The translations under genes and the position numbers were made by a program. The notes under the pieces were generated by a model. It worked only from the letters and a program-made list of their open reading frames with translations, was not told the origin of the DNA and did no database searches. This document shows, piece by piece, positions 1-64,000 of a stretch of 64,000 nt of DNA. Within the stretch, counting starts at the first letter, position 1. The number at the start of each line of letters is the position of its first letter. Source of the stretch: Zootoca vivipara (taxonomy: Eukaryota); assembly GCF_963506605.1 (NCBI RefSeq), contig NC_083279.1, positions 70,618,001 through 70,682,000 on the forward strand. Reading direction: 5' to 3'.

Positions 1-1225
1 TAAGACACAACACAAAAGGAAAAGTGGATGGGGAGGGAAGAGGGAAAATAACCAACTCGGACACTTCTTAAAGTTACAGAACTGATCTCAGTTGAGGAGG
101 GGCCAAATGGAGATGATCCCCATTTCTCTCTACACAACACGATAGCTTGACTCCAGATGTACTAACGCTAACGCTAGCCATACAAATTTTAGGAACCCAT
201 ATCTAAGATGAGATTTCCCAGCTTGCTATATGAAATTACTACAATGTTGAAACAGGTGGGCAGCCCACTTGGTACTGCGCCGGTACACAGATAAATTTCA
301 CAACAGAAAACTTGGTTCTTTGTCACTGTTTGTTTGACTGACACTGTTAAGAAGGAAATACATTTTGTACTGAGTTACAGCTTTTGTTTGTTAAAATGGT
401 TACTTACCCCTTACCTGGGAGTAAGCTCCACTGAATTCAACAGGACTTTCTTTTGAGTAGACATGGTTAGAACTGCATTGTTAAATCAGGGATGGAAAAT
501 GTGTGCCCTGCCAGAAGTTGTTCATGCCGGACTACTGACCATGCTGGTTGGGGAGAGTCATTGTCCTGGAGGGTCAAAGGTTCCCCATTCCTGAGCTAAA
601 TAAATTAACTGAATTGGGGTTCTTAAAAAAAAATAAAAATGGAGGGAAGGAAAACCCTGATCCCTAGAGCTTACTAGAAAAGATTGTCATAGGTCTGTTA
701 CCTTAAAGAGCGCCACACCTAACAGACATCAGATGCCCTTTTAAATGTGTTGTGTGTTTCTGTTTCTGTTTCTATTACGTATTTTGTGGGGGGGGGGGGT
801 TGTATTATGTACCACCCTGAGATCTACAGGTATAGGGCAGCATACAAATTTAATAAATAATAATAATAAAATAATAATAGATGGGCTCACCAAAATTGTC
901 AGGAGCTGAGCTTTTCAGTGGTGCTTCATGCCCTAGAAATTAGTTCTCTCTATACTCAGAAGAGAGAATTCAGCACAGTAGCCTCAGTGTTATGGAAAAT
1001 CCTTCCTGGTGGATATGCAGATGTCAACACTGTACAGATTGGGACAAGCAGTGAAGACATATTTATTTCAGCGAGCATTTTAGGAATGCTAATGTTAGTT
1101 GCTCTTTGTGCTCTGTTTTATCTATAGGTGTTTGATTTCTGCATTTCATTTTGCTGCAAATCCGTCGCGAGATCCAGGATTCTAGGCAATTCATACGCAT
1201 GCTAAATAAGTAATAATAACAATAC

Positions 1226-4200
1226 CTTGGTGCTCTGTTTGGTTGCTTCGAAGAGATCCACACTAAAAGCTGTACCAAAGAGGTACACCATAGGGTCACT
1301 GGTATCATTGGGTTCAGACAAGGTCAAAGCGCTGAGCTGCTCCTCCAAGGAGAGGGAGATGCCTTCACTATTCAGGTTAGCCGGGTCCAGAGCCTTCAAT
1401 GTTAAGAATACATATGGGGCATGGCAACTTTCTTACTGTCATTACATTTATATCCCACCTTTCCTCCAAGGATCTCAAGGTGGCCTACATGGTTCCTCCC
1501 CCTCTCCATTATATCCTCACAACAACAGCCTTGTGAGGTAAGCTAGGCTGAGAGATTGTGACTGGCCACCCAGGGTGCTGGGGATTTGAACCCTGGTCTC
1601 CCAAACTCCCAACTCTCTAACCACTACACACCACAGTTCTGAACCTGGTGCCTCCAAGCCTGTTTGCATAGTTACCGCTTTTAGCAAGGAAAGGTGGCAG
1701 CAGCACTGGCGGAGCCTCAGCAGAAGGGACAAGATGTGAATGGTGGTGGAGACGGGAGGAGCATCCTGGCGAGGCTTCCCCAAGGCGCCTTGTGGGTGGC
1801 ATCTAAACTGCTGCGCTCCTGTCAGAAGATGAAATGGCACAGGTGTCAGAGCAACAGATTCCCCGGAGCTACCATTCAGAGTTTCTTTAAGAAGGATCGG
1901 AAAAACCAACCAGTGAATATTTTGAACTTTTTTTTTGTATATAACTAACTGATAGAAATGGGAAGTCCTTTTTATCTAGTTTTCTTTCTTTTTTCTCTTC
2001 TGTTCCTCTCCTCTCCTTCCTTCCTCCCTCTTTTGTTTTCCTTTGTGTCCTCTGCTCTTGGGTCTTTACAGGGATTTTTCACACAAGAAGTTCAGGAAGG
2101 ACCCTGACTGAGAGGTGAGAGGATGCGAGCAGAAAGGAAAGCTCCCAGGCGAGAGCTGGGACGACCCACTACTTTGTGCGAGTCAAGGGTTAAGAGCTAC
2201 CTTTGAGACAGGAAAACTTTTAGTCAGGCAAAAACACTTGGGGGGGGGGTGCAAAGAAGAGCTGGCAAGGGGCACAGCTGGAAGAGGGGGATCTGTAGCT
2301 GTGGAGGAAGCGCAGCTTGGGAAAAGCCTTGAGGGCCAGATCGAGGGGGCTGGAGGGCCTCATCTGGCCCCTGGAGTTCCCATCCCCTGCACTGTATTCT
2401 GGAGATTGCTGAAATATATACTGTAGAATAGCTACAGAACGGGGCAAAATTAGCTGTGGGGGTGAGGCCGCCCTTATCACATCCTTTCTACAGCTGCTAG
2501 GGAGAGGGGCAAAGAGTTTAAATTCCAACCTTTGTCAAATGGGTTCTCCCCAGGGTGCTGTCCTGTACCCTGAGTCTCCTGCCGTTTGATGTAGGACTGC
2601 AGGGTTGACCTGGTTGAAGAAACCACAGTTAGATTTAGGCAGCTTTGCAACCCCCGTTTCCATGGCATATATTTACACATAAGCCCGATAAATGTAGATG
2701 GATGGGGACAACGTTGAGCACAAAAGGAGAGAAAACTGGAAAGAAGAGGCAGCATATTTTACTCCCAAAAGAACAGTTCTGTCCCCTTTTCAAAACAACA
2801 GAACACATTCTGTTCCTAGTATCATCTTGCTAACAACATGATAATGGCAGCAGCATGAACATGCCAGAAAATAAAGTCCTCATTTAAACTATCAGGAGAC
2901 TAACAAGAATTTAGGTCAATGAGGGGAAAAAATGCTTAGCATGTGAAAGCACTAAAGGGGGCAGAGGAGTACTATTCTCCCTTATTTGGCAGGTGTGAGG
3001 ATACTGAAATACTTTGCAGAGATATTATTACTAGGACCGCTTCTAAATTAATTAAGATACCACACTAGTGATATTCCTTTCATTAATAAATTCATTTATT
3101 TTGCTCTGCCTTTTTATAAACCACTTTGAAGTTTCTTCTAACATCAAAATGGTATATAAAATGAATAAATAGTATGCCACCCTACTACTAAATTAATTAA
3201 TACACCGCACTACCACCACTAATGAACTAATCAATGCACCACTTCATGTCCAAATTGGCTTCTAAGTGGTATGTGGCCAAGATGGTGATTCCTATTCCAT
3301 AGAGCGCTGGATTATCAGGAAGGGATGTGAGCAGAGCAGGTTTGCATCAGGAGGGCTACAGAAAGTGAGGTGATTGTGTACACTGTCCTTTACAGGCTGA
3401 AATGAACTCATTCTTAATTCCTTCACAGGCCTCTATCACACCTCGATCTTCTGAAAAGTACATCATACACTGATTGCTCATCTTCAGAGAGTTTTAGTCT
3501 GTGCAGTCGAGTGCTACGTTGAGGCAGCAATACCTAGAGAGAGAAAAGAAACAGACTGAAAAGTGTGTCAGTATAATTTGCACTAATGTGGCTTTTCAAA
3601 GAGACATCTCTCCTATGAAAGGTCCAGATGGCACATTTTGCTTTCTGCCCACCAGGAGCTGTAAGGATTCTATGCAGATTGAACACTGGCTCTTTTTACG
3701 CTTCTGTATTTTCATAAAATGAGCTTTTCTTTTCATTAAATTTATATTCACTTTTCTTTTTCTATCATTACATACATCTCATACCAATAACATTTATGTT
3801 ACATCACTTCTTCCCTCCCCTCCTGGGCTTCCCCCAACTTCCACTTCTGGTTTGTTTCCCTCTTGTTACATACTGTTTCTTAGAAGGCTACTATATCATT
3901 TCTTTTATTGTTTTAAATGTTTTTTGTTAATAAAGATGTGAGTATTTATTTAAATCCTGACATCAAGTCAATAGTCTTCCTTTGTTTCTGCAAGTACTGT
4001 ATATTCCTGCGTATAAGACTACTTTTTAACCCAGGAAAATCTTCTCAAAAGTCAGGGGTTGTCTTATACGCCGGGTTGTATTTCTTATATGGCGAGCATA
4101 TCCCAAACTCTATATTTTAACTGGGAAACTTGGGGGTCGTCTTATACGCCCAGTCATCTTATATGCTGGAATATACGGCATGTTATAAATGGTTCCCATT

Positions 4201-7200
4201 CTTTTTCAACGTTTTCTCAAAGTCTGTCCGTCAATTTTGCCAGTTCTGCATAGTTCATCAACTTCTCTTGCCATTGTTTTTTAGTTGGAATTTCTCCAGT
4301 CTTCCACTTTTGTGAGCTTTTCAGGCAGCCAAAACACAGCCTCAGTAAGTCCAAAGAGGCAAATATTGACAGGTGCTTAAAACCCCACTGTTTTAGAGTC
4401 CCTTTGTTAAGAATTTTTTTAGCAATGTACAGAACAGGGGTGGGTAGGTGTAAAACCAGGAGCTCACCAAGCCCTATTCAGTGGCCTGCCAGCCCCTGAC
4501 CCAGTTTACTGATGGCAACAGTACAGAATGAAGTGGCTGTCGTCTAGCAACTGCCGATGAGAGCAAATCAGAGCCAGAAAGGGGAAGGAGCTCTCTAGTC
4601 CAATGCTTCCAGAGTGCTGATGATGGTCATGTGCTCAGGAAACATCAGAGCAGATCAGGGCACTCCTTCCTGGTTCTGGAGTGCTCTGATCTCTTTTCAG
4701 CATCAAGAGCCAGAACACTTCATTTGCTGGTAAATGACACCGGCAGATGGAAGGAAAATGGCACATTTGGCTGCATGTGCAGAACAGCCCTAACAGACCA
4801 TCAGTGAAGAGAACACAAATCCAAGAGACAGACAAAAGGAGATGGGCCATCAATTACCAAAGGCTTGCCAGATGAGTCCAGCTGATCCTTAGTCCTTCGC
4901 AATAAGAGGCTCTTGGTTAAGAGGGTCAACCTCTCTCCTCCTTTTCTTGTATTGTTATCCACCTGATTCTTCCACACCTTGAATTCATCAAAAGGAGAGC
5001 AGCGAAGGAATCTAGGACGGCAAATGGCAGCAAGAGGAAGGCAGGAGTGAGAGGTGAAGTACAACCACTAGGCTCTATGGAATTGCAGTGGCCAGAAAAT
5101 ATTTTCCATCTAAAGGTGTTGGGACAAAAGTTAACACCTCCCCTTTTTAAGGTGTGCATCTTTCCTAAGGTGTTTTTAAATGTGCACATATTTTCTGAAG
5201 GTGTGCATCTTAGGAAAACAGGAATTTGATTTCTTTGCAGCATGTGTGACAGACAGTGAGAGAAAAACTTGCAAGTTTAAGGCCGATTTAAAAATATATT
5301 TGCAAATCAGAGTTAATCTACAAGGCATGATCATGAGCGTGTTCAACTCACCTTAGCAGGGCATACATATCCAAGAGGTTGTTCTGAATGGGTGTCCCAG
5401 TGACGGCCCACCTGGCAGTAGCTTGCAATTTACAGGCTGCTATTGAGGCCTGGACTTTGGGGTTTTTGATGTTATGGGCCTCATCCAGTATAATTCGAGC
5501 CCAGTGTATCCAGAGCAGGGGAGAGAAGGGAACAGACTTATCCTAGAGCAGAAAGTAGACCTGGTTTTAAAATGCAAGACTTGGAAGGAAAGGGGGCAGA
5601 GGTTAGCTGAAAAATAGTTTAATTTGGTCAGGGTCTGAGTTTATGACATTAGATTACAATTACTCCTTCTGTAATAAGGATTTAATATTTCAAACAAATA
5701 AAAACACTTCAATTTGGAAAAAAAGTATTTGAACTTGAGACTTAATTATTATTATTATTATTGGCCAAATTCTCCTCTTCTCTGCAATTACACAACTCAG
5801 GTGCGATGCATGATATCTTTGTTGTTAACTTGGCACAAACCAATCTGATGGCAAGGCTACCCACCATACGCATTTTAAGACTAAAATGCAGCTTTTATCT
5901 CAGCATCTCCTAAAAGCAAATCTGGCATGTTTTCAGTCACCTGCACAACGTGGTCATCAGCAGCAACTTCTCCTTCTTCCTTCTGCGTAGGGATTTCCTT
6001 GGCAAGAATACTGTAAGTAGTGACAACAATGTCGTATTCCGAAAGCCTGTGAAGAAGAGGAGAGGGAGAGCTGGTAAGCAATATGACCACTTTAGGATTT
6101 TAATCTTGATGCAGAATCAGTGTGGCTGCTTCACAAAAGGTCACTCTCAAGCTCACAAGCACCAACTGTACGTATGCTTGTTCAGAAATAAAGTCCATTG
6201 TGTCCAATGGGCTTACTCTTCAATAAGAGTGCTTGGAGCCACAGCCTGTGAATAACTCAGCACGGAGTCTTCTTAGCAACACAAAAGAAGGAAACAAAGG
6301 CAAACTCTGGGAATGCTCTCCCCAGAGAGGCTTGCCTGGCACCATTATTACAAGACATTCCTCTTTACCCAGACGTTTGGCCATTAAGTGTTCTATGGCC
6401 TGCTAATACTGGGGGACAGGCTCTTATTACGATTAGTTTATTATTATTCTGTCTCTTATTATGCTTTTATTACAGTGCTCCGTAAAATGTGTTCTTAATG
6501 TTGTACACTGCCCAGGGATCTTTTGATAAAGGGCGGTATATAAATTGAATATTGTAATAATAAACTTGACTCCTATCAACTGTGTGTATATTTTCTTGGC
6601 AGAGATGGGGAAAGGAAGAGACAAAGTAGAACACGTGGTGCCACAGAACTTGTATGTTGACACAAGAAAAGACAACACGCCCTGTAGATTCACCTCAGCC
6701 CATTAACTGATGAAGTACTTCTCGTTCGCTTTGTAAGGACGTGCAGTAATGGCCTCCAGCAACAAGATACACAAAGCAGGACAGAGCTGCAGAATGCCCA
6801 TTGCCCACATCTTATGTGCTTTTAGCTTGCACAGTTTCAAGTATACACAGGCAAGGTGAGGATGCTCTCGCGAGATCTCACAGGTCAGGTTGTCCCGCGA
6901 GGTCTCGCGAGAAAATCCCTACCAGTTCCAGAGCTAGCAAGGCTGAAAGCTTAAAAGCAGTCTCTGCACCAGGGTCGCTTTTTCCGTAAGTGTCAAAAAG
7001 ATGGGAGGGATGGTTCTTGCTGAACTTCTACTGGTAGGGAGTTCCAAAGGGCAGCACCTGTTGCACTAAAGGCTCAGTGTCTACTGAAGGCCAGCTGAAG
7101 CGTGGGAAACCATCAAAAGTGTCCCAAGAGAGGATCTCAGATGTGGAGCATAAGGAATTGTATGGTCCTTAAGGCACTTTGGGAGCACGTTGGGCTCAAA

Positions 7201-10200
7201 CAACAAAAAGGTGTTCTTTAGCTTAACTCAAGTGACTATGTTGTGCAATTCAGGATAGCTAAGCATTGGACCAGGCTAAGGCTCTTTAATTTCCAATGAG
7301 CTGGAAGCTGTGCACTTACACAGTCGTGTTCTTAATTCGGTTGGATCCATGGTACAGGCAGACTCTCAGCCTGCCGCTTCTGACGTGTCTTTCTACCTCT
7401 TTTTTCCAGTGGTGGATCAAAGATGCGGGGCAGACAATCAGCGTGCCGTGGGAAACGATTACAGAGATATCTTGAAATGCAAACATTAACAGGTAAAGAT
7501 GTTTCATGGTGTAATGTCTCGGTGATGCAGAAAAGATCATGCAGGCAGTCTTTGCTACATTTGCTTTCAAACCAGTAAGACAATCCCATTTTATTAAACG
7601 GTGAAAAACAAGAGCAGCTAAAATAGGTGGTATCTTGTTATTTCTGTACCTTGTCTTGATACTGAAAGCTCGAGTTTCTTCTCTTTCCCTTTGTCTTTCT
7701 GTAAACACTTCTGAACCAGAACAAGAGCAATCATTGTCAGAGTCTTCCCTAAGCCCATATCATCCGCTGGCAAGAAAAAGCAGCATAGAACAAAACAGAA
7801 ATCAGGGAGTGATAGACATGTTTGGTGCTGGATATCTTAACTTGCTGACTCAACTGTCTGGCAGGTAAAACTATTTGCTAGGTGCCCCACTGTGGTGCCC
7901 CGCCCTTCAGGGTACAGAAGGAATTGGATCTGACATGTAGAAAATGTTCATTCATCCAAGCATGGGCAACTTGTGGTCGTCGAAATGTTGTTGGAAGCCA
8001 CCTCCCATCAAGTCTAAGGCAACATGACCAATTGCCAGGGATTATGGGAGTTGCAGTCCAACAATATCTGGACGTTCACAAGCTAGTCAACAGGTTTATC
8101 CAAGAGAAGCTGTACTTGAACATTAAGACTGGAATCCTGTACACCCACCTTGAAGTAACCTGCATTGTAAGGATCTGTCCATTCTCACTAACAGCCTTCC
8201 ATCATCCAGGACAGGATGTTTGTAAATCCTTCAAGGGCCAGAGGACAGATTTGTGATGAACCCAAGGCCCTTTCCCAGAACTCAGATTAATATCTTATGG
8301 TGGAAGGGCCACACAACCTTCCTTTCACTCCCTTGTTCAACACAAAACCTAAAAGCAAAGCTCCTTTCATTACAATCTATCTGAAAGCAAACACCAGAAT
8401 CATATAATGTCTAATAGTTCCTTACCCAAAATTCCTCCACACGGTTTCTGACTCTCCCTCCAGAGAAGCCAAGCAAGCGCCTGCTTCTGATGCAGGAGCA
8501 AGGAGACCTGAGAAAGCCAGACATAAGACGCAGAATTAATGGCTTTTTCATGTATTTACTATCAATTACTACAGCTAGGATGGGGAACCTGAAGCCTTCT
8601 AGATGCTGCAAGACTCGAACTTCCATCATCCCTAACCATTGGTCATGCTGGCTGGCACTGACGGGTACCACAGGCTCCCTATCCCTGATCTCCAAGGTAA
8701 CCAGAATGGCATAAATGTCAGGTAATGAAATGCCTTTTTAAGAAAGGTACACTCAGACCTCTGTCTCAATAAAGTATAAGGTTTAGCTTAGAACAAGAGA
8801 CATATCGTTTATTTATAGAAATAATTTTATCCCATGCTTTCTCAAGCAGTTTACGCGGGATTCTTCAAAGTCAACCAGGTACCACCCAGATCCACAACCA
8901 CTTTGTTTTAGCAATAATACAGCATTGGGCATTCCCAGACCATTAAAACTGGGGTTATGCAATCAGCCTACAACTCTATGATTCCACAAACTAAGATAGT
9001 TGGGACTAGTCTGCCATTTGTTAATCTTCGTCACATTCTTTTTAAGAAGATGAGCACCACGGCACCTGTACAATTTAGTAAGATTCATTGCTCCCTATTG
9101 CTAGGCGACAGCAAACGTTTGTAGCTATTCGTTTCAAATGGAAAACGAGCCTCAAAGGGTTTTTACTGAAAGCAGCAGGTCACAGATGAAACTATTTCAA
9201 CCCCTTTCCATGATCTTTTTCTTGCCTGCACAAAAATCGCTCAACATTTGTAGGTGCACTGCTAACGCACTTCTTAACTTAGAGACATGTTGGGGAGAAC
9301 AGATTATAGGAAAAGCAAGCTGCACAACGCTTCTAATTTGTCCCAGCTCACCATTAACCCAGGTGGATCCTCAACCACGGTCTCCTCCTTCGGGCAGGAC
9401 TTAAGGGAACTGTGAAGCTGGTTGATTGCTTCGCTGGTGGCATCATACACGGCTTGGAGGCGATCTTCAGTCATTCGGCCTCCATAAAGGGCCTGCATAT
9501 GGGAATCCTCTAAGATACAGTAGCAGGGAAATTAGAACAGTGCTGATTCTGAAGGTGGTGTGATGTAGCGGTTAAGGCAGAACAGAAGTGTCATCAAGCA
9601 AGATAGGTTAAGCATTTGCATGGGGAAGTGTCTTCACTTAAGAGCACAGCTAAATATGCATTCATTCATTCATTTATAATAATAATTGAATTTATATACC
9701 GCCCTATACCCAGGGGTCTCAGGGCAGTTCACAAAATAAAATCAAGATATAAAACCACAAAATACATAATCAAAATAAAAATACATTTTAAAGGGGCACA
9801 GGATGTAAATCGGATCAACCAAAGGCCTGGTTAAAAAGGAATGTTTTTGCCTGGCGCCTAAAGGTGTATAATGAAGGCGCCAGGCGAACTTCCCTGGGGA
9901 GAGCATTCCACAGATGGGGAGCCACTGCTGAGAAGGCCCGTTTATGGAATGCAGTCTTCTTTCCTTCCTGCTAGTAAACGAAAGTGCCAGGGGCGGGGGG
10001 AAGCCCAATCTTCATATGATACTTGTAACAAAGCCATGTTGGAGTTCATCATGGCTGCCCCCTCTCCCACTTACCTCTATAAGCGCTACTGGAACACTGA
10101 CTAGATCCCAAAGGAGGGTGGAGCTCTAAGGAGCTGGCTACCTGATGCTCTCGGAATGGCTTTGGCCCTGTAACAGTATTTGGCTGTTCTACGGTGGTCT

Positions 10201-13200
10201 TGGAGAACGGATTGTGCAGTTTCTCTTCACGCTTACTGCTGTTCACATCTGCTGCTGTGCAAAAAACAGAGTGAAATGTGCAGAAAATTGTAAGTGGTAC
10301 AATCTTTCCTGGACAATACCAATTCAGGCTGCAAACGCTCCTCCGTGTTTTGTTTTGTTAAACCGGGGGTGGAGAACCTGCGGCCTTCCACCGACGGGAG
10401 AGGTAAACTCTTGGCGCTGACCTGCTCTGGGACACGAGCAGCTTATCTGACTTCCCTACCTGTCAGGGCTAACTCCAGGTTTTGGAGGACACTTCAGGAC
10501 CTGCTCTGTAAGTCTATCATCAGCTGCTCCTTTGTCCTTGCCACTTCTTGCTTGCCAGGCTGAGAGCCAATGAGCAAGCAGGCGGTGGCATCTACTGCCC
10601 CTTCTCCTCCTCACCACCATTGTCTGAGCCAGAGAGAGACAGAGAGGGAAATGCACAGATTGCAATGGTGAAAAGGGGGAGCAAACCGGGATGGGGGGCT
10701 GTAATCTGTGAGCCTTTCGCTGGGGCTCTTGACAGAGGCTTGATAGTGCCAGTCCTGCTGCTTGTTACCCTTCTGGAAGATCAAGAATGCAACTATGTAC
10801 TCAATGATAAAGGAAAATGTTTCTTCCTTAGGCATATGGAATGCTATGTTCATAATTCTGAATGAATAAGCTTACCTTCCTTTACACTTTCTTCGGCCTC
10901 CAGGTTCAGAGAACTAAGTGCTGCTTCCAGGTCCTGCACCTGCTTTAGTAACCGCTCGCCTTTATCGGGTAGAGCCTGAACATTCACAATTTTCAAAGTG
11001 TTCTAGAGAGAAGAGAAAGAAGAGGAGAGAAATGTGTTATTGACTACCTGAATGCTTAACTTCCCCGACTTTACCAGACGTTTTCTCCACAACAGCTTTG
11101 AAATATTTAAGAGTTACATACAAATCAGCCGGCAAGCAAGAATTTGGATGACTCTCATTTAATAAATGCTGTATGTACTCCATTGCATGCACAAGTCCAC
11201 AAATCCCCACGGACCTCCTCTGCTATGAACAGGTCAGTCACTGAGAGAACAGTGCTTGGTCCAACCAAGCAGACTGCTCATGTTCTTATCAGTGGAACAC
11301 CGGATTAGGGGATTGTTTCCTGTGAACTTCCAAGAAGGAAGAGTGCCACATGGCAACAAGCATGAAGGAAGCACACATAACTGGAACCAGCAAATAACTG
11401 AGTATTGGGGAAGTTGAAGAGAAGCTACTGCTCTGTTCCACTTTGCTGCTGCCCCTATTCATCCTCCCTTGGCCCACCTGGTGCAATTATTGCTGCCATC
11501 ATAGTCAGCCCCAGATATTTTGCTGCCTAAAGCAGAAGAGCAAATGATGCCCAAAATACACTTAAATCAAGGTGTTTAGTACACAGGGTGGCCAAGTTAT
11601 TGTGGCAGCTCAGGCAGAGAAGCCCGTAAGCTCCTCTCCCACACTGGCAGTATGATAAATCAAATAGCTAACAATTTGCTGCCCATCAACGTCACTCAAG
11701 CTTCACTGTGTCTAATGGGAGGGCTGGCTTCAGGTGGCATTTTATTTTATAGTCTTCAGAATAGTTTAGAGGGTTAAAATCGCCCAAGAAGTAAATTTAC
11801 TATAGTAACATTTTCAGACAGGGATCTGTGCATAGCTGCCAAGTTCTCCCTTTTTTAAAGGGAAATTCCCTTATGCTGAATAGGCTTCCTCGCGAGAAAA
11901 GTGAAAACTTGGCAGCTATGGATCTGTGATGTGGGGTAGAAAATTTCCAAGTGCATTAGGTTTCCCTTTTCCATTTAATAAGTGCATTAGTAACAGTGAA
12001 TGGATACCAATTGCAGATAGAGTATTAGGCAAGTTTTTTATCTTTGATAAATATGAGTAAAATAAACATGATAAAGTACTGGTACATCACTGTAGCATCA
12101 GAAAATTTCTGGATGCAAATTAACCTAATTAGCAATTCACAAATTTCCAGAACACCCACATCGCTGATTTGGATATATGGACAGTATTTAAATGCTTTAT
12201 TGTTAACTGCTTCTTTTAAATATTTCTGGGGGGAAGAGGGACGACTATATGTTGGCTAAACTGCATATTCATTACAAAGCTTGTGGGCTTCAGACAAAAT
12301 GTGTGCAACACACTTTGTGTGACACTGGCCTTAGGCAAAGTCTGAGCACCTTCATCTACGGCTGCAATACATTAATGGTTCATAATTTTTGTAAAACTAA
12401 CCCAGTTTTACCAAAGCTCAAGGAGTTGCTATTTTGATACGGGAAGCCTTTGGCGATCAGGTACAGAGAGAATAAGCAAGTGTATGATCAAAACAGAGAC
12501 CTTTTTCTGCTTCAGCTGAGCTGAAAGTTGACTATGAAGAGCTTTGGAATCCACACTTTCTGCCATTTGCAAAGAGGCCTTTTCGTGTGATGTGGAAGAC
12601 AAATTCTTTTGCCTGCAATCCTTCCGCTGGTGGGAATCCAATTCCTGCCCAACAGGCAATTTGGAAGATACAAATCTGTCACGTTCATCACTGCTGGCAT
12701 TTTTACCAGATCTGCTTGTATCTTCTGGAGCCATTTTCAATTGTAATGGTTTCTCTGGGTTTTCTTTAGGGTGCACCGCTGGCAAGCCTGTTAATTCCTG
12801 AACAGTCACAACTTGCCTGGGCATCAGTGTTGTCTCTTCGGTTCCCCAGTTGTTACTTGTCTTCATTTTTACTGCTTTGTCCCTGCAGGTTTCTGATCCT
12901 CTCCTTCCAAGTTGTGCCTCATTAATAGGCTTTACACCTAATGCTTGGCCACTGAAGCTGGGCAATGACTGCTCTGGACTTTCCTCTTTTTCCAAGCCAT
13001 ATTCAGAAGATCTCAGAGCTGAATCCTGCCTTGTGTGTCCAGAAGTTGTCTCAAACTTTTTGCTAGAACTACATTTGTCTGTATCCAAAAATACTGGCTT
13101 TTTAATTTCAGCTGTGGACTCACTTGCTTTTGTTTCCGCTTCTATTCTTTCCTTGGGTGATTTTTCTCCCAACTTTTTGTTCTTGATCTTCTCTGGGGCT

Positions 13201-15397
13201 GGATCTTCTTTCTTAACAGATTCAGATGGCAACTTCAGCTGATCCTTTTTATCTAGAACCTGTCTTTTATCCTCATTTCTTGGTAAGTTTTTGTCCTCAC
13301 TATAGTTTGTTTGTTTGAAAGATTCGTGATTCTTGCTTGGTACTTTGAATGGATTTCTTTGATCTCCTTGATTATGGAACAATTCTGAGATTTGCTGAGA
13401 TTGTGGATTCTTTGGCAGTATGGTGGCTTTTGAATCCTATAAAACATACAGGTGGAATGTTAAGTTTACCATATAAATCAGACATCTTGAAAGCTAGAGA
13501 TAAGTGCTCTCTATGCTTCTGCAGAAGAGTTGCACAGAAACTCATACATAGGATAAAAAAATGACATTCAGGGGATCTTTATTTTCATGTATTTTCAAAA
13601 GTTATAATATTTTTTTTTATTTTTTTTTGGAATACACAGATATTGAGTTTAAAATGCTGTCCTGTACAGTTCCCCATTATTCATAACAAATGGTAGGACT
13701 GCTAGTGTTCATTACATCCAAACCCAATATACTTCTTCCAATCTCTGTTCTTTGTACCTGCCATGGGATATTTCCACACCATCTCTTCCCTTCCAGTTTA
13801 GCTTTACTGCAGCGATAGAATAGCCTAGCAAAGGAAACAAAACAAGGAGAATGAAGCTAGCTTTCAATACTAATACCCCATATCCCTGCCATTAGAAATA
13901 TAAAGGGTTCTTCAGAAAATATACTTGTATGTGTCTGTCTCCTGTTGCTGCATCAAAAACTGGAGGTCCACCACATGTTTCTCATGCACCAAGCAGTGAG
14001 AAGGGCAAAGCCTGTGGAAAGGAACAAGGGATATTCACATAAGGAGGAAAATTTAAGGAATCCTAAAACATCTTCAGCACAGGAGAATTTTCTGTTAGAT
14101 TTTGCCCAACCAAGATGACCATCCAATCTAACACTCTAGCCACATGCCAGGGCCACATTCCCACCACCTCAGCAGGCATATACACAATTAGCACCATAGC
14201 AGGTAAATTTGCATCACTTAATGGGGCCACACTCAGTATTAATACAATAAATAAGCCAAGCCATCTACTACAAAGACAAGCAATCCCTTCCAAGGCTACT
14301 CACTTGCCAATGGAAACATTATCACCTGATCCCAAATTCGAAACCTATTCTAATCCCCCAAACACATTACTACAGCACAAATCTATTTTCCAATGACACC
14401 AAACAGCTCTCCTTTAAAAAGTAACTAAATGTAAACCATCTTCCATTGTTTGGTGTGTGTTTTTTTAAAAAAATCCTGTGCAATTAAAAGTGGCAGAAAC
14501 AGAAAGTGATTTAACCTACTTTGTGAGCAGCACAAATTCGCATGGCTGCTGGCCTTGGACGCCACACACATAAAAGCTTCTGCCTTTGTTTGGGCCATCC
14601 CGGATACCAGTCTTCAAAAGGCAGGGATGCCCTGGACAGGAACAAAGTGAAAGATAATTATGAAGAAAATAGAAGCATGATAGGGGCTCTGTGTCATCAG
14701 TCAAAATTTCATCTCACTTCAAGAACCTGTGTGCAACGCTAGCCTATATATGTGTACTCAAAAGACCCACTGAGCAAAACGGGTCTTATGCTCAAGTGTG
14801 TATAGTCAACCCATGCCATAACTATATGAATCCAGTTCTTCCCCGCTCCTGCGTTTTAGCATAGGCCCATCAGTCAGAGTAGGGCAACTGCCAGTTTTGG
14901 ATGGTATGCAAGGTAAACAAGTTGTTAATGTATTATTGTTGCTGCTGTATTTTTACTGCCACGGAGGGAGAGAGAAGCTTATGGCCTTTTTTTTTGCTTT
15001 AAGCCATAACTACTTAACTGGCTATGTACCTCGGCAGTAGCAGCCAAGAGTTTACCCTGCAGAAGTTTCAGGATTCCAACTCCCATCAGTCCCACCAGCC
15101 AGTACGGCTAATGGTTAGAGATGGGAAGTGTAGTCTCACAGCAGCTGAAGGGCCAGAGATTGCTGTTCGGCAATCGATTGGTAACAAGGAATCCATTTGC
15201 AAATTACAAAGAGTCGATGTGGAAAAGTGAAAGCATGCTCAAGCAGCGAGCTCGGCACCTATTGAAAGTAAACAGTTGCACAACATCTCAAAAGGAGCGA
15301 GACGTATACGCGCCTTCAGCACTTGCACAAGGCATCCGAGCGCCCCGCCTGCGCCTCCCGGCTCCTCACCGTGCCCGCTGCACAGCACTTTCTCCAT
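1226..15397 (-). CDS. TTF2: Transcription termination factor 2 (SNF2-family ATPase with N-terminal GRF zinc finger); partial, 3' exons lie left of the window
   Basis: GT-AG exons joined in phase: 15397-15370 (MEKVLCSGH), 14631-14520 ([16 protein letters not shown]), 14011-13925, 13824-13758 ([10 protein letters not shown]), 13436-12501 (large low-complexity exon), 11002-10876, 10254-10075, 9509-9352, 8507-8426 ([22 protein letters not shown]), 7766-7650 (ADDMGLGKT, Walker A), 7470-7320 ([13 protein letters not shown]), 6046-5941 (DIVVTTY), 5542-5352 (ILDEAH...VTGTPIQN), 5011-4858 (LLRRTK), 3533-3442, 2609-2530, 1818-1676 ([10 protein letters not shown]), 1393-1226. Confidence 0.95.
1445..1635 (-). 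mobile_element. MIR-like/tRNA-derived SINE
   Basis: Reverse-strand tRNA-like head (gggatttgaacc...aaccactacac) and MIR-type body (cctcacaacaac...tgtgagg). Related plus-strand copies at ~16025-16240 and ~21268-21480. Confidence 0.6.
3997..4178. mobile_element. Tc1/mariner-type MITE
   Basis: TIRs ctgtatattcc...ggaatatacgg, preceded by TA; internal gtcttatacg repeats. Confidence 0.6.
6305..6560 (+). mobile_element. L2-type LINE 3' fragment
   Basis: ctctggaatgctctccc...gggcggtatataaat tail typical of squamate L2 3' ends. Confidence 0.5.
9685..9940 (-). mobile_element. L2-type LINE 3' fragment
   Basis: Reverse complement of the same tail (atttatataccgccc...gagcattccacag...gagaaggccc). Confidence 0.55.
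11831..11920. mobile_element. 90-bp hAT MITE
   Basis: Perfect 15-bp TIR catagctgccaagtt/aacttggcagctatg; perfect 8-bp TSD gatctgtg (11823-11830 and 11921-11928). Confidence 0.85.
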
Positions 15398-15800
15398 AGC
15401 CGAGCCGCTAAGCCTCCCCGTCGCCTCAACCCGGCAAAACTCAGTGCAAAAGGAGTACAAGGAGGGCGGGGGCGGAGAGGAGGGATCTGAGGCAACGCCC
15501 TCCCGCCCCGTCAATCCCCGAAACTGCCAATCCTGTCGTCCTCATTCGCCGGTGAAGCAATCAAAACGAAAAGTAGGCGGGCCGGAGGGAAATACGGACG
15601 GGGTGTTGAGCCTCAGAGCGCAGAACGGCGTTTCCTCTGCCCGTGCGGCTGCCCAATCACGGAAAGCGGAGGGGAAAGCAGCCAATGGGTTCATAATTTG
15701 GAATTCCCCGGGTGTTGCCTGGTGGGTGATTGGTTTCATGCGCTTTGCAGACACTTAGGGCCATATGATGAACTGCAGTTGGACGAGCTCGCGCTCGCTT
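15290..15800 (-). promoter_or_regulatory. TTF2 CpG-island promoter with several CCAAT (NF-Y) boxes and GC boxes
   Basis: CpG-rich region around exon 1; CCAAT at 15527, 15653 and 15682, ATTGG at 15729; GGGCGG near 15463-15476. Confidence 0.7.
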
Positions 15801-16462
15801 TCCCTACTTTCCCTTAGTCATTTGCACCATCAGATATCCCACCCCCAGTTCCTTTGGAGAACCACTGGTCTAAATTCTGGCTTCTATAAGACGCTCTAAA
15901 ATCCATTTTCCGACTAAAGGGGCCAGAAGTGAGACCCTGTGAACGCAATGGCTCTTACTCCCAGGTATAGCATTGCAACCTTAACTATATCTATAGGCAC
16001 TGCTTAGTATTCTGTTTTGATTAAAGAGCTGTGTGGTGTAATGGTTATGGTGCCAGACTAGGACTAAGGAAGCCTAGGTTCAAACCATTGCTCAGCCATG
16101 TTCAATTGGTGACCTTTGGCCAGTAAATTTCTCAGCCTAACATGCATCACAGGGTTGTGAGGATAAAATGAGAAGGAACCATGTTCATGACCCTTGAGCT
16201 CCTGTAAGGAAAGCTGGGATACGCATGTACGGTAATTAATAATAATAATAATAATCCAGAGACAATATGTGCTGATAGGCTAAAGATTAAATCACCAGTT
16301 AATTGTGTTGTATAAGGCATAAAGGTTCTATAACATACAGGCATTACATAATCCTACTTATAACTTCTAATATTTTGAAACAAAAGCTTTGTAGAAAATT
16401 GTTAAATTTACTGTGTTTTTTTGTGTGCCACCTAATCAGACCTTATTGAAAGAGTTGATACT

Positions 16463-16549
16463 TTGTTGTTGTTTATAGTCATCTAGTCGTGTCCGACTCT
16501 TCGTGACCCCCTGGACCAGAGCACGCCAGGCACTCCTGTCTTCCACTGC
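16463..16549 (-). mobile_element. BovB (RTE) LINE 3' tail fragment
   Basis: (ttg)n tail plus gtcgtgtccgactcttcgtgacccc, the BovB 3' end. Confidence 0.75.
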
Positions 16550-18904
16550 AAATGTCTAATAAATCCCTTATTTTCCTGACAGTTTTCCTTGGGATAGAAA
16601 ATCACTATCTTCATACATTTTTTTTATTTTTCAAAGCATTCATATAGAAAACCATATATCTTTTTTATATCTTTTTAAACAATTGGGGGAGGGAATACAA
16701 AATGAGAATGCATCAACAACAAAATTCTGTATGAGACTATTCTGCTCAGTAAGAGTACCATAAGGAAATAGAGAGACCTTCTGGACCAAAGCAAAGGCCC
16801 ATCCTGTTCTCAGTGTGACCAACCAGATAGATGCCTACAGGAAGCTCGCAAGCAACAACACTCTCCCTGTAGTGAACCCCAGCAACAGGCATGCTACCTC
16901 TGATGTGAGAAATAACATAGGCATCATGGATTAGTAAACATTTATAGTCTTATCCTCCATAAATTTATCTAATCACCATTTCAAAGTTCTTTACAATGAA
17001 AGAGCAAACGCTGACCATAGCTATCTGACTCCTCCATCTATTCCTCCACTACGGAAATAGGGCTGGTTTAATAGGCCCAATTACTACCAATAGGTTTTTT
17101 CTTTGAAATACAGGCAAGAAAAACCGTATCAGTCTCTCAAAAATACTTTTGGCTTCTTGATTTGGGGCACAAGCTTCCATTGCCACTATGTGACTTGGGA
17201 ATTACCTGGGGTCTGAGAGAGCTGGTAGCAGTGTCCTGAAGGCACATCAGATGTGACAATGACATGAAGACATTGCAAGATGCCAGGGCTGGCCCAATAT
17301 ATTCTGCCGTCTGAGGTGAAAGGCAGGATGGTTCCCTGCTCCAGTTCCACCCCAGTTCAAATACAGACTAGACCACCCAATCTCCAGGCAGCTTAGAGGG
17401 CACAGGTTGGTTTGTATGAAGCAGAGTCTCTACAACATCTTTGCTCTCCCTTATCCCAGCATCTGCTGCCTTGCACTGCTTAAAATTAGGGCCAGCTCTG
17501 CAAGATGCCAGTTCTTCAGCAGGTAAACACATTGTGTTCATGCTTCTATTGCAGTATATCTACTTAGAAGTAAAGACTCTTAAATTCAATGAGACTCCCA
17601 GGTGTGTGTGTTTAGGATTGCAGCCTTAGTTGTTAGTCACAGTAGCTTCCACCTAGGATTCATCTAGAGTGGATTCCTTAATATTTGAAATATAATTTTT
17701 TTCCCATTTGCAGTTAAGGAAGGAGAAAAGCAAGTACAGTATAAAAATGCTGCTGTTCTGTAGAAAGGTTGAACACATTTACCAAAGTTGTTAAGAGCTG
17801 CTCAGTATTGCAGAACAGGTGTTATACACAGAATATTAAAACATTTCAAAGCTCTTGGCACAGTTGTAAGTGTTGTAAACATCATTTGGGTAGATGGTTT
17901 GAGAAAATGTCTGTGCAAAATCTTGGAATCCTACCATTAACATATATTCATTTGTTTAACCAAAGATTGGCAAGTGCTTTTTGTCGCAAAGTGATTTATA
18001 TTACTGAGCGGAGTAAGACAAATGGATGAAATTTCAGTCTTAAAAGCGCACCCAGAGGTTTTTCAAGCCTCACCTTATGGCATCCTCCACACACCCTGTA
18101 AAGGAAAGAGAGCATTTCAGGGCAGCATTTTTGCTGTGGTTCTAGGAGGAATACTTAGAAGGGAGAATTCAGCAACTCTTCTATGCACATAAAATCATTG
18201 TTAGCATGTTCACTAGGCTATTTAGCAGGGATGGGGAACCTGCAGCCCTCCAGATGTTGTTGGACTCCAGCACCTATCAGCCCCATCCTGCATGGCTGTG
18301 ATCCCAACCATATTTACTTGGAAGCCGTTCCTACAGATTTAAGCAGAACTTAAGTGGAAATTGAAAGTGGTCTTCAGGAAACCATGCTACAGCAGCACCA
18401 CTAAAAAGAGTCTCAATTCTCCCTTCTAACCTTAAAGAATTAGTAGCTATGGACATACTGTATGTCTGCAGGTTTATTCATGGCACTTGAAAATGTTTCG
18501 ACCACTGTATGATAATTATTTAAGTAATCCCATATGGCACAAGTAGGGAAATAGCACCTGCTATTTCTGTTTGTTATAGATGGGACAAAAGGAAAATTTA
18601 AAGGCAAGGTGCCTCAATAGTACGCACTGTTGAATTCAAAGCTGCCCCTGTGAACCCAGCATTCTGAGCTAACCATTTGCTAATTTTTGTCAAAGCCCGA
18701 TTAGTGTTTCAGCAGACTCAAGATTTCAGCCTTTCTGTGAAACCCAAAAAAGAAGTACTTTGGGGTAGGAGGGAGAGAAGAAAAGTGGGACAGAGGCTTT
18801 CAAGCAGGTGTCTGAAAAGGTTTCAATTTGACTGAGTAGGAGTGGCATTTTGTTGTGGATGACTTGATGAATTCCAGTTTTCAAACACTCAATTTATGCT
18901 AGTT

Positions 18905-19125
18905 ACAGGTAGGTAGCCATGTTGGTCTGACGTAGTCAAAACAAAATGTAAAAAAATTCCTTCCAGTAGCACCTTAGAGACCAACTAAGTTTATCATAGG
19001 TATGAGCTTTCGTGTGCATGCACACTTCTTCAGAAGAAGTATCAGAAGAAGTGTGCATGCACACGAAAGCACATATCTATGACAAACTTAGTTGGTCTCT
19101 AAGGTGCTACTGGAAGGATTTTTTT
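18905..19125. mobile_element. Penelope-like element terminal repeats in inverted arrangement, carrying minimal hammerhead motifs
   Basis: ~80-bp inverted arms (ccttccagtagcaccttagagaccaactaag / cttagttggtctctaaggtgctactggaagg); CTGAAGA-A-GTGTGCATGCACAC-GAAAGCTC core on the minus strand at 19004-19033. Confidence 0.7.
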
Positions 19126-20038
19126 ATTATTTTTTCACTTTATGCTGTTATTTGGTTTCAGATCAAGAAAACCTTGATTCACAGCTTACCTGGAAACACC
19201 ACCAATGGGATGTAAAAACTGGTTCAACTGTTGTGCATTAGTTAAAACCACATACACGGCACTTCTCAAAAGTCATTAAAGTAAGACAAGACATATATTT
19301 CTGCATGTGTCCAACCATAAAACACCTCTGCTTTACAGTGCCATCCTAAAGCTGTCTACTCAGAAGTACTGAATTCAGTGGGGCTCATTTCCAGACAAAT
19401 GGGGTTAGGATTGCAGCCTATTCATCTTTCCAATCTGGTAAGGAACCAATCCTTGATGCCTGAAGGTTTTCCTTTTCAGTTTTCTTGTCTTCCCCAGTGT
19501 GATAATGCCATCTCTTAGCCATTGCTGAACACTAGATATGACAAACTCCACTTGATCTATTAAGGCAACTTTTGTGTTTCTTTGTACTGTTCTCCAGGAG
19601 CATGTGAAGGAAACAGTCACGTTTATGAAGGTGTAGTGGAGGAAAGGACCTATCTCAAATGGATAGCGTCAGTGGGTGGAATTAAAGAGAAAACAAGTAG
19701 GAAGAGGATCCTTTAAGGAATCCCGTATCACTTCAAGAAGCAGAGTTTATCATTCATGTTGTGAGTAGCCTCCCTTGTCTACTTCTAATTTCCTTTTCAT
19801 TTTGACCAGTTTCCTAACTGAGCAGCCAGTCGGGCACAAGGTGGCCTTAACCCTACCCTGAAGGGCAAAACACATATATTTGACATATGCACACAAATTC
19901 TAATACTGTTAAGACAAGACTTCAGGTATTATTTTTTACGATGTCCTTGGACTAAAACGTTGAAGGCCATTTTGCTTTCCTTTCAAAAGGCCCTGTATTG
20001 TCCCTAGTGGTTCCGTCTGTTCCTTGTTGGGAGAAATT

Positions 20039-25439
<5,401 letters not shown>

Positions 25440-25599
25440 TGTCGGAGCGTCCTGTGTTGGAGCAGCCAGGACATGCTGGACACCTGAAAAAGAAGATATA
25501 CTATAGATATATATTCTCTGCCAATGCAGGTGGAGACTTCCTGGCAGATTTTTCACATTCCGTGTCTGTCCTATTCTCTTCAGGAATGCTGCATATATA

Positions 25600-26145
25600 C
25601 CATATTGGCCCAAAGATAAGTCACACTTTTTTTTCTCCCAAGCTGATATTTGCGACCTTTCGATATTGCTGCTGAAACAGCTGCCCACAAAGGCCGTCAG
25701 GGGTGCAGGACAAGGGTGCCTGTCCCAACCGTGGTTCCCAAGCCTTCCCCGAACCACCGGAAAGAAGGGGGAAGGCCACCAGCAAAGCGGTGGGGCTTCC
25801 CCACCAGGAAGCAGCCCAGGAGCACGAGGAAATGGTGCACAGCCCGCATACCGCTCCCAAGTCTCCCCTGAGCTGCTGTAAGGAAGGGGGAAGGCCGCCA
25901 GCAAAGCAGTTACTGTATTCGGCAGCGGACGACCGCATGGGCTTCAGTGGTGTGTGCTTGTTTGGGACAGGTGCTTGTTGACCCCACTTTTGATTCTTCC
26001 CCCACCCTCCCTGGGCAAGCCTCGTGTGTGTTCCTCGTTGTGTGATTGCGCTTCATTGGGCGTCTGCCTTTCGGAATCCCCCTCCCCCTCCAATTTTAAG
26101 GGTGCGGCTTATATTTGAGTGTGGCTTATATTCGGGCCGATGCGG
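25600..26145. mobile_element. Tc1/mariner-type MITE with GC-rich interior
   Basis: TA-flanked imperfect TIR ccatattggcccaaagataag / cttatattcgggccgatgcgg. Confidence 0.65.
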
Positions 26146-26302
26146 TACATAGTGGGGGATGTCTCAATTGGCAGGCACAACTCAGTGTAAACAAACAGCC
26201 ATCTTGCCCTGAGAAGAAGCAGAAACAGCTTGATGAGCTGCCGCCACCCAGCTCCAAGGGGTGTGACTGCCCTCCTGCAATTGAAAAACGTCTTCAATAT
26301 TA

Positions 26303-26617
26303 GCCTCTTCTACTTGCTGATCAGAAGGTCGGCGGTTTGAATCCCTGTGACGTGGTGAGTTACTTGCTCCCAGCTCCTGCCAACCTAGCAGTTCGAAAGC
26401 ACGTCAAAATGCAAGTACAGTAGATAAATAGGAACCGCTAAAGCGGGAAGGTAAACGTTTCCATGTGCTGCTCTGGTTTGCCAGAAGCGGCTTTGTCATG
26501 CTGGCCACATGACCTGGAAGCTATACGCTGGCTCCCTCGGCCAATAATGCGAGATGAGCGCGCAACCCCAGAGTCGGCCACAACTGGACCTAATGGTCAG
26601 GGATCCCTTTACCTTTT
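26303..26617 (+). mobile_element. Sauria SINE
   Basis: gatcagaaggtcggcggtttgaatccc...cctagcagttcgaaagcac...ccctttacctt tail. Confidence 0.85.
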
Positions 26618-27861
26618 TAGTGATCATTATTGCTTTAATAATCTACTGAAAAGTAGGACCTATCATCATTTGGATCCAGAGAAAATTCATTGAGCACACT
26701 TCACATTGAAATTTATGGGACTTCAATTCTAACCGTACTTACCTGGGAGTAAGCTCCATTGAATGCAATGGGACTTACTTCCACATAGACATGTTTAGGA
26801 TTGCACTCTTAGCCTCCAATGTTTTTTCAGTATTTCCTTGACATTTCAAGAATTTCAACAAGCTATAGTAGCAGTAGCAAAGCTGAGGCGGAAATGAGTT
26901 AAGAGTTCATTGTATGAGTCTCACAGTGGCTATTGTGTATCTAATTACTTGGTAAACAGATAATTCTCTATTTCCCTTTACACCAATTAAATCTGTCCTT
27001 TGGGTGATAACAATAATCAAAAACAGGGTTAAGTACATAACATTTATTGCATTCCACATACGCAGAAAGCTAGTGATAGGAATATCTCTCTGTTCCAGCT
27101 TTTAAATGGAAGCAGGAATTTCTGCCCACAATCTCCAGTACCTTTCTCTGTTGAATGAGCAGTAGTGTGCTCAAGAATTCTGAAAGATTTTGCAAGTGTA
27201 GGGCAGTAGCAATTCTTACTCATCAGGAGACTCAAAGGATTTTCATACATTTAGAAAGGACCGGCCAAGCTGTGAAGAGTTTTGCAGCCTCCTCCCTCCA
27301 TTGGTTACCACTGGTACCCTGAGCAAGCTGCCCAAAGGTCCATCAATCAGAGGTATGATTCTAGTCAAATGCAAGCAACTTCTAAGATCTGGTGACATCA
27401 ACTGGGGGAAATTAATCACTTGCTTAATTCTCACATTGAAATCAATGGGAATTAAAATGCTCGACATTAGTTTTGCATGTACACCACAGCACAGTTTTTC
27501 ATGCAGGGACACAAATGCAACTTTTGCCCTTTTGATCTGGCTCTATTAATTAATGTGGAACATGTAATACCACCGTTCAAAAAGGGGCCTACTAATACAG
27601 ATCAGAAATCCTACTCTGTGTATCACTTTTTTTCATCCACAAAAAACCCAGAACAATTGGTTCCCTCTTTCTTGTGGTACAGTCCTGTTTGTGTCCAGAA
27701 ATGTAATACTATAAAATGGGTAGCTACCGTAGTTGATGTGGTGCTCTCCAGGTGTTGTAGCCAATGGTCAGGGATGATGGGAGTTGTAGACCAGAACAGC
27801 TGGAGGGCACCACATTGGCTGCCCTTACTATGAACCATATGGGCAAGACCAATCATGTGAG

Positions 27862-28185
27862 CCTTATCTTCAAATATCTAAAAGGCTGTCACATGGAAGA
27901 TGGAGCAAGCTTGTTTTCTCCTGCTCTGGAGTTCAGGACCTGAACCAATGGATTCAAGTTACAAGAAAAGAGATTCTGACTAAACATCAGGAAGAACTTT
28001 CTGACAGTAAGAGCTGTTCGGCAGTGGAACAGACTCCCATGGGAGGTGGTGAACTCTCCTTCTTTGGAGGTTTTAAAGTAGAGCTTGGATGGCCATGAGC
28101 CATGGATGCTTTAGTTGTGATTCCTGCTTTAAAGGAGGTTGATGCTCCTCAGAGTCCCTCCCAACTCTACCTGTCTATGAGTCTG
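27862..28185 (+). mobile_element. CR1 LINE 3' fragment
   Basis: Degenerate CR1 ORF2 end (ttcaaatatctaaaaggctgtca...aggaagaactttctgacagtaagagctgtt...cagtggaac) and CR1-type 3' UTR. Confidence 0.8.
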
Positions 28186-28399
28186 CCATTCTTTCCCCAA
28201 GTGCACTGCTTCATTCACACATTTGCTGGCTACACGGGGTTCCACCACGAGGCAGCAACTCGCTTCCCAAACAAGTGTGTGTGAGAGAGAGTGAATCAAT
28301 GGAATCCGTCTGTGATCTTAAGCAGGCCTAGAGTCGCATGTACTGTATCAAACGACGGATTCTAGCAACGAAGCTTCCCCATCTCATTCGCTTTTGGGT

Positions 28400-29350
28400 G
28401 TGAGATCTGGGGATCCCTGTCTGCCAAGATCTTGTCACCCGTCGAAAGCAACCCAAACGCAGAGGCGGCCGTCGGTTCCGAGTCCCCCACTCCCTGGATG
28501 CTCCCGACACACCACCCTGAGAAGTGGACGAAGCCCTCCGCTTCTCCCCAGCCGTCTTTGCGCCTTGCATTCCCCCGTCCCCCAGACCCTGGAGCTGCCC
28601 GCACCCAGCCGGGTTTCCCCCCGCCCCCCGTGCAAGCGTCTTTGGAGCCCAGCCCTTTTCCTCTGGAGCTGCCACCCGCGGAGGCGTGGAAGGGGCCGTG
28701 GCGGCGGCGGCGGCAGGGTTCTCCGCGCGCCTCCCTCCCTCGCCCGCCTTGCCAGCCGCCCCATCCCGGCGCAGGGGGAGACAAAGCCGGTTCTGTTCCG
28801 CAGCCGCGGAGACCCCGCCAGTGGAGACAGGCGCCCGCCCGGGGACCGGAGGGCCCCTCGCCGAAGAGGCGGTCAGCCGGGACCTTCGCTCGTACACAAT
28901 GGCCCCTCCATTGCGCGCGCGCTCTCGCTCTTGCGCGCACCTTCCCTTCATCCCGGGCTGGGGCGCGGGTAAGAGAGACCCACTCACCGTCAGACCCGGC
29001 CGATCTCCTCCTGCTCGGCCGTCGAGGGCCAGCGGAGTCAGGTTACCGCGCCCAGGACCCCCCACAGCCGCCGCCGCCGCCAGACTCCCAGAAAATGCGC
29101 CCGACCCCCTTTCCTCCCCGTCCATCCTCCCAGCTACTCTTTCCCATCCCGCCAGTCCCCGTTTCGCTCCTCCCATTCCCCCACCCGCTCCTCCCCTCCT
29201 TTGTCCTTCCCCAGTTTGCTGCCCCTCTTTTCAGATTTCCTCTTGATCTTTCGCGCTCGCGTTACGGCGAGGCAAAAGAAAGCCACGGCTCCGCGCTTGC
29301 CTGCGAGTCAGCGCCGTGGAACGTGAGGAAGGAAACGACGCCGAGGCTCG
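28400..29350 (-). promoter_or_regulatory. GPR161: GPR161 CpG-island promoter and non-coding first exon (donor after 28988)
   Basis: Very CpG/GC-rich; minus-strand donor CTGACG|GTGAGT at 28988/28987; no ATG in the GPR161 frame after an in-frame TAA. Confidence 0.65.
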
Positions 29351-31189
29351 CCCTGGGCAAAAGTGCTGCCTTCTCTTTTAGAGACCAGTCGGTTTCCCTG
29401 AAAATCAGCAGCTGCTGGGAGATGTTCCTAAGCAGTACTCTGGTTCACCGCCAGTATTAAACAGTTTATATTATATAGCTGTTCTCCCCTCCACCCTCAG
29501 GATTCCTGTCTTTCACACTCCATAAACTTTCTCTCTCCCCTTCCATTTTGCTGTGCACCAGACTCAAAACTCAACACAGAGAGAGATAGGAAGAGAAATG
29601 AGTATTTGCGGGAAAGGGATGGAATCCGCAGTATTTTAGGGCAATATCAGAACAGCACACAAAGCTAACTTTGCAAAGAGGGCTTTCGTTCAATGAAACA
29701 AAGCACCTTCAATAAAGTTACAGAATTCAGCAGGTTTTTCCAACAGTTTGCGTCCTAGTCCATCAAACTAAAGCAGAGTTAAGGAACCTGCGGCCCTCTG
29801 CTTAATTTCCTGCAGCCCTTGGAGTCCTTTCAGAATGGTGGCAAAGAGAGGAAAGGAGAAGCCAGTGGAAGAAAAGAAGTTGTTCCACCCAGTTTTGGTT
29901 CCAGGCCTGCCCACCTCTGGAATGCAGCCCTGGAAGATGACTCCTGAGGGAATCAAGTTGCCCACACCTGGGCTAAATTCTTCTGATTGATCCAGAATGA
30001 ATTAAGCTGAGAGCCAGTGTGGAATAGTGGCAACACTGGCTTCCCCCAAAGAATCCTGGGAACTGTAATTTATTCTTCACAATTCCCAGTGCCATTAACA
30101 AACTACAGTTCCCAGGCAGGATACTTTACGGGAAGCCATGGCAGCGGTGTAAATATGCTTTAAATGTCTGGTATGGATGTGTCTGGCTAGGACTAGGAAG
30201 ATCTGGCTGCAAATCTCGGCTCGGGCATGAAGCTCACTGGGCAAAATCTCTTCCTTTACCTATTTTACAATGGCAGCTTCTGAGTACATATGGGTTACTT
30301 TTGTATAGCTGAGTAACAGCAACATGTAAAAATGAGTTTCAGCTATTCTGCAATAAGAACCATATTATTTGTGAGATTAAACATTCTTAAATTGTTTTAA
30401 AAAAGAAAACTTATGATGTACAGTAAATGGAGAAGAGTCCTGTGTTACATTTATAAATATGTATCTGGACTCAGCCAGTCTTTGCTGTAAGAATAGGACT
30501 ACTGCAAACACTCAAGAGCAGCCCTAATTCCATCTCTGAAATGTGGAAGAGTATGATAAACATGCTTTCTAGCCAAAAGAAAAATCCTTTTGCTCACTGG
30601 GTGTTGGAACAGAAAACTCTGTGGGTGGGTGTTTCTTAAATGTAGTTAAACTGCTGCCAAGTGTTAGAAGACTCAGAAAAGTTACATTTCGTGTATGTAA
30701 AGTTTGATTGGTTTTGTTAATAAATGAAGAGTTATGATGAAGTAAGCGTTTCGGTGTCTTTCCTTGCTCTTCTCTACCCAAGTAGCTCTATCCAACTGGC
30801 AGAATTTAAAACACCACTTCATTCCCTATTTAGATTAAACGATTTATTAGAAAGTAAATAGATACTGTTAATTGGGAAAGTATGTGCTTGGCCAGAAAAT
30901 GAAAAGATAACAGATTTTTGATGAATGTTTGACACAGAACTCTTAGGGAACAGAGGGATATAGAATATGAGGGTGGAGTGTCCACTGGAGGATTTTGACA
31001 CAACCTGGGCAGGGCACCTCCAACTGGCCATCCCTTACTTAGCCTGGACAACAGTTCCTGCTCCTTGTTCTAAGGGAAGGGAAGTCCAGTGTGCTGGAGC
31101 GAGAATGGAAGAAGGAAGAGCAGAAGCTGCTGCCTCCCTCCATCCCCAGGGGAATATAAGAAATTGACATATGCCAAGTCATTAAACAC

Positions 31190-31823
31190 TGGTTTATAAG
31201 TCGTCCACAACTCACTTCCATAAAGCAGCATGGTTAACATGCAAGCCTGGTTGACCTTGATCTTGGTTGTTAGCATCACATTCTCCCACAGCCTTTTGGA
31301 GAGGCGAACCAATGCCATAGCTGCCTTGCCAAGAAGCTTGTCCTCCCAGTGACGTCTATGCTGGCTTGGTCACATCCACAGAATGGAAGATGGCAGGATC
31401 CCCAAGGATGTGCTTCCTCAGGGAGCTGACTTCAGGCACTAGGCCTGTTAACAGATCAGCTGTGTGTTACAAAGGTGCCTGCAAATGTGACATGAACGGT
31501 GGCAACATTAACCATGCTGTGTGTGAATCCCCTGCAGACAACCACAGTGCCTAGAGACAGACAGTCCGGTTGTGTATCTACAGCAGTGACCAGAGGAAGA
31601 ATAACTGCTGGGAGGAGCGTGAAGAGAAGCAACACAATGGTGCACTTATTGCCAGCAAAACCAGACACCTTCATCTGCCCCACTTGCAACAAAACATATC
31701 TCTCCTGTATCAGTCTCTACAGCCACAGGAGGCACTGTGACACTGCAACTGTTTGACTTTACCAGCGAAGGCGCACTCTTCCACTGTCTCCCGACTCTTA
31801 GACAGATAGATGCCAACAACAAC
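31190..31823. mobile_element. RTE-clade LINE fragment with 5' inversion
   Basis: Minus-strand piece encodes RLSKRLWEN...LLYGSELWTTY; plus-strand piece encodes RLCWLGHIHRMEDGRIPKD and ends in (caa)n. Confidence 0.7.
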
Positions 31824-32559
31824 AGGATTTATACAATGTAAAAATAAGGACCTAGTCAGTGCATTCATTGGCCAGACTACTGAACAGTGAGAGCAAATTT
31901 AGTTCTTAGTGCTCAGTTGGGTATCATCCTGACTGCATTTATATCTTGCAAGAGCTAGAGGTTTGTTTGTTTGTTTTTAAATGATAACTAAAAATTCAGA
32001 CAAGGTGCCTTTAAATATCCTTGAGGGAGTCAGGTCCTCCTGTGGATACAAACTGCATAAAAAGCAGAGACTCAACAGATGCAACTCCCACGTCTCCATT
32101 ATGGGGAGGACTGCACCAATTGAAATTGTGCCTGCAATATAGCCTTTAAAGGCACGGGAGCCCCGTCTACCACTTTTTTTTTAAAAAAACAAAACCCTGT
32201 GCATCTTTTGGTTAGACCCAACGATCCTGTCGAAAACACTGCAACTACCGGTATGAGTTACACTCCCGGGCTATTTCAAAACGATATAGCAGGTAGAAAA
32301 TGAACGGTTATGACTTTAAGCATGTCACTTTCTGTTTAATTTCTGCTTCCTCTGAGGCTTTGGAGAGGGCAGAAACTCACCCACCAACCCGGTGTAACCC
32401 CTGCGAAGAAAACAAACAAGGCTCTCATCCTTGTTTAGTCTCTTTTGCCCTTTGTATGGGATTTGCGGAAAAGGGGGCGCAACTATTTCAAGAGCCTCAT
32501 CGACAAAGGACCTCCCGGCTTGAGTTTCCACCCTGATTCATAAGCATTTGCCCCGCACA

Positions 32560-32832
32560 TGGGAGACGACAGCAACTTCAACCAAGAACCGGAAATGTTG
32601 CTAGCGAAAGACCGCAGCTTCTTTGCAACACACATGTGATGAACCCGGAAGCGGAAACAGGGTTCTTTCTGTTTCCGGAGGCGGCTGTTTGGGGGAGGGG
32701 GGAAAACAACAATAGACCCCGCTACCAATTCCTCCGACGGCTCCTTTTTGGGGGTTTTCCTCCTGGAAGGGTCTCAGGAAGTCGCTCTCTCTCCCGCTTC
32801 TGCCTATCTATGCTGCTTCCATCGCCGCCATC
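32560..32832 (+). promoter_or_regulatory. TIPRL CpG promoter with tandem ETS/GABP sites
   Basis: CCGGAAAT at ~32589, CCGGAAGCGGAA at 32645-32656, TTCCGG at ~32673; CpG-rich, directly upstream of the ATG. Confidence 0.65.
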
Positions 32833-35800
32833 ATGATGCCCGTATTCAAAAGCAGCCGGAGAGATTTCACTTTCGGGCCGTGGAAGCTGACGGCCGCTCG
32901 GACCCACATCATCAAGTCGTCGGAGTCCGAGAGGTGCGAGGCGGGAGGCGGGGATGCTAGGGAACACTGTCGCCAGAGCCTCCGCTTCTGTGTTGGCCAA
33001 GCCCTTCAGGTTGCAGCGGGCCAATTCGGATGGCCGGCGGCTTTTATTGATGAGTTTCAATGAAAACAAGCCCGGAAATCCTCCTGGGCGGCTGAAACGT
33101 AAAGTGACCACCCCCGACCGACAAGCCTTTTCCATTTTCCTAAAAATCCCCCCTGATCCCAAATGTGCAGAAAGTAAATGCTTTGCAGGTGGGGGGGGGA
33201 TGCTTTTAAGGTTTCTGAACTGGCATGCTGTTTTAAGTAATCAAGTTATAAGGTTTCTGCCAGACGACTAAGTCCTCTGATCAATCAGATCATATACACT
33301 TCACTAGTTATTTATAAGTGATATGTTTGTAGTTTACTTTCTTGCTTTCTAAGGGCCGCTTCGCCTGCTGCTACATTTGTGGCAAATCCTCTTGTTAAAT
33401 GCTAATGTGGAAATGACCCGACAAGCATTTGTTGTGCCCATGTGCTCTGAAGGTATTGTGGTAAATTGCGACTTCCAGTGAATTAACCTCTTGTGGTCTA
33501 TCTGGGGACTTATGAGACAGACCAAAAATGAAAGGAACATACATGTTTGGGGAACGTTAGACTCTCCAGTGCTAATTTCATTTTAAATAAGCACAGCTGA
33601 TTCAATGTTACTGTATTTGGAATTAGATGTGGCATGTTGTAATATTCTTCAGAACAAATTATGCCTCTGTTTTAAATTATGTAGTTAGTGTGAAATTGTT
33701 CCAAAGTGACATAACTTTTTTGTTTCCATGCAGAATTGCTGAAGAACTACACATCCCTTGTGTTCCAGAAATGATGTTTGGAGACAATGTCTTAAGAATT
33801 CAGCATGAATCTCTCTTTGGGATAGAGTTCAATGCAACCGATGCTTTAAGATGTGTAAATAACACTCAAGGCATGGTTAAAGTTGCCTGTGCAGAGGAGT
33901 GGCAAGAAAGCAGGTAATAAGATATAAGATTAATCTAATCTAATATGACAATACGTTCAGCTACTTTGGAGCAATAGCTTAGATTTTTTTACTTTTTATG
34001 TGACCCACTTGAGATGTAATCTGGATAAATGCTTAATGCATGTCACTTTCCCCCTTAACATAAATATCATATTATTGTACATTTTCTCTTTCCCTCGAGT
34101 CATGTTTTTTGAGATTGTGATGTAAGGGAACCACCCACTAACAGTGTCTCATATGCTTATTACTTCTTGAGCCCACAATTTTAGTTATGATGAGATAGGT
34201 TTCTGACATTTCGGCTTGCTAATACAGATGCGCTAGCCAACAACTTTGAGCAAAAAACTTGAGCAAAATTATATGATTTCTGATCTAGAATAAACAAAAC
34301 TGATATTGTACAGCTGATAATGTTGTGTCAATCTTCAACATCTCTAGGAATTTGCAAATATACAGGTGACATTACCATAGCCTCTATAAAAAACTGCATC
34401 TATCTGTAGAGATCCTTTCGTTCTGAAACTGACATGCTACATAGATGTGTATCTTTTCCCTTGAGGTCTGAGCCTGAGCACACAAAGGAAATTGTTAAAC
34501 CATATGACTGGACCTATACAACAGATTACAAAGGAACTCTTCTAGGTGATACGTTAAAGTTAAAGGTATGTTCTTAAATCTGTTCCCAGAGCCTAGGGCT
34601 TGCTCATCAGAAGGTCGGCGGTTCGAATCCTTGCGACGGGGTGAGCTCCCATTGCTCAGTCCCAGCTCCTTCCAACCTACTGTAGCAGTTCGAAAGCACG
34701 TCAAAGTGCAAGTAGATAAATAGGTACCACTCCACGCGGGAAGGTAAACTGCTGCTCTGGTTCGCCAGAAGCGGCTTAGTCATGCTGGCCACATGACCTG
34801 GAAGCTGTACACTGGCTCCCTTGGCCAATAACGCGAGATGAGCGCCACAACCCCAGAGTCGGTCACGACTGGACCTAATGCTCAGGGGTCCCTTTACTTT
34901 GTAGTACTAAGCAGTTAACAATGTCTGAAGAGCACTCTTATAAAAAAACATAACTTTTAAATTATTTTGCCTCCTCCAGGTTTCTCCCACAACAGAACAT
35001 ATAGATACAGAGAAACTAAAAGCCAGGGAACAGATTATGTTCTTTGAGGAAATACTGCTGTTTGAAGATGAACTTCATGATCATGGAGTTTCAAGCCTGA
35101 GTGTAAAAATAGTGAGTTCGGTCACTTTGTACATGTTATATCTTACAGTAGGAAATGTCTTTAGAGTTTGACTGAAGGAAAAAATGAAGAAGTGTAGTGC
35201 CCAAACTTACATTTCTTTCTCTGTGATAAAGATATTCCTTTAAGATGCCAGCAATTCCCCGCCCCAAGGCCAACAGAAGCTCAGTATTATATTGGTTTGT
35301 GTACAGTACTTGTAAATTGCTTAAAAGCCTATTTTGACATTAAGCAATATAATAAAAAATAACCAGTAATGATGGAGTGGATGCAGTTTCCACCCCAACT
35401 TTTGCTTTGCTTAAGACTTTGAGACAAGAAGGATCTAGCTTATGAGGTTCCATTAAAAGGACAAGATGATTATCTTGTAAAGGCTATTCAGATTCAATTG
35501 GAGTTCTGTACTGATATTAACTTGATACTAACTTGTAGTTGGCACTTTATTATTTTTGTGCAATCTGAGATGCCGTCTGAAGATTTAAATCTGAGTTTCT
35601 GGTAATAATTACTTTGTAACAATTTATATTCTGTAACACCAAAGTTAACATTTGTGATTGGTAAGCATTTTTTTGGAAAGACTTTGTTTTAAAACGGAGT
35701 ACAGGCCAGACATCTTAGTTAAGCTTTACTCTTGCATAATTTTTGCATTTTTAGAGGATAAATATCCACAAGAAAGTATTTTAGTTGAACAGTGGAAAAA

Positions 35801-37871
35801 GAGCTACACACTGAAGTTTTTATTAGGTCTGTAAGAGCAAAATATTGTAGATGTGTGTAAATTATTTTTCCTGTTTTTCACAGAGGGTAATGCCTTCAAG
35901 CTTCTTTGTGCTCTTGAGATTTTTCCTGCGAGTTGATGGTGTGCTTATCAGAATGAATGATACAAGGATTTATCATGAGGTAAGGAAATACTAATATGCT
36001 TATTTTGTTCTAAAGACCATAAAATGGTTAATATTTAGAAATGAATGTCATATGTTGTAATTTGTATGTTTATTATTATTATTTATATTGTCTAACCCAG
36101 GGGTCGGCCAAACCTTTTATCCACGGGCCAGTCCACTGTCCCTCAGACCTTGTGGCGAGCTTGAGAAGCGGCACGGGGGGGGGGGAATCTGGAAGAATAG
36201 GCGAGGGGGGCAAGTAGGCCTCCCCACCCCCACCCTCTGCACTTACCTTCCCTGGGGCTACTTGCCGCCGCCGCCGCCACCACCGCTGCTGCTTCTCGTG
36301 GGTAGGCAGAGCGAGCTCATCCACTCCACTCTGGCCCACAGGAGCACCAGGGCGGTGGCGGTGGCAGAGGGAAGATGAGCAACGCGAAAGGGCTGGCTCC
36401 AGAGAGGGGCTGCTTAAAATGGCGCTCAGCCAGCTCAGTCCAGCCTCCTTCCTCCTCTAGGCAGGGCAGGGAGAAGCCAGGAGGAGGGAGGGAGGTGGCG
36501 CAGCTGCCGCAGTTTGTGTGAGGGGGGGGAATGGAATGGCGCAGGGGAAAAATATGGTGCAGCCCAAACGAACAGAATCCCCACCCTGATCCACGGACAG
36601 TCTACGGGCCAGATCCTGAAGGCAATTGGGCCTGATCCAGCCTGCGGACCTTAGTTTGCCGACCCCTAGTCTAGCCAAAGCCATTACAAAAGTTATATAT
36701 ATTTATAGCTCCTTAGCATTATCGTGAAAGGTGCAGGAAGATGGCTTCCTATTAGTAATTGTCCAAATAGTTTGAGTAGGTTCCTGGAGTCTTAAGAAGA
36801 CTAAGTACAGACTTCTCTGCACAATTCTTGTCCCCCTAGAACTGCGCACCATTAGTAGATTTATGCAAGGGAATTTGGGGGTGGGGGCAGTTGCCCTGGA
36901 GTAACCATAATCTCTGGTTTCCCAGCTTTCTTTTTTTAAAAAGAGTACGAGTAAGTTCCTAGCATTTGTAAATCCTGTGATATGAAGCAAAATGTGCAGT
37001 CCTTTTTTTGGGGGGGGGAAACGACTATCTTGTTCTCCCCCCCCCAAAAAAATACTGCAAATTACATAGCAACTGGTTTGGCTGACACGGCACCAGTTGG
37101 CTTATCTCATATGTGGGGTGATTTGTGCCCATGACTGGAATTAACCTCTTCCCCGTGACCAGTCCCTCCAACATGTCTGTCTGTAGAATCTTACATTATT
37201 TTATGCAATTACATTTCAGCTGTTTTCTTTCCTACTAGGCTGATAAACACTACATGTTACGGGAATACACCTCGAGGGAAAGCAAAATATCAAGCTTAAA
37301 GGTATTAACATTTTAAGCAAGAGCGTCTTTCTCTTGTCAGTGTTGTTAACTTCTTCATGCAAATTACTTTTTGATAGGGCACTGGCAGATGCTACCTTTC
37401 ATGAGTATCTACAAGGTTTTATTACCAGGCAAATGAAATTTAAAAATTATTTCGTGTAGTAAGACCTTTTTATTATTAATTTTTGTTTTTTACTGAGCTT
37501 TAGTCTCCAGGGTAATGCATGTTTTCACTACTTGGACATGTTTCTCAAGCTGCCTATTTATGGGAGGGAGACTCACTTTGAAGCAGAAATTTTGTAGTGT
37601 TAATATGTGTAAAAGTTTTATAAACAATATGAATAACTCATTCTAATTCAAGATTAACAGTCTCCCTTTTAACTCTGTATGGATATGTTTTCTCTTTGGC
37701 TGGGCAATGTATAATTCTTTCTCTTTTGGTTTTAAGCATGTTCCTCCACCCCTGTTCACGGATCCTAATGAGGTTGCTCAGTATTTATCTGTCAAGGAGA
37801 ACATATGTGAAAAGTTGGAGTTCCCCGAGAATTTGCATCCTGAATCTGAAGCAGCACCAGAAGGCACTTAA
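32833..37871 (+). CDS. TIPRL: TIP41-like protein (TOR signalling / PP2A regulator), 268 aa
   Basis: Exons 32833-32933, 33734-33913 ([14 protein letters not shown]), 34466-34565 ([15 protein letters not shown]), 34980-35111 ([10 protein letters not shown]), 35884-35979 ([17 protein letters not shown]), 37239-37301, 37737-37871. Total 807 nt, in phase. Confidence 0.96.
34588..34900 (+). mobile_element. Sauria SINE
   Basis: ctagggcttgctcatcagaaggtcggcggttcgaatcc...ggggtccctttac; homologous to 26303-26617. Confidence 0.85.
36098..36668. mobile_element. hAT MITE
   Basis: TIR caggggtcggc / gccgaccccta; 8-bp TSD gtctaacc / gtctagcc. Confidence 0.8.
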
Positions 37872-38444
37872 GTGGGATCTCCGTAATTTTGTGGACTTGA
37901 AACAGACCTTGTTCTGGAGACCATGTAATGCCTTGGTCATTGACACTGAAGATTTATCTACTTGCTAGATACAGATCTATTTGGATGTCCGACTAAAATT
38001 TCTGTAGCTGTGGATGGGCAAGAGCAGGGAGCTAATGTCAAACCTTTGCTAATGTTTTCATTGTGTCTATTTCAAATGTGCCCTGAAACCGGTTCTGGAC
38101 TGGAGTTACCTGACATTGGAGAATAAGCCCGCAAATCACCAGTAATTCTTTTGAAGCATACAGCATTCCAAGAAAGTTTAGTGGGTTTAGGAAAAATCAA
38201 GACTCATTCATAAGCTTGAACAGCTACCAAGAACTTTGTTTTAACATAGTCTTTGTTATACAAGGGCCTTGTTTCATCAGAGTCATAGGACAAAGCACAT
38301 TGATCACTGATGCTTGGTAAGTTTTTGGATCTCAGTGGATGGTATTACTCTTTTAATCAGTTGCATGTTGTCTGTCTTTAAATAAGAAATACATGAGAAA
38401 CACTGTTTGGTCTGGTTCACGTGCAACATTAAACCGTAGTTTAA

Positions 38445-38450
38445 AATAAA
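38445..38450 (+). terminator. Candidate TIPRL poly(A) signal
   Basis: AATAAA ~575 nt after the TIPRL stop codon. Confidence 0.4.
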
Positions 38451-39448
38451 CTGGTTTTGCATAAATGAGCTCTCCCTGGCTTCTGTCTGTGGCACACAGA
38501 GGAGGAAACAAGCCTGGGTTGGGCATGTTGGAACATGTGACCCTCTGCTTGTGATTTGATTCTTTCCAAACCATGAGTGGTAAACGCAGAAGAAACCTTG
38601 GCTTCCACTTACGGTTGGTGTAGCTTAGTCAGAAGTGGTGGGTGATTTCATGGGTGAAATAAGAACATATAAAGTATGGTTTAATTTGGTATGCGAACTA
38701 GGCAGATGCCTTCTAAATTAAACTAAGGGCAGCACTGAGTGTTGCATACTGCTCATGGAGCAAGATTTCACTGTCCTACCCAAACATACCTCCAAAATCT
38801 CACCCTCTGGAGCAAACTGAGGATGCTAGGGGGGCTGCAATGAGGAGAAGGGGAATGTGAAGTCCTGTTGTGTGAGCAAAAGTCTGTTCCACTCTCACAG
38901 ACATCATTAAGTACAACACAATGATCGTTTCATAGATCTTGGAAAAGCAATTTAACAAAAGTTTGGAGGCAAAGTGGAACTCTGTTTGCAAATTGGGGCT
39001 TTCTTCGCTCCTCCCCCTACATTCCGCCAAAAGCAGCTCTCGAGGACTGAGGGTCCCTCAAAATTCAGTGGAACAAAGGAATTGGGGAAAAAATGGACAG
39101 GGCTTCCAATGTGCATGCAGAAGTCCCATTTCCATTTGTGCAAGATACCTTTGGATCCAAGTCAAAGAGTTGCATAATAAGTGTGGTCCAGTGGTGTTTC
39201 ACAGTGGGTTGCTTTCTAACAGTTTTGATGGAGTTGGTTCTTAAGTCATTTTTAATAGCGAGTAATCATTGAAATGGATTGCACAGTACCATATTCTTGA
39301 TAAAAGTTACCTCCCATTAAAATAATAATAATCCTGGGAATTAATATTGATTACATTGCCAGAATAGGTAAATTCATGTGATTCCTGTATATGATGTCAG
39401 TAATTTACTACTTAGTAGTCTACTTCAAATATGTTTAACTTAAAACAA

Positions 39449-39521
39449 TTGTTGTTGTTGTTTAGTCGTGTCCGACTCTTCGTGACCCCATGGACCATAG
39501 CACGCCAGGCACTCCTGTCTT
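39449..39521 (-). mobile_element. BovB 3' tail fragment
   Basis: (gtt)n plus tagtcgtgtccgactcttcgtgacccc. Confidence 0.7.
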
Positions 39522-41023
39522 AAAGCAATTACAAACTCATATTTGTGTATTGAGAGAGTACTCTGCTACCAAGCCCTTTTCCTGCTCTTCTAATGAGCTG
39601 TATATTTTGGATGAAAACCTGTGTTTCATGTGTTTTGTTCTGGTCCTACTGTTTATTTCTAATAAGAAAAGAGATTAATTGTACTGCTTGCAGGAGACAG
39701 GGGAAGTGTGTTGTGCGTTTTCCCACCCCTCAAAAGTAAGGTGCGTTTTCCCATCCCTCCAATGGCAGTGGAAGTTTAGAGAGATCCTGCTAATAGCATA
39801 TGCATTTCTGCTGCCATGACAGTATTTCTTTGGTTTCACATGACGGTGAAGAGTCTGAGCAACTGTTTCGGGGTTGCTTGTTTTTCTGTGCCACCAATTC
39901 ATTTTTCAATGGTGAGCAAGAGTTTCTTTTTCTATTCTACATTTACTCACTTCTAAAACCTATCTGCTTTGGAGTTTCAAAGCAATCAAAGGTTATGCAT
40001 GTTTAATAGGAGTTCCCTTGAGCATTGTAGGACTTATTTCTGAGTACATATGCATAGGATCGGAATGCTGAGTTTTAAAGCATACTAAGGCGGATACCAA
40101 GGGATCAATGGTAAAAAGGTCACCACTGAACATACCTGCATATGGAAGACTTTGACTTCATGCAAATCATTCAGTGATGCAGTTTGCACTGCAAAGCGAT
40201 TCTTCTAAAGAATTGAGTATGTATAACCTGTAAATAACATGCATGTGTTGACACCACAATTTATGCAGATGGTCAACTGATTCTGTATTTCTTTGGAATC
40301 TCTCAGTAGCTCGTACTGTTAATTTTGTTGTGGCTACCTTTCTCTTCTTTCTCTTCTTTCATTATTACCAGTCATATAATAAACAGAACAAAGATGATGA
40401 TTGCTTGACCTAGGGAAGGAACCCGGGAGAAATATACAGAAAGTTTCCACAGGATATTCAGTGAAAAGGAAGGACAAAGGAAGGACAAGCAAGTCTCTTG
40501 TGCTAAAGATACCCTCAGTATCTTTAGCACAAATCCCACTGAAATGGAGGGAAATTTCACTGTATTTCAATGGGATTTGTGCAGTTTTAAGATTTTCACA
40601 CACAAAGGCATCTCATATTGTCCTTTAGGCAGCCAAATAAGTGATGGTTTGTACTATAATCAGCTGTTGCTAAATAAAAATGTATGCCACATTTTAATCT
40701 CTCTCAACTTTCAGTTGTCTTTACTGTGAGAAAGAAATATTTTCCTTAAGTAGCCGGGTAATAACATTAGATTGATCTAAAGCTCTGTTGTAGGAAGGGG
40801 AAACTGGTTCAGCTGTTCAATTGGACTCCAGTTCCCATCAGCCCTAGCCAGTGTGGCCAAACATCAGGGCTGGTGGGAGTTCTGGTAGCAACATCTTTAG
40901 GGTCACAGGTTCACTACCACCTCCCTTATAGTGTCCATAAATTCTACAGGTGGGATTGTATTCTGTTAGCTACCTCGATGGCCAGTTTGGATGCTATTAC
41001 AAGATCACATGTGGAAGGGAATG

Positions 41024-41444
41024 TGTGAGGGACAGGGGATACCGGGAGGTCCCTCCCATCTTAAGTACCAGCTCATCGCCAAGCGCTGGGGAAAGCAGGG
41101 AGAGTTCCGCCTCCAGCGGAGACTCAGGAAGTGGTGTCCGAGGCTCAGGCAAGGTAGCGGAGCCCATGCCCAAGGTGGGACAGGAAGGGGGGAGCAAGGG
41201 GGGAAGGCTGATCCCGCCGACCCCGGAATTGCGCAAGAAACGTCGTGGGAAGAGGTTGGGTCTTCCCAAGCTTCTTTGCTGGAGGAAAACGCGCCAACCT
41301 CCATTCGGAGGTACTGACACCTGACTGACAACATGTATATAGATCGCTCCGAGCACTGTAAACAATCAGCACTTAATAAAAGCCTAAAAGGACTATGCTG
41401 TGAGGAGTCGTTACTCTAGAGTAGCCGCATCAGCATCTCTGACA
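41024..41444 (+). mobile_element. Solo LTR (421 bp) of a subfamily related to the Gypsy element at 58311
   Basis: TGTGAG...TGACA ends; perfect 5-bp TSD GAATG (41019-41023 and 41445-41449); colinear with LTR 58311-58738; AATAAA at ~41375. Confidence 0.92.
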
Positions 41445-42012
41445 GAATGTATTGACCATTTATATGCCTGAGTTAAAACTGGGATACCACTTAAACACCC
41501 TGTTATCTCCCCCCATGTGTTATTTTGCATACTATACCCTAGTGCTGTACATCTAGAAGACAGAAGATGGCACTGTCAACCTTCAGTGAAAGGAGCAGAG
41601 GAGCAGCTGTGGATCTTTAAATTTAGTCTCATCTAGTTAGGAAATGCATATTGGCATCTAGCATAAATATTTTAAAAATGAGTAACTGCACAATTACGTT
41701 TGCAGCTAGTGTGACATTGACATTTCACCCTTCAGTCCCATGCTATGGTCCAGACAAAAATAATGAGAATCAGTATTTACATATGTTAAGGAAGCTTTCA
41801 GTGGGGCAACAGTTAAAACACTTAAATGATGGTAGCGTGTATATGCTACATATTACAACCTCGTTTACACACTGGCCCAAATTATTGACATGAATACCTT
41901 TTTAGTAACTGGGTTTTGATTTTAAGTAACAAAAATCTGTCTGGGGAAAATACTCTGAGAAAGATCTAACCCCATAGATTTAAATTTCTTTTTTTAAAAA
42001 AAGCAATGCTAG

Positions 42013-42213
42013 TGTTATGCATTAGTGTATATAGTTTTCCCTCGGGTCCTTGACAGTTGTTTTAGGAGGGAACTTTAGGAGGGAACAATTATGTTTGATA
42101 CATTGTTTGAACCAGCCTCTATAAAAGCAGGCCAGCTCGGCAATGCAGTTCAGTTCTGTTCTGGCTTCCGAATAAAGGGCTTCTTGAAGAATCGCTGTGT
42201 TGTCTATTTAATA
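42013..42213 (+). mobile_element. Small solo LTR (201 bp) of an unrelated family
   Basis: TGTTA...TAATA ends; 5-bp TSD GCTAG (42008-42012 and 42214-42218); TATAAAA at 42120 and AATAAA at 42171. Confidence 0.75.
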
Positions 42214-42699
42214 GCTAGGACTGCACCTGATCACCATGAGTTGTGAATCTGGGTTCCATCTCCCCCTTAGTCTGCTTAGTCAGCCCTGATTAAGCTGCTA
42301 TTTCCCAGTCAGTATGCAAAACAGGAATACTAATCAATGTGCCCTGCCAGTTATTTAGGAAGACACATCTTCAAACCAGGAGAGGTCTGGAGAGTGGCAA
42401 CACAAGAACTGGCCTTTTTTATGTGGCGCTCCTTTTATGGGATGCTATACTCTGGAAGGTGCCTTCATTACATATACACCAGTCAAAAGCATTTCAACAT
42501 ACCTTGGGCTGATTAACATTCTAAGGCCTTTTAAATGTTTTTGTGGGAAGGGAGGTCACTGGTTTTTGTTTCATGTATTTCATGTTCTCATCTTGCAATT
42601 TAAGGGTGTGAACCGCCCTGAGATCTTCGCGTGAGGGGCGGTTTACAAATACTGTAATAGCCATCAGCATAGAGAAGAAGGAAAGGGGGGCGGGGAAAA

Positions 42700-42973
42700 G
42701 CTTGCTACTCAAACAAACCGGCGCAACTCCCCGCCTACTCGGATGCCACAAAGAGGATCGGAGGCGGAGTCGAAAGAGCTCTGCAACGCGCAGGTGCGAG
42801 GAAGCAACCCCCCCGACTACATATCCCAGGATGCACTGCTCCAGCCGCTGAGGCAAAGTTTGGCGAGCGCCGGCCTTCCTCGGTTGCCGGGAGTTGTAGT
42901 CTCCGAAGGGTTTGGGCGGCGAAGTGGAGGCAGCCGCGTCGGGAAGTGAAGCTCGTGAGGGGCGACAAGTGTC
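42700..42973 (+). promoter_or_regulatory. SFT2D2 CpG promoter with two inverted ZNF143/THAP11 (ACTACAnnTCCC) motifs
   Basis: ACTACATATCCCAGGATGCAC at 42816-42836; reverse copy CCGGGAGTTGTAGT at 42887-42900; ETS-like GGAAGTG at ~42942. Confidence 0.75.
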
Positions 42974-53833
<10,860 letters not shown>

Positions 53834-53922
53834 CAGAGACTCAAACAACTTGGTAAGTATTGGAAAAAAAATATTGTGGTAAAATAGTTATATCCCCAGA
53901 TTTATGCGCGTTATAACACTGT

Positions 53923-53940
53923 GACACCAGATGGCGCTGT
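53923..53940 (+). promoter_or_regulatory. CTCF-like motif
   Basis: CACCAGATGGCGCTG matches the CTCF core; a second GGCAGATGGCGCCA lies at ~53276-53289. Confidence 0.5.
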
Positions 53941-54469
53941 GGAAGCCCATTTTTCGCCCACGGGATTTCCCTGTATGAAGTTTACAATGCATTTAACTGT
54001 ATCTCTTCTTTGATGTGTCTAGATCCAGCCTGTTAGTACATAAACTTGAGCTTCAGTCTTAAATCTATGAACTCACTGGAGCTTGTTTCTGGATAAAGTG
54101 AGGCAGCTTAATGATGATATTTGTTGAGATGCCCCAATTTTTTGCTCTTTGCTGATGTCATACTGTAGAAAGAGAAATTAATTGTGAGATGGTCTTTTAG
54201 GTGCCCATATTGGGTTGTATCCTATGCTGCTGTTCCACTTGTACAACTTCCCCCTTCTGCAGCCCACTGTACACCTTATTACCCATTGTTATGAGTAGGC
54301 ATATATTTTGCCAATTTTAAAAGGTTTTTCTACATATTCACTCCAGTTTGGAGATGTGCATAAACAGAACCCACAGTTTTGCTAGGACTGCAGATAAAGA
54401 CTGGTCTGTGATGTAGAGGAGGCATAAGCACTTCTCTCTATGTGCAGAAGCCTCTGTATACCTATGAAG

Positions 54470-54791
54470 CGGGGGTCAGCAAACCTTTTCAGCAGCGGGG
54501 CCGGTCCACTGTCCCTCAGACCTTGTGGGGGGCTGGACTATATTTTGAGGAAAAAAATGAACAAATTTCTATGCCCCACAAATAACCTAGAGATACATTT
54601 TAAATAAAAGCACAGATTCTGCTCATGTAAAAACACCAGGCAGGCCCCACAAATAACCCAGAGATGCATTTTAAATAAAAGGACACATTCTACTCATGTA
54701 AAAACACGCTGATTCTCGAACCACCCACGGGCTGGATTTAGCAGGCGATTGGGCTGGATCTGGCCCCCGGGCCTTAGTTTGTCTACCCATG
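54470..54791. mobile_element. hAT MITE with internal ~70-bp tandem duplication
   Basis: Ends homologous to 36098-36668; TSD ctatgaag / ctataaag. Confidence 0.75.
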
Positions 54792-57700
54792 CTATAAAGT
54801 GTCTTATTGTAATTTAACTTGTGCTTTGGGAAAGGAAAACAATATACAACCTGACTGATGTAAAGTTGTAAATGTTGTAAAGGCTTTTGACTGAGAGCTG
54901 TCATCTTTATTTCAAAATATAATTCATTGCTTTTGTGCAGGCCAGCAAGATAAGCACCATCTCCTTACACTGAAATGTGACCTTGAGGACTAGAAGGTTT
55001 GCAAGACATATGGCATTTGCATCTGCACACACCTTCCCAGGGGCAAGGCTATTAATCTTGCTAAGTGAACCTGTGAATCACTGGACAAAGCTACAACGTA
55101 TTCTCCCAAGGGTAATGAGTTTTGTGATAAGAAGCCCAAAGAGCAACAAAACATTCCTTTCACTCGCTTAGCTAAGCTGTTGTGTGCATTTGGTGTGATA
55201 TTGTCAACTTCAGATTTTGTTGTTTTGCTGGTGAAAATGATATTATGGTAATTGCAAAGCAGGTGGGATTTAAATTTACTAGTCACACATTCTTAATTTA
55301 CAGGGTCCAAAGAACAGCTTACACATTGGCTATTGTGGCCTTATAGCAAAGAGATTGATTTTCAGAGATCATTTCTTGGTTCCCAAAGTACTTTTTGTCT
55401 CCTACAATCGTGTAAGGGAACTTAGAGGAGCTGCCTTCTAATTGAACAGCAAGCATGATTCCTTATTGTAATATAACCAAGACATTGATTCATTGTCCAA
55501 CCAGCAAGAGAAGCAGCATGAGCGAATATACTAGTGGGAATCATGAAAGCAAGCAAGTGCCCTTCCATTTCTGCAAGCAGTTTACTGTCTACTTTTTATG
55601 GTCTCTTTAAGACCGGGATCTGAAGTAACTTCAAGACCTCTGCCTTAGTGCTAACATTGCCTCATGAATTATATTGCCACTCTTGCTGCTTCGGTTTTGC
55701 TAGATTCCCACCCACATCCATCTAAAAATATGACTTTGTGCAGCTCTCCCAACTGTGGAGAGGAGGAACATCTCATATTTTTCCAACTCCCTTTCCCCCA
55801 TTTAATCTTGCTGTTTTGATTTCTGTTTACATTGTCTGCCTAGCTGATGATTGCTTTCAGTTGGAGGGACTTGTGTTCATGACATTCTGGCTTCCTAATA
55901 GGACATTATCATGTAATGATTGGAGCAGACACCTAGACATTGCTGCATTCCTCTTGAACTGGTGCCATTATATATATATTGTCTCCATGTAAGAAGGAAT
56001 GAAGGGTATTCTCCCCTCCAAAGAAATACTGTACAGTTATTCGAGAGTAATTTGTCCTTTTTTAATGCTATCCTAAAGCTTGTGTCTTAGTATTGTCAAT
56101 AGAGCATTTTTGGAAACCTTGAAGCTGCAGGTGTTTGTTTGCAAAAGAAAAGAGCCATTGAACAAATTCTTTGCTGTAGTGGCTTTTGGGATTGACCGTC
56201 TTAATCTAGTATACCTCCTATTCTGCTTACTCCCATCATTGGGCAGATACTAGCACTTGTGTATCTGAGCACAGAAATTTCCTTGAACAACTCTGGAGTA
56301 CCAGAATTCACCCTAATCTTGTCTAAAACTCTCTCTATAGCTTTTTCTTAGGATATTATTTAGTATTTATAACCTGGTTTTTTAGGAAGCTTAGTTGTAC
56401 TGTGCAGCTTTCCCAAGCAAGCACATTTAGAGATTTGCAAAATTAGGTATTTATGAGGATTTTATTATTATTTTTAGATTCTAGAACTGCAGCCCTGATG
56501 TCAGTAAGCTATAAAAATGAAAGTCTGTGAAATTTCTTGGTTTGAGTAGTCCACCAGTTTACAATGCGCAAGTGGAAAACTGCAGCCTTGATTTATAAGT
56601 CATATAGGCATAGGGCGTTAATGAATGGGCACAGGGTTGCCAGTCAGACCCTAAGACAGCTATTGTTGCACAGAAGGCAGAATTTCATCTGGTGTGGCTT
56701 TTCTCATCACACCACTGCAGTAAGCTAAGGCGCCAGGTAGAATTTTCTTAAAAGAGACAGGGATCCTTCAGCATCTGGGTTTGGTAGCTCAATACTGGAG
56801 AAATACTTGCACAGGGAAGTCATTGCTGAGAAGTGGCAGGCAACAACTCTGCCCTTCATCTACTTTTCTCAGAGTTTAGAGGGTCTGGTTTTTCTGTACA
56901 GGGGAGTCATAAATCCTATTGGGTCTTTTTAAAATACCAGCTCTGATCTTCTTACCAGCTTCCTTTTTTAGGCTGGAGACAGACAGTAGGTCTGTTCCCC
57001 CTACCCCCCAAAGTGTAGAAGGCAATGTGCACATCACAAGCTGGAACCTTTGTTTCACATTTTCCCCACAGTCGCCTCTGGTAAAATGGTGCTTTTGCAT
57101 TCTTTAAAATTCTCAAAACTTCCTTGATTTAGAGGGTCTTCACCCCCAATTGCAGATGCTGCAGAGCATCCAATGGTAATGTAGGGTTTTTCCCAGATGT
57201 TAAGTGCCATGCTAGTGTACTGCTGGAACTCACAAATCTTAAAAGAAGAACTTGAGCAGTTTTGTCAAGTTTCCTTGCTGTAGTAATAGGTTTATTTTAT
57301 GGAGAGAAAGTTCCTTTTTCAGAAATCCATTTATTAAATTTGGATTATTAGTGCACTCGGTTTCAGTATGGAAAGGGGTAGGATCAGTAGTTGTATATTT
57401 AGCACATTGAGACACATAAGCCCTCAATGCTGCATCTCTTCTAAAGCAGCTGCTCTTAAAATATTGCAATCTTTAATTATGGAATGCATTTCAGATATTC
57501 GTACAGATACTTTCTAGTTGTAATTTTTCTACTTAAAACCTGTCTTTGAGTACCTTTCTAATATTGACACTGCTGCTGCATTTATATTAAAGATTTGGTT
57601 TTTTATTCAAATGTTAAAATCAATGTTATGATTTGAATATTTGTCATGATTTGAATATATTTTTTAACTAATTCAGTCCGATTTTAAGTCACTTGATAAC

Positions 57701-58285
57701 ATAGGACTTAGTTAAAAATATTCAAATCATAACATTGATTTTTATTTACTGGGATCTTTGCTAAATGTGGATTATGGTGGTAAGTCTTTGTACATTTTTA
57801 TTTCCCGGGACCTTAAAATCACCTGTATACTAAATTTTAAATTTCTGCTATAGTTACCCTTTGTGTTCTGGCATAAAGCAGAACCATCTTGTCCTAGATG
57901 TATATGGTCACTTTCTCAAATTAATCAGTAGCTTGTTCACACTTGTTACAACACTATTTTAGATGAACCCAGTCTTGGCCTTAACTACAAATATGTCAGT
58001 GTCAGAGCTTAAGGCCTTTAGCTACTAAATATAAGGTGGCTTCTTTAAGATGTACTTTTTTGGAAAACAAAAAAGTGCCTACCCGCACCATGCAATATGA
58101 CTGCATTAATGGAGACTTTTGTAATAAGGCTTTGATTTTTTAAAAAAGCTTGAATGGATGTTCCATTTTTGTACACTTTTCTTGTTGGCTTTTGTATTGT
58201 ACCTTTTGTATATGCTGGTCTTTTTTTCTGCCTTAAGAAATGAAATACTACTTTGGACATACTCTTACTGCACTATCTCTTCTGT

Positions 58286-58291
58286 AATAAA
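58286..58291 (+). terminator. Probable SFT2D2 poly(A) signal
   Basis: AATAAA preceded by a TGTA/T-rich cluster (58168-58210) and followed by CA dinucleotides at 58302-58308; ends a 3.3-kb repeat-poor, UTR-like tract. Confidence 0.55.
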
Positions 58292-58310
58292 GCTAGTTTC
58301 TCAACACATG

Positions 58311-58738
58311 TGTCACAGTGGCCGGAGTGGACTACTTCAGAGTAACGACGCTACGCAGCTCTGCATTTTATTCTTTTATTGGTGCTGCGTATTTACAGTG
58401 CTCAAGTCATTGCTATTTACACGGATCGATGTTGTCAGTCGGTTTCAGAACCTCCTAATGGCTTTTGGCGCGTCTTTCTCCAACACAAAAGCTTTGGCAG
58501 ACCCATCCTCTTGCCCCTCCTCTTCCTGCGTAATTCTGGAGTTGGAGGGATGGGTCTTCCCCCCTTGCTTGCCCCTTCCTGTCCCACCTGGGACCCTGGC
58601 TCCTCTACCTTGCCTGAGCCTCGGACACGACTTCCTGCTTCCCCACTGGAATCGGAACTCTCCCTGCTTTCCCCTTTGCTCGGGGACGGGCTTGAACTCA
58701 GGAGGGGAGGGACTTCGCGATATCCCCTGTCCCTCACA
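58311..58738 (-). repeat. 3' LTR (428 bp)
   Basis: Minus-strand TGTGAG...GTGACA; adjacent PPT GGGAGGGGGGTGGA at 58752-58739; tandem AATAAA on the minus strand at ~58367-58380. Confidence 0.93.
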
Positions 58739-61700
58739 TCCACCCCCCTCCCAAGCTCTCCTTCACCCCTCCCCAGGCCCCCCCCATGTGTCGGTGACGA
58801 CTGGAAGCCTAAGAACTCAGTGCTCTCCGAGCCCGTTGGTGTGAATACCTCCCCCCAGTCCTGCGAGCCCCCCCCTTCCGCCTGGGCGGACGGGAATCCC
58901 AAAAAGTCCGTGGCGTCAGAGCTGGTGGGGTTAAAAACGTTCTGCCAATCTGCTCCTTCCTCTGACTGGGTGGATCTCGGTGACACCCATACCTCATCCT
59001 CTGGTTCCTCAAACTCCGCTTCCCAGCGCCATGGTGAGCTGCTCTCCCGTGCCTCCTCCTCCTCCCCCTCCCTTTCCATGTGCCAGGGCTTGGGTCTGTG
59101 GGGAAAGAGGGCGTGAAATTCTTCCACCAAGAATTCCTCCTGTATCTGAGTGGCTGGGACCCATTCATTCTGGGACGGTGGAGCATCCTCCCATGCCATG
59201 AGGTACTCCAGTCCCCCCACCCCCCACCTTGAATCCAGGATGGCCGTGGCCTCATTGAGTTGCTCCCTGCCTTCCCTCTCCCCCCCTCCCTCGGGGGTTT
59301 GTTCGCTGTCTCGGAGCCTGCTGCTTTCCCTGTACGGCGACAGCAGCGATCTATGAAACACTGGATGCACCCTCATGTCCTCTGGCAGTGCCAGCCTGTA
59401 TGCCACCGGGTTTACCTGTTGCGTGACCGTGAAGGGGCCCAGCCTTTTGGGTGCCAGCTTTTTGCACCTCCCTCTGGTGGGAAGGCCCTCCGAGGACAAC
59501 CACACCTTGTCCCCCACCCTGATGACCTCCCCTTGTCGCCTGTGGCGATCTGCCCCCTTTTTGTACGCTTCCTTGGCCCTCTCCAAGTGTTCTCTGAGCT
59601 GCTGGTGCACCGTCTCCAGTTCCTCTGCCCAATCCTCAGCCTGTGGGCCCTCCTCCTCCTCCTCCTCCCTCTCCCTCTCTGGGAAAGATCTGAGGTCGCG
59701 CCCGTAATTGGCCTTAAAGGGCGACACCCCTGTGGAGACGTGCACCGCATTGTTGTAGGCAAATTCTGCCAGTGGCAGGCGATCCACCCAGTCCGTTTGC
59801 CTCTGGCTGACGTAACATCTCAGGTACTGCTGCAGAATGGCGTTGACCCGCTCCGCCTGTCCATTGGTCTGCGGGTGCCGAGCCGTCGACAAGCTGACCT
59901 CCACCTGCAGGAGGTTCATGAGCCGCCGCCAGAACCTGGAAACAAATTGGCGGCCACGATCCGAAATAACCCTTAAAGGTAATCCATGCAGTCTGAAAAT
60001 GTGATCAACAAACAGTTTGGCTGTCTCTTCTGCCGAGACTGCCCTGGCACACGGTATAAAGTGACACATTTTGGACATAAGGTCCACCACCACCAACACT
60101 GCAGTCTTACCCCTGGACGAAGGCAGATCTGTGATGAAGTCCATGGACACCACTTCCCACGGCCTGTGTGGTGTGGCTAAGGGCTCCAGCAACCCTGGTG
60201 GCGCTGCTCTGACCACCTTCGCCCGCTGGCAGGTGGTACAGCCCCTTACATAGTCTCGAACATCTTCCCGCACCCCTGGCCACCAGAAGTGTCTCATGAC
60301 TAGGTGAGCGGTTTTGTCCCTTCCAAAATGCCCCGCTGTAGGGTTGTCGTGCATCTGCTTGAGGACCGTACGTCGAAGCTGGGTGGTGGGTAGGTACAGC
60401 GCACCCTTGTAGAAAAGCAGCCCTCTGCGTTCTGCAAAGTCTTTTGCCTGCTCCCTCCCCCCTCTCAGTTCTCTGAAGATGCGGTTGGCAAATTCATCCG
60501 CTGCCGTCAGTGCTGTGAGTTCTGCCTCGCTCACCACAGCTGCTCCGCAGGACCATGCCGACGGGGGGAAAATGTGCCTTGGGGCTGGTGGCGCCTCCTC
60601 CTCCATGTACTCTGGCTTGCGGGAGAGGGCATCCGCCCTGACGTTCTGCTCCCCCGGGATGTAGTGGATGGAGAAGTTGAAGTTCGAGAAGAACTCTGCC
60701 CACCGTATCTGCCGCTGGTTGAGCACCCTGGCAGTTCTCCAGAACTCCAGGTTCTTGTGGTCTGTGCACACCTGGATGGGGTGCTTCGCGCCCACCAGGA
60801 AGTGTCGCCAGTGCTGGAACGCAGCGTAGATCGCAAGAAGTTCCCTATCAAACACTGTGTAGTTGCGTTCAGGCTGTGTCAGCTTCCTGGAGAAGAAGGC
60901 ACAGGGTCTCCACTCCCTGTTGGCGTCCAGTTGCAACAAAATTGCGCCCACAGCTTTTTCAGAAGCATCTGTCTCAATGCGTAGGGGCGCGTCCTGCACC
61001 ACATGGAACAGGTTTTGGTCTGAGGCGAACACTCTCTTGAGGCTTTCGAACGCTGCTTGCGCCTCTGGTGTCCACTTGAACTTCTGCTTGCCTCTCAGGC
61101 AGTCCGTGATGGGAGCCGTAACGCGAGAGAAGTTCTTGATGAACTTCCTGTAGAAGTTAGCGAAGCCTAGTAGGCGTTGGGCATCTTTGCGCGTCCTGGG
61201 GCTGTGCCAGTCCAGGATGGCCTGCACCTTGTCCTTGTCCATCGCCAGCCCCTTGTCTGACAGCTTGTAGCCCAGGAAGTCCACCTCTTTGGTGTGAAAC
61301 TTGCACTTCTCCAGCTTCACATACAGGTGGTGCTCCTTCAGGCGTTGCAACACCTCTCTGACATCTTTCACATGCTGCACTGGGTCATTCGAGTAGATAA
61401 GGATGTCATCTAGGAAGACCAAGCATTTCCTGAAGAGGAGGGACCCCAGGACGTGGTGCATGAAGGCCTGGAAGCATGCTGAGCCCCCTTGCAAACCGAA
61501 GGGCATCACCAGATATTCAAAAGAGCCCAGAGGCGTGAACATCGTGGTTTTCCATTCATCTCCTTCCCGGATCCTGATCAAGTTGTACGCCCCCCTTAGG
61601 TCCAGCTTGGTGAAAATCTTGCCCCTGCGTGCCGCTGTCAGGAGATCATCCACTCTGGGCATGGGGAAAGCCACGGGCTCTGTCACCGAATTCAGCCGTC

Positions 61701-62562
61701 TAAAGTCCACCACAAGACGGCGCTGTTGCGTGTCTTTCTTGTCCACCCAGAAGACCGGGCTGCCCCCTGCTGCCTTGCTTTCCCTTATGAACCCCCGCTT
61801 GAGGTTCTTGTCGATGAAAGCGCGCAGATCCTCCAGCTCCTGGTCTGACATGGCGTACAGCTTGGCTGGGGGTATCGTCGCCCCTGGCACCAGGTTGATC
61901 TGGCAGTCAAAAGGCCTGTGCGGGGGTAGGTGGTCGGACTCCGCTTCGCTGAAGACCTCCTGCAGGTCCCAGTACTGCTTGGGTATTGCCTCACCCCCTT
62001 TGATATGCATGGTGGCCACCGTGGCTATCGGAGGCCCCTCCCCTGGTTGGTGCTGCATGCAATGTTCCAGACAAAAGTCTGACCCAAACGTGATGCACCT
62101 CTGGTGCCAACTGATGGAGGGGTCGTGGCGCGCCAGCCAGCTCATGCCCAAGACGATGGGGGGGTCTGAGATGGTGGTGACGTTGAACGCCAGTGTCTCT
62201 GAGTGCCTTCCCACCGTCATTCTCATGGGGGGGGTTTGATGTGTGATGGCCCCTCCCAGCAGTTCCCTGCCGTCAATGGTTGCTACGTGCAGAGGAAAAT
62301 CCAACTGCAAAAGCTGGATTTGGTGCTCTTCTGCAAAGCTTCTCGAGAAGAAGTTGGCGGACGCCCCACTGTCAATTAAGGCGAGGACCGTCAGGGGATA
62401 GCCATTTGGGAGCGTTAGCGTCACTTCTAGAACCACTCCTGCTCTGGGAGGGGTGGGCTGGCTCTGCACCTCTCTGTGCGGGTGGGCGGGCTGGGGCTGT
62501 TGTCTGCTGACTGTGCCTGGCTGCTGCCCCTTGTCTCCTGCAGCCAGGCTTTCCCGTTTCCC
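58435..62562 (-). CDS. pol: Pol (protease-RT-RNase H-integrase-chromodomain plus long C-terminal tail), reached by -1 frameshift
   Basis: ALIDSGA (protease), LDLRGAY / MPFGL / FLDD (RT), TDAS...RELLA...TDHKNL...ADALSR (RNase H), HHCC, D-D-E, GPF motif, chromodomain; no stop over >1340 codons. Confidence 0.95.
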   Translation of the reverse strand, partial: GKRESLAAGDKGQQPGTVSRQQPQPAHPHREVQSQPTPPRAGVVLEVTLTLPNGYPLTVLALIDSGASANFFSRSFAEEHQIQLLQLDFPLHVATIDGRELLGGAITHQTPPMRMTVGRHSETLAFNVTTISDPPIVLGMSWLARHDPSISWHQRCITFGSDFCLEHCMQHQPGEGPPIATVATMHIKGGEAIPKQYWDLQEVFSEAESDHLPPHRPFDCQINLVPGATIPPAKLYAMSDQELEDLRAFIDKNLKRGFIRESKAAGGSPVFWVDKKDTQQRRLVVDFRRLNSVTEPVAFPMPRVDDLLTAARRGKIFTKLDLRGAYNLIRIREGDEWKTTMFTPLGSFEYLVMPFGLQGGSACFQAFMHHVLGSLLFRKCLVFLDDILIYSNDPVQHVKDVREVLQRLKEHHLYVKLEKCKFHTKEVDFLGYKLSDKGLAMDKDKVQAILDWHSPRTRKDAQRLLGFANFYRKFIKNFSRVTAPITDCLRGKQKFKWTPEAQAAFESLKRVFASDQNLFHVVQDAPLRIETDASEKAVGAILLQLDANREWRPCAFFSRKLTQPERNYTVFDRELLAIYAAFQHWRHFLVGAKHPIQVCTDHKNLEFWRTARVLNQRQIRWAEFFSNFNFSIHYIPGEQNVRADALSRKPEYMEEEAPPAPRHIFPPSAWSCGAAVVSEAELTALTAADEFANRIFRELRGGREQAKDFAERRGLLFYKGALYLPTTQLRRTVLKQMHDNPTAGHFGRDKTAHLVMRHFWWPGVREDVRDYVRGCTTCQRAKVVRAAPPGLLEPLATPHRPWEVVSMDFITDLPSSRGKTAVLVVVDLMSKMCHFIPCARAVSAEETAKLFVDHIFRLHGLPLRVISDRGRQFVSRFWRRLMNLLQVEVSLSTARHPQTNGQAERVNAILQQYLRCYVSQRQTDWVDRLPLAEFAYNNAVHVSTGVSPFKANYGRDLRSFPEREREEEEEEGPQAEDWAEELETVHQQLREHLERAKEAYKKGADRHRRQGEVIRVGDKVWLSSEGLPTRGRCKKLAPKRLGPFTVTQQVNPVAYRLALPEDMRVHPVFHRSLLSPYRESSRLRDSEQTPEGGGEREGREQLNEATAILDSRWGVGGLEYLMAWEDAPPSQNEWVPATQIQEEFLVEEFHALFPHRPKPWHMEREGEEEEARESSSPWRWEAEFEEPEDEVWVSPRSTQSEEGADWQNVFNPTSSDATDFLGFPSAQAEGGGSQDWGEVFTPTGSESTEFLGFQSSPTHGGGLGRGEGELGRGVDVRDRGYREVPPLLSSSPSPSKGESRESSDSSGEAGSRVRGSGKVEEPGSQVGQEGASKGGRPIPPTPELRRKRRGKRMGLPKLLCWRKTRQKPLGGSETD

Positions 62563-63653
62563 TGCTGTGGTGCTGCGTCAGTGGGGGAGGGCACCACCGT
62601 TCCCGCCTTTCCTTGCCACTCCCTGCGATGTGGGCAGTCTCTGACGAGATGCTGGGGTGAGTTGCAGAGAAAGCAATTCCCGCCCCTTCCCTCCTTGCGT
62701 CTTGGCGCCGCTGGGGTTTGAAAAGCCCGCGCGCGCGCGCTATCAATCTGCATGGGCTCCTGGTCCTGGCTGGCTCCAGGCGTGGCCTGAAAGGGTTGTT
62801 GAGGGAGTGGCTTCTCCTGCGACCGTGGGAACCAAGCCCGCTTTGCGCGCGTCGCTTGCTTGTCGTTCCACCGGGATTCCTGCCTCACCCCCACCGCCAG
62901 AGCTGCTTTGCTCAGCTGATCCATAGTACTGGGCTTTGGACCTCTCGAGAGTTCATCCTTCACCTCCTCGCTCAAACCCAAGTAAAACGCAGCTTGCATG
63001 GGAGGCGAATCCAAAACCCACCCCAGTCTGTGCACCAGCATGGTGAATTTCGCCCAATATGCGCGAACTGTCATATTTCCTTGGCGTAAATTATGCAGTT
63101 CCTCCTTAGTCTGGTCCAAATGACTATCGGACGAATACATCGTCCTCAAACCTTCTAGAAATTGTTGGACATTTTTCATGCAAGGATTCTTGGTTGCGAT
63201 TAATGGTCTTAGCCACTCCCTGGCTGCTCCGGTGAGATGTTCCACAATAAACGCTACTCTGTGCTCATCATCGGGGAACTCATTCTGGTGCAGCTCAAGA
63301 GCATACACGATCTCAGTCTCAAAGCCCTGAAACTCCTTCGGGTCTCCATTGAACTTGCTTACAAGGGTCCCTGCTCTCCTTCCTGGCAGCACTTGGACTT
63401 GGGGAGCCCCTCCCGCCTTGTTTTTCTCTGCATCCAGCTTGTTTTGGAGGTCTACCGCCACCGCCCTTAAATGCTGCTCTTTTTCCTGGAGCTCTCTCAC
63501 CTGTTCCGCAAGTTGTAGCCGGTCGTCCTGGACCTTCTTAGTCTCCTCTTTAGCTGCCTTCAATTCTCCCTGCGCCTGCAGCGACAGCTGTTGCAGTTCT
63601 AGCTGGGCTTGCTCAGCGATCTGCCGCCACTTCTCCGCCTCGGACACGCTCAT
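62427..63653 (-). CDS. gag: Gag (coiled coil, capsid, CCHC zinc knuckle), 408 aa
   Basis: ATG at 63653 (MSVSEAEKW); LRQGNMTVRAY capsid motif; CFLCNSPQHLVRDC knuckle. Confidence 0.93.
   Translation of the reverse strand: MSVSEAEKWRQIAEQAQLELQQLSLQAQGELKAAKEETKKVQDDRLQLAEQVRELQEKEQHLRAVAVDLQNKLDAEKNKAGGAPQVQVLPGRRAGTLVSKFNGDPKEFQGFETEIVYALELHQNEFPDDEHRVAFIVEHLTGAAREWLRPLIATKNPCMKNVQQFLEGLRTMYSSDSHLDQTKEELHNLRQGNMTVRAYWAKFTMLVHRLGWVLDSPPMQAAFYLGLSEEVKDELSRGPKPSTMDQLSKAALAVGVRQESRWNDKQATRAKRAWFPRSQEKPLPQQPFQATPGASQDQEPMQIDSARARAFQTPAAPRRKEGRGGNCFLCNSPQHLVRDCPHRREWQGKAGTVVPSPTDAAPQQGNGKAWLQETRGSSQAQSADNSPSPPTRTERCRASPPLPEQEWF
62493..62562 (-). promoter_or_regulatory. Programmed -1 ribosomal frameshift signal
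   Basis: G_GGA_AAC at 62562-62556 in the gag frame; 6-nt spacer; 10-bp stem GCCTGGCTGC/GCAGCCAGGC; loop GGGGC can pair with downstream GCCCC; the -1 frame opens into pol. Confidence 0.88.
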
Positions 63654-63682
63654 CCCGGCAACTCCGAAGTAGCCCAAAAATG

Positions 63683-63693
63683 ATTAGGAGGTT
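63683..63693 (-). promoter_or_regulatory. Primer binding site, self-priming type
   Basis: AACCTCCTAAT 2 nt after the 5' LTR; no TGG start; exact complement of LTR 63844-63834. Confidence 0.75.
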
Positions 63694-63695
63694 GC

Positions 63696-64000
63696 TGTCA
63701 CAGTGGCCGGAGTGGACTACTTCAGAGTAACGACGCTACGCAGCTCTGCATTTTATTCTTTTATTGGTGCTGCGTATTTACAGTGCTCAAGTCATTGCTA
63801 TTTACACGGATCGATGTTGTCAGTCGGTTTCAGAACCTCCTAATGGCTTTTGGCGCGTCTTTCTCCAACACAAAAGCTTTGGCAGACCCATCCTCTTGCC
63901 CCTCCTCTTCCTGCGTAATTCTGGAGTTGGAGGGATGGGTCTTCCCCCCTTGCTTGCCCCTTCCTGTCCCACCTGGGACCCTGGCTCCTCTACCTTGCCT
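63696..64000 (-). repeat. 5' LTR (partial)
   Basis: The 305 visible nt appear identical to 58311-58615. Confidence 0.95.

What the first reader, a model, noticed from the sequence alone, without database searches (positions are those of the whole stretch)
58286..58320. Young retrotransposon inserted almost exactly at the predicted SFT2D2 cleavage/poly(A) site
Seen: the LTR edge (58311) lies 20 nt after an AATAAA (58286-58291) that has an upstream TGTA cluster. Candidate CA cleavage sites (58302-58308) abut or overlap the putative TSD ACATG (58306-58310). The element is antisense, so its own poly(A) signals (~58367-58380) face the host's within ~90 nt. Inference: the native downstream GU-rich element was displaced, which could alter SFT2D2 3'-end formation, read-through, or antisense RNA. 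The sister solo LTR (41024) also lies just downstream of a gene (TIPRL). This fits termination-zone targeting (PNUTS has a TND), but n=2 is anecdotal.
Basis: partly seen in the sequence, partly recalled or inferred. Interest (0 to 1): 0.7.

Follow-up and report, generated by a model that had tools for sequence, protein, structure and literature searches.

The report
Chance retrotransposon hit at gene end
A very young jumping gene, one of about 1,150 near-identical copies in a lizard genome, sits a few bases after the likely end of the SFT2D2 messenger RNA and is absent from another sequenced sample, but its sister copies show no special preference for gene ends, so this is most likely a chance hit that would change the RNA end only mildly.

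Summary
AATAAA (58286-91), upstream TGTA, identical 428-bp LTRs and the ACATG duplication at 64124-28 are confirmed. RNA-like contigs of three studies stop at 58219, 58227 and 58304, while a genome-sized run crosses the empty site, so the insertion is polymorphic and lies about 2-8 nt after the likely cleavage site. The targeting idea fails. The family has about 1,145 copies. AATAAA lies 10-35 nt before an LTR end 75-76 times, against 34 at 110-135 nt, but the control hexamer AAAAAT behaves alike (90 vs 42; p=0.89): the element prefers AT-rich flanks. Of 28 AATAAA-adjacent sites inspected only this one looks like a real poly(A) site, and one such hit is expected by chance (estimated 28-81%). 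The downstream element is only partly displaced: the LTR's TGT restores UGUGU; a U5 tract and a second AATAAA move 5.8 kb away. The solo LTR is from an older subfamily and not at a cleavage site. The element is a Tf1/sushi-type chromovirus. Its integrase tail carries two conserved FxGF motifs resembling LEDGF/HRP2-binding motifs; binding is untested and would point to gene bodies rather than PNUTS.

The parts
53794..53852 (+). SFT2D2 exon 8 with stop codon (TAA ends 53833) and a splice donor 19 nt after it
   Evidence: eight GT-AG exons give a 160-aa frame; exon 4 hits Pfam Got1/Sft2
53853..54940 (+). intron in the SFT2D2 3' UTR
   Evidence: GT..AG joint in X21 (3 reads), X22 (9 reads) and an X1 contig; ends
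54941..58304 (+). last, non-coding exon of SFT2D2 (3.4 kb); 3' end inferred
   Evidence: one X1 contig 54940-58219; X12 to 58227, X17 to 58304
58193..58286 (+). U-rich upstream element with TGTA at 58193, 58198, 58207, 58283
58286..58291 (+). AATAAA, likely distal poly(A) signal of SFT2D2
   Evidence: contig ends
58302..58308 (+). candidate CA cleavage sites; 58302-58304 favoured weakly
   Evidence: X17 contig aligned to 58304 with 2 further letters unaligned and not shown
58306..58310 (.). 5-bp target-site duplication ACATG (second copy 64124-64128, outside the window)
58311..58738 (-). 3' LTR, 428 bp, identical to the 5' LTR; its first three bases on + (TGT) rebuild the host UGUGU
58367..58380 (-). 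two AATAAA of the LTR, facing the host signal
58449..58459 (-). 11-nt LTR stretch complementary to the primer-binding site (predicted self-primer; same in the 5' LTR at 63834-63844)
58739..58760 (-). polypurine tract
58804..58860 (-). second FxGF motif of the integrase tail (short hydrophobic stretch, S/T/acidic linker, FxGF)
58894..58950 (-). first FxGF motif of the integrase tail
59113..59250 (-). chromodomain of the integrase
   Evidence: Pfam PF00385, residues 1110-1155
58435..62577 (-). pol frame, 1380 aa: protease, RT, RNase H, integrase, Tf2-type SH3, chromodomain, tail
62427..63683 (-). gag frame, 418 aa stop to stop
63246..63251 (+). AATAAA inside the element on the host strand, a possible back-up signal for read-through
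63683..63693 (-). primer-binding site without the tRNA-type TGG start
63696..64000 (-). 5' LTR (runs on to 64123)
41024..41444 (+). solo LTR of an older sister subfamily, duplication GAATG, between TIPRL and SFT2D2

Best explanation
One copy of a very young, roughly 1,150-copy chromodomain Ty3/Gypsy family sits 19 nt after the likely distal SFT2D2 poly(A) signal, most likely by chance helped by the family's general preference for AT-rich flanks, and it would leave most of the cleavage signal in place. Shown: the structure, the 5-bp duplication, the empty allele in another run, a family-wide target pattern (G/C at both ends of the duplication, A/T three bases outside it in 98% of flanks, AT-rich to about 40 nt), and no AATAAA-specific excess. 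Inferred: cleavage near 58302-58304; the filled allele keeps TGTA, AATAAA, CA and UGUGU, loses the U5 tract at +16 to +20 and the second AATAAA, and gains a U-rich stretch at about +60 to +90 from the LTR. The likely outcome is cleavage at the same place with somewhat lower efficiency, any read-through meeting AATAAA at 63246 and 64144 before TBX19.
For: Copy number: 2172 LTR-start matches minus 1027 internal ones = about 1145. AATAAA 10-35 nt before an LTR end: 75 and 76; at 110-135 nt: 34. Control AAAAAT: 90 and 42; Fisher p=0.89. TTTATT 48. 26 of the 151 near hits lie in one 146-bp satellite by my reading of the two listings. In 170 flanks of 85 sampled insertions every class of AT-only hexamer is 1.9-3.5 times enriched and AATAAA 1.6 times (6 vs 3.8 expected). 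Gap lengths spread over 10-35 nt with no single peak. 27 other AATAAA-adjacent sites match random AATAAA for TGTA, U content and skew; only this site passes (1 of 28). Flank GC, CpG and strand skew of 82 insertions equal those of 120 random points; PAS-like signals within 1 kb 9 of 82 vs 10 of 120, p=0.63. Expected hits within 10 nt of a used site 0.33-1.67 under assumed gene numbers. Empty allele: X15 contig leaves the window at 58313 into the downstream flank. Filled vs empty sequence.
Against: AT-matched expectation is 47-56 AATAAA per end against 59-66 non-satellite hits, a small residual, although AAAAAT shows a larger one (90 vs 49-61). This site scores at the 13th percentile of the family's core target pattern, so local sequence does not explain it well. 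The kilobase tests have no gene annotation behind them and cannot exclude a two- to threefold bias (strictest setting 5 of 82 vs 3 of 120, p=0.27). The 100 sampled copies come from C1 and the first 33 Mb of C2 only. Selection could have removed copies at gene ends. The cleavage site is not mapped: no poly(A) tail was displayed, and raw reads X21-X23 fall from depth 14-47 to about 2 at 57850-57860, 25 nt after an ACTAAA, so a more proximal end may carry much of the RNA. No run is known to come from a carrier.
Confidence: 0.78

Rival explanations
1. The integrase tail's FxGF motifs bind the TND of LEDGF or HRP2 and tilt integration towards H3K36me3-marked gene bodies, whose 3' parts include this site; base-pair closeness to the cleavage site is still chance.
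For: Two tandem motifs with the described TIM layout (helix, 8-16-residue acidic S/T linker, FxGF; PMC9987994 section 6), found in 95 of 100 young copies, in sister-subfamily loci L167, L170, L179 and partly L180, and once in a Podarcis Gypsy protein 56% identical over the matched part. An HRP2 gene exon is present in the genome.
Against: Strand-skew agreement between the two flanks, a proxy for transcribed DNA, is no higher at insertions (r=0.15, n=82) than at random points (r=0.28, n=120). Copies also lie in telomeric repeat, satellite and another copy of the element. The linker is less acidic than the description leads one to expect (my reading).
Confidence: 0.12
2. The family is steered to cleavage and termination zones, for instance through the PNUTS TND, and this copy is a typical product.
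For: One true-looking poly(A) site hit; AATAAA is 2.2 times more common at 10-35 nt than at 110-135 nt; PNUTS binds TIMs of IWS1, SPT6, PAF1 and MYC (PMC9987994); the solo LTR lies 345 nt after an AATAAA downstream of TIPRL.
Against: The same excess for a non-signal hexamer; 27 of 28 inspected neighbours are not poly(A)-like; no kilobase excess; FxGF is described as needed for LEDGF/HRP2; the solo LTR is from another subfamily.
Confidence: 0.05
3. The hexamer at 58286 is not the working site: most SFT2D2 RNA ends near 57860, or at the second AATAAA of the empty allele, so the element is simply near the gene end, or inside the last 45 nt of the UTR.
For: Raw-read depth drops at about 57850-57860 with read starts piled at 57847-57860 in X21 and X22, after ACTAAA at 57829 and before a GU-rich stretch. 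A second AATAAA with its own TGTA lies 15 nt after the site.
Against: Contigs of X1, X5, X12 and X17 run past 57860; similar pile-ups occur at 57062-57067 with no hexamer, so the library is uneven; none of the four RNA-like contig sets crosses 58313.
Confidence: 0.15

Closest known systems
TE-associated poly(A) sites, type 3 of Lee, Ji and Tian 2008 (PMC2553571; abstract and section 9 read)
   Same: A transposon lies within 40 nt of a poly(A) site and supplies its downstream region; about 8% of human sites are TE-associated by that rule.
   Different: Here the element is full-length, antisense, has identical LTRs and is polymorphic, so both alleles exist; most LTR cases in that paper contain the whole site.
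Tf1/sushi-group chromoviruses (Ty3/Gypsy with chromodomain and self-priming; PMC4600332, passages)
   Same: gag, then protease-RT-RNase H-integrase-chromodomain; 5-bp duplication; TG...CA LTRs; 11-nt self-primer match; no env frame seen.
   Different: A 225-residue tail after the chromodomain with two FxGF motifs; about 1,145 near-identical copies; no tree was built.
LEDGF/HRP2 TND-interacting motifs and lentiviral integrase tethering (PMC9987994; passages and section 6)
   Same: Motif layout of hydrophobic stretch, S/T/acidic linker and FxGF on an integrase, the kind of protein that uses LEDGF in lentiviruses.
   Different: Binding untested; no gene-body bias detected in a weak test; the review names lentiviral integrases only and does not contain the word transposon.
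Human SFT2D2-TBX19 cis-spliced read-through RNA (PMC11672250, passages)
   Same: Same gene order; the lizard gene also has a splice donor at the end of exon 8, and TBX19 begins about 5.2 kb after the poly(A) site on the empty allele.
   Different: No read-through RNA was looked for or seen here; the human chimera needs no insertion.

Membership tests
Ty3/Gypsy chromovirus, Tf1/sushi group | pol order protease-RT-RNase H-integrase | tested here: met
   Pfam
Ty3/Gypsy chromovirus, Tf1/sushi group | chromodomain at the integrase C-terminus | tested here: met
   PF00385, 27.2 bits, cut-off 25.1
Ty3/Gypsy chromovirus, Tf1/sushi group | self-priming: primer-binding site complementary to the transcript 5' end | tested here: met
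   11-nt match, 2 nt after the LTR; transcript start itself not mapped
Ty3/Gypsy chromovirus, Tf1/sushi group | TG...CA LTRs and 5-bp target duplication | tested here: met
   85 of 98 sampled copies with both ends have an exact 5-bp duplication
Ty3/Gypsy chromovirus, Tf1/sushi group | RT phylogeny with sushi-ichi and Tf1 | not tested
   no reference sequences fetched, no tree
TE-associated poly(A) site (type 3) | TE begins within 40 nt after a used cleavage site | tested here: inconclusive
   distance 2-8 nt if the site is 58302-58308; use rests on contig ends and context, no poly(A) tail shown
TE-associated poly(A) site (type 3) | site is still used on the allele that carries the TE | not testable with these tools
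   no run known to be from a carrier
Poly(A)-site- or termination-targeted integration | family-wide excess of insertions 10-35 nt after AATAAA beyond composition | tested here: not met
Poly(A)-site- or termination-targeted integration | excess within kilobases after gene ends | tested here: inconclusive
   proxy only: 9 of 82 vs 10 of 120; no annotation available
TND-interacting motif (LEDGF/HRP2 type) | short helix, 8-16-residue acidic S/T linker, FxGF | tested here: inconclusive
   FxGF and linker present twice and conserved; helix and linker charge judged by eye against the text; no PDB sequence match
TND-interacting motif (LEDGF/HRP2 type) | direct binding to a TND | not testable with these tools
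   needs an in vitro assay

The most novel reading that the evidence does not exclude
This lizard chromovirus has evolved two tandem mimics of the FxGF motif that host proteins use to bind LEDGF/HRP2, reaching the lentiviral tethering factor by another route, and so carries two guidance modules (chromodomain for heterochromatin and satellite, FxGF tail for the 3' parts of active genes). The SFT2D2 copy would then be one of a minority of gene-end hits that survive selection, and its two alleles a natural test of how a poly(A) site tolerates loss of its downstream half. I found no such report in four searches.
Probability: 0.2. Interest if true: 0.7.

Novelty: new member of a known kind. Interest (0 to 1): 0.3.

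Why it matters
As a targeting rule it does not hold, so the finding is one polymorphic example of a known process: transposons replacing the downstream half of a poly(A) site. Its use is practical: both alleles exist, so the effect on SFT2D2 3'-end formation and on read-through towards TBX19 can be measured in heterozygotes. The wider interest lies in the family: about 1,145 near-identical copies show an ongoing or very recent burst in a vertebrate, enough to map integration preference from one genome, and its integrase tail carries conserved FxGF motifs that would, if they bind LEDGF/HRP2, be a new case of host-factor mimicry by a retrotransposon.

Tried and rejected
Complex prediction of a lacertid HRP2 TND (P0006 461-547) with the second FxGF motif: 'no answer', score 0.01, alignment not used, peptides untested by that tool; not used either way. 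AAAAAT search at the LTR start (826 matches) was swamped by an AAAAAT inside the element (91 of 100 listed) and was replaced by the other end. The run search listed no holder on record as RNA; X1, X5, X12 are guessed RNA, X15 and X17 have no recorded kind and I infer DNA and RNA from contig volume. Raw reads X21-X23 (about 6 in 100 read) give depth near 1 in the last 250 nt and the loose-end table was filled by a repeat at 54470-54890 (123 rows not shown), so no poly(A) tail could be seen. PDB sequence search with the tail: one chance match, E 0.85. Homologue search with the tail region found 1 protein among 1221 candidates. 'Facing poly(A) signals' rejected as evidence: fixed by LTR anatomy. 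Rows dropped: 2 of 100 copies without a left LTR in the region and 13 without exact duplication; L138, L140, L144 (satellite, nested, telomere); 2 duplicate rows of 30. Literature searches were seen as listings only; none reported poly(A)-site-targeted LTR integration. Look-ups of earlier findings near this place and by words gave nothing. Supplements were not read; Figure 2D of PMC9987994 (the TIM alignment) is a figure and was not visible.

Full report
OBSERVATION. The window is C4:70618001-70682000 of a 1.44-Gb genome; the nearest named proteins come from lacertid lizards. SFT2D2 has eight GT-AG coding exons from 42974 to a stop at 53833 (Pfam Got1/Sft2 on exon 4). AATAAA stands at 58286-58291 with TGTA at 58193, 58198, 58207 and 58283. 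A 5,813-bp element starts at 58311 on the minus strand; its 428-bp LTRs are identical and ACATG flanks both ends, the second copy at 64124-64128. New: 15 nt after the second ACATG is another AATAAA (64144), so the empty allele has two hexamers 40 nt apart with the insertion between them.

IS IT THE GENE END? Likely. A 3'-UTR intron (53853-54940) is spliced in raw reads and a contig, and one contig of run X1 covers 54940-58219 without a difference. X12 (another species) stops at 58227, X5 at 58130, and X17 at 58304 with two unaligned letters that the tool does not show. These runs are guessed or unlabelled RNA, and contig ends are a weak hint. The upstream context is rare: 0.5% of 629 random AATAAA have as much TGTA, U and sense skew by the rule. 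Against this, raw reads of X21-X23 fall from depth 14-47 to about 2 near 57850-57860, after an ACTAAA, though pile-ups without any hexamer show that the library is uneven. No poly(A) tail was displayed.

POLYMORPHISM. A contig of X15 (906 million letters, inferred DNA) matches 57400-58313 without a difference and then continues into the downstream flank. The empty allele therefore exists under the same species label.

WHAT THE ELEMENT IS. gag and pol with protease, RT, RNase H, integrase, Tf2-type SH3 and chromodomain; a primer-binding site without TGG that is complementary over 11 nt to a stretch inside the LTR, the self-priming mark of the Tf1/sushi group (PMC4600332, passages). The LTR start occurs 2172 times, 1027 of them behind internal sequence, giving about 1,145 insertions. 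Of the first 100 internal junctions in genome order (C1 and part of C2), 98 had both ends, 85 an exact 5-bp duplication, 83 identical LTRs and 73 of 100 an uninterrupted pol frame.

TARGETING, BASE SCALE. AATAAA lies 10-35 nt before an LTR end 75 times at one end and 76 at the other, against 34 at 110-135 nt. This 2.2-fold excess is not specific: AAAAAT gives 90 and 42 (Fisher p=0.89), TTTATT 48, and in 170 flanks all AT-only hexamer classes are up 1.9-3.5 times, AATAAA 1.6 times. The target has G/C at both ends of the duplication, A/T three bases outside in 98% of flanks, and AT-rich shoulders. Matching random DNA for this raises the expectation from 28 to 47-56 per end. By my count of the listings 26 of the 151 hits are in a 146-bp satellite. 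Gaps spread over the whole range. Of the first 30 matches (28 distinct), 27 look like random AATAAA and only this one like a poly(A) site. With 20-25 thousand genes assumed, one or two sites each, 0.33-1.67 copies are expected within 10 nt of a site. One hit is what chance gives.

TARGETING, KILOBASE SCALE. Without an annotation only proxies were possible. GC, CpG and strand skew around 82 insertions match 120 random points; poly(A)-like signals within 1 kb occur at 9 of 82 and 10 of 120 (p=0.63; other settings p=0.27-0.53). A two- to threefold bias is not excluded. The solo LTR at 41024-41444 is 80% identical to the young LTR and 95-98% to its own sisters; it lies 3.15 kb after the TIPRL stop, 345 nt after the nearest AATAAA and 1.5 kb before the SFT2D2 ATG. 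It is no second case of a cleavage-site hit.

EFFECT ON THE 3' END (inferred). After 58304 both alleles read alike for nine bases, because the LTR begins with TGT as the host does; UGUGU is kept. The filled allele has 1 U in the next ten bases against 6, loses the second AATAAA, and has 5-7 U per ten bases at +61 to +90. From general knowledge of cleavage signals (recalled), hexamer, upstream TGTA and a GU element are usually enough, so I expect the same site at somewhat lower efficiency. Read-through would meet AATAAA at 63246 and 64144. TBX19 begins about 5.2 kb after the element; in man SFT2D2 exon 8 can splice to TBX19 by read-through (PMC11672250, passages), which makes that junction the sensitive read-out. 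The facing LTR signals are 81-89 nt away in any antisense insertion at such a place and add no evidence.

THE TND IDEA. The integrase tail has two tandem motifs ending in FxGF, found in 95 of 100 young copies, in sister loci and once in a distant Podarcis protein. The review PMC9987994 (passages and section 6) describes FxGF as essential for LEDGF and HRP2 partners, which read H3K36me3 in gene bodies; PNUTS binds TIMs of IWS1, SPT6, PAF1 and MYC. So the motif, if it works, points to gene bodies rather than termination zones, and the skew proxy saw no such bias. Four searches found no paper on such motifs in a retrotransposon (the one hit, bioRxiv 10.1101/624023, concerns JIL-1, passages). This is the one lead here that may be new.

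COMPARISON AND VERDICT. This locus is a young, polymorphic example. Observation confirmed; targeting not supported; effect unmeasured and likely mild. Interest 0.3.

Noticed in passing
window 58804-58950 (-): Two tandem FxGF motifs after the chromodomain, present in 95 of 100 young copies, in sister-subfamily loci and once in a distant Podarcis Gypsy protein; layout like LEDGF/HRP2-binding motifs.
   Followed up: partly
whole genome; Burst of about 1,145 copies; 83 of 98 sampled have identical LTRs and 73 of 100 an uninterrupted pol frame.
   Followed up: partly
L138, L139, L009, L028, L045, L046: A 146-bp satellite (at least 64,607 copies of one exact 26-mer) holds 26 of the 151 AATAAA-adjacent junctions, often at the same few positions; possibly enriched, as a chromodomain would predict, but array duplication could inflate it.
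   Followed up: partly
window 53853-54940: SFT2D2 has an intron in its 3' UTR, donor 19 nt after the stop; it matches the 'first 8 exons' junction of the human SFT2D2-TBX19 chimera.
   Followed up: partly
L031, about 69,320 in window numbering: TBX19 starts 5.2 kb after the element's 5' LTR; the LTR could act on this gene on the filled allele.
   Followed up: no
L002, L004, L019, L023, L027, L073, L122, L127, L149 and others: 13 of 98 sampled copies lack an exact 5-bp duplication, and several of these begin their outer flank with TCC at the 5'-LTR end, the same bases that border the LTR inside the element; possibly unprocessed ends.
   Followed up: no
L144 and L140: One copy sits in telomeric repeat at the end of C1 and one inside another copy of the family.
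   Followed up: no
G000 C2:70.28-70.33 Mb: Three copies within about 45 kb; local clustering not tested.
   Followed up: no
window 57829-57867: ACTAAA with upstream TGTA and a downstream GU-rich stretch where raw-read depth drops; possible proximal poly(A) site.
   Followed up: partly
window 41375: The solo LTR is in sense to TIPRL and offers an AATAAA; TIPRL's own candidates are at 38445, 40378 and 40673.
   Followed up: no

Follow-up and report, generated by a model that had tools for sequence, protein, structure and literature searches.

The window analysed here (the whole stretch of 64,000 nt, on contig C4 of a 1.44-Gb genome) most likely comes from a lacertid lizard and contains host gene exons, a solo LTR and an LTR retrotransposon on the minus strand:

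23443–25943, minus strand: host gene for a 7TM receptor, presumably GPR161-like by synteny
33771–35991, plus strand: host gene, TIP41/TIPRL exons
41024–41444, plus strand: solo LTR of a related family (B), 421 bp, target-site duplication (TSD) GAATG
49038–49211, plus strand: host gene, Got1/SFT2 exon
58311–58738, minus strand: 3' LTR of the element, 428 bp, TG...CA, without differences from the 5' LTR; TSD CATGT
58435–62577, minus strand: pol ORF, 1380 aa between stops, comprising protease, RT, RNase H, integrase, SH3-like GPY/F domain, chromodomain and tail
62427–63653, minus strand: gag ORF from the first ATG, overlapped by pol in the -1 frame
62556–62562, minus strand: GGGAAAC heptamer in the gag/pol overlap, which we take to be the slippery site
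63696–64000, minus strand: 5' LTR, continuing 123 bp beyond the window

A 92-nt inverted repeat with a 7-nt spacer (18943–19133) is probably a MITE. Elsewhere in the host genome, a LEDGF family model finds an exon whose matched part shares 97% identity with Zootoca vivipara HDGFL2, and integrases related to that of the element carry the name of Podarcis muralis.

The element and family A

The element is a young Tf1/sushi-type Ty3/Gypsy chromovirus. Gag is followed by protease, RT, RNase H and integrase in that order, the LTRs have TG...CA termini, and a TSD flanks the insertion. A chromodomain lies at the C-terminal end of the integrase (PF00385, E=3.8e-6, above the cut-off, with a match to HP1), the SH3 domain of pol is Tf2-like according to the domain search, and a self-primer at the predicted 5' end of the transcript is complementary to the primer binding site (PBS). 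An LTR search returned 468 candidates, of which the best 40 of 468 were scored; all were ~100% identical (family A), and this family is therefore very young. The ORF runs ~300 nt into the LTR in 11 of 24 full-length loci, and three of the 24 have an unbroken 1380-aa Pol. Open pol frames of 674–684 aa recur in many young A copies, suggesting either a common break or an assembly error hot spot. Judged by eye, GGA replaces the last three bases of the 5' target-site copy in 4/15 young A elements (L003/L004, L009/L010, L015/L016, L021/L022; also L075 and L084). These are the bases preceding the LTR at the polypurine tract (PPT) junction, and they are possibly a U3-end overhang retained in gap repair.

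The LTR-encoded tail of Pol

As described in the original prediction, pol crosses the PPT and ends 304 nt inside the 428-bp 3' LTR (1 nt, 100 codons and a stop). The parts of this region, all on the minus strand, are:

58435–58737: Pol/integrase tail within the LTR, 100 codons and a stop (Pol aa 1281–1380)
58480–58557: Pro-rich, basic tail block with LLCW, conserved; candidate NLS or chromatin-binding segment
58696–58737: first tail block, codons 1–14 with YREVPPLL, conserved; overlaps the U3 attachment site
58739–58752: PPT and junction bases, read in frame; the segment least constrained as protein

Some 215 aa follow the chromodomain, 100 of them within the LTR. The tail is Ser-rich and then basic, as had been noted, with 13 K/R among its last 42 residues. 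Searches of Pfam families and PDB structures gave no credible match to the tail (an endothiapepsin match from the PDB search was judged to be chance), a word-based search found no homologs of Pol 1200–1379, and Atlas yielded nothing usable. An AlphaFold model of the last 279 aa, calculated without an alignment, has a pLDDT of 51 and places helices only in the first 56 residues, which suggests that this part of Pol is disordered. The tail might conceivably be read in terms of RVxF, SH3-ligand, MAPK-docking or CENP-C-like patterns.

The proposal that the tail is a coding sequence under selection was borne out by comparison with other families. For family B there were 2735 LTR candidates (best 40 of 2735 scored), and further subfamilies (C) were found with a codon-degenerate pattern, which gave 397 matches and none in the control. 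The Pol frame of the tail has no stop in 11/11 representative ungapped copies, and its dN/dS (0.13–0.47) is the lowest of the six frames in 12/12 pairs. Conservation of the LPKLLCWRKT block in C is circular, since C copies were found via that pattern; with the block removed, dN/dS is 0.11–0.43, one close pair giving 0.70. Among full-length copies, dN/dS of the tail is 0.16–0.31 in nine well-diverged pairs and 0.37–0.54 in three close C–C pairs. In the well-diverged copies the acidic linker gives 0.14–0.23 (0.14–0.24 over full-length copies as a whole) and the enzyme domains mostly 0.01–0.13; the PPT segment of full-length copies gives 0.39–1.05. Frameshifting indels within the coding part occur in 0/30 A LTRs, in 9/29 B LTRs (one locus with an A-type neighbour left out, and a last-codon gap common to all B copies uncounted) and in 1/30 of the pattern-found LTRs, two others of which have in-frame deletions. 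Most lie in G runs; where both LTRs of a B element could be compared (three elements), the two LTRs have none of them in common.

The solo LTR at 41024–41444 had been reported to keep the same open frame, and it does so without gaps over 99 codons, with 79/99 residues identical to family A. The reported abundance of synonymous changes was likewise confirmed: between A and B, the 59 mismatches within 298 nt are distributed 16/8/35 over codon positions 1/2/3. For the first 295 nt the chi-square p is 6e-5, and the counts of synonymous (Sd 32/74) and nonsynonymous (Nd 27/220) differences give a Fisher p of 6e-8. CpG decay is not the cause of the third-position excess, because CpG transitions make up no more than 5 of the 35 changes, and transversions 17. 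The further claim, that sequence diverges more after the stop codon, stands for gaps between A and B (6 openings, vs 0 in the coding part) and fails for their identity (0.76, vs 0.80 in the coding part). In the other five of six pairs tested, identity after the stop is equal to or above that of the coding part; over all six the ranges are 0.76–0.85 after and 0.73–0.84 before it.

The frame seen in the solo LTR is one kept from the pol gene of the parent family; it is not selected in place, because private changes include stops (five in the LTR tails of B and C together), and it decays. Private changes in C LTRs look neutral (synonymous share 0.31, p=0.29; 27/29 copies), and those in B LTRs are not cleanly so (0.42, p=0.008; 22/30 copies). 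Solo LTRs are thus relics of the parent family's pol, with a private-change test that is only partly clean. If U3 is fully coding, thousands of them record the evolution of the protein.

The tail can also be followed to greater depth. A profile of nine tails, run against 1.84 billion representatives, recovered one relative, P0041 (E=7e-5), with the same order of chromodomain, two FxGF motifs, VDV junction, Pro-rich and basic block, and LLCW. Through P0041, older families of solo LTRs in this genome were reached, as were P0042–P0044. The chromodomain, FxGF motif(s), VDV junction and basic-LLCW-basic end are all kept in P0041 and P0044, and the Arg-rich stretch and Trp of the tail are kept across all families seen. 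In older solo LTRs (393–463 bp; 16 of 20 resolved loci had a matching TSD) the offset from LTR start to LLCW is 78–97 codons, and it is in phase in 11 of the 16 with a matching TSD (p=0.004). The tail frame persists in these older families, which differ by whole codons.

Self-priming and predicted LTR anatomy

In Tf1/sushi self-priming the primer is described as the 5' end of the transcript (10.1101/2022.12.06.519325), so that the start of transcription in the lizard element is predicted at LTR nt 280 (codon 93/94). The corresponding features, again on the minus strand, are:

58363–58459: predicted R, LTR nt 280 to ~376, with the last 8 codons and stop and the conserved CACTGTAAATA
58372 and 58380: starts of AATAAA in predicted R
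58449–58459: 11-nt self-primer, 3' LTR copy, inside codons 94–97
58460–58738: predicted U3 (LTR nt 1–279), coding throughout, placed by the self-primer position
63683–63693: PBS, starting 2 nt past the 5' LTR and able to pair with the self-primer
63834–63844: 5' LTR copy of the self-primer, where the transcript is predicted to begin

The PBS is complementary to LTR nt 280–290 at 11/11 positions in 21/24 elements, in five covarying versions; in the remaining three the pairing is 5–8 nt. An older family has a sixth version, with 10/11 positions paired. An exact search for its PBS gave no matches, and one that allowed CpG decay gave six, vs one in the control, from three independent loci. As to the flanking duplexes of the Tf1/sushi pretzel structure, minimum free energy folds show the primer paired with the PBS, plus an adjacent stem, in three of four elements folded, and the element of the window folds otherwise. 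A start at nt 280 would make all of U3 coding and place the stop within R; on the evidence of primer pairing, the overlap between coding sequence and U3 is thus larger than originally claimed.

A fully coding U3 raises the question of where the promoter is positioned in such an LTR. Synonymous sites in the 42 nt leading up to the predicted start are almost saturated (pS 0.64–0.77), which argues against a sequence-specific core promoter just upstream of it. Since pS is lower in the Ser/Gly spacer (0.30–0.48, vs 0.60–0.77 in the basic block) than before the start, promoter elements may lie in this spacer or downstream of the predicted start. The sequence TGTAAATA at LTR nt 342 was considered as a TATA box and dropped, as the self-primer puts it past the predicted start. 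One of three RNA runs has 21 read starts at LTR nt 376, 17 nt past the first AATAAA start, and read depth falls at this position in two of the three; both fit a poly(A) site. At nt 280 none of the three runs shows an accumulation of read 5' ends; the reads come mostly from host transcripts crossing LTRs. The motif TGTA[AC]ATA occurs twice in predicted R of A and C (58390–58421; LTR nt 318 and 342) and is conserved across all aligned families; we assume a resemblance to CFIm UGUA or Pumilio elements.

FxGF motifs and the proposed role of the tail

The original prediction looked for function inside the LTR, where the basic block stands as a candidate NLS or chromatin-binding segment, and missed the strongest functional clue, a pair of FxGF motifs located just outside it (all minus strand):

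58804–58860: TIM/IBM-like motif 2 (W..VF, acidic S/T linker, FLGF)
58894–58950: TIM/IBM-like motif 1
59011–59031: third repeat of the helix part, FxGF absent in the family of the window
59113–59250: chromodomain, first and third cage aromatics absent

The stretch from chromodomain to PPT holds two repeats, each made up of W..[IV]F, an acidic S/T linker of 9 residues and FLGF, and both have the hydrophobic helix, acidic S/T linker and FxGF of the TIM/IBM pattern. A TIM is described as a helix, an acidic linker of 8–16 residues with CK2-phosphorylated S/T, and FxGF, the last being reported in all known LEDGF and HRP2 partners, often in series (PMC9987994). The published core is D/ExExFxGF (PMC8022399), and the JIL-1 motif is given as DFxGFDE (PMC6877644). 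At the position two residues ahead of the first F, where the consensus has E, both motifs of the window have T; P0041 and P0043 each contain one motif with the exact core. Both helix-acidic-FxGF motifs are retained, despite synonymous changes, at 11/11 loci examined (families A–C). An older family copy (L147) has three full motifs, and distant relatives have one to three, P0042 having FxGF without the full pattern. The first 1165 residues of Pol contain no FxGF. Two plain FxGF arise in 0.06% of linker shuffles, a lenient test in that the helix-linker-FxGF pattern was drawn after the sequence had been seen. The two motifs fit the LEDGF/HDGFL2-binding pattern. A complex prediction for motif 1 and a lacertid HDGFL2 TND, made without alignments and with a tool that is unproven for peptides, speaks neither for nor against binding (score 0.01).

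In the chromodomain, aromatics 1 and 3 of the cage, compared with HP1, are replaced by N and A. Type I chromodomains, which read methyl-lysine, are defined by three aromatic cage residues, and loss of the first and third is the type II pattern (PMC3059260). By its sequence, then, this chromodomain probably no longer reads methyl-lysine.

The reading preferred here, to which a probability of about 0.6 is given, is that the tail is a selected C-terminus of Pol, a disordered string of motifs for nuclear entry and chromatin tethering. It would be encoded across the PPT, predicted U3 and the start of predicted R, and, if transcription begins at LTR nt 280, translation would be confined to the copy in the 3' LTR. 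As a chromatin tether, the FxGF motifs would dock on the TND of LEDGF or HDGFL2 and stand in for the chromodomain, which probably no longer reads methyl-lysine. A Ser-rich spacer, observed to be flexible in length, would separate them from the basic-LLCW-basic block, by composition a putative NLS or nucleosome-binding segment. The overlap probably arose as pol extended through the PPT. A more specific version, which we hold tentatively and at slightly less than even odds, is that the tandem motifs mimic TND ligands and hijack LEDGF/HDGFL2, the whole of U3 being overprinted with a further module for import and anchoring. This would be convergence on the lentiviral tether by way of a linear motif, with promoter region, self-primer and protein in one sequence. 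What is most surprising in this proposal, and least proven, is the mimicry by the FxGF motifs.

Basic, disordered segments bind nucleic acid, and the tail could be a real protein that acts before integration, in particle assembly or RNA/cDNA binding, or as an accessory protein released by the protease. The selection data are silent on when the tail acts; even so, we regard this as rather unlikely, as the tail follows motifs that fit docking to nuclear transcription factors and the C-terminal integrase tails of CRM are described as carrying targeting motifs (PMC3059260). Less probable again is that the basic-LLCW block serves to anchor the protein to nucleosomes or centromeres, like the plant CR motif or an arginine-anchor peptide. 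The block lies at the same genomic position as the CR motif (PMC3059260), and its Arg-rich stretch and Trp are common to all families seen (above). Against this, neither Pfam nor PDB gave a match, and the lizard copies look dispersed when compared with CRM, the 21 young copies among the matches listed on contig C1 showing no departure from an even spread (KS p=0.18). The Arg/Trp spacing of the block may be CENP-C-like.

Two other explanations are very improbable. The antisense frame that shares third codon positions with Pol is open in 9/11 copies with dN/dS of 0.25–0.54, as might be expected if its product were selected; its dN/dS is above that of the Pol frame in 12/12 pairs, however, two of the 11 copies have a stop, no ATG is common to all, and RNA reads are mostly from one strand, which would be the element's sense strand in a library made by the usual stranded protocol. 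An antisense protein is already largely refuted. Constraint on promoter or RNA, with a frame open by chance in GC-rich DNA and no protein function, would account for the nucleotide-level constraint on the self-primer (codons 94–98) and PPT, and for the lower pS of the spacer than of the basic block. The third-position excess, the low dN/dS and the whole-codon length differences among families contradict this explanation, which is refuted for codons 1–93.

Coding sequence in U3 is familiar from HIV nef and MMTV sag, which, unlike this Pol-end tail, are separate accessory genes expressed from spliced RNAs. As had been stated from the outset for CRM elements, read-through into the LTR is known in plants; the accounts cited describe pol extending into the 3' LTR in CRM group A and in some Reina elements (Bingo1–4 and 7) (PMC3059260, PMC3605345). 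The LTR-encoded part of CRM is described as a putative targeting domain (PMC3059260). The lizard element differs from CRM group A, as portrayed there, in having a chromodomain upstream, where CRM has the CR motif in its place, in priming itself rather than using tRNA-Met, and in its vertebrate host; its tail shows no similarity to the CR motif, and all of predicted U3 is coding. With Tf1 and sushi-ichi it shares the chromodomain integrase, the 11-nt self-primer and PBS, and LTR ends like TGTYANR...CNTNACA, and it adds to their described organisation a tail of ~215 aa after the chromodomain and a self-primer inside codons (10.1101/2022.12.06.519325, PMC3601003). The motifs of MLL1, JPO2, IWS1 and JIL-1 are likewise reported as disordered, with a hydrophobic helix, acidic S/T linker and serial FxGF (PMC9987994, PMC8022399, PMC6877644); those of the lizard element are known from sequence, are carried by a retrotransposon, and have W at the helix start and T at -2. 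Lentiviral integrase is tethered by LEDGF, and the lizard integrase would use the same host domain toward transcribed chromatin, with a candidate linear motif where HIV integrase has a folded, prearranged LEDGF site (PMC9987994, PMC10854676). For the Ty3 intasome, the description cited goes no further than a likeness in topology to tethering by LEDGF (10.1101/2021.07.27.453949).

Within the literature searched, which does not extend to repeat databases, no vertebrate Tf1/sushi element with an LTR-encoded tail was found, nor any retrotransposon integrase with FxGF motifs; an earlier mention of either is possible. Judged by the sources cited, the principle of read-through into the LTR is already known, and the vertebrate, self-priming setting and the FxGF motifs appear to be new. 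Integration targeting by vertebrate Ty3/Gypsy elements is little studied, and this family, which is young and numerous, carries FxGF motifs and has a chromodomain that is probably blunted, offers a direct test bed for the question of whether retrotransposons use the lentiviral H3K36me3 readers by a different molecular route.

Further variation was seen among the copies of these families. Between L061 and L064, dS is 0.38 in RT and ~1.4 in the SH3 domain and chromodomain, which suggests mosaic elements formed by recombination. Five of the 40 family-B matches listed lie on the small contig C18 (9.3 Mb, <1% of the genome), possibly a W-like or heterochromatic chromosome. Elements also occur in tandem arrays, with a spacing of 5297 bp in the older family (L151–L154, C2 at ~123.43 Mb) and of 5385 bp at ~54.78 Mb on C13.

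Follow-up and report, generated by a model that had tools for sequence, protein, structure and literature searches.

The integrase tail encoded by a Ty3/Gypsy chromovirus of the lacertid lizard Zootoca vivipara carries two tandem copies of a short peptide unit, and this repeat very probably represents a functional, selected motif of some kind. Both copies combine an anchor containing tryptophan and phenylalanine, a linker rich in serine, threonine, and acidic residues, and a terminal F-x-G-F, an arrangement resembling the TIM/IBM of cellular proteins that bind LEDGF/PSIP1 and HRP2/HDGFL2. Judged from sequence, there is an even chance that the tail motifs imitate LEDGF/HRP2 partners and would thereby tether the intasome to H3K36me3-marked transcribed chromatin. 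The evolutionary scenario that goes with this reading, in which a vertebrate Ty3/Gypsy lineage dropped heterochromatin reading and then evolved tandem mimics of the LEDGF/HRP2 motif targeting H3K36me3-marked genes, is offered tentatively, as its probability falls a little short of one half.

The element occupies the minus strand of the 64,000-nucleotide stretch of DNA analyzed here (the window), with LTRs, gag, and pol, the last in the order PR-RT-RH-IN with a C-terminal chromodomain (Table 1). The Zootoca copy is an intact, recent insertion. Its 3′ and 5′ LTRs are 100% identical over the 305 nt in view, the 5′ LTR being visible for its last 305 nt only because the window ends at 64000. At the start of the 3′ LTR, 96 RNA reads as well as contigs break exactly at position 58738. 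The last 101 residues of Pol are encoded within the 3′ LTR, while both motif units belong to the internal region, approximately 20 and 50 residues ahead of the LTR start. Between the units and the LTR, the polypurine tract (PPT) region codes for a G/E/R-rich stretch ending in VDVR that is common to relatives (consensus GG.GG..G.VDVRE).

Table 1. Features of the Gypsy copy and of its Pol tail (positions within the window)
Feature	Position	Strand	Basis
5′ LTR, last 305 nt visible	63696..64000	−	repeat match to 3′ LTR
gag ORF, 416 aa: Retrotrans_gag / Ty3 capsid and zinc knuckle	62427..63677	−	Pfam
pol ORF, 1344 aa, uninterrupted	58435..62469	−	ORF list and Pfam
pol domains: protease, RT, RNase H, integrase zinc finger, core, SH3, chromodomain, (predicted) disordered tail	58435..62469	−	
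Chromodomain, Pol residues 1074-1119	59113..59250	−	Pfam PF00385, E = 3.6e-6
Possible third, degenerate unit (speculative), residues 1147-1163: W-x-W-E-A-E-F, acidic linker, V-W-V-S replacing FxGF	58981..59031	−	
Motif unit 1, Pol residues 1174-1192: D-W-x-x-V-F, 9-residue S/T/D linker, FLGF	58894..58950	−	
Motif unit 2, Pol residues 1204-1222: D-W-x-x-V-F, 9-residue S/T/E linker, FLGF	58804..58860	−	
Polypurine tract region, directly upstream of 3′ LTR	58739..58774	−	sequence; LTR edge
3′ LTR, TGTGAGGG...CTGTGACA	58311..58738	−	repeat match to 5′ LTR

The two units, each 19 residues long and offset by 90 nt (30 residues), lie in the Pol tail downstream of the chromodomain. An initial annotation of this DNA, made from the letters alone, had given their coordinates, frame, and sequences, all of which proved exact in the minus-strand translation of the 1344-residue pol ORF. 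Our recount also returned its figures for codon usage: 12 of the 19 residues are identical between the units, and 10 of these 12 are specified by different codons, with 36 of 57 nucleotides identical overall. The differences are distributed over codon positions 1, 2, and 3 as 4, 3, and 14, respectively, and the Nei-Gojobori proportions were pS = 0.90, which is saturated, and pN = 0.23. When 21 random substitutions were simulated, at least 12 of the 19 residues were kept at p = 1.35e-4, and the W, F, F, G, and F residues were all kept at p = 1.1e-3. Shuffling the tail 300 times yielded a best 19-mer pair with 9 identities, against the 12 observed. The claim that the duplication is of long standing and has been maintained by selection at the protein level is thus upheld by the disparity between pS and pN and by the recurrence of the layout in relatives whose Pol is about 60% identical. 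The acidic insert that separates the chromodomain from unit 1 contains the stretch listed in Table 1 as a degenerate unit; its status as a third unit is speculative, being a matter of resemblance only, and its alignment to relatives was inconsistent.

The closest proteins were Gypsy Pols of Podarcis muralis and P. lilfordi, with 57-66% identity, plus those of two further assemblies, and these relatives were recovered by searches with the whole Pol and with its last 400 residues. A query limited to Pol residues 1065-1344 returned no homologs, genuine candidates having probably been displaced by low-complexity words. Three matches obtained with the tail alone (phmmer, 1.8 billion representatives) were unrelated, consisting of Ig-like receptor repeats and a simple repeat, and were discarded as spurious, as were the designed WD40 repeats (E ~0.5) that were the only sequence matches of the motif region in the PDB. 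A unit of this kind also follows the chromodomain in every close relative that has a tail, in the form W/F-x2-3-hydrophobic-F, a 9-residue acidic/Ser/Thr linker, and F-x-G-F, amounting to 21 instances in 14 representative proteins. Among a further 35 cluster members whose tail was 90 residues or longer, the motif was kept in 34. Outside the motif, the tails of the clade were barely alignable; against the tail of Podarcis group B, good alignment was confined to the motif (62% over 21 residues). Two other features of the tail, a basic patch and the C-terminal end, are conserved as well.

Counts by position were taken from a 22-row table anchored at FxGF, which holds the 21 instances and one probably spurious row. 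Upstream of the anchor, R was found at position −15 in 10 of 22 rows, and most rows had W or F at −14 and F, Y, or L at −10; positions −8 to −6 were filled by T/P/S and sometimes by G, D, or E, and positions −5 to −1 by D/E/S/T; downstream, S occupied position +6 in 14 of 22 rows. In the second half of FLGF, G (+2) and the last F (+3) were invariant (22/22 each); in the first half, position 0 was mostly F (F18, L3, M1) and the L position (+1) was free, accommodating R, L, E, Q, H, V, K, and I. Variation among R, Q, H, and W at this free position inside 90% clusters was dropped as a sign of selection, as CpG decay of a CGN codon yields all of them. Two tandem units are usual in the clade (P0124, P0125, P0128, and group A, with P0001, P0002, and P0004), although in group A the first F of the first motif is replaced by L or M, and the first motif of P0126 has lost the G. 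In local alignments, unit 1 matched the first motif (m1) and unit 2 the second (m2) of the relatives P0124, P0125, P0128, and P0002. The duplication is therefore older than the clade, which is consistent with the saturation of synonymous sites.

In a maximum-likelihood tree of the Pol core, built without the chromodomain and without the tail, the eight full-length elements that bear the motif all fell together on a single branch (SH-aLRT 100), with one change of motif state on the tree. This branch is nested in a squamate Gypsy group, and divergence along its internal paths goes up to about 1.0 change per column. It comprises elements of Zootoca vivipara, Podarcis muralis, and P. lilfordi, and its members with a named host so far all come from lacertid lizards. 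None of the relatives outside the motif clade had FxGF in the tail. SLiM consensus matching is loose: plain FxGF was encountered 143 times in the folded RT of Gypsy elements among the non-clade representatives, and a relaxed form of the motif pattern matched an RT segment in four of them. Because FxGF is frequent in folded RT, the tail context is the specific part of the observation.

The chromodomains of the full-length members of the motif clade differ from those of most relatives in the aromatic cage that reads methyl-lysine. The three cage columns read [YFW]-W-[YFW] in 74 of 89 aligned relatives, and the cage was broken in 8/8 full-length members of the motif clade. In the window copy the columns read N-W-A, leaving one of the three aromatic residues, and in Podarcis they read N-W-E, Y-W-E, S-W-E, N-K-F, and N-R-T; clade member P0131, which lies outside the eight-member cage table, retains W in the second cage column. 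As cage loss and motif gain fall on one branch, they constitute a single event and not a replicated correlation, and their combination would fit a change of targeting mode. AF2 modeling with the clade alignment gave a pLDDT above 90 for the chromodomain and of about 50 for the tail, which is accordingly predicted to be disordered. A 4-residue helix of low confidence was placed on QNVF of unit 1, and on unit 1 only.

The published definition of a TIM comprises an obligate short helix with F/V/L/I anchors, an acidic, G/S/T-rich linker of 8-16 residues that is phosphorylated by CK2, and an optional FxGF, the last being present in all known LEDGF and HRP2 partners and essential for binding (PMC9987994). 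From work on DPF3a, the IBM consensus was given as (S/E)xFxGF, and in the validated DPF3a peptide two Phe are essential and Ser phosphorylation increases affinity (PMC7337902). The contact between FxGF and the LEDGF domain is found in Drosophila JIL-1/JASPer as well (PMC6877644). The linker of the Gypsy units, with 9 residues (8 in group B), falls within the 8-16 range. Across the clade, 5-9 of the 9 linker residues are acidic or S/T and 0-1 are basic, and the window linkers contain no basic residue. A CK2-like [ST]xx[DE] site is present once in each window motif and at least once in 16 of the 21 clade instances. FxGF itself occurs twice in the window as FLGF, and the low pLDDT of the tail agrees with the disordered context of TIM/IBM. 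Position −2 is S/E in 14 of the 21 instances, T in 3, and D in 1. Both window motifs have T there and so depart from (S/E)xFxGF; T is phosphorylatable, so the sense of the S/E rule may hold nonetheless. In its anchors, acidic S/T linker, and FxGF, the repeat therefore bears the resemblance to TIM/IBM that the initial annotation had seen in it (PMC9987994, PMC7337902). The tandem motifs which that annotation had mentioned for JPO2 are likewise documented, two or three TIMs in series being described for JPO2, SPT6, LEO1, ASK, and IWS1 (PMC9987994).

In the mechanism that we propose, the units would act as tandem short linear motifs in a disordered C-terminal integrase tail. The W-x-x-V-F anchors would be able to form a short helix, followed by the linker and then by F-x-G-F, and these motifs would dock the integrase, and hence the intasome, on the TFIIS-N-type domain (IBD) of LEDGF/PSIP1 or HRP2/HDGFL2. 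Both host proteins are H3K36me3 readers, whose cellular partners the motifs would mimic. Avidity would be gained from the presence of two motifs on each protomer of a multimeric integrase, CK2-type phosphorylation of the linker might strengthen binding, and insertions would then be biased toward transcribed gene bodies and their 3′ ends. Since the methyl-lysine cage has been lost in the clade, the motifs may have replaced heterochromatin targeting. The partner, the phosphoregulation, and the effect on targeting are all points that we infer from sequence features.

A selected motif of this shape might instead serve another partner, namely the TND of IWS1, TFIIS, ELOA, MED26, or PNUTS, or an unrelated reader of acidic-aromatic peptides, a prospect that we regard as unlikely, though by no means negligible. 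The element would then exploit a different host process. Several TNDs read TIMs, their selectivity being set by subtle differences in pocket and charge (PMC9987994), and T at position −2 of the window motifs, where the consensus has S/E, would be compatible with such a partner. Moreover, other motif classes, including PEX14-binding motifs, activation-domain-like motifs, and LC3-interacting W-x-x-V motifs, typically contain W-x-x-x-F or acidic-aromatic stretches too. The spacings W-x-x-x-F and W-x-x-V are, however, absent in Podarcis group B, which has W-L-F, and such readings therefore fail conservation; when candidates of this kind were compared over the clade, LC3-interacting W-x-x-V, PEX14-type W-x-x-x-F, and FFAT-like F-F-D-D were each kept in a part of it only and were rejected. 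The invariant G-F inside F-x-G-F also argues against a different partner, as the review of these motifs ties it to LEDGF/HRP2 (PMC9987994). The extension of the candidate partners to TFIIS, ELOA, MED26, and PNUTS in the initial annotation accordingly gained no specific support from the literature, where FxGF is linked with LEDGF and HRP2.

From conservation alone it does not follow that a host chromatin factor is the partner, and the motif could belong to the life cycle of the element itself, as an intramolecular or inter-subunit contact of integrase, a signal for processing or turnover, or an aid to nuclear import. The conserved basic patch and C-terminal end suggest that the tail has several functions. 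We nevertheless consider it improbable, given that AF2 modeling of the chromodomain and tail with the clade alignment yielded no confident docking of the tail (pLDDT ~50) on the chromodomain and that the motif is missing from all other sampled chromoviruses, which have the same core machinery; a generic life-cycle role is thus unlikely. Far less probable still is a peptide without function, whose sequence would reflect nucleic-acid constraint near the PPT, recent duplication, or chance. The motifs do lie approximately 70-210 nt from the PPT in the window copy, and one of the conserved stretches of the peptide, the G/E-rich run with VDVR at its end, is explained by the PPT itself. However, third codon positions differ in 14 of the 19 codons while the residues are kept, and in group B the motif precedes the PPT-encoded stretch by some 130 residues at least, so that the codon data and the variable distance contradict a PPT-adjacent cis element. 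A peptide without function is further opposed by the shuffled tails, which never exceeded 9/19 identities, and by the retention of the motif in a clade whose Pol cores have diverged by about 1 change per site.

Mimicry of LEDGF/HRP2 partners can be compared with the ways in which other retroelements reach chromatin. Integrase tethering sets the landing sites of a retroelement and hence its harm or tolerance, and the known tethers are LEDGF for lentiviruses, BET for MLV, Pol III factors for Ty1 and Ty3, Sir4 for Ty5, and H3K9me for chromoviruses. In MLV, the C-terminal tail of integrase binds the BET ET domain, and in Ty5, the integrase targeting domain binds Sir4 through a peptide that is phosphorylated and imitates a host protein; the MLV tether features in PMC4027182. 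The Gypsy tail would likewise use a short peptide in the C-terminal tail of integrase to tether the intasome to a host chromatin protein, but it differs from both in the proposed host partner, in the motif, and in the target chromatin. Canonical chromoviruses (Tf1/sushi-type, with an H3K9me-reading chromodomain) share with the window copy the order of domains and the folded C-terminal chromodomain, whereas the window copy retains one cage residue (N-W-A) and has an added FxGF tail. Lentiviral integrase, for its part, binds LEDGF/p75 by a folded catalytic-core dimer interface, not by a linear FxGF. The host domain proposed for the Gypsy element (IBD/TND) is the same as that of HIV-1/lentiviral integrase, which reaches H3K36me3-marked transcribed chromatin (PMC9987994), whereas the proposed Gypsy route is one of imitating cellular partners.

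Among those cellular partners, KMT2A, JPO2/CDCA7L, IWS1, POGZ, ASK, MED1, DPF3a, and Drosophila JIL-1 are like the Gypsy tail in disorder, in the anchor, in the length of the acidic/S/T linker, and in F-x-G-F; JPO2 additionally has its motif copies in tandem, as the Gypsy tail does, and DPF3a has an L-F anchor and S-T-F-H-G-F-D in common with Podarcis group B (PMC7337902). The Gypsy motif differs from all of these in being a candidate binder that resides in a retrotransposon integrase and in having T at position −2 in the window copy. A full-text literature search, with many subscription papers outside its scope, found no report of a TIM/IBM in any LTR retrotransposon, in keeping with the earlier impression that none had been described for a Gypsy element. 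If the proposal is correct, use of LEDGF/HRP2 would extend for the first time to a retroelement other than a lentivirus, and the linear-motif route of host partners would likewise have no earlier example among retroelements; the Gypsy lineage would have arrived at an independent, convergent answer to the problem faced by HIV. It would also offer a natural system for TIM/TND specificity, and insertions of this lizard transposon family, which is apparently active, would be expected to favor gene bodies.

RNA reads of the source species over the element had the first mate mostly on the plus strand, which in most stranded libraries corresponds to sense transcripts of a minus-strand element. Most of these reads derive from copies 90-95% alike and not from the exact copy. 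Inside the two units, the differences listed for the expressed copies were N1177H, V1178I, N1180T, and G1206A together with two silent changes, so that only variable residues were affected or V was exchanged for I; W, F, and FLGF were unchanged in both. Near-identical sequence was also present in sequencing runs of three further organisms, each with at least half of the sampled words. As regards the insertion itself, the LTR edge of the window copy lies 19 nt downstream of an AATAAA, within a T-rich host flank; this one locus is an anecdotal case of insertion at what is likely the 3′ end of a gene.

The final 101 amino acids of Pol in the element, an intact Ty3/Gypsy chromovirus on the minus strand, are encoded by its 3' LTR. 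The C-terminal end, in which L-L-C-W is followed by basic residues and then by an acidic S/T terminus, is shared, as is a basic patch, by Podarcis relatives. Because both features have been kept at a Pol identity of about 60%, the LTR-encoded peptide, too, looks to be under selection, and it may serve as a nuclear localisation signal. Further upstream in the tail, the x residue of the FxGF motif varied among R, Q, H, and W in the Podarcis clusters (P0005/P0007 and P0002, compared at ≥90% identity within each cluster), with the adjacent residues constant. All these changes are the products that would be expected from CpG decay of a CGN arginine codon in genomic copies. The Anolis carolinensis relatives P0020 and P0022, which lie outside the motif-bearing clade and have an intact chromodomain aromatic cage, have N-L-G-F after an acidic run in their tails, which may be a weak look-alike of the motif or may be unrelated to it.

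In RNA run X22, read depth reached 150-250 across the LTR versus 13-28 across the internal tail region, and 96 reads crossed from the LTR start into many differing flanks; therefore, many sense-oriented LTR copies are contained within longer transcripts. In the host flank of the element itself, an AATAAA preceded by a T-rich stretch lies 19 nt before the LTR edge, a spacing that places the insertion approximately where a plus-strand transcript would undergo cleavage. A related family has left a solo LTR elsewhere in the window.

The sequence directly downstream of the 5' LTR (63660-63695) lacks a canonical TGG primer-binding site. Members of the Tf1/sushi group are self-primed, and the element may likewise prime its own reverse transcription. 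The gag ORF shares 43 nt with the pol ORF, each read in its own frame, which suggests a programmed frameshift between them.

Coordinates of the features discussed (window positions)
Feature	Position	Remarks
Solo LTR, related family	41024-41455	orientation opposite to the element's LTR; 76.5% identity to it
Host flank	58286-58310	
AATAAA	58286-58291	in host flank
3' LTR	58311-58738	edge at 58311
Pol-coding part of 3' LTR	58435-58738	
gag/pol ORF overlap	62427-62469
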